Shown one piece after another: positions 1 to 64,000 of a DNA stretch of 64,000 bases. The translations under genes were made by a program, and so were the position numbers. The stretch is taken from NCBI GenBank assembly GCA_963816145.1, contig CAWFJP010000014.1, positions 608,001 through 672,000 of the forward strand. The letters run 5' to 3'. The DNA is from an uncultured delta proteobacterium. Lineage in GTDB: Bacteria > Desulfobacterota > Binatia > UBA9968. Positions within the stretch are counted from its first letter, which is position 1. Every line of letters begins with the position of its first letter. The notes under the pieces were generated by a model, which was not told the DNA's origin, did no database searches, and was given only the letters and a program-made list of their open reading frames with translations.

Positions 1-416
1 TTGACGCCGGGGCCGCGCACGTTGGGGGTTTCGCCGTCATCGAAGAGCCCGACGTGAGTGCTGCCGGCCTGGACGCCGAGAAGTGCCGGGGCGTGGGCTT
101 CGGCCACTGTGCAATCGTTATCGGAGCGATTGTAAGCCCAGTGCACGGTGTTGGCCGGGACGCGGTGGAAGTCGCCTTTCTTGCAGAGAAAGCCCTTGTC
201 TTTGACGAAAAACCAGATCTCGCCGTCGAGCACGTAATTGATCTGTTCGGATTCATGTTCATGTGGCTTGGTATGATAGCCCGGCTTGCGCGTGGCGATC
301 ATTAAACTGCACTCGTTGCCATGGCCTTTGCGGACGACCATCCGGCCGGTACCGGCTTCGCCCGATTGATCCCTTTGATATTCCTTCACGTCGCTGCTTT
401 TTACATGTAAAGGCAT
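1..416 (-). CDS. Cupin-domain protein (3' end runs off the window; not in the ORF track)
   Basis: Manual translation from ATG 416: MPLHVKSSDVKEY...PGYHTKPHEHESEQINYVLDGEIWF...GDFHRVPANTVHWAYN, containing both cupin motifs (H-x-H-x3-Q and P-x4-H); open to base 1. Confidence 0.85.
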   Translation of the reverse strand, partial: MPLHVKSSDVKEYQRDQSGEAGTGRMVVRKGHGNECSLMIATRKPGYHTKPHEHESEQINYVLDGEIWFFVKDKGFLCKKGDFHRVPANTVHWAYNRSDNDCTVAEAHAPALLGVQAGSTHVGLFDDGETPNVRGPGV

Positions 417-489
417 GAATCGTCCCCCTGGTTTTGAAAGATATCGATTTCGTACGCCAAGTGGGCGGGGCGGTCAAGCGCTAATTCCA

Positions 490-518
490 TTGACTTGGCC
501 CCCGGACGGCAGTAAATG
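490..518 (+). promoter_or_regulatory. Putative sigma70 promoter
   Basis: TTGACT (490-495), 17 nt spacer, TAAATG (513-518); GAGGA RBS precedes ATG 534. Confidence 0.4.
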
Positions 519-533
519 CAGAGGCGAGGAATT

Positions 534-1509
534 ATGATTAAGCTCATAGCGTGTCTTGCCGTGCTCGGCGCTTTGCTGCCGAGTGACTCGGTCGCCGAGA
601 AGCTCATGCTCGCCCATGTGGCGATCAATCCCAGCCAAGGGATGCTCCACCTGGCCAAGGATTCCGGCATGCTGGCGAAGTACGGTTTTACCGCTGACGT
701 GATCTTGATTCCGGGCACGCCGCGGACGATTCAGGCATTGATCGCCGGCGATTTAGATTACGTCGCCGCCGGCGCGCCGGCTTCCTTGCGCGCGCGCGCC
801 CAGGGAGCCGATGTGACGATCCTCTCGACACTCGCCAACGTGTCGGCCCAGCGCGTTTTCCTCCGGCCTGATTCCAAGCTCAATAGTTTCAGCGAGCTCA
901 GAGGCAAGATCATCGGCGTGACGCAGTACGGTTCCGGAGGCGATACGTTTTTGCGCGCGGCGCTGCGTAAAACGGGCATTAAAGAATCTGAAGTGACGAT
1001 TCTCCAAATGGGTGGTACGCCGGGCGTCGCACAGGGTTTGGAATCGGGCCGGATCGAAGTCGGCGTGCTCGGCGATTCCGGTTTGCTGTTGGTTTTTCGC
1101 GGGCGGGCCAAACCCTTGAAAGGCGGCAGCGCCAAAGAGCTGGGCATGCGTGGCACCGACGCGCCGCTGACGACCACGGACCGTAAGATCAAAACCGATC
1201 GCGCTGGTGTGCTGCGTTTCATGCAGGCGTATCTCGAAACCGTGCGTTTTTTTATGACCAATAAAGCCGGCACCGCGCGGCTCTTGGCCAAATACATGGG
1301 CGGCACCAGCGAGGAGCATATTTCCCAATGGTGCGACGATCTGCGCGCCAACATCAAGCCGATACCCTATCGCCGACGAAGAATCGTTACAAACCGAGTT
1401 GGAAATGATGAACCCGCCGGGGCAGCAGATTCCCGCGGGTTACATCAACAACAGTATTCTCGATGAGTTAAAAAAGAGTGGTTTCATAGATAAATTGGCT
1501 AAACAATAA
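534..1509 (+). CDS. ABC substrate-binding protein, NMT1/THI5/SsuA-like, with a +1 frameshift near 1371
   Basis: Signal peptide and the pattern G.L.KYG...ALIAGDLD...LRGKIIGVT. Removing one base at ~1371 restores PYADEESLQTELEMM...ILDELKKSGFIDKLAKQ* (TAA 1507-1509), matching the C-termini of neighbouring paralogs. Confidence 0.8.
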
Positions 1510-1525
1510 ACAGGAGGATCGAACC

Positions 1526-1891
1526 ATGGCGAAGATCAGACATATCGCGATCAAGGTAGAGGATCAGGAGAAAGCGGCGAATTTCTATAAGCAGACTTTC
1601 GGCATGACCGAAGCCTGGCGCGGCCCGGTGCGCGACGACGGCAATCGGGCGATCTACTTGACCGACGGTTATATCAACATGGCGGTGCTGCCGGCGCGCG
1701 GTGGGCGTGAAGGCATCGACCACTTCGGCTTCCAAGTCGAAGACATGGACTGGACGCTCAAAAACGCCGAAGTTTCCGGCGCGCAAAAACAAGCGGACGT
1801 AAAACCCAAAGACGGCCGCTTCGCCGAGATGGGTGTGCGCGATCCGGTGGGGCAGCTGGTAGACGTCACGGTGCATGGGTGGAAATCGTAA
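1526..1891 (+). CDS. VOC/glyoxalase family protein
   Basis: IRHIAIKVED...FYKQTFGM, GIDHFGFQVED, RDPVGQLVDV; AGGAGG RBS. Confidence 0.85.
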   Translation: MAKIRHIAIKVEDQEKAANFYKQTFGMTEAWRGPVRDDGNRAIYLTDGYINMAVLPARGGREGIDHFGFQVEDMDWTLKNAEVSGAQKQADVKPKDGRFAEMGVRDPVGQLVDVTVHGWKS

Positions 1892-1905
1892 GTAAGAAAT
1901 TGAAA

Positions 1906-2928
1906 ATGGATAATGGAAAATTGAGAATGGTTTTGGTGCGCCTGTGCGTGTCGATAATAATTGCCAGCTTTCTGCTTATACCGGCGATTCACGCCGCCGA
2001 GCCGACCAAGGTTTTGATCGCCCATGGGGCGATAAGTAATAACGTCGAGCCGTTGTGGATCGCCAAGGAGCAGGGGATTTTTCGCAAGTACGGCATTGAG
2101 GCGGAGTTGGTGTTCATCATCGCAGGGCGGGCGATGCAGGCGATGCTCGCCGGGCAGGTTCCAGTCGGTCTTGTCGGCGGCACCCATGTGGTCAACGCCA
2201 ATACCGGCGGCGGCGATTTCGCGATGGTGCTTGGCCTGGAGAATCAGCTCGACTATTTGTTTCTGGCGAAGCCGACGATCAAGAGCGGCGAGGATCTCAA
2301 GGGTAAGAAAGTCGGCATCGGCACGCCAGCCGGGTCGGCGTCGATGGCGGCGTATGTGGCGTTAGATCACCTCGGTTTGGTGCCGCGCCGCGACAATATC
2401 GTCTTGCTCGGTATCGGCGGTGTCCCGGAACGCATGGGGGCGCTGCGGTCCGGCAGCGTCGATGCCACCGTTCTGTCGCCGGAAATCGGCCAACAAGTGC
2501 TCGGCGAAGGCTATCGCGTGTTGGTCGACCTGGGGAAAGAAAAGGTGCAGTTTCAATCCTCCGGGCTGGTTTTTTCGCGCGCCTGGATCAAGAGCAATGC
2601 GCAACTGGCGGAAAATATCACCAGGGCGACGGCGGAAGGCGTGGCGTACATTCATAAGCCCGCTAATAAAGACGTAGTGATGAAAAGCCTCGGGCGCAAT
2701 TTGCGTTTGAGCAAGCCCGAGCAAACGGAGAAGGCGTATCAGGGCTTGGTGGCTGCGCTGCCGCGCCGGCCTTGCCCGTCCATCGAGGGCATGAACGCCG
2801 TCACTACGCTCATGGCGCAACACGGCATCAACGCCAAGGCCTCGCAGCTGAAGGCCGACGAACAGGTGGATATGAGCTTTTGTAAGCGCTTCGAGGACAG
2901 CGGGTTTTTTAAAAGTTTGTATCAATAA
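1906..2928 (+). CDS. ABC substrate-binding protein, NMT1/THI5-like (start uncertain: 1906 or 1927)
   Basis: Signal peptide, LWIAKEQGIFRKYGIE, DLKGKKVGI, C-terminal EDSGFFKSLY. Confidence 0.85.
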   Translation: MDNGKLRMVLVRLCVSIIIASFLLIPAIHAAEPTKVLIAHGAISNNVEPLWIAKEQGIFRKYGIEAELVFIIAGRAMQAMLAGQVPVGLVGGTHVVNANTGGGDFAMVLGLENQLDYLFLAKPTIKSGEDLKGKKVGIGTPAGSASMAAYVALDHLGLVPRRDNIVLLGIGGVPERMGALRSGSVDATVLSPEIGQQVLGEGYRVLVDLGKEKVQFQSSGLVFSRAWIKSNAQLAENITRATAEGVAYIHKPANKDVVMKSLGRNLRLSKPEQTEKAYQGLVAALPRRPCPSIEGMNAVTTLMAQHGINAKASQLKADEQVDMSFCKRFEDSGFFKSLYQ

Positions 2929-2934
2929 AAAAAC

Positions 2935-3119
2935 ACGTTCAAACCGTTCAATCGCGGGGCTCCGTTCACGTCGCTCCGTTCAAGCCGTTATCGGAGGTTC
3001 AATTCGTCTAACTGTCTTAGTCGAATTCTTCCTCCCCCGCGCCGCGGGGGAGGACCGAGGTGGGGGTTGAACGAAGCGCCAGCGATTGAACGGAGCGAAG
3101 CGGTTGAACGGCTTGAACA
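2935..3119. repeat. Composite palindromic repeat: GTTCAA-type tandem arms around a CCTCCCCCGC/GCGGGGGAGG hairpin
   Basis: Left arm GTTCAAACCGTTCAATCGC...CCGTTCAAGCCG mirrors right arm TTGAACGGAGCG...GGTTGAACGGCTTGAAC. Confidence 0.75.
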
Positions 3120-3150
3120 AATTCATCTTGAAGTGTGTGGGGACTGAAGA

Positions 3151-3927
3151 ATGACAGCGAATTTCAACGGCGCCGCTCTGCCAGCGGACCAATTTATCGC
3201 AGCGATTTGGCAGGAGCGGCGCCGCTACGTGCGTGAAGGGCGCATCAAACAGCCGCACCCTTGGCGCGTCGCGCTGAGCCAGGGCAAGGTATCGCGTCGC
3301 GCGCTGATCGAGTACGTCAAGAACCGTTACTACTTTCTCGCCAACATCAACCGCAAGGACGCCCAGGTGATCGCCAACTGTCCGATCTCCGACGCGCGCC
3401 GCATGCTGCTGCGCAAATATATCGACGAGGAGGGGCAAGATGTCGCCGGCGGCCAGTTGGGGCCGCATTACGACATGTGGCTAAAGATTGCCGACGCGCT
3501 GGGCATCTCGCGCGCAGTGATGCAGAGTTTCGACGAAGTGCTGCCGGTGTATCGTTACACGGTCGACGCGGTTTTCAATTTTGCCAAGCACCAGACTTGG
3601 CTGGAAGGCGTGGCCGCGACCTATGCCACCGAAGGGCGGATGTGGAAGCGCTACACCCCGAAAGCTGAGCACAAAGAGGAAGGCATGTTGGGCGAAGGCG
3701 AGGCGTGGACACGTCACTATGGCTTGCCCAAAGATGCGCTGTTGTTTTTCCAAGTGCACAGCGACGCCAATGACGAGCACGGCGATATCAACGAAGCGAT
3801 TCTCAAAAAATATTGTCTAACCGCGGAACAACAGCAAAAAGCGCTCGCCGCGGCACGCTTCCGTTGGGAGAATCAAGAAACCCGCAGCGATATTATTTAT
3901 CGGTATTTTGTGGTGGGGGAGAGTTGA
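3151..3927 (+). CDS. Heme-oxygenase-like (PqqC/CADD/TenA superfamily) iron-containing redox enzyme
   Basis: YIDEEG...PHYDMWLKIADALG, EGVAATYATE, FFQVHSDANDEH. Confidence 0.75.
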   Translation: MTANFNGAALPADQFIAAIWQERRRYVREGRIKQPHPWRVALSQGKVSRRALIEYVKNRYYFLANINRKDAQVIANCPISDARRMLLRKYIDEEGQDVAGGQLGPHYDMWLKIADALGISRAVMQSFDEVLPVYRYTVDAVFNFAKHQTWLEGVAATYATEGRMWKRYTPKAEHKEEGMLGEGEAWTRHYGLPKDALLFFQVHSDANDEHGDINEAILKKYCLTAEQQQKALAAARFRWENQETRSDIIYRYFVVGES

Positions 3928-3974
3928 TAGAATACCAATTACAAAATCTGCGATCGGTTGAATTCCCAAGTAAG

Positions 3975-5150
3975 ATGAGTCGATTCCTAGACGGCGCTTC
4001 TCAGATAAATCCTCCCCCTCGATGGGGGAGGACAAAGGTGAGGGTGCCCAATATTTCGATGGCGTGCGCAGCACCCCCATCCCTGCCTTCCCCCGTCGAG
4101 GGGGAAGGAGTCGGAGGCGGAGCGCAGTTTGCGCTTCGTTGCTACATCTGGGCGTTCGTAACAATCGCGTCCATCTGTTTGACCACTGTCACATTCGCCC
4201 AGCAGCTTGAAACTCTCAATGTCTCCTACGCTTCGGTCACCGGCAGCCGCATTCCTTTGTGGATCGCCAAGGATGCCGGTTTGTTTGAGAAGTACGGCTT
4301 GAACGTCAATTTAGTTGTGATCGCCGCGGGCAATGCGGCGATTGGCGCATTGGCCAGCGGCGATGTCGAGATTCTTGGCGCGCCGGGTTCGACAACCATG
4401 GTTTCCGCTGCCAAGGGTTTGCCGTTTGCGATCATCGGCACCTTCGGGCCGTCGGCGTGGAAGTTGGCTGCGCATCCATCAATTACCACGATCGAACAGT
4501 TGCGCGGTAAAACGATCGGCATCAGCCGGCCGGGTACAACTGTTGAGTTTGCCACCAAGCGCGCGCTGCAAAAGCTTGGTTTGACACCGGGCAAAGACGT
4601 GAACATTCTCGCCACCGGTTTGGCCGAGTCGAACAAGCGGGTGCTGGTCATGATCCAAGGCAAAATCGACGCGACTTTGGTGAGTCCGGACAATCTTTAC
4701 GAAGCCGAACAGAAGGGCCTCAAGATATCGGTCCTATCGGATTTGAAAGACTTGGGCATATACACCAGCGCCAGCGATCTGTCGGCGAAGCGCGATTTTT
4801 TGAAGAACCAGCGTGCATGGGCGCGCGGTTTCATGATGGCGTTTTGCGAGGCGATCGCGCTGGGGCGGGCGAATAAAAACATCGCGCTGGCGAGCTTTCG
4901 CAAGCATATGCGCGAGAACGATCCGCGCCGGTTGGACAATCTTTATAAAAATTACGTCGTCGACTTTCTGCCGACCAAGCCGTTTCCCATGGAAGACGTG
5001 ATTCAGACCGAGATCGAAAACCTGAAAGAGACGCTGCCGGAGTTTCGCGGCAAGAAAGCCGCCGACTTCGTCGATAAGACTATTCTCACCGACCTCGAAC
5101 GCGAGGGATTCTTCACCCAGCTCGCGAGCAAATACGGGAAGCAACAGTAA
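3975..5150 (+). CDS. ABC substrate-binding protein, NMT1/THI5-like (start uncertain: ATG 3975 or 4059)
   Basis: PLWIAKDAGLFEKYGLNV, QLRGKTIGISRPG, DLEREGFF; hydrophobic signal segment ending TFA-QQ. Confidence 0.85.
   Translation: MSRFLDGASQINPPPRWGRTKVRVPNISMACAAPPSLPSPVEGEGVGGGAQFALRCYIWAFVTIASICLTTVTFAQQLETLNVSYASVTGSRIPLWIAKDAGLFEKYGLNVNLVVIAAGNAAIGALASGDVEILGAPGSTTMVSAAKGLPFAIIGTFGPSAWKLAAHPSITTIEQLRGKTIGISRPGTTVEFATKRALQKLGLTPGKDVNILATGLAESNKRVLVMIQGKIDATLVSPDNLYEAEQKGLKISVLSDLKDLGIYTSASDLSAKRDFLKNQRAWARGFMMAFCEAIALGRANKNIALASFRKHMRENDPRRLDNLYKNYVVDFLPTKPFPMEDVIQTEIENLKETLPEFRGKKAADFVDKTILTDLEREGFFTQLASKYGKQQ
4011..4110. repeat. Double-hairpin REP-like element (CCTCCCCC...GGGGGAGG class) inside the 5' end of the SBP ORF
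   Basis: CCTCCCCCTCGATGGGGGAGG...GGGTG and CACCCCCATCCCTGCCTTCCCCCGTCGAGGGGGAAGG; related copies near 3031, 20826 and 36602. Confidence 0.75.
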
Positions 5151-5408
5151 GGAGTCAGGTGAGGCGCAACCCCTTTCGTAGATTCATTTGCGCTATGGGT
5201 ATTCAAATTGCCTTACTCCCATTGCGTGTGAGACTTTCAATCCATTCGGAAGTCAGACACCAGATAAACAAAAATGATCAGCTCTGGGAGCGGGCGGACG
5301 CCTACTCCTTACCCTTTACCCCTGACGCGTTCCCTTGCTTGTTGACCTGCCGGGATCGATCGGATATTCCATTCAGATTGTTTCATTTGAAGAGGGGAGA
5401 TTTACAGA

Positions 5409-7020
5409 ATGCCGTATTTCGATTTACATCAGCATCTGAAGAATCTCGAAGAGCATGGTTTGCTCAGGCGCATCACGCGCTTGATCAACAAGGACACCGA
5501 ACTCCATCCATTAGTGCGTTGGCAGTATCGTGGCCTGTCGGAAGAAGACCGCCGGGCCTGGCTCTTTGAGAACGTCACCGATGCCAAGGGGCGCAAGTAT
5601 GATATGCCCGTCGTCGTCGGCGCTTTGGCGGGCAAGCCGGAGATTTATTATCTCGGCATGGGCTGCAACAGCGCCGAAGAAATGGACGCGATGTGGAAAA
5701 AAGCTCTGGCCGAGCCGATCAATCCCATTGCCGTGACCAACGCCAAGTGCCAGGAAGTCGTGATTCAAGGTGCTGAACTGGACAAAGAAGGCTGCGGATT
5801 GGACCGTTTCCCGGTGCCGATCTCGACGCCGGGATTCGACAACGGTCCGTACACGACTTGCTCGCACTGGATCACCGCCGATCTCGACACCGGGATTCAA
5901 AACATCGGCAACTACCGCGGCGAGATCAAAGCCGGCAAGCGCGTCGGCGTGTTTCCCTCGGGATTGGGCCAGGATATTTACTTGCACTGGCAGAAGGCGG
6001 TGCAGAAGGGCGTGCATCTGCCCGCCGCGCTGGTGATCGGCGCTCCGCCGATCGTGTCCTATGTGTCGGTGCAGAAGATTCCTTACGGCGTCGATGAGAT
6101 GGGCGTGGCCGGCGGATTGGCCGGCGAGCCGATCCCGATGGTGAAGTGCAAGACCCACGACATCATGGTGCCGGCGGATGCCGAGATTGTCGTCGAAGGC
6201 TATTTGAACACGGAATTCATCGAGCCCGAGGGACCGTTCGGCGAATCGCATGGCTACATGCATCCGCGCCAATTGAATCCGTTCATGGATGTGACTGCGA
6301 TCACTTACCGCAAAGACGCGATTTACACGTTCGTGGCTGAGCCAATTGACGCCGAGCGAATCGTCGGTCATCCGTAAAATCGGTTACGACCGCTTGATGC
6401 TGGTGCATCTGCGCGACGAGTGCCGCATTACTTCAGTCCTGCGCGTCGAGATGCACGAGCCGCTCACCAACACTTACAAGCTGGTCATCATTCAAATGCG
6501 CAAGCCTAATGAAGCCGAAGTGTGGCGCGCGCTGCACGCCGCCTGCTCGTTTCATCCCGGTGTCGGCAAGATCGTCGTCGCGGTGGATGAGGATATCGAC
6601 CCGTCCAACGAAGCCGCGGTATTTTGGGCGATGTGTTACCGCATGAAACCGCACAAGGATGTTCATATCGTTCCCGGCATGGAAAAGGGCCATGCTCCAC
6701 CGTTCCTATACGAGCATGACGTCAAGGGCACCGACGTGGTGTCGTACCATTTGCCGGCGGACGAGTCCGCGATGCTATGCAACGCGATTTTGAAGGAACC
6801 GTTCCCGCCGGTGTCGCTGCCCAAACGCGAATACATGGAGAACGCGCGCAAGATTTGGGAAGAGCTGGAATTGCCGAAGTTGCGGCCGCAATCGCCTTGG
6901 TTCGGCTACTCGCTCGGCCAGTGGAGCGAAGAGCTCGACAAAGAAGCGCAGCTAGCCGTCGAAGGCCGCCACTTTGAAACCGGTGAGAAGTTAAAGAAGG
7001 GCCGGGTCAAAGTTCGCTAG
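5409..7020 (+). CDS. UbiD-family (prFMN-dependent) decarboxylase, with a +1 frameshift near 6330
   Basis: ORFs 5409-6377 and 6346-7020 are consecutive halves: NIGNYR, EGPFGESHGY, GKIVVAVDEDIDP. Removing one T at ~6330 gives ...IYTSWLSQLTPSESS... Confidence 0.85.
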
Positions 7021-7024
7021 TACT

Positions 7025-7127
7025 GAACAGGTTCAAGCCGTTCGATTAGTTCAAATCGTTCAAGCCGTTTAAGATAATGGCGGTTCGGACGTTTTGAACG
7101 ATTCGAACGGCTTGAATTTTTTGAACC
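7025..7127. repeat. GTTCAA-type inverted tandem repeat between convergent genes
   Basis: GTTCAAGCCGTTCGAT...GTTCAAATCGTTCAAGCCG versus TTTGAACGATTCGAACGGCTTGAA...TTGAACC. Confidence 0.7.
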
Positions 7128-7144
7128 TCCGCGAACGCGGAGCG

Positions 7145-8395
7145 CTACGACCGATAGCGCCACAATTGCGGTATCGCCAAGCAGATTCCCAGGATCATCA
7201 GCAAGCAGAGCGCACTGCCGAGCAAGAGCGCGTTGGGGGCACCGACTTGTTGGGCGGCGAAGCCGGCGAGGACGGCGCCCAAGCCGTTGGTGGCTTGGGC
7301 GAAGGCGGTGATAAGACTCGACGCGCGCCCAAGCATGCCGTCGGGGGCGAGCATTTGCACCACTGTGCGGCGGATCGCGACGCTCACCGAGTCGGCGAAG
7401 CCCAAGACTAGCGTCGTGCCCACCGCCATCCAAAACCAATTGGACACGCCCAGAAGCGCCAGGCTGGCGGCAAAGACAACGGCGGCGCAGACGACCAGCA
7501 CGCCCATTCGCTTGACATTGCCGATCATCAGCAGAACCACCGAGCCGACGATGGCGCCGAGCGACGGCGCGCCGTAGAGGATGCCCAAGCCGGAGGCGCC
7601 GGTTTTAAAAACATCCGCGGCGAAGATCGGCAGGATCGGCTTGTAAAAGCCCACTAAGGTGACGCCGAAGTCGAGCAGAAACAGTGACAAGATGATTCTT
7701 TGAATCCAGATAAACTCGATGCCTTCGAAAATGCTTTTCAAATTTACCCGGCGCCGCTCGCCTTCGGGGACGCCGGAAGTACGCATGGAGAAGATCGCGA
7801 TGCCCGAAGGGATGAACATGGCTATGGTTAGAAAGTAGGTGCTGACCAGGCCGCTCTGGTCGATGAGTACACCGCCTAACGCCGGTCCCAGGAGAAAGCT
7901 GGTTTGAATGATGATGGTGTTGAGCGTCACCGCGTTCATCATGTACGACGGCGGCACCAAGCGCGGGATCAGTGCCGATCGGGCCGGCCAGTTGAACACT
8001 TCCACCAGCGCGCCGACAAACCCCAGGGTAAAAATATGCCAGACCTGGATCGTTCCGGTCATGGTCAAGAAGCCGAGCAACAGGCTCGGAATCAGCTGGA
8101 TCGCCACCGTAACGACCAAGAGTTTCTTGCGGTCGAAGGCGTCGGCCACCGCGCCGGCGAACAGTCCGAAGATCACAAAGGGGAACGCTTGGAAAAATCC
8201 GGTGAGGCCGAGCTGCAACGCCGAGCCGGAAATCTCATACACCTGATACAGCCCGGCGACGTTGCGCACTTGGATCGCCACGGCGTTACAAACACTGGCG
8301 ATCCACATCAATCGGTAATCGCGGATGGCCAGCGACGCCCAGGGGCGCGTCGGCGCTGCCTCGGCGCTCGCAGTTATTTCTTCTGAATTAGCCAA
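7145..8395 (-). CDS. MFS transporter (EntS/DHA3-like)
   Basis: Motif A GAVADAFDRKKLL, PARSALIPRLVP, MLGRASS; many hydrophobic segments. Confidence 0.9.
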   Translation of the reverse strand: MANSEEITASAEAAPTRPWASLAIRDYRLMWIASVCNAVAIQVRNVAGLYQVYEISGSALQLGLTGFFQAFPFVIFGLFAGAVADAFDRKKLLVVTVAIQLIPSLLLGFLTMTGTIQVWHIFTLGFVGALVEVFNWPARSALIPRLVPPSYMMNAVTLNTIIIQTSFLLGPALGGVLIDQSGLVSTYFLTIAMFIPSGIAIFSMRTSGVPEGERRRVNLKSIFEGIEFIWIQRIILSLFLLDFGVTLVGFYKPILPIFAADVFKTGASGLGILYGAPSLGAIVGSVVLLMIGNVKRMGVLVVCAAVVFAASLALLGVSNWFWMAVGTTLVLGFADSVSVAIRRTVVQMLAPDGMLGRASSLITAFAQATNGLGAVLAGFAAQQVGAPNALLLGSALCLLMILGICLAIPQLWRYRS

Positions 8396-8519
8396 TGGGA
8401 CGGGATCGATGAAAGTGAAAAGTTACCGACAGCTATAGCGCGAGCGGATGAGGATTGCGAAGGGCAGGCGAGGCGGCGAAGTGTCGCATTCACTTCGCCG
8501 CCCCAACTCGTTTGTCAAA

Positions 8520-8810
8520 CTATCCGACGGCGGCTTGGTGCTTGTCTTCCAAGACGCCTTGATGTTCGGCCTGCGCGAGCACGGCTTCGATGGTTTTTAC
8601 CAACTGGCGCGCCGCGTCGACACTCAGCTCGACCGCTACACGGGCAGCGGGTCCTTTGGACTCATCGACGAAGTCAATGTTGAGCGCATGTTCGAGCGGC
8701 ATGCCGTAGGGATGATCGTAGGAGACGTTGCACTCTTTCAGATCGATCCACTCTTCGCCCTTTTTGCCGCGGCCGTAGATTTTTGCTTGATGGGTGATGC
8801 TTGTACACAT
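8520..8810 (-). CDS. Conserved small protein (DUF6295-like)
   Basis: MCT...VSYDHP...LEHALNIDFV...ARVAVELS; GGAGG RBS; 18 bp downstream of the hydrolase gene. Confidence 0.7.
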   Translation of the reverse strand: MCTSITHQAKIYGRGKKGEEWIDLKECNVSYDHPYGMPLEHALNIDFVDESKGPAARVAVELSVDAARQLVKTIEAVLAQAEHQGVLEDKHQAAVG

Positions 8811-8828
8811 GATTGGATCCTCCGCTGC

Positions 8829-9584
8829 CTACTTCAAATGTTTCTCGCAGAAGGCCAAGACTTTCTTCCAACCGTCGACCGCCTGCTCCTGGCGATAGGC
8901 CGGACGATCGTAATAGAAAAATCCATGGCCGGCGCCGTCGTAGCGGTGAAATTCATGGTTCTTGCCGCACTTCTTGAGTTCGGCTTCATGCTGATTGACC
9001 TGCTCGGGCGAGGGTGATTTATCGTCGTTGCCGAATAGGCCGATCATCGGGCAGGAGAGATCCTTGGTATAGTCGATCGGCGCCACCGGTTTTTTGGGCG
9101 TCAGTTCTTCCGCCTTCATGACCACACCGCCACCCCAGCACTCGACCAGCGCGTCGATGCCTTTGGAGCGGCACGCCGCGAGAAAGCCATGGCGTCCGCC
9201 GGAGCATGTGCCAAAGACGCCGACCTTGCCGTTCAGGTAGGGCTGTGAGCGGAGCAGCTTATTGGCGCCGTCGAGATCGCCCAACACTTGCTCGTCGGGG
9301 ATGCCGCCGGCAGCGCGCACCTTGGCGCCGACATCTTCCGCGGTGCCGTGGCCGTCGCGGAAATAGAGGTTGGGGGAAATCGTCACATAACCATGATGGG
9401 CAAAGCGCCGGGTGCATTCTTTATACCATTCGTCCCAGCCGGGCGCATGGTGGATCAGCACCATCCCGGGAAACGGCCCGGCGCCGAGGGGGCGGGCCAT
9501 ATAAGCGTTGATGGTTTCGCCTTTATGTCCTTGCATGGTCACGGTTTCGGCAATCATACCTTCGTACTGATTGGTTTGATACAT
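8829..9584 (-). CDS. Dienelactone hydrolase family protein
   Basis: Nucleophile elbow GTCSGG, Asp in FGNDD, His in AGHGF; AGGAGG RBS. Confidence 0.9.
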   Translation of the reverse strand: MYQTNQYEGMIAETVTMQGHKGETINAYMARPLGAGPFPGMVLIHHAPGWDEWYKECTRRFAHHGYVTISPNLYFRDGHGTAEDVGAKVRAAGGIPDEQVLGDLDGANKLLRSQPYLNGKVGVFGTCSGGRHGFLAACRSKGIDALVECWGGGVVMKAEELTPKKPVAPIDYTKDLSCPMIGLFGNDDKSPSPEQVNQHEAELKKCGKNHEFHRYDGAGHGFFYYDRPAYRQEQAVDGWKKVLAFCEKHLK

Positions 9585-9699
9585 CTGCTACTCCTCCTTC
9601 AAGAGTTCCACTAAGATCAGAACTCATTAATACGAAACGCCCCGTTTCTGCAACCGCTCGAGAGGGCGTTACCGGGCTAAAAATTCACCCTTTTTGGAC

Positions 9700-9729
9700 T
9701 TGCACGCCGCTGGGCTCTTAAGTTAAGCT
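9700..9729 (+). promoter_or_regulatory. Putative sigma70 promoter for the RRM gene, implying a leader of about 185 nt
   Basis: TTGCAC (9700-9705), 18 nt spacer, TAAGCT (9724-9729). Confidence 0.35.
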
Positions 9730-9921
9730 TTTGCTACACATCAGTATGGGGCCTTCTGATAGTGACAAAAAAAGCAAAGTTGAAGGTCTAGGGCGTCTTA
9801 CCTTGCAGTTCGGTGCCACGCGGACAATCCGACCAGAGCGTGTCTATCACTCCATGTTCTGCTGCCAGCGGTGATCAGTTCTCAGGGCAAAGACCATAAC
9901 AGATGTTTAGAAGGAGAGAGC

Positions 9922-10260
9922 ATGAGCAGTAAAATTTACGTGGGTGGTTTGCCGTACGCGACCACGGATGCACAGCTACAGGACTTGTTTTCGGCCCACG
10001 GCGCGGTGGAGTCGGCAAGGGTGATCACGGATAAGTTCACCGGACGTTCGCGCGGTTTCGGCTTCGTCGAAATGTCAAATTCCGACGAAGCGCAAAAAGC
10101 GATCCAAGCGCTTAACGGCACCGACTTCGAAGGCCGCAACCTTACGGTCAATGAAGCCCGTCCACAGGAACGTCGTTCCGGCGGCGGTTTTGGCGATCGC
10201 GGCGGCGAACGCCGTGGCGGTGGTGGCGGTGGCGGTGGTGGTGGCCGCAATCGTTGGTAG
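9922..10260 (+). CDS. RRM RNA-binding protein with Gly/Arg-rich tail
   Basis: RNP2 IYVGGL, RNP1 RGFGFVEM, LTVNEARP, poly-Gly tail; AAGGAG RBS. Confidence 0.95.
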   Translation: MSSKIYVGGLPYATTDAQLQDLFSAHGAVESARVITDKFTGRSRGFGFVEMSNSDEAQKAIQALNGTDFEGRNLTVNEARPQERRSGGGFGDRGGERRGGGGGGGGGGRNRW

Positions 10261-10286
10261 ACTTCAGTCACTATTCCCATTCAACG

Positions 10287-10324
10287 AAAAGGGGCGCTAG
10301 GTCGGGGCGCCCCTTTTGTTTTTA
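10287..10324 (+). terminator. Intrinsic terminator
   Basis: AAAAGGGGCGC / GCGCCCCTTTT stem followed by a T-rich tract. Confidence 0.85.
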
Positions 10325-10342
10325 TTAGCCCTACACCACGAA

Positions 10343-10473
10343 CAGACTGTGTCGCAACTGTCATTTCGAGGTGAAGCCGAGAAATCTCTTCTTCGTATGT
10401 GGCTGAAAACACGAGATCCCTCGCTGCGCTCGGGATGACAGATGTGGGGCATTTGCTCATTACGACACAGTCT
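10343..10473. mobile_element. MITE-like element (~130 bp) carrying an internal TGTCAT...ATGACA REP-like palindrome
   Basis: Terminal IR AGACTGTGTCGCAA / TTACGACACAGTCT (13 of 14 match); CGAA on both flanks (10339-10342 and 10474-10477); interrupts a CACGAAG-type repeat that continues to ~10557. Confidence 0.65.
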
Positions 10474-10622
10474 CGAAGTCACGAAGGGCAGCAAGTTCGG
10501 AATTTAAATGATCCGAATTCTCTGAACCCTTCGTGAACTTTGTGTCCTTCGTGGTGACATCGGTTATCCTCACCGAGCAAATCTACGACGTTAGTAATTC
10601 AACACGAGTATTGTCGAACGAC

Positions 10623-11165
10623 GTGGAAAACATTTCTCTAGAACAGTTGCCTTTGCTGGATCTCAATGGCAGGCCCGTCAATCTCGCCGAACAGTTCGAC
10701 AATTATCTCCTGCTGATTTTTCTGCGCCACCTGGCTTGACTGCCTTGCCAAGCGCACCTCGGCGAGGTGCGCCGACGGCATGCCGAGTTCGATCGCCGCG
10801 GCGTTACTATCGCTGTGATTTCCTTCGCCGACCCGGCTCGGCTGGTGCGTTATCAAGAGCATCATCAGTGGCCGTTCACGATGCTCGCCGATCCCGAGCG
10901 CCAGGCCTATCGAGCGTTTGCCTTGAAACGGTTGTCGTGGTTTCAAGTGTTTGCGCCGGCGGCTCTGAAGTTGTACTGGAAACTGTTGCGCGGTGGTATG
11001 AAGCCGGAGCATTACGAGGGCGACGATATCTACCAGTCCGGCGGCGACTTCCTGATTGATCGCAACGGAAATATCTTGTTCGCCCATCGCAGCCAAGATC
11101 CCGCCGACCGGCCAAGTGTAATAGAGTTGCTGCAAGCAATTGACTGCGTTCTGCGCAAGCCGTAG
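10623..11165 (+). CDS. Selenocysteine-containing AhpC/TSA (peroxiredoxin-like, PRXL2/SelU/SelL-related) protein, ~180 aa; TGA 10737-10739 read as Sec
   Basis: ORFs 10533-10739 and 10767-11165 share a frame. Readthrough gives LLIFLRHLA-U-LPCQAHL (U-x-x-C), followed by MLADPERQAYRAF, QSGGDFLID, AHRSQDPADRP. Confidence 0.85.
10741..10780 (+). promoter_or_regulatory. Bacterial SECIS-like hairpin
   Basis: Perfect 9-bp stem GCGCACCTC (10752-10760) / GAGGTGCGC (10764-10772) with GGC loop, starting 12 nt after the TGA; possible lower stem TGCC/GGCA. Confidence 0.7.
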
Positions 11166-11201
11166 AAGCAATAGATCGCAACGACAAATCTTGGGGGAAA
11201 T

Positions 11202-12167
11202 ATGGCCAATCCAAAACTTACTATCGCGATATCGCACTACGACCGGCATGTGCCGTTCTTCGACGGCACGGTGAAAACCGAAGGCATCGACTTGAACGTT
11301 TTGATCGTCGGTCAGTCGGACCGCCAGCGCGATGGCGAAGACCGCCATGAGCGCATGCTGCAAAAAGGTGAATTCGATGTTGCCGAGGTATCGCTGTCCT
11401 CGTACTTGATGGCCAAGAGCCGCGCCATGCCCTTCACGGCGATGCCGGTTTTCCCACGCCGTCTGTTCAGCCACTCGCAGATGTGGATCAACGTCGACGC
11501 CGGCATCAATGAGCCGAAAGACCTGATCGGCAAAAAAGTCGGCCTGCATAGTTTTCAAAATACTTTGGCGACATTGTCCAAGGGTGACTTGCAGAGCGAG
11601 TTCGACGTGCCCTGGCGCAAGATTCACTGGATGCTCAGCAAGAAAGACAACATCGAGTTCGAGCCGGAGAAGGGCGTCAAGATCGAACAGCTCGCCGAGA
11701 GCGCCAACGTCGGCGACATGCTGGAGAAGGGCGAGATCAGCGCCATGATGACGCCGCACCCGCCGAAGCCGGTCCTGCGCGGGTCGAAGAAAATCAAGCG
11801 ACTATTCGCCGACCCCAAGGCCGAAGATCTGAAGTATTACAAAAAGAACGGCTTTTTCCCGATCATGCATGTGGTCGCCTTCAGAGACGACGTCCTGAAA
11901 AAATATCCCGAAGCCGCCGCCAGTCTGTTCAAAGCCTTCGGCGAAGCCAAGAAGATTTGCCGCGAATTCTACGCCGACCCCAACTGGTCATGGCTCGCGT
12001 GGGGCAGGCAGGCGTTCGAAGAAGAAGAAAAGTTGTTAGGCGATCCCTGGCCGCTGGGTTTGGAAAACAACCGCGCGAATCTGGAAAGATTTGTCGGTTA
12101 TTCGCTCGATCAGGGGTTGATGGCGAAGAAGATGGCGGTGGAGGAGTTGTTCTTGCCGCTCAACTGA
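11202..12167 (+). CDS. 4,5-dihydroxyphthalate decarboxylase-like protein (SBP fold, no signal peptide)
   Basis: YDR...DGTVK, FDVAEVSLSSY, PVFPRRLFSHS, FPIMHVVA, DPWPLGLENNR, QGL. Confidence 0.75.
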   Translation: MANPKLTIAISHYDRHVPFFDGTVKTEGIDLNVLIVGQSDRQRDGEDRHERMLQKGEFDVAEVSLSSYLMAKSRAMPFTAMPVFPRRLFSHSQMWINVDAGINEPKDLIGKKVGLHSFQNTLATLSKGDLQSEFDVPWRKIHWMLSKKDNIEFEPEKGVKIEQLAESANVGDMLEKGEISAMMTPHPPKPVLRGSKKIKRLFADPKAEDLKYYKKNGFFPIMHVVAFRDDVLKKYPEAAASLFKAFGEAKKICREFYADPNWSWLAWGRQAFEEEEKLLGDPWPLGLENNRANLERFVGYSLDQGLMAKKMAVEELFLPLN

Positions 12168-12180
12168 ATGCTAGGGTACG

Positions 12181-12474
12181 CTAGCGACGGGCTAGACCGA
12201 AACTCGGGCGGCGCCGGTGGTGCCGGATAAGTAAGATCCGGACCGTGTCGTCGTTTACGATGCGAAACAATACCGAATATGGAAAACGCCGGACAAAGCC
12301 ACGGCGGGTGCCGTTTTCGACTACGGGGAATTGAAACGGATTGGAACGAATTCGGGCAATCGTCGCGTAGATTTCAGAGCGAAACTCGGTGCCAAGGTTG
12401 GGACGTTGTCGGTTGTAATAGGCGACAGCGCTGTTCAGATCAGATGCGGTAAGCGGGTGATAGTCGACAATCAT
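12181..12474 (-). CDS. RelE/ParE-family toxin
   Basis: YHPLTASDLNSAVAYY...LGTEF...RRFPYSVLF...HHRRRP. Confidence 0.85.
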   Translation of the reverse strand: MIVDYHPLTASDLNSAVAYYNRQRPNLGTEFRSEIYATIARIRSNPFQFPVVENGTRRGFVRRFPYSVLFRIVNDDTVRILLIRHHRRRPSFGLARR

Positions 12475-12710
12475 TCAGACGTACCACCGGTCCGCTTTAG
12501 AAACTCGGCGTGATCGATGGTTCTAACTTTTCCGGACTCCACATCGGCATTGCGCTGTGATGCTAGCTGGACGCCCTCTGGGTCAATGGCGTGGTTGCCC
12601 TCGGCGGCGGGATCGCTAACAAGACTTTCCCATGCGATTGTTGCTAGGCGCTCCCGCTCAGCGGGCGAGAGGGCTAGAATCTCTTTCTCAAGCTCGATAA
12701 TCGTACTCAT
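12471..12710 (-). CDS. Addiction-module antitoxin (TIGR02574-like)
   Basis: ILALSPAERERLA..AWESL...VESGKVRTI; 4-bp ATGA overlap with the toxin gene. Confidence 0.8.
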   Translation of the reverse strand: MSTIIELEKEILALSPAERERLATIAWESLVSDPAAEGNHAIDPEGVQLASQRNADVESGKVRTIDHAEFLKRTGGTSE

Positions 12711-12820
12711 GGGCAAAGTATAGCTCGGAGCCTGCGGGTGGCGCAATGAGACCGGAGCTCAATCGGTGCCGATCGCCCCGGTGGTTGTTTTTCTTCTGTG
12801 GCATCCTGTTTGGACTTATT

Positions 12821-13234
12821 CTAGCTCCTGGGAGCGCCTAAGCGGTCGCAACGATCCAAAAAATCTGAGATCTGAGCGACAGTAACTGACCACTCACTGA
12901 TTTCGTGGCGGTCGTCGTTCAGAACACGTCGAGGAAGAATATCCCTGAAGGCTCCGTTTACTGATAGTCTTTGCTGTACGAAACAGTTGTTTCCCTCGCG
13001 ATAAATGACCCAAGCGAATCGTGGGTCATGCTTCAATACTGCAGTGCGTTCACCGGCAATGAGTGCGCGTAGCCGTCCTTGCCAGACTGTTTCCATTTGA
13101 TCGACTGTTGCTGTCGTTGGATGACACGCAAACTGTTCCGTGAATTCCCCTATCGTAATTTGTCCCATTCGCTGTCCGTCTGGACCTAGTTGAATGGGCG
13201 GTAGGAGGTAAATAGCAAAGGCCAAAGCATTCAA
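12821..13234 (-). CDS. Hypothetical protein resembling CdiI-type immunity proteins
   Basis: Pattern GQITIGEFTEQF...W...WVIYREG...VQ...R...DD..ISEW....ISDFL, recalled from a CdiI immunity family; visibly lower GC; start uncertain. Confidence 0.5.
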   Translation of the reverse strand: MNALAFAIYLLPPIQLGPDGQRMGQITIGEFTEQFACHPTTATVDQMETVWQGRLRALIAGERTAVLKHDPRFAWVIYREGNNCFVQQRLSVNGAFRDILPRRVLNDDRHEISEWSVTVAQISDFLDRCDRLGAPRS

Positions 13235-13248
13235 AGTTTGTCCTTATA

Positions 13249-15600
13249 TCACTGGAAGATCAGTTTATTTAGCCGACAACACTGGCCACGATGTGCGACC
13301 GATGCACTGATCGCGTCGTTGTCACTGTTCGGAATCAAGAGATTTGTGTTTGCGCCATTCCGACTGAACGGGTTGTGGCCATCGAGATTGAGATCTTGGC
13401 AGGCTTGCCACCAGCCATAGACAGTGGTGACGACGTTTGGGTGTAGGGAGTCATTTAACTTGGCTTTCAGTTTCACTTTCCCGGTGGTGGTTTCCACGGT
13501 GATCCAGTCGCCGTCGGCGATACCATTAGCTTCGGCTGTGCTCGGATGAATTTCGACAAACGGCTCGGGTACGGCGCGGCGCAGGCGCGCGATGTTACGG
13601 TGTTGCTGGTCGCAGAAGTGGATGTCACGGAAGAAGGTTAGCGTGAGCGGGTATTCGGCGTTTTCTTGATTCTTCTCGAATTTCGGAATTGGCGGGTAGC
13701 CGGCGTTAGCGAAAGCTGTCGCATAGATTTCGATCTTGCCGGTTAGTGTGTTGAAGCCTCTGGGCTGACCTGTTGAGGGGTTTATCTCGGCGAATTTTCT
13801 GTGCCGAGTTTTGACCGGAGCGCGCATGCCGATCGGGTTGGCTCGCAGTTCTTCGGTCGTCAGACCGGACGGCGCGAGTTGGTGGGCGATGGCGGTTTCG
13901 ACGTTTCCATCGAAGAAATGTTCAGTCAGGTCCAAACGTTTGGCCAAGTCGAAGATGATCTCCACTTCGGAGCGCGACTCGCCGACGGGTTTGGTTACGG
14001 CGGGGCGCTGTTGTGCCCAGTTCATCGTATCCTCTGCGATCTCGGAGAAGGGCAGCAACGCTTCGCGCTCCCAACAAGTAGTCGCTGGCAGAATCAAGTC
14101 GGCGAAGTGAGCGCTGGGGTTGAGCGTGGTGTCAACGTGGATGTAGAAGTCGACGGCTTCAAGCGCGGCTTTGCCGCGCAGCGGGTCACCGTGGCCTAAG
14201 AGCGGATCAGTGCCAAACAAAACCGCGGCTTTGACGGGGTATGGTTTGCCTGTGAGGATTGCGTCGTAAACGGTGCCAGCTTGGACGAGTCCCGGATCGG
14301 CCGGCGGGCCGAGCGGATGTTGATCGAGGCCGAGGCGCTTGGTTGCTTGCTCCTTCGGTAACAGTTCTCGGCCATTAATCGGATTCGTTGGCGTCATTGC
14401 GAACAGTATATTGCTACCGCGCTCGTCGTATTGTCCGGTGAGCGCGTAGAAGATGCAGACAACGCGGTTGGTTTGCATGGCGTCGTTGTCCTGTTCGAGA
14501 CCGACCCAGGTGCAGTAGCTCGACGGTTTATCTTTCGCGAATAGCCGGACCGCTTCACGAACTTCCTCCGGCGGCACCGTGGTGATTTTTTCTGATCGCT
14601 CCGGCGCAAACTGCGAGACCTCTTCCTTAAGCACTTCGAGGGCAGGTCTGCATTCTACCGTCGAACCATCCAATAATTTTGCCGAGTAATTGCCGAAGAT
14701 TGCCGGCTTCTTCGCTTCGTTGTACGCGTGAAATCCGTCCAGCTTATCCCATACCATCCACCGGTGATGCTGTGCATTTGGGTGAAGGTCAGCTTCCGTC
14801 AACAACTGTTGGTTATCAGAGCGGACCAAGAAGGGACCGTTGGTCCAGTTACGTGCGAAATCCGCGTCGAAAAGTTTTTCTTCCAACATCACATGAATCA
14901 TCGCCATCGCAAGCTCGCCGTCTTTGCCTGGGCGAACGCGCAGCCAGCAGTCGGCTTTGGCGGCGAGCGTTGTTTTGCGCGGGTCGATGACGATGAGTTT
15001 AGCACCGCGGTTGCGCGCGCGGCTGATGCGTCCGGCTTGGGCCGGCGAGGTTGCCGGTGGATTGATGCCCCAGATGAGCATGCACTGGGTGTTGTCGAAG
15101 TCGGGGAGCGGCATGCCACTGCCGTAGGTGTATTTCGAACCGACACGGCGGTTCCAGGTGCAGATATGATTGGAAGTCAGCAGATTGGGACTGCCGAACG
15201 CATTGGCCAAGCGCTGCACCCAGCCATCGAAGTCGATGGCCGCGCTGCCGGCGGTGGTGGCGCGCGAAAACACCACCGCTTCGGCGCCGTAATTATCTTT
15301 GATGTCGGCGAGGCGCAGCGCCGCGAGACTGAGCGCTTGCTCCCAAGTGATTTCGACCCAGCCGGGATTGGCATCGCCTTTGGCGCGCGTGCGCACCAGA
15401 GGATGTTGCAGGCGATCGGGCGAGTAGACGATCTCCGGCGCGGCTGTGCCTTTGACGCAGACGCAACCGTTGGGATGGTCGGGATCGGCATTGACCTGCG
15501 TGAGCCGGCCGTCCTCGACCGTCGCGATGACGCCGCAGCGCGATGTGCACATGGCGCAGTAGGTGTGAAGTTGTTCGGTGGCGATGGTGTTACTCTCCAA
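13249..15600 (-). CDS. Mo/W-bis-PGD (DMSO reductase family) oxidoreductase, cytoplasmic, with N-terminal [4Fe-4S]
   Basis: CAMCTSRC...CVKG, SPDRL..PL, putative Cys ligand NHICTW, IDPR, ADLILPA..WE, EIHP..A...GI.DGD; no Tat signal. Confidence 0.9.
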   Translation of the reverse strand: MESNTIATEQLHTYCAMCTSRCGVIATVEDGRLTQVNADPDHPNGCVCVKGTAAPEIVYSPDRLQHPLVRTRAKGDANPGWVEITWEQALSLAALRLADIKDNYGAEAVVFSRATTAGSAAIDFDGWVQRLANAFGSPNLLTSNHICTWNRRVGSKYTYGSGMPLPDFDNTQCMLIWGINPPATSPAQAGRISRARNRGAKLIVIDPRKTTLAAKADCWLRVRPGKDGELAMAMIHVMLEEKLFDADFARNWTNGPFLVRSDNQQLLTEADLHPNAQHHRWMVWDKLDGFHAYNEAKKPAIFGNYSAKLLDGSTVECRPALEVLKEEVSQFAPERSEKITTVPPEEVREAVRLFAKDKPSSYCTWVGLEQDNDAMQTNRVVCIFYALTGQYDERGSNILFAMTPTNPINGRELLPKEQATKRLGLDQHPLGPPADPGLVQAGTVYDAILTGKPYPVKAAVLFGTDPLLGHGDPLRGKAALEAVDFYIHVDTTLNPSAHFADLILPATTCWEREALLPFSEIAEDTMNWAQQRPAVTKPVGESRSEVEIIFDLAKRLDLTEHFFDGNVETAIAHQLAPSGLTTEELRANPIGMRAPVKTRHRKFAEINPSTGQPRGFNTLTGKIEIYATAFANAGYPPIPKFEKNQENAEYPLTLTFFRDIHFCDQQHRNIARLRRAVPEPFVEIHPSTAEANGIADGDWITVETTTGKVKLKAKLNDSLHPNVVTTVYGWWQACQDLNLDGHNPFSRNGANTNLLIPNSDNDAISASVAHRGQCCRLNKLIFQ

Positions 15601-15615
15601 GAGCGAAGAGGGTTT

Positions 15616-15697
15616 TCACCACGAAGGACACGAAGAGCACGAAGTTCGGAATCTTAGTTCTTCAAAAACTTCGTGTCCTTCGTGCTCTTCGTGGTGA
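15616..15697. repeat. CACGAAG-type 9-nt tandem inverted repeat
   Basis: TCACCACGAAGGACACGAAGAGCACGAAG / CTTCGTGTCCTTCGTGCTCTTCGTGGTGA. Confidence 0.8.
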
Positions 15698-15718
15698 GAT
15701 TGATTATTCTTCCTAACG

Positions 15719-16705
15719 TTACCGGAATAACTTGCGGATCATCTCGTTTACTTCGATCTCGCGTTGGCTTAGGTCGACGTCGGTCATGAGCAATTTGTGC
15801 TGCTTGAGAATCTTGCCGTACTTGGAGTCGATGTCGTCGCGGATCGGCACGCGGCCGTATTGATTGATCACTTCCTGGCCTTCCTTGGTGAGGAGCCATT
15901 CGATGAAGAGCTTGGCGGCGAAGGGATGCGCCGGCTGCGATGGCAAGGAGGCTGCCACGGTGTAGGTGATCACCGGTTCGAGGCCGATCCAGTCTACCGG
16001 CGCGCCTTTGGTCTTCAAGTTATCGACGGAGTATTCGTAGACGCCGGCCATGATGGCGAACTCACCGGCGGCGAGCAGGTTCAACAAATTGGTATTGCCC
16101 GCCATGACGGGGCCGTTTTGCGCCGCGAGTTTTTCCATGAAGCCGCGGCCTTTGAGTTTGAGCAGCATCGAAAACCACTCGATCTTGGTATTGTCGACGG
16201 CGATGGCGTTCTTCCAGCGCGGGTTCAAGAGGTCTTCGTACGTCTTCGGCGCTTCGGCACGTTTGACCTGGCGGGTGTTGAAGCCCATCAGCGTGCCGCT
16301 GGCGTAGACCGACGTCCAATAGCCTTCCGGATCTTTGTATTGCGTCGGGTAGGAGGCCGATTCCATCGGCACGTAACGGCTGAGCGCGCCGCGTTTTTTC
16401 AATATATGGGTTTCGATGACGCTGGTATGGACGACGTCGGCCAGGCGCTGCTTGGCCTGCTCTTCGAGAAGAACGCGGGTGACCAATTTCTGCTTATCGG
16501 TGCGGAAGTATTCGGTCTTGATGTACGGGTAGCGTTTGCCGAAGGCCGCCAAATACATTTGCAGCTGCTGTGCCGCGGCCGAGGCGTAGATCACCAGTCT
16601 GCCTTCGTTCTTGGCGCCGGCGATCAGCTGGTCAAGGGTTTGCGCTTGGACAGCCGATGATGGCGGCATGAGGCAGACGATCAGGATTGCGAGCCAATGT
16701 TTCAT
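15719..16705 (-). CDS. Extracellular solute-binding protein (Fe3+/thiamine/polyamine class)
   Basis: Signal peptide, GAKNEGRLVIY, APKTYEDLLNPRWK, HPFAAKLFIEWLLTKEGQ; GGAGG RBS. Confidence 0.85.
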   Translation of the reverse strand: MKHWLAILIVCLMPPSSAVQAQTLDQLIAGAKNEGRLVIYASAAAQQLQMYLAAFGKRYPYIKTEYFRTDKQKLVTRVLLEEQAKQRLADVVHTSVIETHILKKRGALSRYVPMESASYPTQYKDPEGYWTSVYASGTLMGFNTRQVKRAEAPKTYEDLLNPRWKNAIAVDNTKIEWFSMLLKLKGRGFMEKLAAQNGPVMAGNTNLLNLLAAGEFAIMAGVYEYSVDNLKTKGAPVDWIGLEPVITYTVAASLPSQPAHPFAAKLFIEWLLTKEGQEVINQYGRVPIRDDIDSKYGKILKQHKLLMTDVDLSQREIEVNEMIRKLFR

Positions 16706-16974
16706 TGAACCTCCGATTTTCCGCACCGTAATTGAGAGCGCCCGGCAGTGTCAACACATTGGCGAATCATTGGTGGTTCGGTTTCATAGTACTCTCATGA
16801 AAGCGAGGCGAAGAGATTTCTCGCGTTGCTTTATGATGACAAACTTTAGCCGCCGTCGCCCCGAAAGAAGTTCGGGATCCGTTCGAGGCCTAGCATTACC
16901 CGAGGGTTCGGCGCGTCGACAATGGCTATTTTTTCCATTAGGATTGTCAAAAATCTCACGAGGTAGGAAACGCC

Positions 16975-18597
16975 ATGGCCACTCCTGAATTCGTATACCA
17001 AGATCCGCTGCCACTGGAGAAGGACACAACCAAGTACCGGTTGCTGACCAAGGACTATGTCTCGGTGAGCCAGTTCGAAGGCAAAGACATTCTCAAAATC
17101 GCTCCCGAAGGATTGACTTATCTTGCCAATGTGGCGATCCGCGACGTGTCGTTCTTGTTGCGAACAGCGCATTTGGAAAAAGTCGCGGCGATTCTCAAAG
17201 ATCCCAACGCTTCGCAAAACGATCGTTATGTCGCGCTGGCGATGCTGCGCAACGCCGACACGTCATCGAAGGGCATCCTGCCGTTTTGTCAGGACACCGG
17301 CACCGCCACCGTGTTCGCCAAAAAGGGCCAACAGGTGTGGACCGGGGTGAAGGACGAGGAGCATATCGCCAAGGGGATCTATAAAACTTACACTGAAGAA
17401 AATCTCCGCTACTCGCAGACCGCGCCGCTCAACATGTGGGACGAGGTCGACACCGGCACCAATCTGCCGGCGCAAATCGACCTGATGGCCACCGACGGCA
17501 TGGAGTATAATTTTTTGTTCGTTACCAAGGGGGGTGGCTCGGCGAACAAGACGATGCTTTACCAGGAAACCAAAGCGCTGCTCAATCCGGCAAGTTTAGA
17601 AAAGTTTCTCACCGAAAAGATGAAGACCTTGGGCACCGCGGGCTGTCCGCCGTACCATTTGGTTTTTGTCATCGGCGGCACCTCGGCTGAAGCCTGTCTG
17701 AAGACCGTGAAGCTCGCGTCGACCGGTTACCTTGATCATCTGCCGACCACGGGCAATGCTCACGGGCGCGCCTTTCGCGATACCGAGTTCGAAGAACGCA
17801 TGCTGCAACAAGCCTACAAGTCCGGCTACGGCGCGCAGTTTGGCGGCAAGTATTTCGCCCTTGATCTACGGGTAATTCGTTTGCCGCGCCATGGCGCCTC
17901 TTGTCCGGTGGGCATGGGGGTGTCTTGCTCCGCCGACCGCAACGTCAAAGCCAAGATAAACAAGGACGGGATTTGGCTGGAGGAGTTGGAGCGCGAACCG
18001 GGGCGGCTGATTCCCGAAGAATACCGGGGCAAGTTCGTCGCCAACGTCGTCAAGGTCGAACTCAATCGGCCGATGCCCGAAATTCTCGCGCAATTGACGA
18101 AGTATCCGGTCACGACTCAACTGTCGCTCAACGGCACGATGATCGTCGCCCGCGATATCGCGCATGCCAAGCTGAAAGAACGTTTGGACAAGGGCGAGGG
18201 GCTGCCGCAGTATTTGAAAGACCATCCCATCTATTACGCCGGGCCGGCGAAGACACCGGAAGGTATGCCTTCCGGTTCCTTCGGTCCGACCACCGCCGGA
18301 CGAATGGATTCCTATGTGGAATTATTCCAGGCCAACGGCGCGGCGCTGATCACGCTGGCCAAAGGCAACCGCAGCCAGCAGGTCACCGACGCTTGCAAAA
18401 AATACGGCGGATTTTATCTCGGCTCCATCGGCGGCCCGGCGGCGATCCTGGCCAAGGAGAACATCAAAAAAGTCGAGCTGCTGGAATATCCCGAGCTCGG
18501 CATGGAAGCGGTCTACAAGATCGAAGTGGAAGACTTTCCGGCGTTCATCTTGGTCGATGACAAGGGCAACGATTTCTTCAAGCAGATCCTGCACTAA
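16975..18597 (+). CDS. fumA: Class I (Fe-S) fumarate hydratase
   Basis: [46 protein letters not shown]. Confidence 0.95.
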
Positions 18598-18610
18598 AAA
18601 TTCGGAAAGT

Positions 18611-18683
18611 TATCTCGCACAGGCGCAAAGACGCCAAGTTCAGAAATTATTTTTTCCTAGACTTTGCGCCTTTGCGGGAGATA
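18611..18683. repeat. CGCAAAG/CGCCAAG-type inverted repeat (possible terminator role)
   Basis: TATCTCGCACAGGCGCAAAG / CTTTGCGCCTTTGCGGGAGATA. Confidence 0.6.
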
Positions 18684-18771
18684 TTCCCGGATTGTCAACC
18701 GATGTATTTGACGGTTGACAGCCGTTGGAGTTAACTTACCGGCAAATTCAAAGACTTCGAGGAGGCTTATT

Positions 18772-19782
18772 ATGCCAACCATCGATGCCGATGCTCATGT
18801 GATCGAATGCGAACAAACTTGGTCCTACATCGAAAACGAAAAGCTCCGCCCGTACATGATCACGCCGGGCGGCGGCCGGCCGCAGAACTGGTTGATCGAC
18901 GGGCGAGTGTTTCACCGCGGCGTCAATCTCGACAAAGGCTTGCTGCTCGATATCTGCGAGATGCGCGATATCAAAGGCCGGCTCAAACATATGGACGAGT
19001 TGGAGATCGATGTTCAAGTGCTCTACCCGTCGCTGTTTCTCCGGCCGCTGACCCTCAAGGCCGAGGTCGAAAATGCCCTCTGCCGGAGCTACAACCAGTG
19101 GGTGATCGACGTATGCAAGAAGGGTGAAGGGCGTCTCGAATGGATTGCCCAAGTTCCGGTGATCGACATCCCGAGCACGGTGGCGGAGATCGAATTCGCC
19201 AGAGCCAACGGCGCCTGCGGCATCTTCTTGCGCGGCATGATCGACGACAAGCGCTTGAGCAACCCTGCTTTTTTTCCCATTTATGCCGCCGCGGAAAAAG
19301 CCGCGCTGCCGGTTTGCGTGCACGCCTCCACCGGTAACTTCGACTGGATGGAGATGTTCGACGGCGAGAGCGGTTTCATGCGCTTCAAAGCGCCGGTGTT
19401 GTCGGGTTTCCACTCGATTGTCCACGACGGTATTCCGAAAAGATTTCCCAAATTGAAATTCGCTTTCATCGAAGTGCGCGCCCAGTGGATCCCCTACATG
19501 GCCATCGAGATCGCCCGGCGCTTCGAGCGCGCCGACAATTCCGTCGCGCGCAATCTCATCCGCGACAACCATGTCTGGGTGACATGCCAGACCGACGACG
19601 ACCTGCCGCAGGTGCTCAAGTATTCCGGCGAGGACAATATCATCATCGGCTCCGACTATGGCCACAACGACACGTCGTCTGAGATCGAGGCGCTGCGCAC
19701 GATCAAAACCAAGGGTGAGGTCGAGCCGCGCATCATCGACAAGATTCTTTACGACAATGCCAAGGCGCTTTATGGGATCTGA
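18772..19782 (+). CDS. Amidohydrolase_2 family protein (LigW/ACMSD-like)
   Basis: IDADAHV, PVCVH, RFPKLKFAFIE, GSDYGHND; GGAGG RBS. Confidence 0.9.
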   Translation: MPTIDADAHVIECEQTWSYIENEKLRPYMITPGGGRPQNWLIDGRVFHRGVNLDKGLLLDICEMRDIKGRLKHMDELEIDVQVLYPSLFLRPLTLKAEVENALCRSYNQWVIDVCKKGEGRLEWIAQVPVIDIPSTVAEIEFARANGACGIFLRGMIDDKRLSNPAFFPIYAAAEKAALPVCVHASTGNFDWMEMFDGESGFMRFKAPVLSGFHSIVHDGIPKRFPKLKFAFIEVRAQWIPYMAIEIARRFERADNSVARNLIRDNHVWVTCQTDDDLPQVLKYSGEDNIIIGSDYGHNDTSSEIEALRTIKTKGEVEPRIIDKILYDNAKALYGI

Positions 19783-19787
19783 AGGGG

Positions 19788-19870
19788 AAAGGATGAAATT
19801 AGAAGGATGAAGGATGAAGTTGAGAGGATTTAGACCGATGCCCGTGGTTTCATCCTTCCGCCTTCATCCT
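19788..19870. repeat. AAGGATG 7-nt tandem inverted repeat overlapping the SBP start
   Basis: AAGGATGAA..GAAGGATGAAGGATGAA / TTCATCCTTCCGCCTTCATCCT; related copy at ~31165-31235. Confidence 0.7.
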
Positions 19871-20812
19871 CCATACTTGTTGCCAATCTTGTTGGTATTT
19901 CTCGCTTTCGTTTCCACCGTTTCCGCCCAGGATAAACTGCGCGTCGCTCCATCCTCTCCCGGCCTGGCGTCGTGGCCGGTGCAGTTGGCGGTTAAAGAAG
20001 GATTCTTCGCCAAGGAAGGTTTGACGGCGGAGATCATCGTCATGCGTACCAACACCGGCATCGCCGCGCTGGTGACCGGCGCCATCGACTTCACGACGGC
20101 GGGCGGCTCGGCCATCCGCGCGGCGGTCAATGGCGCGCCTTTGAAAATGATTCTCAACATTACCAAGAAAGCCGACTTGTGGATCGTCGCGCAGAAAAAT
20201 ATCCAGCGGGTCGAGGATCTGCGCGGCAAGATGATCGGCGTCGGCGGCAACTGGGGCACTCAGTTCTACCAAGTGCTCGAAGCGTTGAAGCCGTCCGGCG
20301 TCGACAAGGATGTGCAGCTGGTTTCCACCGGCGATGTCGCAAACGGCTTTCTAACCTTGCAGCAAGGCAGTATGCCCGCAGTGGCGCTGACGCCGCCGTA
20401 CAGCATGCTTGCCAAGAAGCAGGGCTATCGCGATCTGGTGAAGACCAGTGACGTGATCCCGGTGTCGCCCACGACCGGACTGGTAACGACCAAGGAGAAG
20501 CTGGAAAAAGAAGCGCCGAAGATTCGCCGGGCCATCCGAGCGGTATTTCGCGCGGTGGACTTTGCCAGGACTCGGAAGGGCGAGACTGTCCAGTTCATCA
20601 TGAATCAATACAAGATGGACAAGGACGTGTCGGAAGCGGTCTACGACGCGATTATGGAAACGCTCAATCCGACCCTCTCGCTCGCTGACCAAGAAGTGCA
20701 GATCGAGCTCAATCGCATCGCCGAGCAGACCAAGATGAAGATTACCGCCAAACCTTCAGACTTAGCGGATTTCTCACTGGCGCGACAAGTGGCACAGGAG
20801 CTGGGAAGGTAA
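19814..20812 (+). CDS. ABC substrate-binding protein, NMT1/THI5-like (start 19814 or 19838)
   Basis: AVKEGFFAKEGL, ALVTGAIDF, DLRGKMIGV; signal ending VSA-QD. Confidence 0.85.
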   Translation: MKLRGFRPMPVVSSFRLHPPYLLPILLVFLAFVSTVSAQDKLRVAPSSPGLASWPVQLAVKEGFFAKEGLTAEIIVMRTNTGIAALVTGAIDFTTAGGSAIRAAVNGAPLKMILNITKKADLWIVAQKNIQRVEDLRGKMIGVGGNWGTQFYQVLEALKPSGVDKDVQLVSTGDVANGFLTLQQGSMPAVALTPPYSMLAKKQGYRDLVKTSDVIPVSPTTGLVTTKEKLEKEAPKIRRAIRAVFRAVDFARTRKGETVQFIMNQYKMDKDVSEAVYDAIMETLNPTLSLADQEVQIELNRIAEQTKMKITAKPSDLADFSLARQVAQELGR

Positions 20813-20825
20813 GAAATCACAGCAC

Positions 20826-20930
20826 TCCCCTAGTTCCTCTCCCGTTCGACGGGGGAAGGTTAGGATGGGGGTGATTTCTATCGCGCGTGCCCCAATGACT
20901 CGGTCCTCACCCGTCGAACGGGGGAGGACG
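20826..20930. repeat. Double-hairpin REP-like element between convergent genes
   Basis: CCTCTCCCGTTCGACGGGGGAAGG...GGGGGTG and CCTCACCCGTCGAACGGGGGAGG. Confidence 0.7.
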
Positions 20931-20961
20931 CAAGACGGGCACCCGAGAAATTTTGAACCGG

Positions 20962-22044
20962 CTACAAGCTATACAATTTCGCCGCATTCTCGCCCATGAG
21001 TTTCGCCTTCAACCCATCGGTCAAATCTTTGCGCTCCATCACTTCTTCCACCGTGTGGGGAAATTTCGAGTCGCTGTGGTTGTAGTCGGTGGCGAAGACT
21101 AAGCGTTCGGCGCCGACGAAACCGGCGACGTAGGGCAGCATTTTTTCTTCCATCTCGAAGGCGTAGAACATCTGGCCGCTTTTCATGTATTCGCTCGGCG
21201 GCTTGGTCAGCCAGGGAACCGTCGGTTGGAGGATTTCGTAGTGTTCGTCCAAGCGCTCCATCCAGTAGGGCACCCAGCCGCAGCCGGCTTCCATGAAAGC
21301 GAATTTCAATTTGGGAAAGCGTTCGAGCAAGCCGCCGCAGACGACGCACAGCGCGGCGATCATTTGCTCGAATGGATGGGCCATGGCGTGGCTGTACAGC
21401 GGATGGTCGAAGCGCTCGGTGCCCGCCGGCACGCCGTCGCCGGCGCCGACGTGTATGCACACAGGCACGTTCAAGCGCTCGGCTTCGGCAAAAAACGGAT
21501 AGAGGTCGGGGTCGTCAAGATTTTTCTTGGACGCCGAAACCGGCGGCGCGGCGACGGCGACGAATTTCAATTCTTCGACAGCACGTCGCAGCTCTTTCAC
21601 CGCCGCAGCAGGATCTTGAATCGCCACCGCGGCAACGCCTTTGAGCCGGCGATTGTCGGTTTTGCAGTAGCCGGCAAGCCAGTTGTTGTAGACGCGCGCC
21701 ACGGCGGAGGCCAAGTCTTTGTCCTGGACGAACGGCAAGCTCAAAAACGGCGAGGTGCCGAATAACACCGCGGTGTCGATACCTTCCAAATCCATGTCTT
21801 TCAAGCGCACGACCGGATCGGTCATGCCGGTGGTGGGCTGGGGGTGATGGCTGCGCGGCGCGCCGACGAAGCTGCAAGCTTTGCCTACAGGCGTAGGCGT
21901 CAATTTACCTTCCATCATGACGAAGGTGAAGCCGCGATTGTCCTTGACTGCTCTCGGAGCGCGATCGCGGTAGGGGGCTTCGAGTAAATCGGCCCAGGGA
22001 ATATCGCGTTCCAAAACATGTCCATCGGCGTCGATAATGCGCAT
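20962..22044 (-). CDS. Amidohydrolase_2 family protein
   Basis: IIDADGHV, PVCIH, ERFPKLKFAFMEAGCGWVP, FATDYNHSD. Confidence 0.9.
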   Translation of the reverse strand: MRIIDADGHVLERDIPWADLLEAPYRDRAPRAVKDNRGFTFVMMEGKLTPTPVGKACSFVGAPRSHHPQPTTGMTDPVVRLKDMDLEGIDTAVLFGTSPFLSLPFVQDKDLASAVARVYNNWLAGYCKTDNRRLKGVAAVAIQDPAAAVKELRRAVEELKFVAVAAPPVSASKKNLDDPDLYPFFAEAERLNVPVCIHVGAGDGVPAGTERFDHPLYSHAMAHPFEQMIAALCVVCGGLLERFPKLKFAFMEAGCGWVPYWMERLDEHYEILQPTVPWLTKPPSEYMKSGQMFYAFEMEEKMLPYVAGFVGAERLVFATDYNHSDSKFPHTVEEVMERKDLTDGLKAKLMGENAAKLYSL

Positions 22045-22157
22045 GAGTGCTGCCTCGTCTTTCTTAGCTTGTTGAGATTACATGAGTAGCAGAAAGCCGA
22101 TTGCTTTCTCAAGGGCGCGCTCCTTCTCGCGCCTGTTGCCTCGTGCCTCATGCCTAT

Positions 22158-23181
22158 TCACTTCACTTGTCCGGGAAATATTTTTGACGCGTAATCGCGA
22201 TTGACCTCTTTGATCAGCGTGTTGTCGAAGAACCGGCGTGGGTCAAGGTCGGTGGCTTTGGCCACCGTCGATTGTTCTAGGACGAGCTTGATCGCATCGG
22301 CATCGACGGTCATATCTTTGTTCCAGACTTTCTTGCCCTCCTGGTAGCTCTCCTCCAGTAACTTCGGATCGGTCACTTTGGTATAGAAGGCTTCGACTTG
22401 TTTGGCGGCGCGCGGGTCTTCAATCGCGCGTTTGATGCCGTCGAGATAGCCCATCAAGAAGATTTTCAGGGTGTTGGGATTTTTCCGGACGAACGAGCGC
22501 GCGACACCGGTGCCGGGGCCGATGATTTTCAAGCCGCGTTGGAAGTAGTCGATGATGACTGGGTAGCCTTTACTCTTGGCCATTTCGGTTTGCGGCGGCG
22601 TGACGATTAGACCGTCGGCGTTGTTTAGCATGAACGTCTGGAGGGCATCGGGCGGGCCTTTGTGATAGAGCAGTTTGATGTCCCTGCCGATTTCCATGCC
22701 GCGTTCCTTGGCAGTCTTGCGCATGGCGATCTCGCCGAAGGCACCGACGGAAGTCGTGGCCACAGCTTTACCGCGCAATCCTTCAAATGTGGTGACTGCC
22801 TTTCTGACCGAACAGGACCAAGGTGCTTTTATCGACCGCGGCGCCGATGTATATGACATCGGAGCCGGCGACATTGGCATGAATCGTTGCCGTGCCGCCC
22901 TGATAAATATCTACTTGCCCGGACAGGAGCGCTTGGGCCGAGGCGGTGGCACTAAGAACCGTCAGGTTCACTTTTAAACCCCTTTTGTCGAAGTAGCCGG
23001 CATCGGCGGCGAGCAGCAGCGGTAAATAAAGCGGCCCGGTGGCGGCGATGGCGACTTCGAGCGTGGTTTTCTCTGGTTTCAACGCCGGGCCTTGGGCGTG
23101 CGAGTTCGTGGCTAATGAGGAGATCAACGCCAGAGCGGCAATCGTCAGAGCGGGTTGGCGTAGAATGTAATGTTTCAACAT
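22158..23181 (-). CDS. ABC substrate-binding protein, NMT1/THI5-like, with a +1 frameshift near 22797
   Basis: ORF 22783-23238 gives the N-half (AADAGYFDKRGL) and 22158-22880 the C-half. Removing one base gives FGQKG-VTTFEGLRGKAVA; AGGAG RBS before ATG 23181. Confidence 0.8.
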
Positions 23182-23229
23182 GATCGGTCTCCTAAATTTT
23201 TGCTGTTTCTGGTTGTGGTGCGAAGAAAT

Positions 23230-23502
23230 CTTTACCACAGAGTGTTCATGAGCTTATGCTCGTCTACAGAGTATGAAATTGCCCGGTACCCCGCCACAGG
23301 TTCTTTCATTGATCCGTCATGCCGGCGCAGGCCGGCATCCAAGGGAGGGCGGGGATGGATACCGGCTTTCGCCGGTATGACGAAACCTTCGTGCCAAGTC
23401 GTGGCCCGAATCCAACCTGCGCATGTATTTTCGAATGAGGCACAGAGTTCGCAGAGTTCGGAATAGTTATTGATCGGAAAATCTTTTCTCGGCGATCTCT
23501 GC
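23230..23502. repeat. Nested repeat block: CACAGAG/CGCAGAG-type repeat with an internal GTCATGCCGGC...CCGGTATGAC palindrome
   Basis: CGTCATGCCGGCGCAGGCCGGCATCCA...TGGATACCGGCTTTCGCCGGTATGACG at ~23315-23382; sister copy at ~35793-35878. Confidence 0.7.
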
Positions 23503-25369
23503 GGTCATGAGAAAAAATTGATTTATCGTAATCTGGATTGATCCTACGCCTCGGCGTTTTTTCTTTTTTGGAAAAAACTCATCTTTGCCGTAATTATTCG
23601 GATGCGAAACTTTGAACCGCTGTTGAGCGGCTCAAAACTGGCCGATTTTCTCTTCTACACGACGTGTTTCTCCCTTTTCTCTACGCAGGCTGCACCACCG
23701 CTGCTTTTCTCCAGCATAGCCGCATCCACACTCGGATGTTGTAGGTGAGACACGCCCAGAGCGCTTCCATCCCCACCTTGGCTAACCCGCGCACGCTGAA
23801 CTGGCGTAGCCCAAACTTCGCCTTGATCCACAGATTGGGCGTCTCGGCCACCTGGGCTCTGGTTTTGTAGATCTCGCGCGCTCGTTGTGTCTCCATCTTC
23901 TGACGAAACTCGGCCACTTCGGCCAACTCTTCGCTGCGATGCACCGACCGCCCCGTCACTCGATTCCCAGGACAACACTGGCTCTTCATCGGACATCCCT
24001 GGCAGTCCGATCTCTGCGCTCGATACCGGTAGCTCAGCTGCAGGTGGCGCTCTTCTTTGCCTTCATACTTCAGGATCTTTCCCTGCGGACAACGATAACT
24101 ATTGCTCTGAGCATCGTAGATAAACTGGGAGCTTTGATACTCGGCGCTCACGCCGCGGTTGTCATAGGAACTCTGTCCCTTGCCCACCTCATCGACACAC
24201 GGCGCGATGTACTCGATTTCGCGCTCCTTCATCGCCACGATCGTCTCTTTACTGACATAGCCGCCGTCGGTGACCACTTCTTTGGGAGTCTCGCCTTGGT
24301 TCTGTAGCACTCGGTCAATCCCAGGCGCCAATTGCTCGAAGTCATTGCCCGCTTGCACCACTCCCACCGCCACCACCACACCGTTCTTTGCATCGGTGTC
24401 AATCTGCACATTGTAGCTCGGCGCATACCCACTCCCAGGCTGTTTCATCACTCGCGCTTGGGGATCGCTCGTGCTCACTCGTCTTTGCTCTTTGTCCTTG
24501 TCTTGTTTTTCCTGTTGCTCAAATTCCTTGAGCGCTTGCTCTAGCCGCTCCTGGCGCTCGCGGGCCGCTCGCTGGCGTGCCTTGGCCATGCGCCGGCTGG
24601 TTTCCTCTTCGCTCTGCGCTTGGAGCGCGGCCACTTGCTCCTTGGCTTCGTTGAGCGCTTTTTCGACTCGCTCTTGGCGACGAAAACTATCCGCTGCTGC
24701 CTTGGCTCTGATCTTGGTCCCGTCCTGCATCACTCGTTCCAGCGTGATCAATCCATCGGTACTCAGTAGCCCCAAGGCCTGCACAAACAGCCCATTGAGC
24801 GCCTTGTCGTGCTTGACCCGAAAGTCCGATAGCGTATGGGCATTGACCACTCTTGATCCCGTCAGCCACTGGTAGGCTGGCTCCCATTCACATAACTCTT
24901 CGATCGCTCGCGCTGATCCGACTCCTTTACTGTACCCATACACCCACAGGCTGATCAGTAACCGCGGCTCCCATCCCGGCCGTCCCGCTTGGCCTTCTAC
25001 CGCTCGTGCCTCTTGCTGGTATGCGCTTAAATCAAGACGCCCGATAAACTCCCACACCGCCCGGGCTGGATGGTCGGCCCCGATCAGCCGCTCGATATCG
25101 ATCTGCCGCCAACACAGCTGCTCGCGGTCGATCACTTCGTAACGCGGCTTGCCCATCCTGGCCGCCGACCTCTGCTTGGCTTGCGCTTCACTTCCAACCG
25201 CCGATTCACATCCGGGTAACCTTTCCTGTTCTATCCCCACTCTTCCCTCTCCTCCTCCGCTTCGGTTCCTGTGCGACTTTGATTATAAAACCTCGGCTCT
25301 TGCTCTGAACTTCACTATGCTCCTATATATACTACGAACATGAGCCGCTGGAGATTTTTTCTCACGTCC
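23503..25369 (-). mobile_element. IS1182-family insertion sequence (1867 bp)
   Basis: Terminal IRs GGTCATGAGAAAAAAT (23503-23518) / ATTTTTTCTCACGTCC (25354-25369), 14 of 16 match; splits a CTCTGC...GCCTCCGCGGTG repeat arm. Confidence 0.85.
23681..25240 (-). CDS. IS1182-family DDE transposase
   Basis: DHPARAVW, GRPGWEP, HTLSDFR, DGTKIRA, STSDPQAR, YNVQ, TDGGY, YRCPQG, CQGCPMKSQC, R...ETP..WIK..FG.RQF..RG. Confidence 0.95.
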   Translation of the reverse strand: MGIEQERLPGCESAVGSEAQAKQRSAARMGKPRYEVIDREQLCWRQIDIERLIGADHPARAVWEFIGRLDLSAYQQEARAVEGQAGRPGWEPRLLISLWVYGYSKGVGSARAIEELCEWEPAYQWLTGSRVVNAHTLSDFRVKHDKALNGLFVQALGLLSTDGLITLERVMQDGTKIRAKAAADSFRRQERVEKALNEAKEQVAALQAQSEEETSRRMAKARQRAARERQERLEQALKEFEQQEKQDKDKEQRRVSTSDPQARVMKQPGSGYAPSYNVQIDTDAKNGVVVAVGVVQAGNDFEQLAPGIDRVLQNQGETPKEVVTDGGYVSKETIVAMKEREIEYIAPCVDEVGKGQSSYDNRGVSAEYQSSQFIYDAQSNSYRCPQGKILKYEGKEERHLQLSYRYRAQRSDCQGCPMKSQCCPGNRVTGRSVHRSEELAEVAEFRQKMETQRAREIYKTRAQVAETPNLWIKAKFGLRQFSVRGLAKVGMEALWACLTYNIRVWMRLCWRKAAVVQPA

Positions 25370-25449
25370 AGCGCCTCCGCGGTGGAACCTCCGATCCCTG
25401 GTTCAAAGTAAAGTCTGTAAACACAAGTGACTCAACATCCCCGCATAAG

Positions 25450-26469
25450 TCATTTCGGTATCAGGGTGCTGATCAGTTTCGCTTTGGTCGCGGGATTTAA
25501 TTTGAACAGATCGTCGACCAATTTCTTGACCTCTTCGCCGGTGAGCGGGTTGATGTCGAGATTGGCTTTCTTTGCTTCAACGACAAACTCGGGATCGGTC
25601 AAAGTCTTGGCAAGCGCATTGCGCAGGATCTGCAAGCGATCTGTAGGAATGCGGGGGGTTGTTACGTAGACGCGGACGATGGCAGCAGGGTCGATGGCTC
25701 CAGCTCGCAACAGTAGCTTGGCTTCGTCGCTCTTAGCGAGATCGAGAGCCAAGGGCGCGTTGGGAATATCCGGCAGTTTTTTCGCCGTTACCTGCAAGAC
25801 GACATTAACGTCGCCCGCCGGAATCGCCTTGGCCCAGGCGGTTTTTAGTGTCTCCCACGCCCAGCACGCGCCATGCAGTTCACCGGCGTCAACCGCGAGG
25901 CGAATCTCGTTAGTTCCTTTATATCCTTCGACCAGCTGCACGGGCAGATTGAGGGCGGTTTGAATGATGCGCGCGACATCGCTGGTGCTGTTGCCGGGAC
26001 TCAAGCCGCCCAATTTGATTGGCGTCTTTGACGACGCCCATTGTTCCATGTTGGTCACGCCGCTGGTTCGGCTCAAGGCGCAGACCGGGTTGTCTTGAAC
26101 CGGTACGCCTAGATATTCCAGCTCGCGCATATCGATGTCGATACCCTTCATGCCGAGGACCCGGCCGAGGATCAATCCGCCGTTGAACATGCCGATGGAC
26201 AGGCCATCCGGTTTGGCGCTGCCGTGCACATACTTTGCGGCGATGAAAGTTCCCGCGCCGGTCATGTTTTCGACGATCAAGGACGGGTTGCCCGGAATAT
26301 GTTTGCCCATGTGGCGCGCCATGGCTCGAGTGTAAATGTCGAAGCCGCCGCCGGGGCTGCCGCCGACGATGACGCGAATGACTTTACCGCGATAAAAATC
26401 TTCAGCGATAACAGGATGAGACGCCGCCAGCGAAAAAGTGCAGAGCAACAGTACGGACCGGAATTTCAT
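25450..26469 (-). CDS. Tripartite tricarboxylate transporter substrate-binding protein (Bug/TctC family)
   Basis: FYRGKVIRVIVGGSPGGGFD, VENMTGAG, KPDGL, GYKGT....A...GE; GGAGG RBS. Confidence 0.9.
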   Translation of the reverse strand: MKFRSVLLLCTFSLAASHPVIAEDFYRGKVIRVIVGGSPGGGFDIYTRAMARHMGKHIPGNPSLIVENMTGAGTFIAAKYVHGSAKPDGLSIGMFNGGLILGRVLGMKGIDIDMRELEYLGVPVQDNPVCALSRTSGVTNMEQWASSKTPIKLGGLSPGNSTSDVARIIQTALNLPVQLVEGYKGTNEIRLAVDAGELHGACWAWETLKTAWAKAIPAGDVNVVLQVTAKKLPDIPNAPLALDLAKSDEAKLLLRAGAIDPAAIVRVYVTTPRIPTDRLQILRNALAKTLTDPEFVVEAKKANLDINPLTGEEVKKLVDDLFKLNPATKAKLISTLIPK

Positions 26470-26673
26470 CGGCATGCCTCCGAGTTGGCTGATTATGGTG
26501 GAATTCAGGTTCAAGTCAACGTCTGTTGCTGCACCAGGATCACGGTCCCCTGGGGAATGGGTGTAACCGCATTTCTTTGCTGAAGAAGAGGTTTTTCATG
26601 CGCGCGTCGGTGTCCAGTCAGGAGTCAGGAGATCTCTTTACTACTTACCCCTAGATCCTCACTGCTTTTTCTC

Positions 26674-28131
26674 TTAATACGGTCCGCCGGCACGCTTTCT
26701 TGCTGCATGAAAAGCTTCCGCAGCTTTGTTGATAACCTCCTCGGTGTCGATGGCGACCAGTTCGCCTTTGTGTTTGAGGATTCTGCCGTCGATGACTACG
26801 GTGTCGACATTCGACGGGTTGGCTTGTTGGACCAGCAACAGCGCCGGATTGACGAACGGCGCGACGTTAATGTCGTTGGTTCTGACCATAATTAGATCGG
26901 CGCGTTTGCCCGGGGTCAGCGAGCCGGTGCGGTCGGCGATGCCCAAGTCTTTGGCGCCGTCGAGGGTGGCCAATTCCAAAATCCGTCTGGGTTGCACTTC
27001 CATCACATCCATCGAGCGTAAATGATTCAACTGCAACATGAGGCGCATGATGCTGAACATGTCGGCGTTGCCGCCCACCGTCGTGGTGTCGACTGATAGA
27101 CTGCACTGCACGCCGCGTTTCAATAGATCGCCGAGATAGGGCAGCCCCGAGGCCAGGCGCGAGGCGGTGTAGGGCGCGATGCTATTATGCACCTTGGTCT
27201 CGGCCATCATGGCTCGTTCTTTTTCCGACGCGCTATAGGTGTGAATCAGCTGAACGTCGGGGCCAAGCAACTTGTCGTTGTAGAGCATCTCGATGCGGTG
27301 GAAGCGTTTGATCTCGGCGATGGAACGGCCGGCGTGCTGGGTGATCGGCAGGCCGATGCTGCGCGCGAATTCCCACTCTTTGCGGTAGACCTCCGGCGGC
27401 GTGTCGCCGGCGCCGCGGGAGGCAAACCCGATGGTCAAAAGTCCCTCATTCGATGCACCGAACCATTCCCGTTTGACCCGCGCGATATCGTTGAAGTCAG
27501 CGGTTTCTTTGGGCTTGAGTTGCAAGTTGCGGCTGTAGCCGTAGGAAAAGCGCGCCCGAATGCCGCAGTCGCGCAAGGCGCGCAGGTCAGCGTCGGCGTA
27601 CCGGCCATCGATGATATTATGCGACCAGTCGTGAATCGTCGTCAGGCCGGAATAAATCGCTTCGGTAATTCCCAGCCGTGCGCTGGCGTAGGCATCCTCC
27701 GGCGTCATCACCGGTCCCAACTTGCTCATCACTGGAAAATAGTCGAAGTCGCCGTCGGCGACCACGCCACGGGCGAAGCTGCCCCAGAGATGGAAATGGG
27801 TATCGATGAAGCCGGGACAGGCGATGCGGTTGCGCCCGTCGATGACTTCGGCGTTGGGCGCAGTGAGATTCGCACCGACGGCGACCAACGCGCCGTTGCG
27901 CACGTGGACATCGCCATTCGGTATATCGCCGAGTTTCGGGTCCATGGTTACGACATAAGCATTGCGCACGACGAACTCGCCGCGCGGCGGCAGCATGCCG
28001 GAGGTGCGATCCGCCGCCCATAGACGCGAGCTTTGCCGTGATGTCGCTGAACATGCCGCCAAACCAGCCGCGCTTAGTACAGTCACCGCGCCGATGAAGT
28101 CACGCCGACTAATGATGTTTCTTACCGCCAT
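26674..28131 (-). CDS. Tat-exported amidohydrolase (SAH/MTA deaminase, AtzA-like family)
   Basis: SRRDFI Tat motif with lipobox-like LAAC; PGFIDTHFH, GLPITQH, LSVD, GSLTPGKRAD. Confidence 0.9.
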   Translation of the reverse strand: MAVRNIISRRDFIGAVTVLSAAGLAACSATSRQSSRLWAADRTSGMLPPRGEFVVRNAYVVTMDPKLGDIPNGDVHVRNGALVAVGANLTAPNAEVIDGRNRIACPGFIDTHFHLWGSFARGVVADGDFDYFPVMSKLGPVMTPEDAYASARLGITEAIYSGLTTIHDWSHNIIDGRYADADLRALRDCGIRARFSYGYSRNLQLKPKETADFNDIARVKREWFGASNEGLLTIGFASRGAGDTPPEVYRKEWEFARSIGLPITQHAGRSIAEIKRFHRIEMLYNDKLLGPDVQLIHTYSASEKERAMMAETKVHNSIAPYTASRLASGLPYLGDLLKRGVQCSLSVDTTTVGGNADMFSIMRLMLQLNHLRSMDVMEVQPRRILELATLDGAKDLGIADRTGSLTPGKRADLIMVRTNDINVAPFVNPALLLVQQANPSNVDTVVIDGRILKHKGELVAIDTEEVINKAAEAFHAARKRAGGPY

Positions 28132-28403
28132 AGCTGATTCCCTTCCGGTTCCTTTTTATAAACTCTGCTTCTGTGCGTTTGGATCGTAGTTGCGGAGCAC
28201 TCGACGAGTCAAGATAAAAACCGCCGCGCTACGATAGGTGGGGGGGGGCCTATGGGCCGTATTCTGAGATTTTGGCACCCAGCGGTCGAACAAGGAGGTT
28301 TGATGATCGGGGATATAAACGACACCCGGCGGAATCGCCGCCTTCGAACCTTCATCAACGATCTTCGAGCCCGTAGCTCATTCAACCACCACGGCGCTCC
28401 CTG

Positions 28404-28432
28404 TTGCTTTATCCTGTGACGCTCGCTACAAA
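28404..28432 (+). promoter_or_regulatory. Putative sigma70 promoter of acnA
   Basis: TTGCTT, 17 nt spacer, TACAAA; AAGGAG RBS before ATG 28469. Confidence 0.4.
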
Positions 28433-28468
28433 TTAGGGCCTACCTTCATCTTTACTTAAGGAGCGCTC

Positions 28469-31162
28469 ATGGCACAGAAGTATGTAGACAGTTTCGGCAC
28501 GCGTAAGGTCTTGGCCGTCGACGGCGAGAGCTACGATATCTTTCGCTTGGATCAGTTGGAAAAAGCCGGATTCAAGAACGTCTCGCGTTTGCCAGTGTCG
28601 CTTAAGGTTTTATTGGAAAACTTGCTCAGGCAAGAAGACAACCATCACGTCAACAAGGCTGACATCGAGGCGCTGGCCAATTGGAATGCCAAAGTAAAAT
28701 CGGGAAAAGAAATTGCCTTCATGCCGGCGCGAGTGTTGATGCAAGACCTGACCGGCGTGCCCGCAGTCGTCGATTTGGCGGCCATGCGCGAGGCGATGAA
28801 GCGGCTTGGCGGCGATCCGAAAAAGATCAATCCGCTGGCCCCCGTCGATTTGGTCATCGACCATTCGGTTCAGGTCGATTATTTCGGCACGGCGGATGCA
28901 TTCCAGAAAAACTCTGAAATCGAATTCGAGCGCAACGTCGAGCGCTATGCGTTTCTGCGCTGGGGCCAGATGGCCTTCGATAATTTCCGGCTGATTCCAC
29001 CCGATGTGGGTATCTGCCATCAGGTGAATCTCGAATACTTGGCGCCGGTGGTTTTTCGCGCCAAGAAAGACGGCGCTCATTTCGCCTATCCCGACACGGT
29101 GGTCGGGACTGACTCTCATACTCCGATGATCAATGGCCTGGGTGTCGTCGGCTGGGGCGTCGGCGGTATCGAGGCTGAGGCAGCACTACTCGGCCAGCCG
29201 ATCATCATGCTGATTCCCGAAGTCATCGGTTTCAAACTGCACGGCAAACTGCCCGCCGGGGCGACGGCGACGGATTTGGTCCTGACCGTCGTGCAAATGC
29301 TGCGCAAAAAGGGCGTAGTCGAGAAGTTCGTCGAGTTCTACGGGTCGGGGTTGTCGAGCTTGAGCCTCGCTGACCGCGCGACCATCGGCAACATGGGGCC
29401 GGAGTACGGCGCCACCGTCGGCTATTTTCCCATCGACGATGAGACGCTGCGCTACATGACGCTTACCGCGCGCGATCCGCATCTGATAAAATTAGTCGAG
29501 AGCTACGCCAAAGAGCAGGGCATGTTTCGCACCGACGCTTCGCCCGATCCGATGTTTACCGACACGCTCGAATTGGATCTCGCCTCGGTGGTGCCGAGCA
29601 TCTCCGGTCCGCGCCGGCCGCAAGACCGCATTGCGCTGACCGATAGCAAGAAGGCGTTTGCCGAAGCTTTGCCGTCGTTGATGAAGACCAAGGATGCGGC
29701 CAAGACCGTGGCGGTGCAGTTGAACGGAGATAAGTTCAATCTCAAGCATGGCTCGGTGGTGATCTCAGCGATCACCAGCTGCACCAACACGTCCAATCCG
29801 TCGGTATTGATCGGCGCCGGTCTCTTGGCCAAAAAAGCCGGCGAGAAAGGGCTCACGCGCAAGCCCTGGGTGAAAACCAGCTTGGCGCCGGGCTCGCGCG
29901 TGGTTACCGAGTATTTAAAGGACAGCGGCTTGTTGCCGCATTTGGAAAAGATCGGTTTCAACGTTGTCGGCTATGGTTGCACGACTTGTATCGGCAACAG
30001 CGGGCCGTTGCCCGAGGCAGTGGCCAACGGCATTCAAGAGGGCGATCTCGTCGCTGCGGCGGTCTTGTCGGGCAACCGCAACTTCGAGGGCCGCATTCAT
30101 GCCAGCGTGCGGGCGAATTATCTGGCGTCGCCGCCTCTGGTGGTCGCTTACGCTCTGGCCGGCAGCATGGATGTCGATCTCTATAACGATCCGCTGGGCA
30201 ACGATTCTACCGGCAAACCGGTCTATTTGAAGGACATCTGGCCGACGCCGCAGGAGGTTCAAGAAGTGATGAATAAATCGGTGCGCCAGGAAATGTTCAA
30301 AAAGGAATACAGCCAGGCCGCCGAGGGGGATGCGCGCTGGAAGGGCATGCCGGTGCCGCAGGGCGAACTGTTCCAGTGGGACATGCAGTCAACCTACGTG
30401 CGCGAAGCGCCATACTTCGACGGCATGGGCAAGACACCAAACCCGATCAAATCGATTACCGGTGCGCGGGCGTTGGCATTGCTCGGCGATTCGGTCACCA
30501 CCGATCATATTTCGCCGGCCGGTTCCATCGAGAAAAACGGTCCGGCGGCACGTTATCTCACCAACAACGACGTATTGCCCAAGGATTACAATCAGTACGG
30601 CGCGCGGCGCGGCAATCATGAAGTGATGATGCGCGGCACTTTTGCAAACATTCGTTTGAAAAATACCTTGGCGCCAGGCACCGAAGGCGGCGTGACGGTG
30701 CACCTGCCGGACAAGAAGCCGATGTCGATTTATGACGCGGCGATGCAGTATCAAAAGGAAGGCACGCCGCTGATCGTCATCGCCGGAAAGGAATACGGTT
30801 CCGGCTCGTCGCGCGACTGGGCCGCCAAGGGACCGCGTCTGCTCGGTATTCGCGCCGCCATCGCGGAGAGCTACGAACGGATTCATCGCAGCAATCTGAT
30901 CGGCATGGGCATCGTGCCTTTGGTGTTCAAGCCGGGAGAAAATCTTGCAAGCCTTGGACTCACCGGCTTCGAAAAATTCGATATTCTTGGCATCGGCCCT
31001 GACTTGAAGCTGCGCCAGGAGCTGACGGTCAAAGCGACGGCGGACGACGGCAAGACGACCGAATTCAAAGTCATCTGCCGCATCGATACGCCGGCGGAAC
31101 TGGACTATTACCGGCATGGCGGCATTTTAGAGTACGTGTTGCGGCAGTTGCTGGCGAACTAG
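28469..31162 (+). CDS. acnA: Aconitate hydratase A
   Basis: [47 protein letters not shown]. Confidence 0.97.
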
Positions 31163-31370
31163 CGAAAGGATGAAGGACGAAGGCGGAAGGAATGAAGTAA
31201 GGATCGAACCCGAAATTTATGCGCTCGTCCTTCGTGAAAACTTTATTTCGAATTGGACAATCTTGTGACTACGACGAGAAGCGCTAGCGATATTAGGAAA
31301 AACTTCGCTGGCGTTTTTTTTTGCCCAATCGTTCTTGCGTAACGGCGCCAGCGCCGCGGAAGGAAAACCC

Positions 31371-32180
31371 ATGACAACGCCGGATTTCATCGGCAAATAT
31401 ACCGCGAACAACCCCGGCATCATGACGCTGCAGGGGACCAATCAGTACATTGTCGGTAAAGAGTCGGGGCTGGTCATCGATGTCGCGCTCAGCGCCGACT
31501 CCAATATGGACGGGATCATTGAGCAGGCAGAGGCGATGGGTGTGAAAAAAATCGCCAAGATTTTACTGACCCATATTCACAGCGATCACACCGGCGGCGC
31601 CCTGGCGCTGCGCAAACGCTGCGGCGCCAAACTCGGCATTCACCGCTCGCGCAAGGGGTATCTGGGCGGCGAAGATTTTCAGTACGACGACAACGACCGG
31701 ATCGATTTCGGCGGCGGCGAATTGCACGTTTTGCACACACCGGGCCATGAGTCGGGCCATTGTTGCTTCTACGAAGGCGGCGACAAGGTGTTGTTCAGCG
31801 GCGATAACATTCTCGGTTATGGCACGGCGGTGATCCATCCGCCGGACGGCAATATGAGCGATTACATGAAAACGCTCGAGCGTCTGCTCGGTTTCGAAAT
31901 GAGTTTGATCCTGCCGGGCCACGGCCCGCTGATCGGCAAACCGGAAGCCAAGGTGCGCGAGTATATCAAGCACCGGCTCGAGCGCGAGCAGCAGGTGCTC
32001 GCGGCGTTGCGCGCCAACCGCAACAGTATCGGCGATATCACCGATGCGATCTATGTCGATGTCTCGGCGGCGCTCAAGCGAGTCGCTGAGTTCTCCGTAC
32101 AGGCGCACCTGGAAAAGCTCGAACGGGAAGGCAAGGTCAAAAAAGAAGCCGGCCGTTATTTCTTGCTCAGCGATAATTGA
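31371..32180 (+). CDS. MBL-fold metallo-hydrolase with C-terminal winged helix (LACTB2-like)
   Basis: THIHSDHTGG, HTPGH, FSGD, PGHG, YIKHRLERE. Confidence 0.9.
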   Translation: MTTPDFIGKYTANNPGIMTLQGTNQYIVGKESGLVIDVALSADSNMDGIIEQAEAMGVKKIAKILLTHIHSDHTGGALALRKRCGAKLGIHRSRKGYLGGEDFQYDDNDRIDFGGGELHVLHTPGHESGHCCFYEGGDKVLFSGDNILGYGTAVIHPPDGNMSDYMKTLERLLGFEMSLILPGHGPLIGKPEAKVREYIKHRLEREQQVLAALRANRNSIGDITDAIYVDVSAALKRVAEFSVQAHLEKLEREGKVKKEAGRYFLLSDN

Positions 32181-33550
32181 ACCGGGCCACGCGCGAAGTC
32201 GAAACGCAGTACCTCTGGCTCGGCTTCAACTACCAAATCTTTCCATGCTGCCTCGGCGGTGGCGGCCAGCCGGGCGGGGCTAGCGACAAGATAAAGCACG
32301 ATGTTGTCTTTGCGCCCGAGGACGAAGCTACCGCGGTCGCGGGTAGTGGCGATTAACATCGCGTCGTCTTCCCCGACGTTCCGGCGCAATCGCATGCCTT
32401 GGCGCATTTCCGCAACGGTTTGAAAGGCGCGCTGAAACGCTGTGGCTTCGGCGGTGGAACCCCAAGCGCTGTACCAAGCGGTGGTTTGAAAACCGTTGTC
32501 GGCGAATGAAAACAGCTGGTCGCCGCGCCAACCGGCGGCAATGTGACTTGATGCCGCCAAGGAATTCTCCGTCTCCAGCAGGCCGCGCAGCAAATATTCT
32601 CCTACAGACTGCTCGAAGCGCGCCGGCATGTCCAAGTGCCGGAACAGGCCGGCGGGGAAAAATCTCTGCGGGGTTTGCACTGTCAGATAATACCGTTCCG
32701 GGTGCAGGATCTGCGCCGTCGCGTAGGGCGGGTTGGCGTAGAGAGCGTTCAAACCATCCCGGCCTTTGGCTTTGGCTGCCCAGGCGACGAAGTCGGTGCC
32801 TTCACGTGGGGAAAGGATCAATTGGCTGCGTAGGAATGGCGGCAGGTCGCGCGCCAGTATTGCCATTTGCAATGATACCTGCCGCGCCGCAGCGAGATGG
32901 CCGGGAGCGGCGAGATTGCCATCACTGACATGGGCCAGAGCTGTGAGCAGGGCGTCGCCGCCGGCGATCGCGCGATAGGCTAACCGGGCGTCTTCAACAA
33001 CGGTTCGGTTGATTTTTTCTTGCCACTGGAAGTGCTGCTCTTGCAACGCGTGGACGATCCCCACAGTGATCGGTAGCTCCGCTACGGCGCGAGTGTATGG
33101 CGCGGCGAGTTGTGCGCCCATCGTTGCGGCATCGGCTGTTATCAGGAGCCGGTCAGTTGCGCTGTCGTAGTAGATCAGGCGTTCCAGCCGATGATATTTT
33201 TCCAGCGCGATTTTGAAATCGTCGCTGGCGTTGAGCAAGCCCAGTTGTTTGTAGGCGTGCTCCAACTGGGCGATTGGCATAGAGTCGACGGTTCCGGCGT
33301 CATCAGCGCTTGGGGCCAATGGCAATTTGTCCACCGATTGCGATTCGATTCCGAAGTCGTGTTTTGCGGCGAGTCCGCGGAGATCTGCGACGCTTTTTTT
33401 GATTTCGCTGAAGCGCTCCTTCGACGGAGTGGGGAGAGTTATTAAACCGGGCGAAACACACGCGACCAGAGCGGCGAAACTCAACAGCCCAATCAGTTGA
33501 AGCGTTTTGTCGGTGCGGCGCGGCGAAATGCGGGAACCGGTGTCATTCAC
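32156..33550 (-). CDS. Putative lipoprotein with a degenerate zincin-like domain
   Basis: Lipobox LVAC; GIVHALQEQHF...AIAGGDA...QILHPERY...GWRGD. Expected family pattern is HE..HALQDQHF...EGDA. Confidence 0.6.
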   Translation of the reverse strand: MNDTGSRISPRRTDKTLQLIGLLSFAALVACVSPGLITLPTPSKERFSEIKKSVADLRGLAAKHDFGIESQSVDKLPLAPSADDAGTVDSMPIAQLEHAYKQLGLLNASDDFKIALEKYHRLERLIYYDSATDRLLITADAATMGAQLAAPYTRAVAELPITVGIVHALQEQHFQWQEKINRTVVEDARLAYRAIAGGDALLTALAHVSDGNLAAPGHLAAARQVSLQMAILARDLPPFLRSQLILSPREGTDFVAWAAKAKGRDGLNALYANPPYATAQILHPERYYLTVQTPQRFFPAGLFRHLDMPARFEQSVGEYLLRGLLETENSLAASSHIAAGWRGDQLFSFADNGFQTTAWYSAWGSTAEATAFQRAFQTVAEMRQGMRLRRNVGEDDAMLIATTRDRGSFVLGRKDNIVLYLVASPARLAATAEAAWKDLVVEAEPEVLRFDFARGPVQLSLSKK

Positions 33551-34210
33551 CTATTTCTCCATGATGATCACCGAGTAGCCGGCTTGGCTGATCTGTTTGG
33601 CCATCTCTTCGGCGGCGGTACGGTTGGAGAAGTTACCGAGGTGAACGCGGTAGTAGGTGGTGTCTTTCGATTGCAACGGCGTGATCATGACGCTGTCGAA
33701 ACTCTTGACGATGCGGTCGCGCAATTGCTGGGCATTTTCCAATTGTGAAAAAGATCCAAGTTGGAGCGTGTAATCGAGCCCCGGACGGATCGCGCGCAGT
33801 GGCACGGGACTGTCGAGCACGTCGACGCGAACTAAGGCGGTACCAGGTCCGACCATGTCGATGGATTGGGCGGCGGCGTAGGAAAGGTCGATGATCCGCC
33901 CTTTAGCGAACGGACCGCGGTCGTTGACCAAGACTTCGGCGGCGCGGCCGTTTTCCATGTTGGTCACCATCACCTTGCTACCCAGCGGCAGCGTCTGATG
34001 CGCCGCGGTCATGTCGTTTTGATTGTAGACATCGCCGCTGGCGGTGGCCTTACCGTGAAACCCTGGGCCGTACCACGAGGCGATGCCGGTTTGGCTGACG
34101 CGTGAATCGGCAGCCGGCGGTTGTGGAACGCGAACCCGGCTCGGCGGTACGGAGCACGCGCTGACTAGAGCAACGGCAAATAAGAATAAATTGCGGCGGG
34201 TCAAGATCAT
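33551..34210 (-). CDS. rlpA: Septal ring lytic transglycosylase RlpA with SPOR domain
   Basis: Lipobox VSAC, GIASWYG, TAAHQTLP, VNDRGPF, IIDLSYAAA, LQLGSFS. Confidence 0.93.
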   Translation of the reverse strand: MILTRRNLFLFAVALVSACSVPPSRVRVPQPPAADSRVSQTGIASWYGPGFHGKATASGDVYNQNDMTAAHQTLPLGSKVMVTNMENGRAAEVLVNDRGPFAKGRIIDLSYAAAQSIDMVGPGTALVRVDVLDSPVPLRAIRPGLDYTLQLGSFSQLENAQQLRDRIVKSFDSVMITPLQSKDTTYYRVHLGNFSNRTAAEEMAKQISQAGYSVIIMEK

Positions 34211-34371
34211 GGCTGCTTCGGTTGGCGATTATACAGCAAAGCGTATTGGAAAAAAGTGTGGCGGAGCAGAATTAAGCCGTTTTTTGGATTGTTTGCATTT
34301 GCCTCCTCCTGGTTTACCCGCTCTAGGGTTTGTGTTAGCTTACCGGCAACTTACTGGGGAGTGATTGAAGT

Positions 34372-35118
34372 ATGTCCGGCCATTCAAAGTGGAGCACGAT
34401 CAAGCACAAGAAAGCCGCTAAGGACGCCAAGCGTGGCAAGATTTTCACCAAGTTGATTAAGGAAATCACCGTCGCGGCGCGCATGGGCGGCGGCGATATC
34501 AATGCCAATCCGCGACTGCGCACGGCGGTTCTGACCGCCCGCAGCAACAGCATGCCGAGTGAAAACATCGACCGGGCGATCAAAAAAGGCACCGGTGAAT
34601 TGGAAGGCGTAACCTACGAGGAGATTCAGTACGAAGGTTACGGTCCGGGCGGCGTGGCGATCATCGCGCAGGTGCTGACCGACAACAAAAATCGCACGGT
34701 GTCGGAGATCCGCCGGATGTTTGCCAAGCATGGCGGTAATATGGGTGAGACCGGCTGCGTCGGCTGGATGTTCGACAAGAAGGGCATTCTCACCGTCGAC
34801 AAATCTCAGGTAGACGAGGACCGCTTGATGGATATCGCGCTCGATGCCGGCGCCGAAGATGTCCGGGACGAGGGGGAGGTCTTTGAAGTGGTGACCCAGC
34901 CCGAGGACTTTGAAAAAGTCAAAGAACGGCTGGATCAGGAAAAAATCGCCATCGCCAGCGGCCAGGTCAGTCTGGTGCCGAAAAACACCGTCGATGTCGA
35001 CGCTAAAAATGTCGAGCAAGTATTGAAGCTCAGCGAAGAGCTTGAAGATCATGACGACGTGCAGAATGTCGCGGCCAATTTCAATATCCCCGATGAACTG
35101 ATGGACAAGGCGAATTAG
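34372..35118 (+). CDS. yebC: YebC/PmpR family protein
   Basis: [39 protein letters not shown]. Confidence 0.97.
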
Positions 35119-35123
35119 CCCCT

Positions 35124-35693
35124 GTGGCGGACCCTGGCAACAAAGCGCTGCCGCGAATCATCCTGGGCATCGATCCAGGAACCATGGCGACCGGCTGGGG
35201 GGTCGTTCAAGTCATCGGTAACGCGCTGCGCCATATGGGCCATGGCACAATCCATTCTTCAAGCGCCGAGCCCCAAGCGCGCCGCCTGTGCCGGATCTAC
35301 ACCGAACTGTCGAAAGTTGTAAAAGAGTTTCAGCCGGATGGCGTCAGCCTGGAAAAAGTCTTCTTCGCACAGAATGTTCAAAGCGCGCTCAAGCTCGGCC
35401 AGGCGCGCGGCGTCGCGCTGCTCGCGGCCGCTGAACAAGCTGTCGAAGTTCACGAATATAGCGCGGTAGAAATCAAGTCGGCGGTGGTGGGCTACGGCCA
35501 TGCGACCAAGCAGCAAGTGCAAATGATGATCGGATCGTTATTGAAAGTTTCCGGGCCGGTGCCGGCGGATGCTGCGGACGCGCTGGCGGCGGCGATCTGC
35601 CATCTCAACCGACAGGCGTTCGCCAGCCGGGTTGCCGAGGCGATGCCCAAAGCTCCGACTCCGATTCGGCCGCGCGGCAGCGGCGGGCGTTGA
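35124..35693 (+). CDS. ruvC: Holliday junction resolvase
   Basis: ILGIDPG, E..FF, LGQARG, VGYGHATK, DAADALA.A.CH. Confidence 0.95.
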   Translation: MADPGNKALPRIILGIDPGTMATGWGVVQVIGNALRHMGHGTIHSSSAEPQARRLCRIYTELSKVVKEFQPDGVSLEKVFFAQNVQSALKLGQARGVALLAAAEQAVEVHEYSAVEIKSAVVGYGHATKQQVQMMIGSLLKVSGPVPADAADALAAAICHLNRQAFASRVAEAMPKAPTPIRPRGSGGR

Positions 35694-35746
35694 GCGGCCG
35701 ATGCAAGTATTATTGATGCCCCGCTCGGGGACGATTGAAATCTTCC

Positions 35747-35935
35747 GCCCCTTCGCTATGACTCGGGCATCGCTTCAGACGAAAAGTGGATTCGTCATGC
35801 CGGCGAACGCCGGCATCCATCTTGATTCTCATCACGTGACAAAAACGAGCATGGATTCCGGCTTGCGCCGGAATGACGGGTCAAAACTCTCACTTCAAGT
35901 CGGCGCCGGCCCAATCCCGCGACTTCGAGCCGAGG
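35747..35935. repeat. MITE-like block with an internal GTCATGCCGGC...CCGGAATGAC palindrome between ruvC and ruvA
   Basis: CGTCATGCCGGCGAACGCCGGCATCCA...TGGATTCCGGCTTGCGCCGGAATGACG; imperfect outer IR. Confidence 0.65.
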
Positions 35936-35963
35936 GTTGGTTAACTCGGTTGCAGGGCTCGAC

Positions 35964-36560
35964 GTGATCGCACAAATCAGCGGCAAGCTCGCGCAAAAAC
36001 AGCCCGGCGAAGTGGTCATCGACGTCGGCGGCGTCGGCTATCTGGTTCTGATACCGCTCAATGTTTTTTACCATTTGCCGGACATCGGCGCGCCGATGAG
36101 TTTGCAGATTCACACTCATGTGCGCGAGGACGCATTGCAGCTATTCGGCTTTCATGACCTCGCCGAAAAGCAGGTGTTTTTGTTGCTCATGGGTGTATCC
36201 GGTATCGGTCCCAAGTTGGCGCTCAATATTTTGTCCGGTATCCCGGCGGGAGAATTGGCGCGGGCCTTGAGAAACGGCGACCAGATGCGCTTGGTGTCGA
36301 TTCCCGGCGTCGGCAAGAAGTTGGCCGAGCGGATGATCGTCGAGTTGAAGGACAAGTTCACCAACCTGGCGCCGGTGACCATCGATAGCGCGGCCAAACC
36401 TGAGGCTTCGTCGCAAAAGATGCAGGACGCGGTTTCCGCCTTGATCAATCTAGGGTATAAAAAGCCGGAGATCGAAAAAACCGTCCGCGACGTGCTCAAG
36501 AACGGCGAGCTGTCGCTGGAAGATGTTCTGCGCGAAACCTTGCGGCAAATGGGGCATTAG
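35964..36560 (+). CDS. ruvA: Holliday junction branch migration protein RuvA
   Basis: GTG start; DVGGVGY, VREDALQLFGF, VSGIGPK, IPGVGKKLAER. Confidence 0.95.
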   Translation: MIAQISGKLAQKQPGEVVIDVGGVGYLVLIPLNVFYHLPDIGAPMSLQIHTHVREDALQLFGFHDLAEKQVFLLLMGVSGIGPKLALNILSGIPAGELARALRNGDQMRLVSIPGVGKKLAERMIVELKDKFTNLAPVTIDSAAKPEASSQKMQDAVSALINLGYKKPEIEKTVRDVLKNGELSLEDVLRETLRQMGH

Positions 36561-36680
36561 GCCACAAGAGTTTTGGCCTCAGAGGGCACGGAGATCACAG
36601 CATCCCCCACCTTCATCCTCCCCCGCTTGCGGGGAACGAAAGAGAAGGTGGGGGGGATTAACCGCAAAGGGCGCCAAAAA
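36560..36680. repeat. Mixed REP-like repeat between ruvA and ruvB
   Basis: CCCCCACCTTC..CCTCCCCCGCTTGCGGGGAA..GAAGGTGGGGG plus CGCAAAGGGCGCCAA. Confidence 0.6.
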
Positions 36681-36743
36681 GATTTCCGAAGCGGGCGGGT
36701 TTAAACCTGCCCGCATGGGTTGTAAGAAGATCACACACTGGCC

Positions 36744-37772
<1,029 letters not shown>

Positions 37773-37806
37773 AGCCGTTTGGCGGTATAATTATCGGATG
37801 AGGATC

Positions 37807-38019
37807 ATGGGCGGATTGGGCAAGACGCTAATCTCTTTCGGTATTGTGCTTGTGATCGTCGGAATACTGGTATCGTTGTCCGACAAGTTGCCGTGGCTCG
37901 GCCACCTGCCGGGGGATATCCATATCCAACGAGGACGCTTCAACTTCTATTTTCCGCTGACCACCTGCATTGTCGTCAGTGTGGTAATTTCGCTTGTCGC
38001 TTACTTATTCAAACGTTAG
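37807..38019 (+). CDS. DUF2905 small membrane protein
   Basis: WLGHLPGDI....F.FYFPLTTCI; usual neighbour of ruvB. Confidence 0.85.
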   Translation: MGGLGKTLISFGIVLVIVGILVSLSDKLPWLGHLPGDIHIQRGRFNFYFPLTTCIVVSVVISLVAYLFKR

Positions 38020-38058
38020 AATTCTCGCAGTTGATTCGCCATTAATTCAACCGCGCCG

Positions 38059-40269
38059 ATGGAACCCCAAAAACTAACCCCTAGCCACGAAGCGAGCATC
38101 AAAGCCGAAGAGGCCAAAAGGCGCAAGCGCGAGGGCATCGTCATCGCGGTGGCGGCGCTGATGGTGGCGGCGTTGATCTTCTTCGAAGTACAGTCGCCGG
38201 ACATTTCTCTGGAGAATTCGCTCGGCAGCAACATCATTTTTTTCTTTATTATCAATATCAATATCATTCTGCTGGTGCTGCTGGTGTTTCTGGTGATGCG
38301 CAATCTGGTCAAGCTGGTCTTCGAACGGCGGCGCCGGATGCTCGGCTCGCGCTTGCAGTCGCGCCTGGTCTTAGCTTTCGTCGCCCTGTCGATCGTGCCG
38401 AGTCTGTTACTGTTCGCCATTGCCGGCGGCCTTTTGACCCGTTCCTTCGACCGCTGGTTTGACGCCAAGGTGGAAAGCGCGCTCCAGGGCTCCTTGGAAA
38501 TCGGTCAAACCTATTACCAAAACTCGGCCAACAACGCGATGTTTTTCGCCCGCCGGTTGAGCGAGAAGATCACTGAAGATAAACTCTTCGAGCCGGCGCG
38601 GCGGGTCGATCTGCGCCGGCTGGTCGAGGAAAAACAGCGCGACTATAACCTCGGTACCGTGGAGGTCTACTCAGCGGACGGTACCGCCATTGTTGCGGTG
38701 AGCGACAAGTCGAAGAGCGGCATAGACTTGAAGCCCGACGGGGAATTCTTGGCGCGCGCGTTGCGCGGCGTCGGCGTGACTTGGACCCAGCCGCTGGGCG
38801 AAGGCGATGTGATTCGCGGCGGCGCGCCGATCTTTGGCGCCGAGAAGCGCATCGTCGGCGTCGCGGTGGTCGACTATCATGTGCCCAAGAGTTTGACCAA
38901 CCGGGCGAAGCAAATTTCGGAATCCTACGAGCAATACAAGTACTTAACCTTTCTTAAGGCGCCGGTTAAGAACAGCTACATCTTGACGCTGTTTCTGATC
39001 ACTCTGGTAATCATGTTTTCCGCGACCTGGTGGGGTTTTTATCTTTCCAAGGGCATTACCGTGCCAATCCAAAAACTCGCCGAGGGGACTCATGAGGTCG
39101 CCCAGGGCAATTGGGACTATAAAATTGAAACCAGCGGCGACGATGAGATCGGTGTCTTGGTCCAGTCGTTCAATCAGATGACGGGCGACTTAAAGCAAAT
39201 AACCCTGGAGCTCGAACGGCGCGGCAAGGTGGTCCAAACCTTACTCGCCAATATCGCCGCGGGCGTGGTTTCGGTGGATCCGGCGGAAAAGATAACTACG
39301 TGGAATAAGGCCGCCGAACAGATGCTCGGGGTCAAATCCGAGCAGGCGTTGGCGAAGAATTACCGCGAGGTCTTGCAGCCGGAACACTTGCGCGTGGTCG
39401 CCGAGATCATCGATAGCGTCAAGGATCGGGAAAAGATCGAGCGTGAGATCAAGATCCCGCAGCATGAGCAGCTACTGACGGCGGTGGTGACGGCGGCGAC
39501 CCTGCGCGACGACGACGGCTCGGCGCTGGGAGTCATGGTTTTTCTCGAAGACATTACGCAAATCCAAAAAGTGCAGCGCATGGAGGCCTGGCGCGAAGTG
39601 GCGCGGCGCATAGCCCATGAGATCAAGAATCCCCTGACGCCGATCCAGCTATCGGCCGAGCGGCTGCGCAAACGCTACGCCAGTATGCTCGGCGGCGACG
39701 GCGGCATCTTGGACAAATGCACGACGACGATCATACAGCAGGTCGAAGAACTCAAGAGCCTGGTCAACGAGTTCTCCCAGTTCGCCCGGCTACCGTCAGC
39801 GAAGCTGGCAACTCAGGACCTCAATGAAATCGTCAATGAAGCGCTTTTTCTTTTCAATGAGGCACACAAAGGTATACAATTTCGTTTCCAGCCCGGAGTG
39901 ATTCCGACGTTGGATTTGGACCGCGATCAGATCAAGCGGGTGCTGATCAATCTGCTCGACAACGCTGTGGCGGCGGTGCAAAATGATGGCGAGATCAGGC
40001 TCTCGACGCATTACAATCGGGGGCGCGGCGTGGTGACGTTGGATGTCGCCGATAACGGCAGCGGTTTGGCGCCGGAGATGCGCACGAAAATATTCGAACC
40101 GTATTTTTCGACCAAGGAAAACGGCACCGGCTTGGGGCTGACCATCGTCAGTCAAATCATCGAGGATCATCGCGGCTATATCCGGGCGTTGCCCAACGAG
40201 CCCAAGGGGACGCGGTTTAGCATTGAATTTCCCGCTTCAGAGGTTGCCAAACGAGCGGCGCATTCGTAA
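38059..40269 (+). CDS. NtrY-type membrane sensor histidine kinase (TM, periplasmic, HAMP, PAS, HisKA, HATPase)
   Basis: AWREVARRIAHEIKNPLTPIQLSAER H-box, NLLDNA, DNGSG, FEPYFSTK..GTGLGL, HAMP DDEIGVLVQSFNQM. Confidence 0.93.
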   Translation: MEPQKLTPSHEASIKAEEAKRRKREGIVIAVAALMVAALIFFEVQSPDISLENSLGSNIIFFFIININIILLVLLVFLVMRNLVKLVFERRRRMLGSRLQSRLVLAFVALSIVPSLLLFAIAGGLLTRSFDRWFDAKVESALQGSLEIGQTYYQNSANNAMFFARRLSEKITEDKLFEPARRVDLRRLVEEKQRDYNLGTVEVYSADGTAIVAVSDKSKSGIDLKPDGEFLARALRGVGVTWTQPLGEGDVIRGGAPIFGAEKRIVGVAVVDYHVPKSLTNRAKQISESYEQYKYLTFLKAPVKNSYILTLFLITLVIMFSATWWGFYLSKGITVPIQKLAEGTHEVAQGNWDYKIETSGDDEIGVLVQSFNQMTGDLKQITLELERRGKVVQTLLANIAAGVVSVDPAEKITTWNKAAEQMLGVKSEQALAKNYREVLQPEHLRVVAEIIDSVKDREKIEREIKIPQHEQLLTAVVTAATLRDDDGSALGVMVFLEDITQIQKVQRMEAWREVARRIAHEIKNPLTPIQLSAERLRKRYASMLGGDGGILDKCTTTIIQQVEELKSLVNEFSQFARLPSAKLATQDLNEIVNEALFLFNEAHKGIQFRFQPGVIPTLDLDRDQIKRVLINLLDNAVAAVQNDGEIRLSTHYNRGRGVVTLDVADNGSGLAPEMRTKIFEPYFSTKENGTGLGLTIVSQIIEDHRGYIRALPNEPKGTRFSIEFPASEVAKRAAHS

Positions 40270-40281
40270 CTTGGAGGTCGG

Positions 40282-41568
40282 GTGGAAGAGCTGGCGGTTA
40301 ACAAAACTATCTTAGTTGTCGACGACGAAGACGACGTGCGCGAGTCGGTGCGCGAAGTGCTGCGCGACGAAGGTTACCGCGTCGTCGATACCGCCGACGG
40401 CACCCATGTGCTCGAATTGATCCGTCAGGAACGGCCCGAGTTGGTTTTGCTCGATATCTGGATGCCCCAAGTCGACGGCATCGGTTTGCTCAAGGAAATC
40501 AAGACTCAGGAGCCAGAGCTCAATGTCGTCATGGTGTCCGGCCATGGCAATATTCATACGGCGGTGACCGCGACCAAATTCGGCGCCTTTGATTTTCTCG
40601 AGAAGCCGGTTTCTCTAGAGGGCCTTCTATTAACCGTGCAGCGGGCCTTGGGCGAATCGTCGAGTTCGGCGGCCCAGCACAGCCGTGCCAAGAGTAAAGC
40701 CGGTGCGGCTAAGCGCGGTGCGGCGCCTGCGACGGCGACCCGAATCAAGCAAAAGACTTTAAAAAAAAGCGTCGTCTTGTCCGGCCAAGGGCTGCATTCG
40801 GGAGTGAAGACCGGATTGATCCTGCATCCGTTGCCGCCCAACAGCGGCATTCGTTTCACCGGCATTTCCGGCGAAGTGGCGGTGCCTGCGCACTTGGATT
40901 ATGTCGGCTCGACCGGCTATGCAACTTCATTGCGCACGCAAGGTTTCGCCGTCGGCACTGTCGAGCATTTGCTCGCCGTCCTGCACAGCTATGGGATTGG
41001 CAATCTGCTCATCAAAGTTCACGGTGAGGTGCCGATCCTCGACGGCTCGGCGCTGGAATTTTGCCAAGCCATCGATGAAGCGGGCATTCAGCTGGAAGAC
41101 GAGGAAGTCGCCGAGATCGTCATCAACCGCGCTTATCGGGTCGAAGCCAAGGGAGGCGAGTCCATCGCCATCGAACCGGCGGACGGTTTCTCGGTGCATT
41201 ACGAACTGCGTTATCCCAATCCAGTGGGCGAACAACAATACTTGTATCGTCACCACGGCGCCGAATCGTTTCGCGAGGAGATCGCACCGGCTCGGACCTT
41301 TGGCTTTCTCAAGGACATCGCCAAGCTTCAGACCATGGGGCTGGCCAACGGCGGACGGCTGAGTAATTTTATCTTGATCGACGACGAGAAGATTGTGAAC
41401 ACCGAGTTGCGCTTCGCCGACGAATTGGCGCGCCACAAGATTCTCGATATTCTCGGCGACTTCTATTTGCTCGGCAGACCGCTTCGCGGTGCGATCCGCG
41501 CGCGCATGACCGGCCACTCGGACAATATCGCGCTGTTGCGCAAGGTCCGCGAAGGCATGAAGCTGTGA
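40282..41568 (+). CDS. lpxC: Fusion: NtrX-type receiver domain plus UDP-3-O-acyl-GlcNAc deacetylase LpxC
   Basis: REC: ILVVDDE, LLDIWMP, SGHG, FLEKP. LpxC: QKTLK...GQGLHSG, TVEHLL, PILDGSA, IAPARTFGF, RHKILD..GD, GH. Confidence 0.92.
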   Translation: MEELAVNKTILVVDDEDDVRESVREVLRDEGYRVVDTADGTHVLELIRQERPELVLLDIWMPQVDGIGLLKEIKTQEPELNVVMVSGHGNIHTAVTATKFGAFDFLEKPVSLEGLLLTVQRALGESSSSAAQHSRAKSKAGAAKRGAAPATATRIKQKTLKKSVVLSGQGLHSGVKTGLILHPLPPNSGIRFTGISGEVAVPAHLDYVGSTGYATSLRTQGFAVGTVEHLLAVLHSYGIGNLLIKVHGEVPILDGSALEFCQAIDEAGIQLEDEEVAEIVINRAYRVEAKGGESIAIEPADGFSVHYELRYPNPVGEQQYLYRHHGAESFREEIAPARTFGFLKDIAKLQTMGLANGGRLSNFILIDDEKIVNTELRFADELARHKILDILGDFYLLGRPLRGAIRARMTGHSDNIALLRKVREGMKL

Positions 41569-41625
41569 CGGTCACTGAGCCGTGGATGATTGCTCGGCCC
41601 TCTGAGATTTTGCAGGACGCCTGAA

Positions 41626-42069
41626 ATGGACGCCAATTTTCCCCGACTGTTCACGGTTAACGAAGCCAACGGACTCTTGCCGATGTTACGGCCGCTGGTC
41701 GAGCAAATCCTGGAAAACATCCGGCGCTTGAAGGGTGTTAGCGAAACCGTGATCCGGCGCGAGCAACTTGACCCCGATGCGCCCAATCTGATGGAACGCT
41801 TGCGCGAGGACAAAGAGGTCTTGAAGCTGGTGACGCAAATCAAGGACTGGGTCGAGGCGATCAATGGCCATGGCTGCGTGTGCAAGGGCGTCGAACAGGG
41901 ATTGATCGATTTCCCGTGCATGCTCGGTTCCGAAGTGGTATTTCTCTGCTGGCAGATCGGCGAAGCCAACGTGGCGCACTATCATCGCATCGAAGACGGC
42001 TTCGCCGGGCGCAAGACTTTGCTCGACGATGGGAGCGCGGAGCCGGATAGTAAGATCTCCTATCACTGA
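41626..42069 (+). CDS. DUF2203 family protein
   Basis: FTVNEANGLLP, K....GLIDFP, VFLCW..GE....YH....GFAGR. Confidence 0.85.
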   Translation: MDANFPRLFTVNEANGLLPMLRPLVEQILENIRRLKGVSETVIRREQLDPDAPNLMERLREDKEVLKLVTQIKDWVEAINGHGCVCKGVEQGLIDFPCMLGSEVVFLCWQIGEANVAHYHRIEDGFAGRKTLLDDGSAEPDSKISYH

Positions 42070-42229
42070 GTGTGGCTGCCGATAGCGGTAATTCGGATTC
42101 GGATAATTCTCCCCCAAAGACGCCAAGGTCGGAATTGATGTCATTTCGACCGAAGGGAGAAATCTCGTTCTGTGCTCTCTGTGGTGAAAACTTTTTCCAA
42201 CATTCCGCCACTCTTGCTAGCCCGACTTA

Positions 42230-43396
42230 ATGAAATCCGCTCCCGACGCTGCACCTGAAATTCTTTCCACCAAGATCAAAGCCGCAGCGCAGCAATTGGG
42301 TTTCGATCTGGTCGGTATTTCACCGGTTCGGCTGCCGCCCCATGGCGAATCCTTCGCACGCTGGCTACGCGACGGCTTTGCCGGCGAGCTGGGTTACATG
42401 GGCCGGACGAAAGCGCTGCGCCGTGATCCTAATGAGCTCGTGCCTTGGGCGCAGTCGATTATTTCCGTCGGCATGAATTACTACACGCCCTACGCACGGT
42501 CTCAGAATCCAGCGGCCGCTGAAGGTTGGATTTCCCGCTACGCCTGGGGTTATGACTACCATGAACTCATCAAGGCGCGACTGGAGCAGTTGCTCGAAAC
42601 CATTCGAACTCTGTGCGACGGGAAAATCGAAGGGCGTGCCTTCGTCGATTCCGGCCCAGTGTTGGAACGAGACTTCGCCGGCGTCGCCGGCCTCGGTTGG
42701 ATCGGCAAGAACACCCATTTGATTTCGCCGCAACGGGGATCATGGTTTTTTTTGGGCGAACTGTTCGTCGATCTGCCACTGGCGCACGACCGGCCGATGC
42801 GTGACCGCTGCGGCCAATGCGACTTGTGTCTCAAAGCGTGCCCGACCAGCGCGTTTGCCGGACCTTATATTCTCGATGCGCGCCGCTGTATTTCTTATTT
42901 AACGATCGAACTCAAAGGCGCCATGCCGCGCCATCTGCGGTCGCTTGTGGGCAACCATATATTTGGCTGTGATATCTGCCAGGAAGTTTGCCCGTACAAT
43001 GTCAAATCGCAGGCAACGGCGGAGGCGGCGTTCGGGCCGCGCCCAGGCCTGTTCGCGCCGCAATTGATTCCTCTTCTATCATTGACCGACGCCGCGTTCC
43101 GCCAACGCTTCCGCGGCAGCCCGATCTTGCGCGCCAAACGGCGCGGCTTCTTGCGAAATGTCGCCGTGGCTTTGGGTAATTTGAAATCTCTGGAAGCCGT
43201 GCCGGCGTTGATTGCTTCGCTTGACGATGCAGAACCGTTAGTCCGTGGCCACGCAGGTTGGGCCTTGGGCGAGATCGGTTCGCAGGCCGCGGTCGAAGCG
43301 TTGCAGCGTCGTTTGCAGGTTGAAACCGACGACGAGGCGCGCGTGGAGATCGACGCAGCAATAAATCAGTTGCGCAAAGCCAGTGGGGAAGCGTAG
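42230..43396 (+). CDS. queG: tRNA epoxyqueuosine reductase
   Basis: ISRYAWG.DYH, VDSGPVLER, GWIGKN, CGQCDLCLKACPT, CISYLTIE, GCDICQEVCP, HEAT tail. Confidence 0.95.
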   Translation: MKSAPDAAPEILSTKIKAAAQQLGFDLVGISPVRLPPHGESFARWLRDGFAGELGYMGRTKALRRDPNELVPWAQSIISVGMNYYTPYARSQNPAAAEGWISRYAWGYDYHELIKARLEQLLETIRTLCDGKIEGRAFVDSGPVLERDFAGVAGLGWIGKNTHLISPQRGSWFFLGELFVDLPLAHDRPMRDRCGQCDLCLKACPTSAFAGPYILDARRCISYLTIELKGAMPRHLRSLVGNHIFGCDICQEVCPYNVKSQATAEAAFGPRPGLFAPQLIPLLSLTDAAFRQRFRGSPILRAKRRGFLRNVAVALGNLKSLEAVPALIASLDDAEPLVRGHAGWALGEIGSQAAVEALQRRLQVETDDEARVEIDAAINQLRKASGEA

Positions 43397-43977
43397 CGCG
43401 AGATAGCGTCTTGTGCTCTGTTGATCGACTTGACCCGTGATCTTGCACATCGGTGAGCCGGGGGCGCAATCGACTTCGGCAGGAGGCAGATCTGAACAAA
43501 CGGCTAGGGGAGGTTGTTGCGGAGATTGACGAGAGTCGACGCCTTAAGTCAAGATGTGACCATAATTCTTGGCCCTATCCCTCCCGGGAAATTTGTAAGC
43601 TGTGCGATCGCTCGAACTGAGGTTATCACCCTGTTGCAACGGAAATGGCTAAGCGGTCAGTGTGGAGGTTAATGGGTGCGCTTTGCATTTTCCCGATCTT
43701 TTGGTGTGCGGCTGCAACGCTGCCGAAACCACCAGCGGAATGTCGGAGGCGATGGCTTCAACGGTTGCTTGTCACCAATTCATTATCAAGTATTCCCCGC
43801 AGCGAATTTCTGATGTGTTTTAGTGTCGCAACGCTGAATCATCCCTGACGAAAGTAGCCATCCGGGATATGAAGGTTTAACGGCAAAATGTTTCGCGTCG
43901 TGCTACTCGACAGTGTGTTCGATCGCTAATGGTGGTACACCTTCGTGGGAATACGTAAATGACGTGAGGAGACAAAA

Positions 43978-44580
43978 ATGCGCGAGATATTGACAGGCAT
44001 TTTCACTTGGCCATGGTTTTCCGAACCGCATGGTTACAATTTTAACGGTCACTTCATTCAGCACGTCAGTGGCAATCTGTGCGTTGATCCCGTTGATCCT
44101 AGTGACGCCGACTTGGACGAAATGGCGCGGCAGGGCGTCGCGCGTATTCTCATCACCAATCGTAATCACTCAAGATCGGCGAACAAGATTCGCGCGCGCA
44201 CAGGGGCGCGGACGGCGATGCATCCGGCAGATGCGCCGCACGCACGCAAAGAGGGTGCGCTGTTGGACGACGAATTGAACCCAAGCGACAAGGTCGGGCC
44301 GTTCGTGGTGATCGACTCGCCGGGGAAGTCTTTAGGAGAAGTGGTTTTGCACTGGCCGGAGCGAAAAATTCTGCTGGTTGGCGATGCGCTGGTAGGCGAT
44401 CCGCCGGGAATGTGCAAGCTTCTGCCGGACAAAGTAGTCGACGATCCGGCGCGCTTTCGCGACAGCGCGCGCAGCCTACTCGACCTCGACTTCGATATCT
44501 TATTGGTTGGCGACGGTGTGCCGATTCTGCAATCTGCTAAAGAACAACTGCGGGCATTGGTAGAGACGTTTCCGCGGTGA
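43978..44580 (+). CDS. MBL-fold protein with a non-canonical metal motif
   Basis: ILITNRNH in place of HxHxDH, PGKSLGE, VGDAL, LVGDG; AGGAG RBS. Confidence 0.7.
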   Translation: MREILTGIFTWPWFSEPHGYNFNGHFIQHVSGNLCVDPVDPSDADLDEMARQGVARILITNRNHSRSANKIRARTGARTAMHPADAPHARKEGALLDDELNPSDKVGPFVVIDSPGKSLGEVVLHWPERKILLVGDALVGDPPGMCKLLPDKVVDDPARFRDSARSLLDLDFDILLVGDGVPILQSAKEQLRALVETFPR

Positions 44581-44666
44581 TCCTCCGTTGGTTTGGAAAT
44601 CGCCGACGTTGCCGTGCCACCGGATGTCGACACGGTGATCGCAGATTTGCATTGCAAATCGCCGGT

Positions 44667-45095
44667 TTAGTCCTGGCGCTTTTGGATTGCTAGTTGGACG
44701 GCATCGGCGAGCATCTTCGGAATTCGTTTCAATTGCCCGTCGCGATCGATGCAGGCGTGTTTGGTCGATCCGGTGGCGAGGACGAGGTGGTCGGCTTGGC
44801 GGGAAATTTTGTATTCAAACATCAGATAGACCCGGCTCAGTTCAACTAATGTCGTGGCGATCTCGATGACATCGTCGTAGCGCGCCGATTGGGCATAGCG
44901 GCAGGCGACTTCCGCCACGGGAAAGTGGAAGCCCGCCGCTTCGATCTTGGCGTAGGGTAGGCCGATCTCGCGCAGGAATTCCGAACGGCCGCGTTCGAAC
45001 CAGCGCAGGTAGTTGGCGTAATAGACCACGCCCATTTGATCGGTGTCACCGTAGATCACCCGATAATTCGTGATGTTGGTTAAGTTTATCGTCAT
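44667..45095 (-). CDS. YbgC/FadM-family acyl-CoA thioesterase
   Basis: YGDTDQMGVVYYANYLRWFERGR. Confidence 0.9.
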   Translation of the reverse strand: MTINLTNITNYRVIYGDTDQMGVVYYANYLRWFERGRSEFLREIGLPYAKIEAAGFHFPVAEVACRYAQSARYDDVIEIATTLVELSRVYLMFEYKISRQADHLVLATGSTKHACIDRDGQLKRIPKMLADAVQLAIQKRQD

Positions 45096-45250
45096 GTAAT
45101 CGCCAAAGTAATTCTTTTTGCCGTGTTTCTCAAAGCGGAGTTGGGGCCGTCGCCTTGACAATTCGAAGTGAAGTATGTTTTAAGCTGAAGAAATCGCTGC
45201 GATTTTCTTGATACAATAATTTTGATTTTTGGGCTTGAGGAGGAAAGCGA

Positions 45251-45718
45251 ATGAATAAGTTAGTTCAATGTGCATCTTGGTCGGGCGGAGTGGTACTTGC
45301 GAGTTTGATCGTGTTTGCTTGCAGCTCGGTGGATGAGAAACCGGCTGCACCAGCGCCAAAACCGGCCGCGGCCGCACCGGCGGCGAAACCGCCTGCTGCG
45401 GCACCAGCACCGGCACCGGCAAAAACCGAAGCGGTGAAGGCGACCAAGACCAAGGCCGTTGAAGTTGAAGGCGTGATCAGCGCGGTTGGCCAACGGACGA
45501 TCACATTCCAGATGGAGCGCAAGGGTAAAGTGCGCGAAGAAGTCGTCGGTGTCGATGACAAAACCAAGATCGAAAAAGGCGGCGCCAATGTGAAGCTTAG
45601 CGATCTGGCAGCCACGGACAAAGGGATGATCAATTACGAACCTGACGCGTATACGCCGGCGCTTGGGATCAAGATTACCGGCAAAGGCGAGATTAAAAAG
45701 GTCGGCGGCGACGATTAG
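45251..45718 (+). CDS. Lipoprotein with Pro/Ala-rich linker and a small beta (OB-like) domain
   Basis: Lipobox VFAC; PAAPAPKPAAAAP; EGVISAV...VDDKTKI...LSDL; GAGGAGG RBS. Confidence 0.7.
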   Translation: MNKLVQCASWSGGVVLASLIVFACSSVDEKPAAPAPKPAAAAPAAKPPAAAPAPAPAKTEAVKATKTKAVEVEGVISAVGQRTITFQMERKGKVREEVVGVDDKTKIEKGGANVKLSDLAATDKGMINYEPDAYTPALGIKITGKGEIKKVGGDD

Positions 45719-46617
45719 GTGCGGTAACGATCGGCGCGATCGCCGCCGATCACTTCGATATCGACGGCTTCGTCATCGCGAATCACTCTAAACAAGATCC
45801 GTTCTCCCGGACGCTTTTTCCACATCTCATGATAAAGCTCCTGGCGGGAACGGATCTTGTTGTTTTCAACCGATAAGATCACATCGCCGGCCTTGAGGCC
45901 GCTTTTCGCCGCCGGTCCGTTGCCGGTGACATTGCCGATCACCACCAGGCCCGCGACGCCCTGCGTGTAGATTCCCAACCAGGGTCGTCGCGCCCGGCTG
46001 CGCACCTGGCCATACTGCTTGAGCTCTTGCTCATAGGTTCGGTAGTATTCGATCGGGATCGCCATAGTGAACTTGCCGACCTCGTTCAAGTTCAGCGAGA
46101 CGATGCCGGCCAGTTCGCCGCGAAAGTTAGCCAACGTGCCGCCGCCGAAACCGGGATTGAAAGCGGTGACGCGGATCGACTTATCTATCATGTATTCCCA
46201 TTCGCCGTCGTAACCGGCCAAGGAGCTGACATAGCCGCCGCTAACGCGCCGGCCGTTTTTGCCGCTGCTGGCGATCATGACCACCTCTTGTCCGAGCTTT
46301 AGCGAGTCGGGCGCCGCTAATTTTAGAAAGGGGAGATCGCGTCCGGGGATTTTGACCAGCGAGAGACCCGACTCTTGGTCCTGCGCCACGACTTGTCCCG
46401 GATATTCTTCGCCATCCGGTAGGGTGACGGTGATTGACGCGGCGCCGATGGTGACATAGTGAACCGTGAGGACGTAACCACTAGGATCGATGATTGTCCC
46501 CGATCCGACCCGTTCGGCGCCGAGGTTGCGCGCCGAGGGGTGGCTTTCCGGTATGGTCACTTGCAGATCAACCGTTGCCGGTATGATCGAATGAATCAAT
46601 CCGATATGGCCGTTCAA
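45715..46617 (-). CDS. S1C/HtrA-like trypsin plus PDZ protein with degenerate catalytic triad
   Basis: GSGTII...GYVLTVHYV, NPGFGGG (canonical NPGNSGG), PWLGI, GPAAKSGLKAGDVI. Confidence 0.8.
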   Translation of the reverse strand: MNGHIGLIHSIIPATVDLQVTIPESHPSARNLGAERVGSGTIIDPSGYVLTVHYVTIGAASITVTLPDGEEYPGQVVAQDQESGLSLVKIPGRDLPFLKLAAPDSLKLGQEVVMIASSGKNGRRVSGGYVSSLAGYDGEWEYMIDKSIRVTAFNPGFGGGTLANFRGELAGIVSLNLNEVGKFTMAIPIEYYRTYEQELKQYGQVRSRARRPWLGIYTQGVAGLVVIGNVTGNGPAAKSGLKAGDVILSVENNKIRSRQELYHEMWKKRPGERILFRVIRDDEAVDIEVIGGDRADRYRT

Positions 46618-47612
46618 AGTACTGCTCCTTCATTGCACATGCTCGGTAAGCTAGTCCGAATCTCCGGTTTTGTATAGAGCCGGCCTTGCCAAGCGTCGCG
46701 CCACATCAATTGCCGATGGATCGTGTTGTGCATGCCGCGCTTGTCGACGGACCAAGCCGGAGCAACTGTGATGGTGCGTTGCGCTTCGGCGGAGAGCCGG
46801 TGCATGACGATTTCGGGATTCAAGCGTTCGAGAAAGTCCACCACCAGCGCGGCATAGTCCTCTTGGCTTAACAGCGGCACGGCGCCGGCAAGGTAGTATT
46901 TTTCTAGCACGGTATTTTTCAGTACATGAAGATTGTGCAGCTTAACTCCGTCGATACCGAGCCGATTAAAAAATACCGCGGTCTCCAGGATCTCGTCGCG
47001 GCTTTCGCCGGGAAACCCAAGGATAAGATGCGTGCAGATTCTTAAGCCGCGGCCCTGGGCGCGCTGGACGGCATCGATATATTGCGCCAAGTCATGGCCG
47101 CGATTGATCCAGCGTAATGTCCGGTCGCGCATGGATTCCAGTCCAAGCTCAAGCCAGAGATAAGTTTGCCGCGCTAGCCGAGCTAAGAGCTCGAGTGTTT
47201 CGTCGGCCAGACAGTCCGGCCGGGTGGCGACGGCGAGTCCGATGACGCCCGGGAATGCCAAGGCTTCGCGATAGAGTTGTTCCAAGCGGTCCACCGTATC
47301 ATAGGTATTCGTATAACTCTGAAAGTAGGCGATGAAGCGTTCGGCATGGTGGCGCCGGCGGATCACCTCAGCGCCTTGTTCGAGTTGCTCGGTCACCGAC
47401 ATGCGCGGCCGATAGTTTGCCGGTGTATGGCTCGAGTTGTTGCAGTAGATGCAGCCGCCCACCGCGACCGTGCCGTCGCGATTGGGGCAGGTGAAGTCAA
47501 GCCGCAGGCCGATCTTGTAGACTCTGGCGTCGAAGCCGTCGCGCAGCACACGATTGAAGGAGTTGAACCGCTTGCCATGCCAGAGGGTTTGAAGATGGGC
47601 GGGAAAATTCAT
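46614..47612 (-). CDS. TIGR01212 (YhcC-family) radical SAM protein
   Basis: FTCPNRDG....GGCIYC, AYFQSYTNTY, TRPDC, ELGLES, HLILG.PGE, KLH.LHV. Confidence 0.92.
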   Translation of the reverse strand: MNFPAHLQTLWHGKRFNSFNRVLRDGFDARVYKIGLRLDFTCPNRDGTVAVGGCIYCNNSSHTPANYRPRMSVTEQLEQGAEVIRRRHHAERFIAYFQSYTNTYDTVDRLEQLYREALAFPGVIGLAVATRPDCLADETLELLARLARQTYLWLELGLESMRDRTLRWINRGHDLAQYIDAVQRAQGRGLRICTHLILGFPGESRDEILETAVFFNRLGIDGVKLHNLHVLKNTVLEKYYLAGAVPLLSQEDYAALVVDFLERLNPEIVMHRLSAEAQRTITVAPAWSVDKRGMHNTIHRQLMWRDAWQGRLYTKPEIRTSLPSMCNEGAVL

Positions 47613-47815
47613 GGGCTGGACAAAAAAGGGTTAACAAAATGACGGGGATTTCACAAGCCGATGGCCGCTCGCGTTAGGTACTCGGTCCGATTCGGCGCTT
47701 GCCGTGGAAGTGCTGAATAAATCATGCACTTTTGAACCACTGGCAGGCCCGTCGGCTTGACATCCTGGGCGATTGCCGATATTGAATAACTTTAAAACGG
47801 CCCGCATTATCGCCG

Positions 47816-48352
47816 ATGAAAATCTCCATCGACGAGATTCCTCAAACCCCCAAAGAGATCGCATTCTCCGAAAGTGTTGAGGAACTCAATAAAATTTATA
47901 GCCAAAGCAGCAATCGTGAGTTTGGCTTTCCAGCGTCCTTGGAGGTCGAACTCCGCTACTATCGTGCGGCGGCGGACTTGTTTTTCGACGGCCGCATTAG
48001 CGGAGAATTGCGCGCTGTCTGTGGCCGGTGTGCCGAAGATTATCTGTTTCGTATGGATCAGCCCTTCGAGTTTGTGCTGATCCCGGGCCCGGCTAAAGCT
48101 GAGCGCAAAGCCGAGGAGCTGCATCGCGATGATTTGGGTTTGAGTTATTACTCGGGAGACGAGATCGATCTGGCGCCGTTGATCGCCGAGCAGGTGATAC
48201 TGGCATTGCCGACGCAACCGTTGTGCGCGGAAAATTGCCGCGGCTTGTGCGCGAGCTGCGGCACCAATCTCAATCGTGAAAGCTGCTCCTGCGCATCGCC
48301 CAAGGGGGATCCGCGCATGGCGGTTTTTCGAACGTTAAAAGTGGGACGTTGA
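47816..48352 (+). CDS. yceD: DUF177/YceD family protein
   Basis: CGRC, EIDL, LALP..PLC...CRGLC..CG, DPR; upstream of rpmF. Confidence 0.9.
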   Translation: MKISIDEIPQTPKEIAFSESVEELNKIYSQSSNREFGFPASLEVELRYYRAAADLFFDGRISGELRAVCGRCAEDYLFRMDQPFEFVLIPGPAKAERKAEELHRDDLGLSYYSGDEIDLAPLIAEQVILALPTQPLCAENCRGLCASCGTNLNRESCSCASPKGDPRMAVFRTLKVGR

Positions 48353-48404
48353 AATATTTTCAATATAGCTGCCGCTCGAGGCAGAGAAAGATAGGACGAA
48401 TCAA

Positions 48405-48587
48405 ATGCCGGTACCGAAAAGACGCACTTCGAAGCGGGTGAAGAACCAACGCCGTGCCCATGACCATCTGACCAAGCCGCAGTGGAGCGCCTGCGCCAAC
48501 TGTGGCGAGACGGTATTGCCCCATCGCGCCTGCGCTCACTGCGGCTTTTATCGTGGCCGCGCCGTGATTCAAGCTGAAAATAGCTAA
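48405..48587 (+). CDS. rpmF: 50S ribosomal protein L32
   Basis: [10 protein letters not shown]...RRAH...CANCG...PHRAC..CGFY. Confidence 0.97.
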
Positions 48588-48605
48588 ATTTCAATTCCGC
48601 CAGCT

Positions 48606-49724
48606 ATGCCGAAAATCGCCGTCGACGCGATGGGCGGAGACCGAGCCCCAGGAGTTGTGATCGAAGGGGTCTTGCTTGCCCGCCAGGAGCTCGGCGCGGA
48701 AATCGTCCTGGTCGGTCCGGCTGAAGTCGTCGCGGCTGAACTCGCCAAACATCCCGGTGCGCCTCAAATAGCCATAGCCCCGGCATCGCAAGTGGTGCCG
48801 ATGCATGAGTCTCCCAGCGTCGCCTTGCGCAAAAAAGATTCGTCGATGCGGGTCGCCTTTGACCTGATGAAGCGTGGCGACGCCGATGCGGTGGTCAGCG
48901 CGGGAAATTCCGGGGCTATGATGGCACTTGGTATGTTTGTTATGGGCACGCTTTCCCAAGTGGTGCGGCCGGCGATTCTCGTCGTGGTTCCGAGCATGGG
49001 CGAGGGCACGGTGATTGTCGATGCCGGTGCCAACGTCGATTGTAAACCTAAACATCTGTTGCAATTTGGCCTCATGGGCTCGATCTATGCCGAAAGCGTC
49101 CTAGGTGTGGACAGGCCGCGTGTCGGCGTGTTGAGCAATGGCGAGGAGCCGAGTAAGGGCACGGAATTGACCCGTGCCGCCAGCGCGCTGTTAGAGGCGA
49201 CTGCGCTGAACTATGTCGGCTATGTCGAGGGGCGGGATATTTTTAACGACAACGTGGATGTCGTCGTGTGCGACGGCTTCACCGGCAATGTCGCGCTCAA
49301 GACCATGGAAGGGGTGGCAAGTTTTGCCAGTGACGTCCTCAAGGGCGCGTTTGAAAAAAATCTTTCCAGTAAGGTCGGCTACTTGATGAGCCGAAACTCG
49401 CTGCGGGCGGCCTATCGTAAATTGGATTATGCCGAGTACGGCGGCGCACCGCTGATCGGTTTGGACGGTGTAGCGATCGTCGCTCATGGCGGCTCCAGTC
49501 CGTTGGCGGTGAAGAGCGCGATTCGCCTGGCATGCGACGCCGTCAACCATGAGATGAATCGTCGCATTGCAACGGCTTTGGGCGACACCGATGGCGGTGA
49601 CGACGGCAAGAAAGAGGGCCTGCCGCACAAGCTCTGGGCTCGCCTCAAATCGAAAATAGATTCCATCGGTGACAAGCCCGATCCTGAGGTTGGCACAGGT
49701 AAGCGGAGGAGCGGTGGCGAGTAG
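48606..49724 (+). CDS. plsX: Phosphate acyltransferase PlsX
   Basis: IAVDAMGGD.AP, SAGNSGA, DAGANVD, NGEE..KG, DGFTGN..LK, GGAPL.G. Confidence 0.95.
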   Translation: MPKIAVDAMGGDRAPGVVIEGVLLARQELGAEIVLVGPAEVVAAELAKHPGAPQIAIAPASQVVPMHESPSVALRKKDSSMRVAFDLMKRGDADAVVSAGNSGAMMALGMFVMGTLSQVVRPAILVVVPSMGEGTVIVDAGANVDCKPKHLLQFGLMGSIYAESVLGVDRPRVGVLSNGEEPSKGTELTRAASALLEATALNYVGYVEGRDIFNDNVDVVVCDGFTGNVALKTMEGVASFASDVLKGAFEKNLSSKVGYLMSRNSLRAAYRKLDYAEYGGAPLIGLDGVAIVAHGGSSPLAVKSAIRLACDAVNHEMNRRIATALGDTDGGDDGKKEGLPHKLWARLKSKIDSIGDKPDPEVGTGKRRSGGE

Positions 49725-50658
49725 CGATATCGCATTCGTATTTCCCGGGCAGGGTTCGCAATCCGTCGGCATGGGCCAAGACCTATGCGATCAATTTGCC
49801 GTGGCCAAGGAAGTCTTTGCCGAGGCCGACGAGGCACTCGAGTTTTCTCTGAGCCAGCTCTGCTTTTCCGGTCCCGAAGACGATTTGAAGCTCACCGAAA
49901 ATACCCAACCGGCGATACTAACTATGTCGATCGCCGCGCTGCGCGTGCTTGAAGCGGAAACCGACCTGCGCCCGGTCTATGTCGCCGGCCATAGCCTTGG
50001 CGAGTATAGCGCCCTGGTTGCGGTGCGAGCTTTGGCGTTTCGCGATGCTGTAAAAGTCGTCCGCGAGCGCGGCCGCTTGATGCAACAAGCCGTACCTGCC
50101 GGCCAGGGCGCCATGGCCGTAATCCTGGGATTGGAGAGGAATGCCGTACAAACGTTGTGCGCCGATGCCAGCCAGGACGAAGTGGTCGAGCCGGCCAATT
50201 ACAACGGCGGTGGACAGATTGTCATCGCCGGTGCTAAGAACGCTGTGGTGCGCGCCATGGCCCTGGCCAAAGAGCGCGGCGCTAAGCGCGCCCTCGATTT
50301 GCCGGTGAGCGCGCCGTTCCATTGCGCGCTGATGCGGCCTGCGGCCGACCGTCTGAACCAGGTGTTGCAAAACGTTCCAATCAATCCATTCACCGTCGGT
50401 GTCGTGACCAACGTCGAGGCCGAAGTTAATCGCGATTGCAATCGGGTGAAGCAGTTACTTGTCGAACAAGCGGTGCGGCCGGTACGTTGGGAAGAGTCGG
50501 TTAAGAAGCTTGCAGCATTGGGCTGTCAACAAGCCTTGGAGATTGGCCCCGGCAAGGTGCTCAAGGGCTTGATTAAGCGTATCGTGCCGACGTTGATTAC
50601 TGATAATCTTGAAACGCCGGCGGACCTGGCCAGGCTGAAAGCCGCTAGGCATGGCTAG
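49714..50658 (+). CDS. fabD: Malonyl-CoA:ACP transacylase
   Basis: FPGQGSQ, TQPA, AGHSLGEY, VSAPFH; GTG start after GGAGGAG. Confidence 0.95.
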   Translation: MASSDIAFVFPGQGSQSVGMGQDLCDQFAVAKEVFAEADEALEFSLSQLCFSGPEDDLKLTENTQPAILTMSIAALRVLEAETDLRPVYVAGHSLGEYSALVAVRALAFRDAVKVVRERGRLMQQAVPAGQGAMAVILGLERNAVQTLCADASQDEVVEPANYNGGGQIVIAGAKNAVVRAMALAKERGAKRALDLPVSAPFHCALMRPAADRLNQVLQNVPINPFTVGVVTNVEAEVNRDCNRVKQLLVEQAVRPVRWEESVKKLAALGCQQALEIGPGKVLKGLIKRIVPTLITDNLETPADLARLKAARHG

Positions 50659-51397
50659 TCTTCAAGGTCAGATCGCCTTGGTCACCGGCGCCAGCCGCGG
50701 AATCGGTCGGGCCATTGCGCTGGCGCTCGGCCAAGCTGGCGCTCACGTGGTCATCAATTACAAGGGCAATCAATCCGCAGCGGAACAGACGCTTAGCCTG
50801 TTGCGGGCGGCTAACGGTAACGGTGAACTCAGGGCTTTTAATATTGCCGATGAGGCTCAGGTGGATGCGGCCGTGAAGCAGATCGTCGATGCGCACCAGA
50901 GGGTCGATGTTCTCGTCAACAATGCCGGCGTTACGTCGGATAGTTTGCTGATGCGGATGAAAACGGCGGACTGGGATCAAGTCATCGGCACTAATCTCAA
51001 GGGCACGATGCTGTGCACTAAAGTCGTGTCGCGCCAGATGATCAAGCAGCGCACCGGCCGCATCGTCAATCTTTCTTCTGTCGTCGGCCAAATGGGCAAT
51101 GTCGGACAGTCGCTTTACGCCGCGTCTAAAGCTGGCATCATCGGCTTTACCAAAGCGATGGCGCGGGAGTTGGCGTCACGTGGCATTACCGTCAATGCCG
51201 TGGCGCCGGGTTTCATCGACACCGATATGACGACCCGATTGCCGGAAAAATTGCGTGAGGAATTTCTCCGCTCCATCCCCTTGGGACGCTTCGGCACTTG
51301 CCAGGAAGTCGCCGATATGGTTGTGTTTCTAGCCGGACCGGGGGGCGGCTATGTGACCGGCCAGGTGTTTAACGTCAACGGCGGCTTATACATGTAA
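50651..51397 (+). CDS. fabG: 3-oxoacyl-ACP reductase
   Basis: TGASRGIG, NNAG, YAASK, PGFIDTDM. Confidence 0.95.
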   Translation: MASLQGQIALVTGASRGIGRAIALALGQAGAHVVINYKGNQSAAEQTLSLLRAANGNGELRAFNIADEAQVDAAVKQIVDAHQRVDVLVNNAGVTSDSLLMRMKTADWDQVIGTNLKGTMLCTKVVSRQMIKQRTGRIVNLSSVVGQMGNVGQSLYAASKAGIIGFTKAMARELASRGITVNAVAPGFIDTDMTTRLPEKLREEFLRSIPLGRFGTCQEVADMVVFLAGPGGGYVTGQVFNVNGGLYM

Positions 51398-51421
51398 TGA
51401 TTCAAACAGGAGGTAGTGAAG

Positions 51422-51658
51422 ATGGCGGGATCGATTAAGGACAGAGTGAAAGAAATCGTGTGCGAGCAACTCGGCGTGAGCGCCGACGAAGTGACACCGG
51501 AAGCGTCGTTTATCGAGGATCTGGGCGCCGACTCGCTCGATATCGTCGAGCTGGTGATGGCGCTGGAAGAGGAATATGAGATGGAAATCTCCGACGAAGA
51601 CGCAGAGAAGATCAAGACCGTCCAGGATATCATCACCTACATTGAGGCGCATCGATAA
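51422..51658 (+). CDS. acpP: Acyl carrier protein
   Basis: [19 protein letters not shown]; AGGAGG RBS. Confidence 0.97.
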
Positions 51659-51831
51659 CCGCCTTTGTCCGTTCGCCATGCACCCTGGTCGGGTGCCGGC
51701 GCTGCGGACTTCGTCATTGCAAATTCGGGTTCGATGTCGCTGCAGCGACAGTATCCGGCAACTGCGCTTCGGTATTTTGCTCTTGCTGATTCACGTCCGG
51801 CATTGACATATCGGGAGGACCGCGTGAAATC

Positions 51832-52302
51832 ATGATCGCCATCGGCTGCGACCACGGCGGCGTGGAGTTGAAAGATTTTTTAGTCGGCTATTTGCGCGCC
51901 AGAGGCGCCGAGGTCTGCGATTTCGGTACTCAGGGCCGAGACTCGGTGGATTATCCGGATTACGGCCGGGAAGTCTCACAGCGGGTTTCTGCTGGCCAAG
52001 CCGAGCGCGGCGTGCTGATCTGCACCAGCGGTATCGGCATGTCGATCGTCGCCAATAAATTTCCCGGCGTGCGTGCGGCGTTGGTAGCGGATCTCGATGG
52101 CGCCCGTTCGAGCCGCGAACATAACGACGCCAATATCTTGGTTCTGAGCGGCGCCAAGACCGAACCACAGCTGGCCCAAGAGATTATCGAGACCTGGTTG
52201 GCCACTCAGTTTGCCGGCGGCCGCCACCAGCGGCGGGTCGATAAAATTACCCAAGTTGAGCAAGAAATCGGCGACCGCTCTAACGGTCAGCCCAAACCGT
52301 AA
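51832..52302 (+). CDS. rpiB: Ribose-5-phosphate isomerase B
   Basis: GCDHGG, SVDYP, ICTSGIG, HNDAN, GGRH..R. Confidence 0.95.
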
Positions 52303-52321
52303 AGTTTCTGAAGGAACCGTC

Positions 52322-53575
52322 ATGTCATTTCTCGAACAGGTAGACCCGGAGGTCTTCGCCGCGATTCAACGGGAAACCCGCCGCTTGGAGGGGAATCTCG
52401 AACTCATCGCCTCGGAAAACGTCGTTAGCGAAGCGGTGCTTGAAGCCCAGGGCTCGGTGATGACTAACAAATATGCCGAAGGCTATCCGGGCAAGAGGTA
52501 TTACGGCGGCTGTGAATTCGTCGACGAAGTCGAATCACTGGCGATCGCCCGCGCCAAGGAATTGTTCGGCGCCGATCATGCCAACGTGCAACCGCACTCC
52601 GGCTCCCAGGCCAACATGACGGTTTACCTCGCGGTGTTGAAACCGGGTGATAGCTATCTTGGCATGAACCTGGCTCATGGCGGCCACCTGTCCATGGGCA
52701 GTCCAGTAAATTTTTCCGGCTTTATTTACAACGTGATTCCCTATGGAGTTTCCGAGAACACCGAGACCATCGACTATGGAGAGGTCGAACGGTTAGCGCA
52801 GCAGCACCGGCCCAAGCTGATAATCGCCGGCGCCAGCGCTTACCCGCGCATCATCGACTATCCGCGTTTCCGCAAGATCGCCGATGAAATCGGCGCGCTC
52901 TTGATGGTCGACATGGCGCATATCGCCGGCTTGGTTGCCGCCGGCTTGCACCCGAGCCCGGTACCCTACGCCGATTTTGTGACGACGACGACGCATAAGA
53001 CCTTGCGCGGGCCGCGCGGCGGCATGGTGCTGTGCAAGGCGGAGCACGCCAAAATCATCGATAGTCGGGTCTTCCCCGGCATGCAGGGCGGACCTTTGAT
53101 GCATGTGATCGCCGCCAAAGCGGTGGCGCTCAAAGAGGCGCTGAGCCCACAGTTCAATGTCTACCAACAGCAGATTGTCAAGAATGCTCAAGCCTTGGCG
53201 CAGTCGCTGATGGCCCGTGGCTTCCGTTTGACCTCCGACGGTACAGACAATCATTTGATGTTGGTTGACCTGAGAAAATCGGAACTGACCGGAAAGGTGG
53301 CGCAAGAAACTTTGGACAGAGCGCGCATCACGGTTAACAAAAACGGCATTCCCTTCGACACCCGGTCGCCGTTTGTCACCAGCGGGATTCGCATCGGCAC
53401 GCCGGCGGTGACCAGCCGCGGAATGAAAGAACCGGAAATGGCCCAGATCGGCGATTTTATCGCCAGGGCGTTGGGCGCGGTGGGTGATGAACTCAAACTT
53501 CGCGCGGTGGCCGACGATGTCGGCGCGCTGTGCAAAAAATTTCCCGTCTATCCGCACCGTCTGAGCGCAAAATGA
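52322..53575 (+). CDS. glyA: Serine hydroxymethyltransferase
   Basis: [34 protein letters not shown]. Confidence 0.97.
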
Positions 53576-53584
53576 AGCCGTGCG

Positions 53585-53645
53585 ATTCGGGTTTCCAGTC
53601 TTGGGTTTCGAGTTGTAACCCGGAACGCCAAACCCGGAACTCGGA
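53585..53645. repeat. Short-period inverted repeat (GGGTTTC / AACCCGG type)
   Basis: TCGGGTTTCCAG..GGGTTTCGAG / AACCCGGAAC..AAACCCGGAACTCG. Confidence 0.55.
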
Positions 53646-53653
53646 TTAAACGT

Positions 53654-54157
53654 ATGAAATGTCCCTTCTGCCATGAAATAGAGAATCGCGTCATCGATTC
53701 GCGCTTGAGTAAGGACAGCAATATGATTCGCCGCCGGCGCGAGTGCGAGCGCTGCACCCGGCGCTTCACGACTTACGAACGGGTCGAAGAGATGATGCCG
53801 CTGGTGGTCAAAAAGGATGGACGGCGCGAAGCCTACGATCGGGTCAAGATCATCAACGGTCTCAAGCGCGCTTGCGAAAAGCGTCCGGTCAGTATCAACA
53901 CCATCGAAGCGATCGCCGACCGCATCGAGCGGACGATTCAAGAGCGCGGCGAAAAAGAAATCAACAGTTCGGTGATCGGCGAAGCGCTCATGCGCGAGCT
54001 CCATGATACCGATCCGGTGGCTTATGTGCGTTTTGCCTCGGTGTATCGGTCGTTCAAGGACATCGGCGAATTCATGGTCGAGCTCGAGGAGCTCATCAAA
54101 GAACGCAAGAGCCTGCCGCAGCTGAAACCCGGCGACTCCCGCCCGAGAAGGGAATAG
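53654..54157 (+). CDS. nrdR: Transcriptional repressor NrdR
   Basis: MKCPFC, VIDSR, RRRREC..C..RFTTYE, ATP cone, AYVRFASVY. Confidence 0.97.
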
Positions 54158-54159
54158 CG

Positions 54160-55263
54160 TTGTCCGGAGACCAGGTAGTCGAGCAGGAAGAGCGGTACTT
54201 GCGCTTGGCCTGTCGTTTGGCGCGTAAGGCGGCGGGGCGAACCAGTCCCAACCCGATGGTCGGCGCTGTGCTGGTGCGCCGCGGCAAAATCGTCGGCACC
54301 GGTTATCACCACTATGCCGGCGGTCCTCACGCCGAAATCAACGCTCTCAAACAAGCTGGCGCCAAGGCCGAAGGCGCGACTCTTTACATCACCCTCGAGC
54401 CTTGCAGCCATCAAGGGCGGACGCCGCCCTGCACCCGGGCGCTGATCGGCGCGGGGGTTCGTGAAGTGGTCGCCGGCATGAAAGACCCCAATCCTTTGGT
54501 CGCTGGGCGGGGCTTTCAGCAATTGCGCCGTGCCGGTATCAAAGTCCGTTCTGGCCTGTGCCAAGAGGAATCCGCGCAGGTCGTCGAGGCGTTCGCCAAG
54601 TTCATCACTAAACGGCTGCCCTTCGTCACTCTCAAACTAGCGGCGACCCTCGACGGCAAGATCGCCAGTGCCAGCGGCGACGCGCGGTGGATCAGCGGTG
54701 AGCGCTCGCGCGCCCTGGTGCATCGCTGGCGCAATGAAATGGATGCTGTGCTCGTCGGTTCGGGCACGGCGCGTGCCGACGATCCGCTGTTGACCTGCCG
54801 CATTGCCGGTGGGCGCAATCCTTACCGGGTGGTGCTCGATAGCCGGCTGCGGGTTTCGCTGTCGGCGCAGCTTTTACGATTGCCGGATGCTGGCAAAACT
54901 ATCATCGCAACGACCAACAAGGCGCCGCTCAGCAAGGTGCGCGCGTTGGCAAAGCTGGGGGTTGTCGTTTGGCGTTTGCCCAGTCGCAACGATCAGGTGG
55001 CGTGGCTGCCGCTGTTGCGTAAGCTCGCCAGCCTCGGTGTCGTGAGTCTCTTAATCGAAGGCGGTGCCGCGGTGGCGACGTCGGCGCTCAAGAACAAAGT
55101 TGTCGATAAGTTGGCGCTGTTCTATGCGCCGAAGATCATCGGCGGCGATGGCCGGTCGATGATCGGCCCGCTCGGTATCGACAAAATGGCCCAGGCGCTG
55201 GCGCTGCGGCGCTTCGACTTGCGCCGTTCCGGCAATGATCTATTGCTGTTAGGGTATTTATAA
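54160..55263 (+). CDS. ribD: Riboflavin biosynthesis deaminase/reductase
   Basis: PNPMVG, HAE, LEPCSHQGRTPPC, TLDGKIA, EGG. Confidence 0.96.
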   Translation: MSGDQVVEQEERYLRLACRLARKAAGRTSPNPMVGAVLVRRGKIVGTGYHHYAGGPHAEINALKQAGAKAEGATLYITLEPCSHQGRTPPCTRALIGAGVREVVAGMKDPNPLVAGRGFQQLRRAGIKVRSGLCQEESAQVVEAFAKFITKRLPFVTLKLAATLDGKIASASGDARWISGERSRALVHRWRNEMDAVLVGSGTARADDPLLTCRIAGGRNPYRVVLDSRLRVSLSAQLLRLPDAGKTIIATTNKAPLSKVRALAKLGVVVWRLPSRNDQVAWLPLLRKLASLGVVSLLIEGGAAVATSALKNKVVDKLALFYAPKIIGGDGRSMIGPLGIDKMAQALALRRFDLRRSGNDLLLLGYL

Positions 55264-55277
55264 GGCGGGCTCAGCCA

Positions 55278-55871
55278 ATGTTTACCGGATTGATCGAAGA
55301 TGTCGGCAAGATCGCCGCTTTGCGACTGCGCCACGGCTCGGCCGTAATAACCGTGCAAACCAGTTTGCCGGTACGCAGGATGGCCATGGGGGCGAGCGTC
55401 GCCGTCAATGGCGCCTGTTTGACGGTCGTAAGGAAATTGAAAAACGCCTTCACCGTCGATGTCTCGCCGGAGACCCTGGCCTGCACAAACTTGGGCGCGC
55501 TCAAAGCCGGCAGCCTGGTCAATCTTGAGCAGCCCATGCGTTTGAACGAGCGCCTGGGCGGCCATCTAGTCACCGGCCATGTCGATTGTGTCGGCGCTAT
55601 CGCGGCTATTGAAAAGCACGGCGAGTTTACCATCTTTACTTTCCAGGTCGCCAGGCAACTCGGTCGCTTGTTGGTCTCCAAAGGGTCGGTCGCGGTGGAC
55701 GGCATCAGCCTCACTGTGAACCAGTGCCGGCGCGCGCGTTTTTCCGTGGCGATTATTCCGTTTACCTTGCAACACACTAATTTGCAGGGTCGCAGGGTTG
55801 GTGATAAGGTCAACATCGAAACCGATTTGATCGGTAAATATGTTCATCGCTTCTTGGTAAAGCGCAGCTAA
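55278..55871 (+). CDS. ribE: Riboflavin synthase
   Basis: MFTGLIE, SVAVNGACLT, GGHLVTGHVD, GISLT. Confidence 0.96.
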   Translation: MFTGLIEDVGKIAALRLRHGSAVITVQTSLPVRRMAMGASVAVNGACLTVVRKLKNAFTVDVSPETLACTNLGALKAGSLVNLEQPMRLNERLGGHLVTGHVDCVGAIAAIEKHGEFTIFTFQVARQLGRLLVSKGSVAVDGISLTVNQCRRARFSVAIIPFTLQHTNLQGRRVGDKVNIETDLIGKYVHRFLVKRS

Positions 55872-55901
55872 GTATTCTTTTTAGATTAGCTTATTCAATT
55901 C

Positions 55902-57128
55902 ATGGCGATCGCGACAATTGAACAGGGCCTGGACGATATCCGCGCCGGTCGGATGGTGATCCTGATAAATGAGGACACCCCGGAGGATGACGGGTTTCTG
56001 TGCATGGCGGCGGAAAAAGTTACTGCTGAAAGCATCAACTTCATGATGCATCATGGCCGGGGCATTATTTATGTGACCTTGACCGACGAGCGCGTGCGCG
56101 AGTTGGGCGTGCCGTTGGTGCCGGAGGAAAATAGTCGGCTATCCGGTCTTCTTTCCGGTGCGGCGTTCTCGGTCAATTTACCGGGCGTGCATGGCGTTTC
56201 CGCTCAGGGGCGGGCGCACACGATTCGTGCGGTTATCGCCGATAGCACCAAGCATGAAGACCTGATGGTGCCGGGCCATGTGCAGCCGCTGCAAGCCCGC
56301 AGCGGCGGTGTCTTGGCTCGCTCCGGACGCACTGACGCTTCGGTGGACCTATCCAGGCTTGCCGGCTTTAAGCCGGCGGGCGTGATCTGCCAAATCTTGG
56401 ATGAAGACGGTTCGGTGGCGGTCTTGCCGTCGTTGGAACGGCTGGCCGAACGGCATGATTTAAAAATTCTCTCGGTGGCGAGTTTGATCGCCCACCGGTT
56501 GCGCAATGAGAGTTTGGTGCGGCGCGTCGCCGAAGAAGAGTTTCCGACGTTGCACGGCGGGCAATACCGAGCGATTGTTTACCGCAACGCCGTCGACGGC
56601 GCGGAGCATATGGCGCTGGTCAAGGGCGATATTTCCAAATCTGCCAACGTTCTGGTGCGTTTGCACTCGGAATGTTTGACTGGCGATGTCTTTGGATCCG
56701 AGCGCTGCGATTGCGGCGATCAGATTCGCGAGTCTTTGCGCCGGATCGACGACCAGGGCTGCGGCGTGTTGGTCTATATGCATCAAGAGGGCAGGGGCAT
56801 CGGCCTCACCAACAAGATCAAAGCCTATGCGCTGCAGGACCAGGGGCGCGACACGGTCGAAGCCAATCTCGAGTTGGGCTTCAAAGAGGACCTGCGCGAT
56901 TATGGCATCGGCGCGCAGATTCTGCGCGATTTGAAGATCGAAAACGTTTCGCTCTTGACCAACAATCCGCGAAAGATTTCCGGCTTGGAAAATTACGGCG
57001 TGAAAGTGGTCGAGCGCGTGCCGCTGGAAGCCCAGCCGCTCAAGAGCAATATTCACTACCTGCGCACCAAGCGAAGCAAGCTCGGCCATATGTTGTCGAA
57101 TCTCGAAGACAAAAACGCCAAGCGCTGA
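55902..57128 (+). CDS. ribBA: RibBA-type protein: intact GTP cyclohydrolase II with a degenerate DHBP synthase domain
   Basis: RibA: [35 protein letters not shown]. RibB fold is recognisable but its motifs are altered. Confidence 0.9.
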
Positions 57129-57150
57129 TCGTAGCAGACGGTGATTCGCA

Positions 57151-57618
57151 ATGGCCAAAATTCTCGAAGGAAAACCGGACGCGCAGGGCTTGAAGATCGG
57201 CATCGTCGTCAGCCGCTTCAACAGTTTCGTCACTGAGCGCTTGCTCGAAGGTGCGTGCGACGGCTTTAGCAGTCACGGCGGCGCCGAAGATGATTTGACG
57301 GTGGTGCGGGTGCCGGGGGCATTCGAGATTGCCATTGTTGCCGACAAGATGGCCGCCAGCGGCAAATACGACGCGCTGGTTTGCTTAGGCGCGGTGATCC
57401 GCGGCGATACGCCGCACTTCGATTATGTTTGCGAAGCGGTCACCCAAGGTTTGGGCGATGTGGTCAAGACGCATAAGATTCCCGTCGGCTTCGGCGTCCT
57501 GACCACCGACAATGTGCAGCAGGCGATGGACCGCGCCGGTAGCAAGGACGCTAACAAGGGTTACGAAGCGTTGTTGGTCGCTGTCGAGATGGTCAACGTG
57601 CTCCGACAGGTGTCTTAA
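57151..57618 (+). CDS. ribH: 6,7-dimethyl-8-ribityllumazine synthase
   Basis: VSRFN, VPGAFE, LGAVIRGDTPHFDYV, FGVLT. Confidence 0.97.
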   Translation: MAKILEGKPDAQGLKIGIVVSRFNSFVTERLLEGACDGFSSHGGAEDDLTVVRVPGAFEIAIVADKMAASGKYDALVCLGAVIRGDTPHFDYVCEAVTQGLGDVVKTHKIPVGFGVLTTDNVQQAMDRAGSKDANKGYEALLVAVEMVNVLRQVS

Positions 57619-57624
57619 CATTCC

Positions 57625-58113
57625 GTGTTTGCCGCCGGCAGTCAATTCGAGCGACCATTGTCACAGGATTCATCGGACACTACGCCCGCCGCACCGCGCA
57701 CCATGCGCCGCAAAGGCCGCGAGCTGGCTCTCCAAGCGCTTTATCAAATCGAAATCACCGGCGATTCTTCCATTGCGGCGGTGGATTTATTTCTCCAACA
57801 TTTTGAAGGCGGCGCCAAAGCCAAAGAGTTTGCCCGGCGTTTGGTATCCGGCGTGGTGAGCCAGCGGCCGGAGCTCGATCGTTTGATCGAGCAGTCGACG
57901 GAACACTGGAAAATGGAACGGCTCGCCAAAGTCGATCATGAGCTCCTGCGTTTGGCGGCGTACGAAGTGGCGTTCTGTCCGGATATTCCGGTTGCCGTTA
58001 GTCTCGACGAAGCGGTGGAGATCGCCAAGCGGTTCGGCAGTGAAGATTCGGCCAGTTTTATCAATGGCGTGCTCGACCGCATCGCGCAGACGAGCCGCGC
58101 CGATTCCGCTTAG
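57625..58113 (+). CDS. nusB: Transcription antitermination factor NusB (start uncertain; ATG 57703 is an alternative)
   Basis: [35 protein letters not shown]. Confidence 0.95.
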
Positions 58114-58123
58114 GCAGTGGGTT

Positions 58124-60721
58124 ATGGACGAACGTTATCAAGCTAGAGCGATCGAGGAAAAGTGGCAAAAGCTTTGGGCCGATGAACAGGCGTATCGGGT
58201 GACCGAAGACCCTGCAAAGCCCAAGTATTATGTTCTCGAGATGTTTCCCTATCCCTCCGGCCGGATTCACATGGGCCATGTGCGCAACTATTCCATCGGC
58301 GATGTGGTCGCGCGCTACAAGCGCATGCGCGGTTTCAATGTGCTCCATCCGATGGGTTGGGATGCCTTCGGCTTGCCGGCCGAGAATGCCGCAATTGAGC
58401 GTAAGGTGCATCCGGAGGTCTGGACCCGGGAAAATATTCTCTACATGAAGACTCAGTTGAAGCGCATGGGTCTGTCGTACGATTGGGACCGGGAGATCGC
58501 CACTTGCCAACCTGATTATTACCGCTGGAATCAATGGATCTTTTTGCAGTTCTACAAGAAGGGGCTGGCCTACAAGAAAAGCTCCTTCGTTAACTGGTGT
58601 CCGTCTTGTGAAACCGTGCTGGCCAACGAGCAGGTGATCGATGGAGCCTGTTGGCGCTGCGATTCCATCGTGGTTCAGAAAGAGTTGGAGCAGTGGTTTT
58701 TTCGCATTACCGATTATGCCGATGAGCTGCTCCAGGATCTCGATCAACTCTCCGGCTGGCCGGACAAAGTGTTGACGATGCAGCGCAATTGGATCGGCAA
58801 ATCGATCGGCGCCGAGATTGATTTCCCGTTGGTCGGCCACGATGGCGTGCTCAAGATTTTTACCACCCGTCCGGACACGATTTTTGGCGCGACTTTCGTC
58901 TCGCTGGCGGTGGAACATCCGCTGGCGTTGCATTTGTCGGCTGGCACGGCGCAGGAAAACGCCGTCAAGCTGTTCATCGAGCGCTTCAAGAACATCAGCC
59001 AAGCCAAGCGCGGAGCCGACGAGGATGAGAAAGAAGGCGTCTTTACCGGCGCCCATTGCCGCAATCCGTTCACCGGGGAAAACATTCCGATCTATTTGGC
59101 CAACTTCGTCCTGATGGAGTATGGCACCGGCGCGGTGATGGCGGTGCCGGCGCATGACCAGCGTGATTACGAATTCGCGAAAAAGTATCGGTTGGCAATA
59201 CGCGTAGTCATTCAACCTAAAGACAAAACACTGGATGGCGATACCCTGAAAGAAGCTTACATCGACGAAGGCATAATGCGCGATAGCGGCGAATTCTCCG
59301 GCACGGCCAATGTCGCCGGTAAGGAAAAGATCGCCGCCTTTGCCGAAGCCAAGGGCTTTGGCAAGAAAGCGATTCGCTTTCGACTGCGCGATTGGGGTGT
59401 GTCGCGTCAACGTTATTGGGGCACGCCGATACCGATCATTTACTGCGACAAGTGCGGCGCCGTGCCGGTGCCTGAAGATCGCTTGCCGGTGGAGCTGCCC
59501 AAGGACGTGCCGTTTTCCGGCAAGGGCGGATCGCCGTTGCAAGAAAGCGCGGCATTCGTGCAGGTGGATTGCCCGCAGTGCGGCGGCATAGGGCGGCGTG
59601 AGACCGATACCATGGACACCTTTGTCGATTCGTCCTGGTACTATTTGCGCTACGCGTCGGCCGATTGTAAAACTGCACCGGTGGACGTAGACCGGGGACG
59701 CTACTGGATGGCGGTGGATCAGTATATCGGCGGCGTCGAGCATGCCGTCTTGCATCTGCTTTACGCGCGTTTTTTTACCAAAGCCTTGCGCGACATCGGT
59801 CTGACCCACGTCGATGAACCGTTCAGTAACTTGCTCACCCAGGGCATGGTTTCCAAAGAAACCTACAAATGCTCGGAGCATGGCTGGCTGTTTCCCAACG
59901 AATTGACCGGGGCGGAAAAAGACGGTTGGCAGTGTCCGCATTGCGGCCGGGCGGTCGACAAAGGCCGGGTCGAGAAGATGTCCAAGTCGAAAAAGAACAT
60001 CATCGATCCGGAGGACTTGATCGCCGCCTTCGGCGCCGATACCGCCAGACTGTTTACTCTATTTGCCGCGCCGCCGGAGAAAGATCTCGAGTGGAGCGAC
60101 CAAGGCGTCGAAGGCGCTTACCGATTCCTCAGCCGTTTGTGGCGGTTAGTCTATCAGCACCGCGATCTATGGCCGGCGGCGACTACTCGATCGGCAGGTG
60201 ATGAAGCCAACGCCGAACTGCGCGACTTGCGCCGATCGGTGCATCGGACCATCAAAAAAGTTTCCGACGATATCGACGGGCGATTTCATTTCAACACCGC
60301 CATTGCCGCGATCATGGAGCTGTTTAACCTCCTTAGCGCCGCCGCCCAAGACCCGGCTAAAAAGGCGGCCGGCGCCGCGATCATCCGCGAGGGATTGGAG
60401 TCGATCATCCTGCTCTTGGCGCCCTTTGTGCCGCATGTTGCGAACGAGCTTTGGCAACAATCGGGCCATCGCGAGCGGCTCGATCGTGTCGCCTGGCCGA
60501 GCTATTCGGACGCGGCGCTTGAAGAAGAACAACTGCTGATCGTCGTGCAAGTCAATGGCAAGGTCCGCGGCAAGATGACGGTTCCCGCCGAAATTACCCA
60601 AGAGCGAATCGAAGCGAGCGCCATGGCCGATGCCAAGGTGATGAGTTTCTGCGACGGCAAGAAAATAACACGACTGGTCTACGTGCCGCGCCGTTTGATC
60701 AATATCGTGGTGGAAGGGTGA
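58124..60721 (+). CDS. leuS: Leucyl-tRNA synthetase
   Basis: [45 protein letters not shown]. Confidence 0.97.
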
Positions 60722-60724
60722 ACT

Positions 60725-61339
60725 ATGTTTATTTCTTTGGTTCGACAGTGGCTTAGTTTGCGGTTCTTCTTGGCTGGCGTCGCTTTGATCCCGCTTGGCG
60801 GCTGCGGCTATCAGTGGGTTGGGCAATCGTCGCTCTTGCCGAAGGATGCCCGGACCGTCTACATCGAGCCGTTTATCAATCGCAGCCGCGACATCGGGAT
60901 GGAAAAGGAGCTGACCTCGGCGCTGCGCAGCGAGTTTTACCGCCGTGGCCAGCTGCGGGTGGTCGATGCTTCGGAGCAGGCCGACATCATTCTTAGCGGC
61001 GTGGTTCGCTCTCTCGAAACTACTGTGGCGTCGGTGAACCGGTACGATGAAGTGCTGCAATATCAAGCGCTACTAGTTCTAGACGCGACATTGCGGCGGC
61101 GCGAACCCAATGAAATTCTTTGGCGCGGCCAAGCGATGCGCCTAACAGAACTGTACGGTGGCTCTCGCGCGGCGGTGGTGACCACTTCCTCCGAATTCAG
61201 CACTGGCACACTCAGCGCCAACAATGTCCGGAATATGACTGACGTTCAATTGACCGAAAGCGAGCGGCGGGGGGTCCGCGACCGGCTAATGGAACGTTTC
61301 GCCACAGAAATTCACCAGCGCGTCATAGAAATGTTCTAA
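60725..61339 (+). CDS. lptE: LPS assembly lipoprotein LptE family
   Basis: Lipobox LGGCGY, ..TVYIEPF.N, AD..L.G; conserved position after leuS. Confidence 0.8.
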   Translation: MFISLVRQWLSLRFFLAGVALIPLGGCGYQWVGQSSLLPKDARTVYIEPFINRSRDIGMEKELTSALRSEFYRRGQLRVVDASEQADIILSGVVRSLETTVASVNRYDEVLQYQALLVLDATLRRREPNEILWRGQAMRLTELYGGSRAAVVTTSSEFSTGTLSANNVRNMTDVQLTESERRGVRDRLMERFATEIHQRVIEMF

Positions 61340-61578
61340 ACCCAGAGACCATCGTTGAAATAGGGGCGGTCGGAAAGGCGCTATCCTGGCGCCGTGAAAA
61401 CAATGGGATACTATCACTTGCTACTCGCGATAAGCGCTGCCTTGAGCTTGGCAAGCGAGAAAGAGCGATGGCGTGCAACCGCTAAACACGATATTTCTAA
61501 GTTACGTTTGGGTGCTTTCACAAATCCCGCATCGCAGCTCGCTCAGTAGCCCGAGTTTTAGCGGCAGTAACCGAGCTT

Positions 61579-61614
61579 AAACAAATTCGGCGGCAACTTG
61601 TGTCGCCGCCGAAT
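61579..61614 (-). terminator. Probable intrinsic terminator of rpsT (possibly bidirectional)
   Basis: ATTCGGCGGC (61585-61594) / GCCGCCGAAT (61605-61614) with a T-rich tract on the minus strand. Confidence 0.65.
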
Positions 61615-61647
61615 AACAATATTTTAAATTTGCTTTGGGCGGTTTGC

Positions 61648-61920
61648 TTAACTCACCGATTTGCTGCGGTGCGCGGAACGAGAAAGACGGGACAACCAAC
61701 GCGATGCGGTGTTTTTCTTGACGATGCCCTTGCTCACGGCTTTGCCGAGAGCTTTGTTAACGCCGTGAATTTGACTGGTCGCGGCCTCTTGATTGTTGGC
61801 TTCGATCGCCTGCCGGGCCTTTTTCATAAGCGTGCGCAGTCTCGATTTGATTTCGATGTTGCGGGTGCGCCGTTTCACACTCTGCCGGTAGCGTTTTTCG
61901 ACCGATGGATGATCTGCCAA
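61648..61920 (-). CDS. rpsT: 30S ribosomal protein S20
   Basis: TTG start with GGAGG RBS; ADHPSVEKRYRQSVKRRTRN...KS.LRT...KAVSKGIVKKNTASR..SRL. Confidence 0.93.
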   Translation of the reverse strand: MADHPSVEKRYRQSVKRRTRNIEIKSRLRTLMKKARQAIEANNQEAATSQIHGVNKALGKAVSKGIVKKNTASRWLSRLSRSAHRSKSVS

Positions 61921-62748
61921 GGATTGCCTCCAGTAAGATTTAGGTAATCTTTTGTAACATCGGCTACCTTGAGAGTCAACGCGAACGACGATTGAACCGC
62001 TTAGGGCGATCATTTGCCGATTATTGCCGGCGTGATGCCGCGCCAATGAGAGTAGAGATCGGTCGGTTTGCCTGCAACAACGATTGATTTAGCCGATTAC
62101 TCTTTAGGCGGCGGTGCAACGTTCCCGGGATCTGCTGTCGGAGCCATCCGGTTTGGGTAGACACTTCGTGGATCGGAACTGACGCAAAGTGTCAACTAGT
62201 TGAATCATTGACCGATCTGTAGCCGTGAATTTGTGCAAATCGCTGCGCAGGGCCTTTTGTCGCACGCGCGGTCGATGTCCAACGGTAGTTATCAACATGA
62301 TATTCACAGACATTGTCGACATTTATGGGCCTTCTTGATTTTGCCAGCGCTGCTGAGAGGTCACATGACTTGGCCTGCCGGTAAATTTCTGGGCGATCGA
62401 TGCCGCGATGCCGAATCGCTAGGCCTCGCGTGAGTCATGATCGTGAAGGCCGCATTGGGTTGATCGGTTATTTCGACGGTCGCGTCGGGCCAGCGAACGG
62501 GTTCTCGCCGCCTCTCGTCATGCTCGTCAGAGTGTTCAACAAGCTCCGATCGCGCGGCGGCGTCTTGCACCGGCTGCCCTGATCGAGCGATGGCGTCGGA
62601 ATAACGGAGTTGGTTAATGTCGCCGGAGCTATACTTCCGTGGCGATATGTGCTCAGATTACTTGAATCTCCGTTGCACATATGTAATAAAAATCGACTAA
62701 CACAAGTAAATCGAGGGACGTGTGACGGGAAAGGAGGTGAACAAAGAT

Positions 62749-63000
62749 ATGCGGAACAAATTTGTTTCATTGTCGGCCATTGCGCTGTTTGCTCTTACTT
62801 TGACGGTTGTGGGTTGCGGCAAGAAAGAGGAACCAGCTCCGCCTCCGCCGCCGCCGGCTCCTGCTCCGGCAGCGCCAGCGGAACCAGCGGCTCCAGCGGG
62901 CGATCAGAAAGCCGCTGAACCAATGAAGGAAGGCGCTCCGGCAGCCGATAAGGCCGCTGAGAAGCCAGCAGAAAAGAAAGACGAGGCTAAAACCAAGTAA
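62749..63000 (+). CDS. Small Pro/Ala/Lys/Glu-rich lipoprotein (83 aa)
   Basis: AAGGAGGTGA RBS; signal peptide with lipobox VVGC; low-complexity mature part. Confidence 0.8.
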   Translation: MRNKFVSLSAIALFALTLTVVGCGKKEEPAPPPPPPAPAPAAPAEPAAPAGDQKAAEPMKEGAPAADKAAEKPAEKKDEAKTK

Positions 63001-63026
63001 GTGTTTTGGGTCTTAGCTTAGACAAC

Positions 63027-63063
63027 CAAAAAAGGGGAAGGGGGTAACCTTTCCCCTTTTTTG
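63027..63063 (+). terminator. Intrinsic terminator
   Basis: CAAAAAAGGGGAAG / CTTTCCCCTTTTTTG. Confidence 0.85.
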
Positions 63064-63087
63064 CAATTTCGGTGCTAGTTCTGACGA

Positions 63088-63816
63088 GTGACGACCATTG
63101 CCAACATGACTCTTACGGAGCACCTGGAGGAGCTTCGTTGGTGTTTGCTTAGGTCGGTGATTGCGGTTTTGCTCGGTTCGACGGTTTGTTATTTCTATTC
63201 CAACGCGATCTTTGCCTTCATGGTTGCGCCGCTTCGAGAAAATCTGCAACCTGGGCAGGGCTTAATCGGCACCAGCGTTACCGAAGCCTTTTTCAGCGAG
63301 ATCAAGGTCGCGATCGCGGCGGGTGTGTTGTTCACCTGTCCTTATATTTTTTATCAGATCTGGCGGTTTATCGCGCCAGGATTGTCCGGTGGCGAAAAAA
63401 GACTCGTGCTGCCGTTCGTCTTGTGCGCTACTTTGTTCTTTCTGGGCGGCGCATATTTTTGCTATCGGATCGTTCTCCCTGTGGCTTTTAAATATTTTGT
63501 CGACCAATACGACACCATGGGAGTATTGCCGGCCATAAGGATCGGCGAGTACTTTACATTTTTTTTCAGGATGGTATTGGCCTTCGGGATTACTTTTGAA
63601 CTCCCGGTCTTTACATTTTTCCTGGTGCGGTTGGGATTGTGGAATTACCGGTTGATGATCAGCTCGTTTCGCTACGCCATCATCGTTATCTTCGTGTTGG
63701 CGGCGATCTTGACCCCGACCCCGGATGTCATCAACCAGAGTCTCTTGGCGCTGCCGATGTTGGTGTTGTACGTCGCGAGTATCGGCGTCGCCTATGTTTG
63801 GCGAAAAACGGATTGA
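63088..63816 (+). CDS. tatC: Twin-arginine translocase subunit TatC
   Basis: MTLTEHLEELR, YQIWRFIAPGL...EK, FG..FELP, AAILTP.PD. Confidence 0.95.
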   Translation: MTTIANMTLTEHLEELRWCLLRSVIAVLLGSTVCYFYSNAIFAFMVAPLRENLQPGQGLIGTSVTEAFFSEIKVAIAAGVLFTCPYIFYQIWRFIAPGLSGGEKRLVLPFVLCATLFFLGGAYFCYRIVLPVAFKYFVDQYDTMGVLPAIRIGEYFTFFFRMVLAFGITFELPVFTFFLVRLGLWNYRLMISSFRYAIIVIFVLAAILTPTPDVINQSLLALPMLVLYVASIGVAYVWRKTD

Positions 63817-63847
63817 AAAAGTTTGTTACTAGGGATGAGGAGGAGTC

Positions 63848-64000
63848 ATGATTCCATTTGTTTTAGTGATTAGCTGTCTGTCGCTGGCTTTTGCGGTGTT
63901 CTTGGCGCGCCAGGTGATGCAAAAGGACACCGGCACACCCAAGATGCGGGAGATTTCCGATGCCATTAAGGAAGGTGCCGAGGCCTTCTTGTCGCGGCAA
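63848..64000 (+). CDS. hppA: Membrane-bound H+/Na+-translocating pyrophosphatase, N-terminus only (not in the ORF track)
   Basis: MIPFVLVISCLSLAFAVFLARQVMQKDTGTPKMREISDAIKEGAEAFLSRQ; the G...M.EI..AI.EGA.AFL.RQ signature; GAGGAGGAG RBS. Confidence 0.8.
   Translation, partial: MIPFVLVISCLSLAFAVFLARQVMQKDTGTPKMREISDAIKEGAEAFLSRQ

Follow-up and report, generated by a model that had tools for sequence, protein, structure and literature searches.

A response-regulator receiver fused to LpxC and encoded next to a sensor kinase in Binatia: a candidate for direct two-component control of lipid A synthesis

Introduction

In lipid A synthesis, the committed, rate-controlling reaction is that of LpxC, an enzyme which is also a major target for antibiotics. 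It is known to be controlled by regulated proteolysis in E. coli and by transcription in a few species. The E. coli proteolysis uses a C-terminal degradation tail, which LpxC requires for its degradation by FtsH, and a membrane protease complex. As known from work on the enzymes of E. coli and A. aeolicus, the Zn ligands of LpxC are His, His, and Asp, and the catalytic residues are Glu, His, Thr, Lys, and Asp. Response regulators with an enzyme as output include CheB, whose active site is blocked by the unphosphorylated receiver until phosphorylation releases it, the REC-GGDEF proteins PleD and WspR, and the REC-HD-GYP protein RpfG.

The fused protein described here resembles CheB in its N-terminal receiver with full phospho-chemistry, its flexible linker, its C-terminal hydrolase, and the location of its gene beside that of a kinase. 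It differs from CheB, PleD, WspR, and RpfG in that its output, LpxC, is an essential biosynthetic enzyme and not a signaling enzyme. Neither a paper presenting LpxC as the output of a response regulator nor a description of a receiver-LpxC fusion was found in the literature searched, supplements and most subscription journals being outside its scope.

The proteolytic control of E. coli LpxC by FtsH, LapB, and YejM is treated in PMC6339880; unlike that enzyme, the fused clade lacks a degradation tail and carries a phospho-receiver instead. At the transcriptional level, PMC3333781 gives lpxC as the single target of the D. vulgaris sigma-54 regulator DVU2934 and places lpxC immediately 5' of the orthologous operon in S. 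fumaroxidans. The pair DVU2931 (kinase)/DVU2934 is an lpxC-dedicated two-component system, and the S. fumaroxidans gene order matches that of the unfused relatives below, a likeness in target and gene order. This pair acts on transcription through a separate DNA-binding regulator, whereas in the present locus the receiver lies inside the enzyme, AAA+ and HTH domains being gone. In two further reports, an enrichment of sigma-54 promoters ahead of LpxC genes is described for Myxococcia (PMC12316311), and lpxC mRNA increases 8.8-fold when R. sphaeroides lacks NtrYX, an effect that the authors of the latter report consider indirect (PMC7240162).

Results

The Locus

The window, that is, the whole 64,000-nt stretch of DNA analyzed, corresponds to positions 608,001 to 672,000 (forward strand) of contig CAWFJP010000014.1 in assembly GCA_963816145.1, from an uncultured soil/wetland bacterium, a delta proteobacterium (Desulfobacterota; Binatia; UBA9968). 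The genome is ~99-99.5% complete and has lpxA (two copies) and lpxB. The gene pair occupies window positions 38059-41568. The first-pass annotation of this DNA had described a kinase ORF followed after 12 nt by an ORF of 428 aa, and the ORF listing recovered exactly these coordinates:

38059..40269, + strand: sensor histidine kinase gene, 736 aa (ORF, translation, Pfam)
40270..40281, + strand: spacer of 12 nt from the kinase stop codon to the GTG start of the fusion (sequence)
40282..41568, + strand: REC-LpxC fusion gene, 428 aa, GTG start (ORF, Pfam, NCBIfam)
40309..40638, + strand: receiver domain, residues 10-119 (Pfam Response_reg)
40648..40740, + strand: linker, residues 123-153 (column identity, AlphaFold2)
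40750..41547, + strand: LpxC domain, residues 157-422 (Pfam, TIGR00325)
41590..42069, + strand: DUF2203 gene (Pfam PF09969, 2.3e-32)

A GGAGG ribosome-binding site is found in the sequence inside the spacer (40273-40277).

Distribution of the Fusion

The receiver-LpxC fusion is confirmed as real. Both PF00072 and PF03331 are carried by all of the best 120 protein clusters (120/120), which come from several sources; 34 of the 41 related genomes encode the fusion in full length, and a fused form occurs in 76 of the 301 genomes sampled from the phylum. The junction at about 40640-40750 is crossed by two independent contigs from metagenome runs, one (X1) covering 40198-40949 and the other (X2) covering 39800-41700 with 12 substitutions and 0 gaps. 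In addition, a contig of an RNA library covers 40605-40755, including the linker region, with no differences. The RNA libraries (X15 and X17) yielded contigs of 151-206 nt only; these place the sequence in an RNA library and are no evidence for a transcript, for its ends, or for co-transcription. An artefact of assembly or reading frame that joins two separate genes has practically no chance of being the explanation, being refuted by the uninterrupted ORF, the same architecture in the best clusters and the relatives, and the gapless spanning contigs.

The first-pass annotation had called for a search for this architecture, for DNA across the junction, for kinase synteny among relatives, and for a second stand-alone lpxC or ntrX. 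These computational checks, including those presented below, were all favorable, and its reading is supported.

The Sensor Kinase

The kinase contains four hydrophobic stretches, a loop of ~180 aa separating the last two, and its membrane region is followed by HAMP, PAS, HisKA (H-box AHEIKNPL), and HATPase_c domains in Pfam. NtrY_N scores 32.7 bits, its cut-off being 23.2, and matches only 154 of the 291 profile positions (7-160); sCache_3_2 remains under its Pfam cut-off with 23.6 bits. The best 25 NCBIfam matches of the kinase all stay under their cut-offs, and NtrY is not among their names. The protein resembles alphaproteobacterial NtrY in its multi-pass N-terminus matching NtrY_N and in its HAMP, PAS, HisKA, and HATPase_c domains. 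The label NtrY/NtrX refers to this architecture and is not a family assignment, since the unfused orthologue of the receiver carries GAFTGA and belongs to the canonical sigma-54 activators.

This kinase is the sole full-length copy in the genome. The synteny expected from the first annotation extends to the relatives: with enough flank present, the kinase gene immediately precedes the fusion gene at 47 of 57 REC-LpxC and 13 of 15 REC-AAA-LpxC loci, the remaining 10/57 and 2/15 having no adjoining kinase. Where it is unlinked, a single full-length kinase orthologue is located elsewhere in the genome (4/4 tested), and in three genomes its neighbors are unrelated (DctM, NAD kinase, ParB-like protein, and others). 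With the sensor half as query, a kinase orthologue was found in 276 of the 301 genomes of the phylum, with fused or unfused LpxC alike, and the phyletic pattern of the kinase thus does not discriminate coupling.

The Receiver and the Linker

Response_reg (PF00072) matches residues 10-119 (1.6e-31, 109.2 bits), and the receiver has the acidic pocket D14 and D15, the phospho-acceptor D58 (40453-40455), S86, and K108. A receiver with all functional residues had been proposed, and every motif named (VVDDEDD, LLDIWMPQ, SGHG, and EKP) is present in the translation. D14, D15, D58, S/T86, and K108 are invariant in 60/60 REC-LpxC and 17/17 REC-AAA-LpxC proteins (S or T at position 86), a set that reaches down to 41% overall identity. 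The most conserved noncatalytic parts of the receiver are alpha4 and beta5, with mean identities of 0.84 and 0.94, respectively.

The nearest solved structures of the receiver are those of NtrX proteins, namely the Brucella NtrX receiver 4d6x (7.4e-31) and NtrX 5m7n. Unlike NtrX, the protein has no DNA-binding output, and it scores 140.8 bits on the NtrX equivalog NF051870, whose cut-off is 600, matching profile positions 3-157 of 452 only. The term "NtrX-like" holds for the structural relationship, but the unfused orthologue with its GAFTGA motif is a canonical sigma-54 activator. The expected AAA+ and HTH output is indeed missing, as neither was found by Pfam in the 428-aa ORF.

A linker rich in Ser, Ala, and Lys, as first described, connects the receiver to LpxC at residues ~123-153 of the translation. 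Its mean column identity is 0.28, its length in relatives varies from 21 to 65 aa, and AlphaFold2 gives a pLDDT <50 for residues 127-148; it is predicted to be disordered and unconserved. A linker so variable in sequence and length cannot carry a fixed allosteric signal, which counts against the control mechanism proposed below.

The LpxC Domain

The annotation of a complete LpxC with Zn ligands and catalytic residues is borne out by PF03331 at residues 157-422 (8.4e-82, 275.1 bits, profile positions 1-266 of 268) and by the TIGR00325 lpxC equivalog, which scores 246.4 bits, above its cut-off of 187.25. The residues E228 and H229 (TVEH), T339, F340, H385, K386, and D389 (HKILD), D393, and H412 are present, together with a TGH motif, and the motifs line up with their counterparts in P. 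aeruginosa LpxC structures. Zn-binding and catalytic residues are invariant in 60/60 REC-LpxC (T339 in 59/60) and 17/17 REC-AAA-LpxC proteins. The alignments indicate that both halves of the fusion are under purifying selection.

A second stand-alone lpxC was not found in the ~99%-complete genome, in which the fusion is the only LpxC match; the protein is the putative housekeeping deacetylase of the Raetz pathway. As for a stand-alone ntrX, no regulator resembling NtrX and bearing a weak AAA+ domain was detected in the genome. Its 34 strong sigma-54 activators are all canonical (218-254 bits), and the receiver next best to that of the fusion has 42% identity (85 bits).

The Unfused Operon and the Origin of the Fusion

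Three architectures occur among the relatives: the unfused form, a long fusion (REC-AAA+-HTH remnant-LpxC), and the short fusion of the window (REC-LpxC). In the unfused form, a sigma-54 promoter precedes lpxC, which is followed by the kinase gene and then by the gene of a canonical sigma-54 activator. In the eight unfused loci examined, which were picked because their coordinates already suggested linkage, lpxC is followed by the kinase in 8/8 and next by the REC-AAA-HTH regulator in 6/8. By a count made by eye, 11 of ~32 stand-alone genomes with both genes listed have them linked on one strand. A sigma-54 -24/-12 element is located 36-96 nt 5' of lpxC in 8/8 unfused loci, against a background of 24 matches in 121,726 nt; at fused loci, such elements 5' of the kinase are at chance level (5/47 and 1/11). 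As promoter, lpxC, kinase, and activator share one operon, its two-component system would set lpxC transcription.

The unfused regulators have GAFTGA in 5/6 cases and GSFTGA in one, an intact Walker B, Sigma54_activat scores of 235-247 bits, and HTH_8. Searched against the genome of the window, their receivers match best at the fusion, with 53-57% identity and 128-136 bits; no other paralogue there exceeds 99 bits. In the long fusions, Sigma54_activat reaches only 60-97 bits, neither the GAFTGA loop nor the Walker B Asp-Glu pair is visible in the 17 aligned REC-AAA-LpxC proteins, and a regular expression for GAFTGA has no match in 5 of the 17. HTH_8 was not found in two segments at E up to 1, and the segment is named an HTH remnant solely for its alignment with the HTH_8 of the unfused regulators.

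In a tree with 17 stand-alone LpxCs, the fused LpxC domains group as a single clade, with support of 100/99, and of 99 in a separate analysis. REC-LpxC proteins are a single clade in 0/200 bootstrap trees, with the well-supported branches forcing at most one change; the tree is compatible with one loss of AAA+ or with several. The ancestor would have been the operon of sigma-54 promoter, lpxC, kinase, and sigma-54 activator, still found in many relatives. The regulator would then have been fused to LpxC in one ancestor, after which AAA+ and HTH may have decayed, as in the long forms, and been deleted in lineages like that of the window, leaving REC-linker-LpxC.

Discussion

Since LpxC is fused to a receiver and encoded right after a kinase, lipid A synthesis is probably under direct phosphorylation control. 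On the gene arrangement and the conserved residues, we consider it likely that two-component transcriptional control of lpxC has been replaced by direct phospho-control of the enzyme, in a two-gene signaling unit with the sole LpxC as its output. In this mechanism, a membrane kinase would be translationally linked to a hybrid response regulator with LpxC output and would phosphorylate D58 of the receiver. The phosphorylated receiver would alter the LpxC output at the protein level via its alpha4-beta5-alpha5 face, the most likely routes being docking to or release of the catalytic domain, as in CheB, or dimerization. As the ancestral regulator is an activator, phosphorylation would probably raise lipid A synthesis, and this phospho-control would take the place of both sigma-54 control and the E. 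coli-type proteolysis through the C-terminal tail; the lack of such a tail in the fused LpxCs, detailed below, fits this reading. For the clade as a whole, the balance is slightly in favor of a replacement of sigma-54 control of lpxC by a phospho-switch on LpxC, in which the extracytoplasmic loop of the kinase would read an envelope signal and set lipid A flux within seconds. The unfused, REC-AAA+-LpxC, and REC-LpxC forms would then be successive stages of a regulator absorbed by its target.

The AlphaFold2 model of the fusion has a mean pLDDT of 88.5 and a pTM of 0.86. By our own reasoning, this pTM exceeds what two freely placed domains would give, and hints at a fixed mutual arrangement of receiver and LpxC. 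A complex prediction of receiver 1-126 with LpxC 150-428 (alignments of 50 rows each) scored 0.00 against a mark of 0.32, which counts neither way on docking.

It is rather unlikely that the receiver sets the lifetime of LpxC and not its activity, phosphorylation exposing or hiding the fusion for FtsH, Lon, or ClpXP. Receivers of the RssB and CpdR types are a precedent for receiver-controlled proteolysis, and such control would directly replace the tail-dependent proteolysis of E. coli LpxC. The C-terminal region is consistent with it: the protein of the window ends 6 residues past the LpxC domain and the medians are 2 (REC-LpxC) and 6 (REC-AAA-LpxC), whereas most stand-alone LpxCs of the phylum (14/16) keep tails of 21-49 residues. 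The disordered linker, moreover, could be a start site for a protease. However, this linker has no conserved motif and no protease or adaptor gene is conserved beside the fusion. A genome search for Zn_ribbon_LapB (PF18073) gave one match, in an open frame of 107 aa, which is uninformative because the same search also matches Gram-positive control genomes.

The receiver as a leftover of the regulator, that is, a folding, dimerization, or localization module through which no signal passes, is an improbable explanation. It would fit with the decay and disappearance of AAA+ and HTH of the same ancestral regulator and with the kinase linkage lost at 10 of the 57 REC-LpxC loci. Against this, the five phospho-chemistry residues stayed invariant in 77/77 proteins while the neighboring parts decayed, and the single kinase orthologue is kept even where it is unlinked.

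A reverse flow of information, in which substrate or product occupancy of LpxC alters (de)phosphorylation of the receiver, the latter serving the kinase and another, unlinked regulator as a phosphate sink or feedback sensor, is highly improbable. The kinase might have further targets, as its orthologue is near-universal in the phylum, but the genome has no second close receiver, all its strong sigma-54 activators are canonical, and nothing in the data calls for such a reading.

If direct phospho-control of LpxC is true, the built-in receiver would be a third mode of LpxC control, and a two-component signal would act directly on a core enzyme of envelope biosynthesis. The family forms an unusually complete natural series of a transcription factor fused to the product of its target gene and then stripped down, and the evolution of regulatory rewiring is therefore directly testable. 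Being small and soluble, the fused proteins should lend themselves to in vitro assays of phosphorylation and activity and to complementation in standard laboratory strains.

The DUF2203 gene starts 21 nt 3' of the fusion gene on the same strand. At the closer REC-LpxC loci it is also downstream and on the same strand, and at the distant ones no such gene was detected; it may be a member of the operon in close relatives.

The Kinase and the Fused Gene

The genes of the locus are arranged in the window as follows:

37699-38019, DUF2905 small membrane-protein gene, just upstream of the kinase
38059-40269, + strand, sensor histidine kinase, 736 aa
40282-41568, + strand, REC-LpxC fusion, 428 aa, GTG start
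41590-42069, same strand as the fusion, DUF2203 gene, 21 nt past the fusion

The kinase ends at 40269 and the next start is at 40282, which agrees with the 12-bp gap reported in the first-pass annotation. This 12-nt spacer contains GGAGG at 40273-40277, with the start codon four bases further on. Pfam domains of the kinase are NtrY_N, HAMP, PAS, HisKA, and HATPase_c, the NtrY_N match (32.7 bits, cut-off 23.2) not extending beyond the first half of its profile. Four hydrophobic stretches were recognized by eye on the translation, with a loop of ~180 residues between the third and the fourth. In the fusion, residues 10-119 match Response_reg (1.6e-31) and residues 157-422 match LpxC (8.4e-82). 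The protein passes the curated lpxC equivalog TIGR00325 (246.4 vs 187.25 bits), and all the receiver and LpxC motifs named in the first-pass annotation are present in its translation. GC content is continuous throughout the region.

Upstream of the kinase are yebC, ruvC, ruvA, ruvB, and the DUF2905 gene, and downstream of the fusion are the DUF2203 gene and queG. These flanking genes are ordinary (yebC/ruvC/ruvA/ruvB within 34372-37772; queG, epoxyqueuosine reductase, within 42230-43396). A DUF2905 homologue is also located ~2.3 kb before the fusion start in loci L021, L049, L062, L078, and L100. The DUF2203 gene lies downstream in the closer REC-LpxC loci (~69% identity or more), and none was detected in the distant loci; possibly it belongs to the operon in certain lineages only.

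The LpxC of the Genome

A second lpxC, which the first-pass annotation had proposed to look for, was not found: the genome (7.8 Mb, 31 contigs, 99.5% complete) contains a single LpxC match, that is, the fusion ORF. lpxB and two lpxA genes are present, each above cut-off. Judged from this gene content, the fusion is probably the housekeeping LpxC of the genome. The lpxA genes are placed at G000:C18:38731-39492 and C11:202617-203372 (345 and 312 bits, above the TIGR01852 cut-off), and on contig C18 one of them shares a cluster with lpxB and a gene resembling lpxD.

The junction, where an assembly fault had been considered, is crossed by contigs of independent metagenomes. The contig of a wetland run aligns gap-free to 39800-41700, with 12 substitutions, and that of a second run spans 40198-40949. 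In addition, an RNA library yielded a contig of 151 nt identical to 40605-40755, a stretch that includes the entire linker; this indicates presence in that library and is not proof of transcription.

Distribution of the Fusion

The best 120 protein clusters in a large database (75-99% identity) all have both Pfam domains, the architecture that the first-pass annotation had proposed to search for. Among 41 related genomes (own genome included), 34 showed a match from residue ≤10 to ≥423 of the query, the unpublished genome G005 being one of them. In six others the matches are cut by contig ends or split across contigs, and G019 (91% complete) gave no LpxC-bearing match with the fusion query.

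Table. Matches to the fusion among 301 genomes sampled from the phylum (E ≤1e-40; counted by hand from the match table)
Full-length match (including one truncated at a contig end and one interrupted by an in-frame TAA): 41/301
Match on the LpxC part only, 51-62% identity: 35/301
Weaker match only, 37-45% identity, in stand-alone-size frames: 193/301
No match: 32/301

The genomes matching on the LpxC part only have open frames of two sizes. Ten of the 35 have frames of 450-497 aa, and the two that were checked are REC-LpxC with long linkers. The remaining 25 have frames of 554-837 aa; four of these proteins (705-795 aa) were checked and contain Response_reg, Sigma54_activat, AAA_lid_14, and LpxC, that is, a long fusion (REC-AAA-LpxC). 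A further 79 loci, mostly from records labelled Candidatus Binatia, "delta proteobacterium," or Thermodesulfobacteriota, came from a pattern scan covering one genome per species.

A few loci deviate. The full-length match with one in-frame TAA (G237:C6:235991-237283) comes from a genome with withheld bases and may reflect a pseudogene, an error in sequencing, or masking. Genome G074 carries two lpxC loci: in L131 (contig C33) a stand-alone lpxC precedes the kinase and no regulator was detected beyond them, and L023 (contig C11) is a very divergent REC-LpxC with 41% identity and a long branch. The pair may reflect an intermediate stage or the presence of a second copy. L103 and L104, from records labelled Flavobacteriales and Dysgonamonadaceae, are ORFs with an N-terminal LpxC (464 and 463 aa) and are probably the known bifunctional LpxC-FabZ.

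Linkage to the Kinase

In most fused loci, a full-length kinase orthologue, with an alignment starting in the N-terminal sensor part, is located directly upstream on the same strand. The synteny for which the first-pass annotation had proposed a test was found in 47/57 REC-LpxC loci (those with ≥2.3 kb upstream) and in 13/15 REC-AAA-LpxC loci. Four genomes without this linkage have exactly one full-length kinase orthologue elsewhere (35-47% identity), amid unrelated genes. In L125 (G145:C17), from a genome with the kinase unlinked from the fusion, a DUF4390 gene (616-1212) stands directly before the kinase.

The genome of the window has one full-length copy of such a kinase. As to a separate ntrX, which had also been proposed for a check, no regulator with a weak AAA+ domain was found in this genome; each of its 34 sigma-54 activators scores 218-254 bits, and the matches that follow score ≤30 bits. 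The kinase gene and the receiver-enzyme gene form a tight unit.

Unfused Relatives and Origin of the Fusion

The sensor half of the kinase has one orthologue in 276/301 genomes, including those with a stand-alone LpxC, and in several of the latter, judging by the listed coordinates, lpxC lies immediately before the kinase. Eight unfused loci were selected for exactly this position, and in 8/8 the kinase comes after lpxC in the same orientation. In 6/8, a REC-AAA-HTH regulator of 455-459 aa comes after the kinase, with GAFTGA in 5/6, GSFTGA in 1/6, and an intact Walker B in 6/6. Two of these proteins were tested and gave Sigma54_activat scores of 235-247 bits with HTH_8 above cut-off. By these motifs, the unfused regulator is a canonical sigma-54 activator.

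A -24/-12 element (TGGCAC-N5-TTGC, 8-10 of 10 positions) is located 36-96 nt before lpxC in 8/8 unfused loci (in one locus, the distance was measured from the start of LpxC homology), against a background of 24 matches in 121,726 nt of these loci. Before the kinase of fused loci it occurs in 5/47 and 1/11, which is the chance rate. lpxC is the sole mapped target of a sigma-54 regulator in D. vulgaris and adjoins the orthologous operon in S. fumaroxidans (PMC3333781). An enrichment of sigma-54 promoters before LpxC genes is described for Myxococcia (PMC12316311).

The receivers of three unfused regulators find the fusion as their best match in the genome (53-57% identity, 128-136 bits; next paralogue ≤99 bits). 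In REC-AAA-LpxC, Walker A is kept, GAFTGA and the Asp-Glu pair of Walker B are lost, and the AAA+ core has deletions. A segment alignable to the HTH of the unfused regulator is found in 15/17, and the two such segments tested gave no HTH_8 match. L096 and L019 (one from a record labelled Nitrospinota) are REC-AAA-LpxC without this segment and look like a further step of reduction.

In the LpxC-domain trees, all fused forms compose one clade as opposed to 17 stand-alone sequences, with a support of 99 in the quick tree (97 rows) and 100/99 in the careful tree (66 rows; close relatives, L083, and five truncated rows removed). The careful tree supports no particular order of REC-LpxC and REC-AAA-LpxC within this clade. 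We take REC-AAA-LpxC to be the earlier form, from which REC-LpxC arose, possibly on more than one occasion, because deleting an internal segment is a far simpler event than inserting AAA+ and HTH exactly, and because one REC-LpxC group (L063) retains a helical, regulator-like linker start.

Conservation and Proposed Control of LpxC

Conservation was examined in 60 REC-LpxC (59 loci and the window) and 17 REC-AAA-LpxC proteins, duplicates being kept (L015 and L083 are one contig). Receiver residues D14, D15, D58, and K108, and Ser/Thr at 86, are invariant in both forms. So are E228, H229, F340, H385, K386, D389, D393, and H412 of LpxC in the 77 proteins; position 339 is Thr in 76 and Ser in one. 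The linker, 21-65 residues long, has no conserved motif. The alignments show the receiver and LpxC halves to be under strong purifying selection, the transcription-factor parts between them having decayed. Outside the active site, the best-conserved receiver elements are alpha4 (0.84) and beta5 (0.94), a region that receivers commonly use as their output face.

Enzymes are a known type of response-regulator output, and LpxC is known to be regulated by proteolysis or transcription. A description of a receiver-LpxC fusion was not found in the searchable literature (main texts, mostly outside subscription journals). From comparison only, we infer that the kinase would phosphorylate D58 of the receiver and that the phosphorylated receiver would alter LpxC output at the protein level, probably raising it, because the ancestor was an activator.

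The AlphaFold2 model (50-row alignment) has a mean pLDDT of 88.5 and a pTM of 0.86, disorder being confined to residues 1-4 and 127-148. By our reasoning, two domains placed freely should not reach such a pTM, which hints at a defined receiver-LpxC contact, in which the fusion would resemble CheB.

Control of LpxC stability by the receiver is an alternative kept alive by the C-terminus. The median length beyond the homology is 2 residues in fused LpxCs of the REC-LpxC form (n=61) and 6 in those of the REC-AAA-LpxC form (n=17), and 14/16 stand-alone LpxCs of the phylum extend 21-49 residues past it. This loss of the tail fits a replacement of tail-dependent proteolysis.
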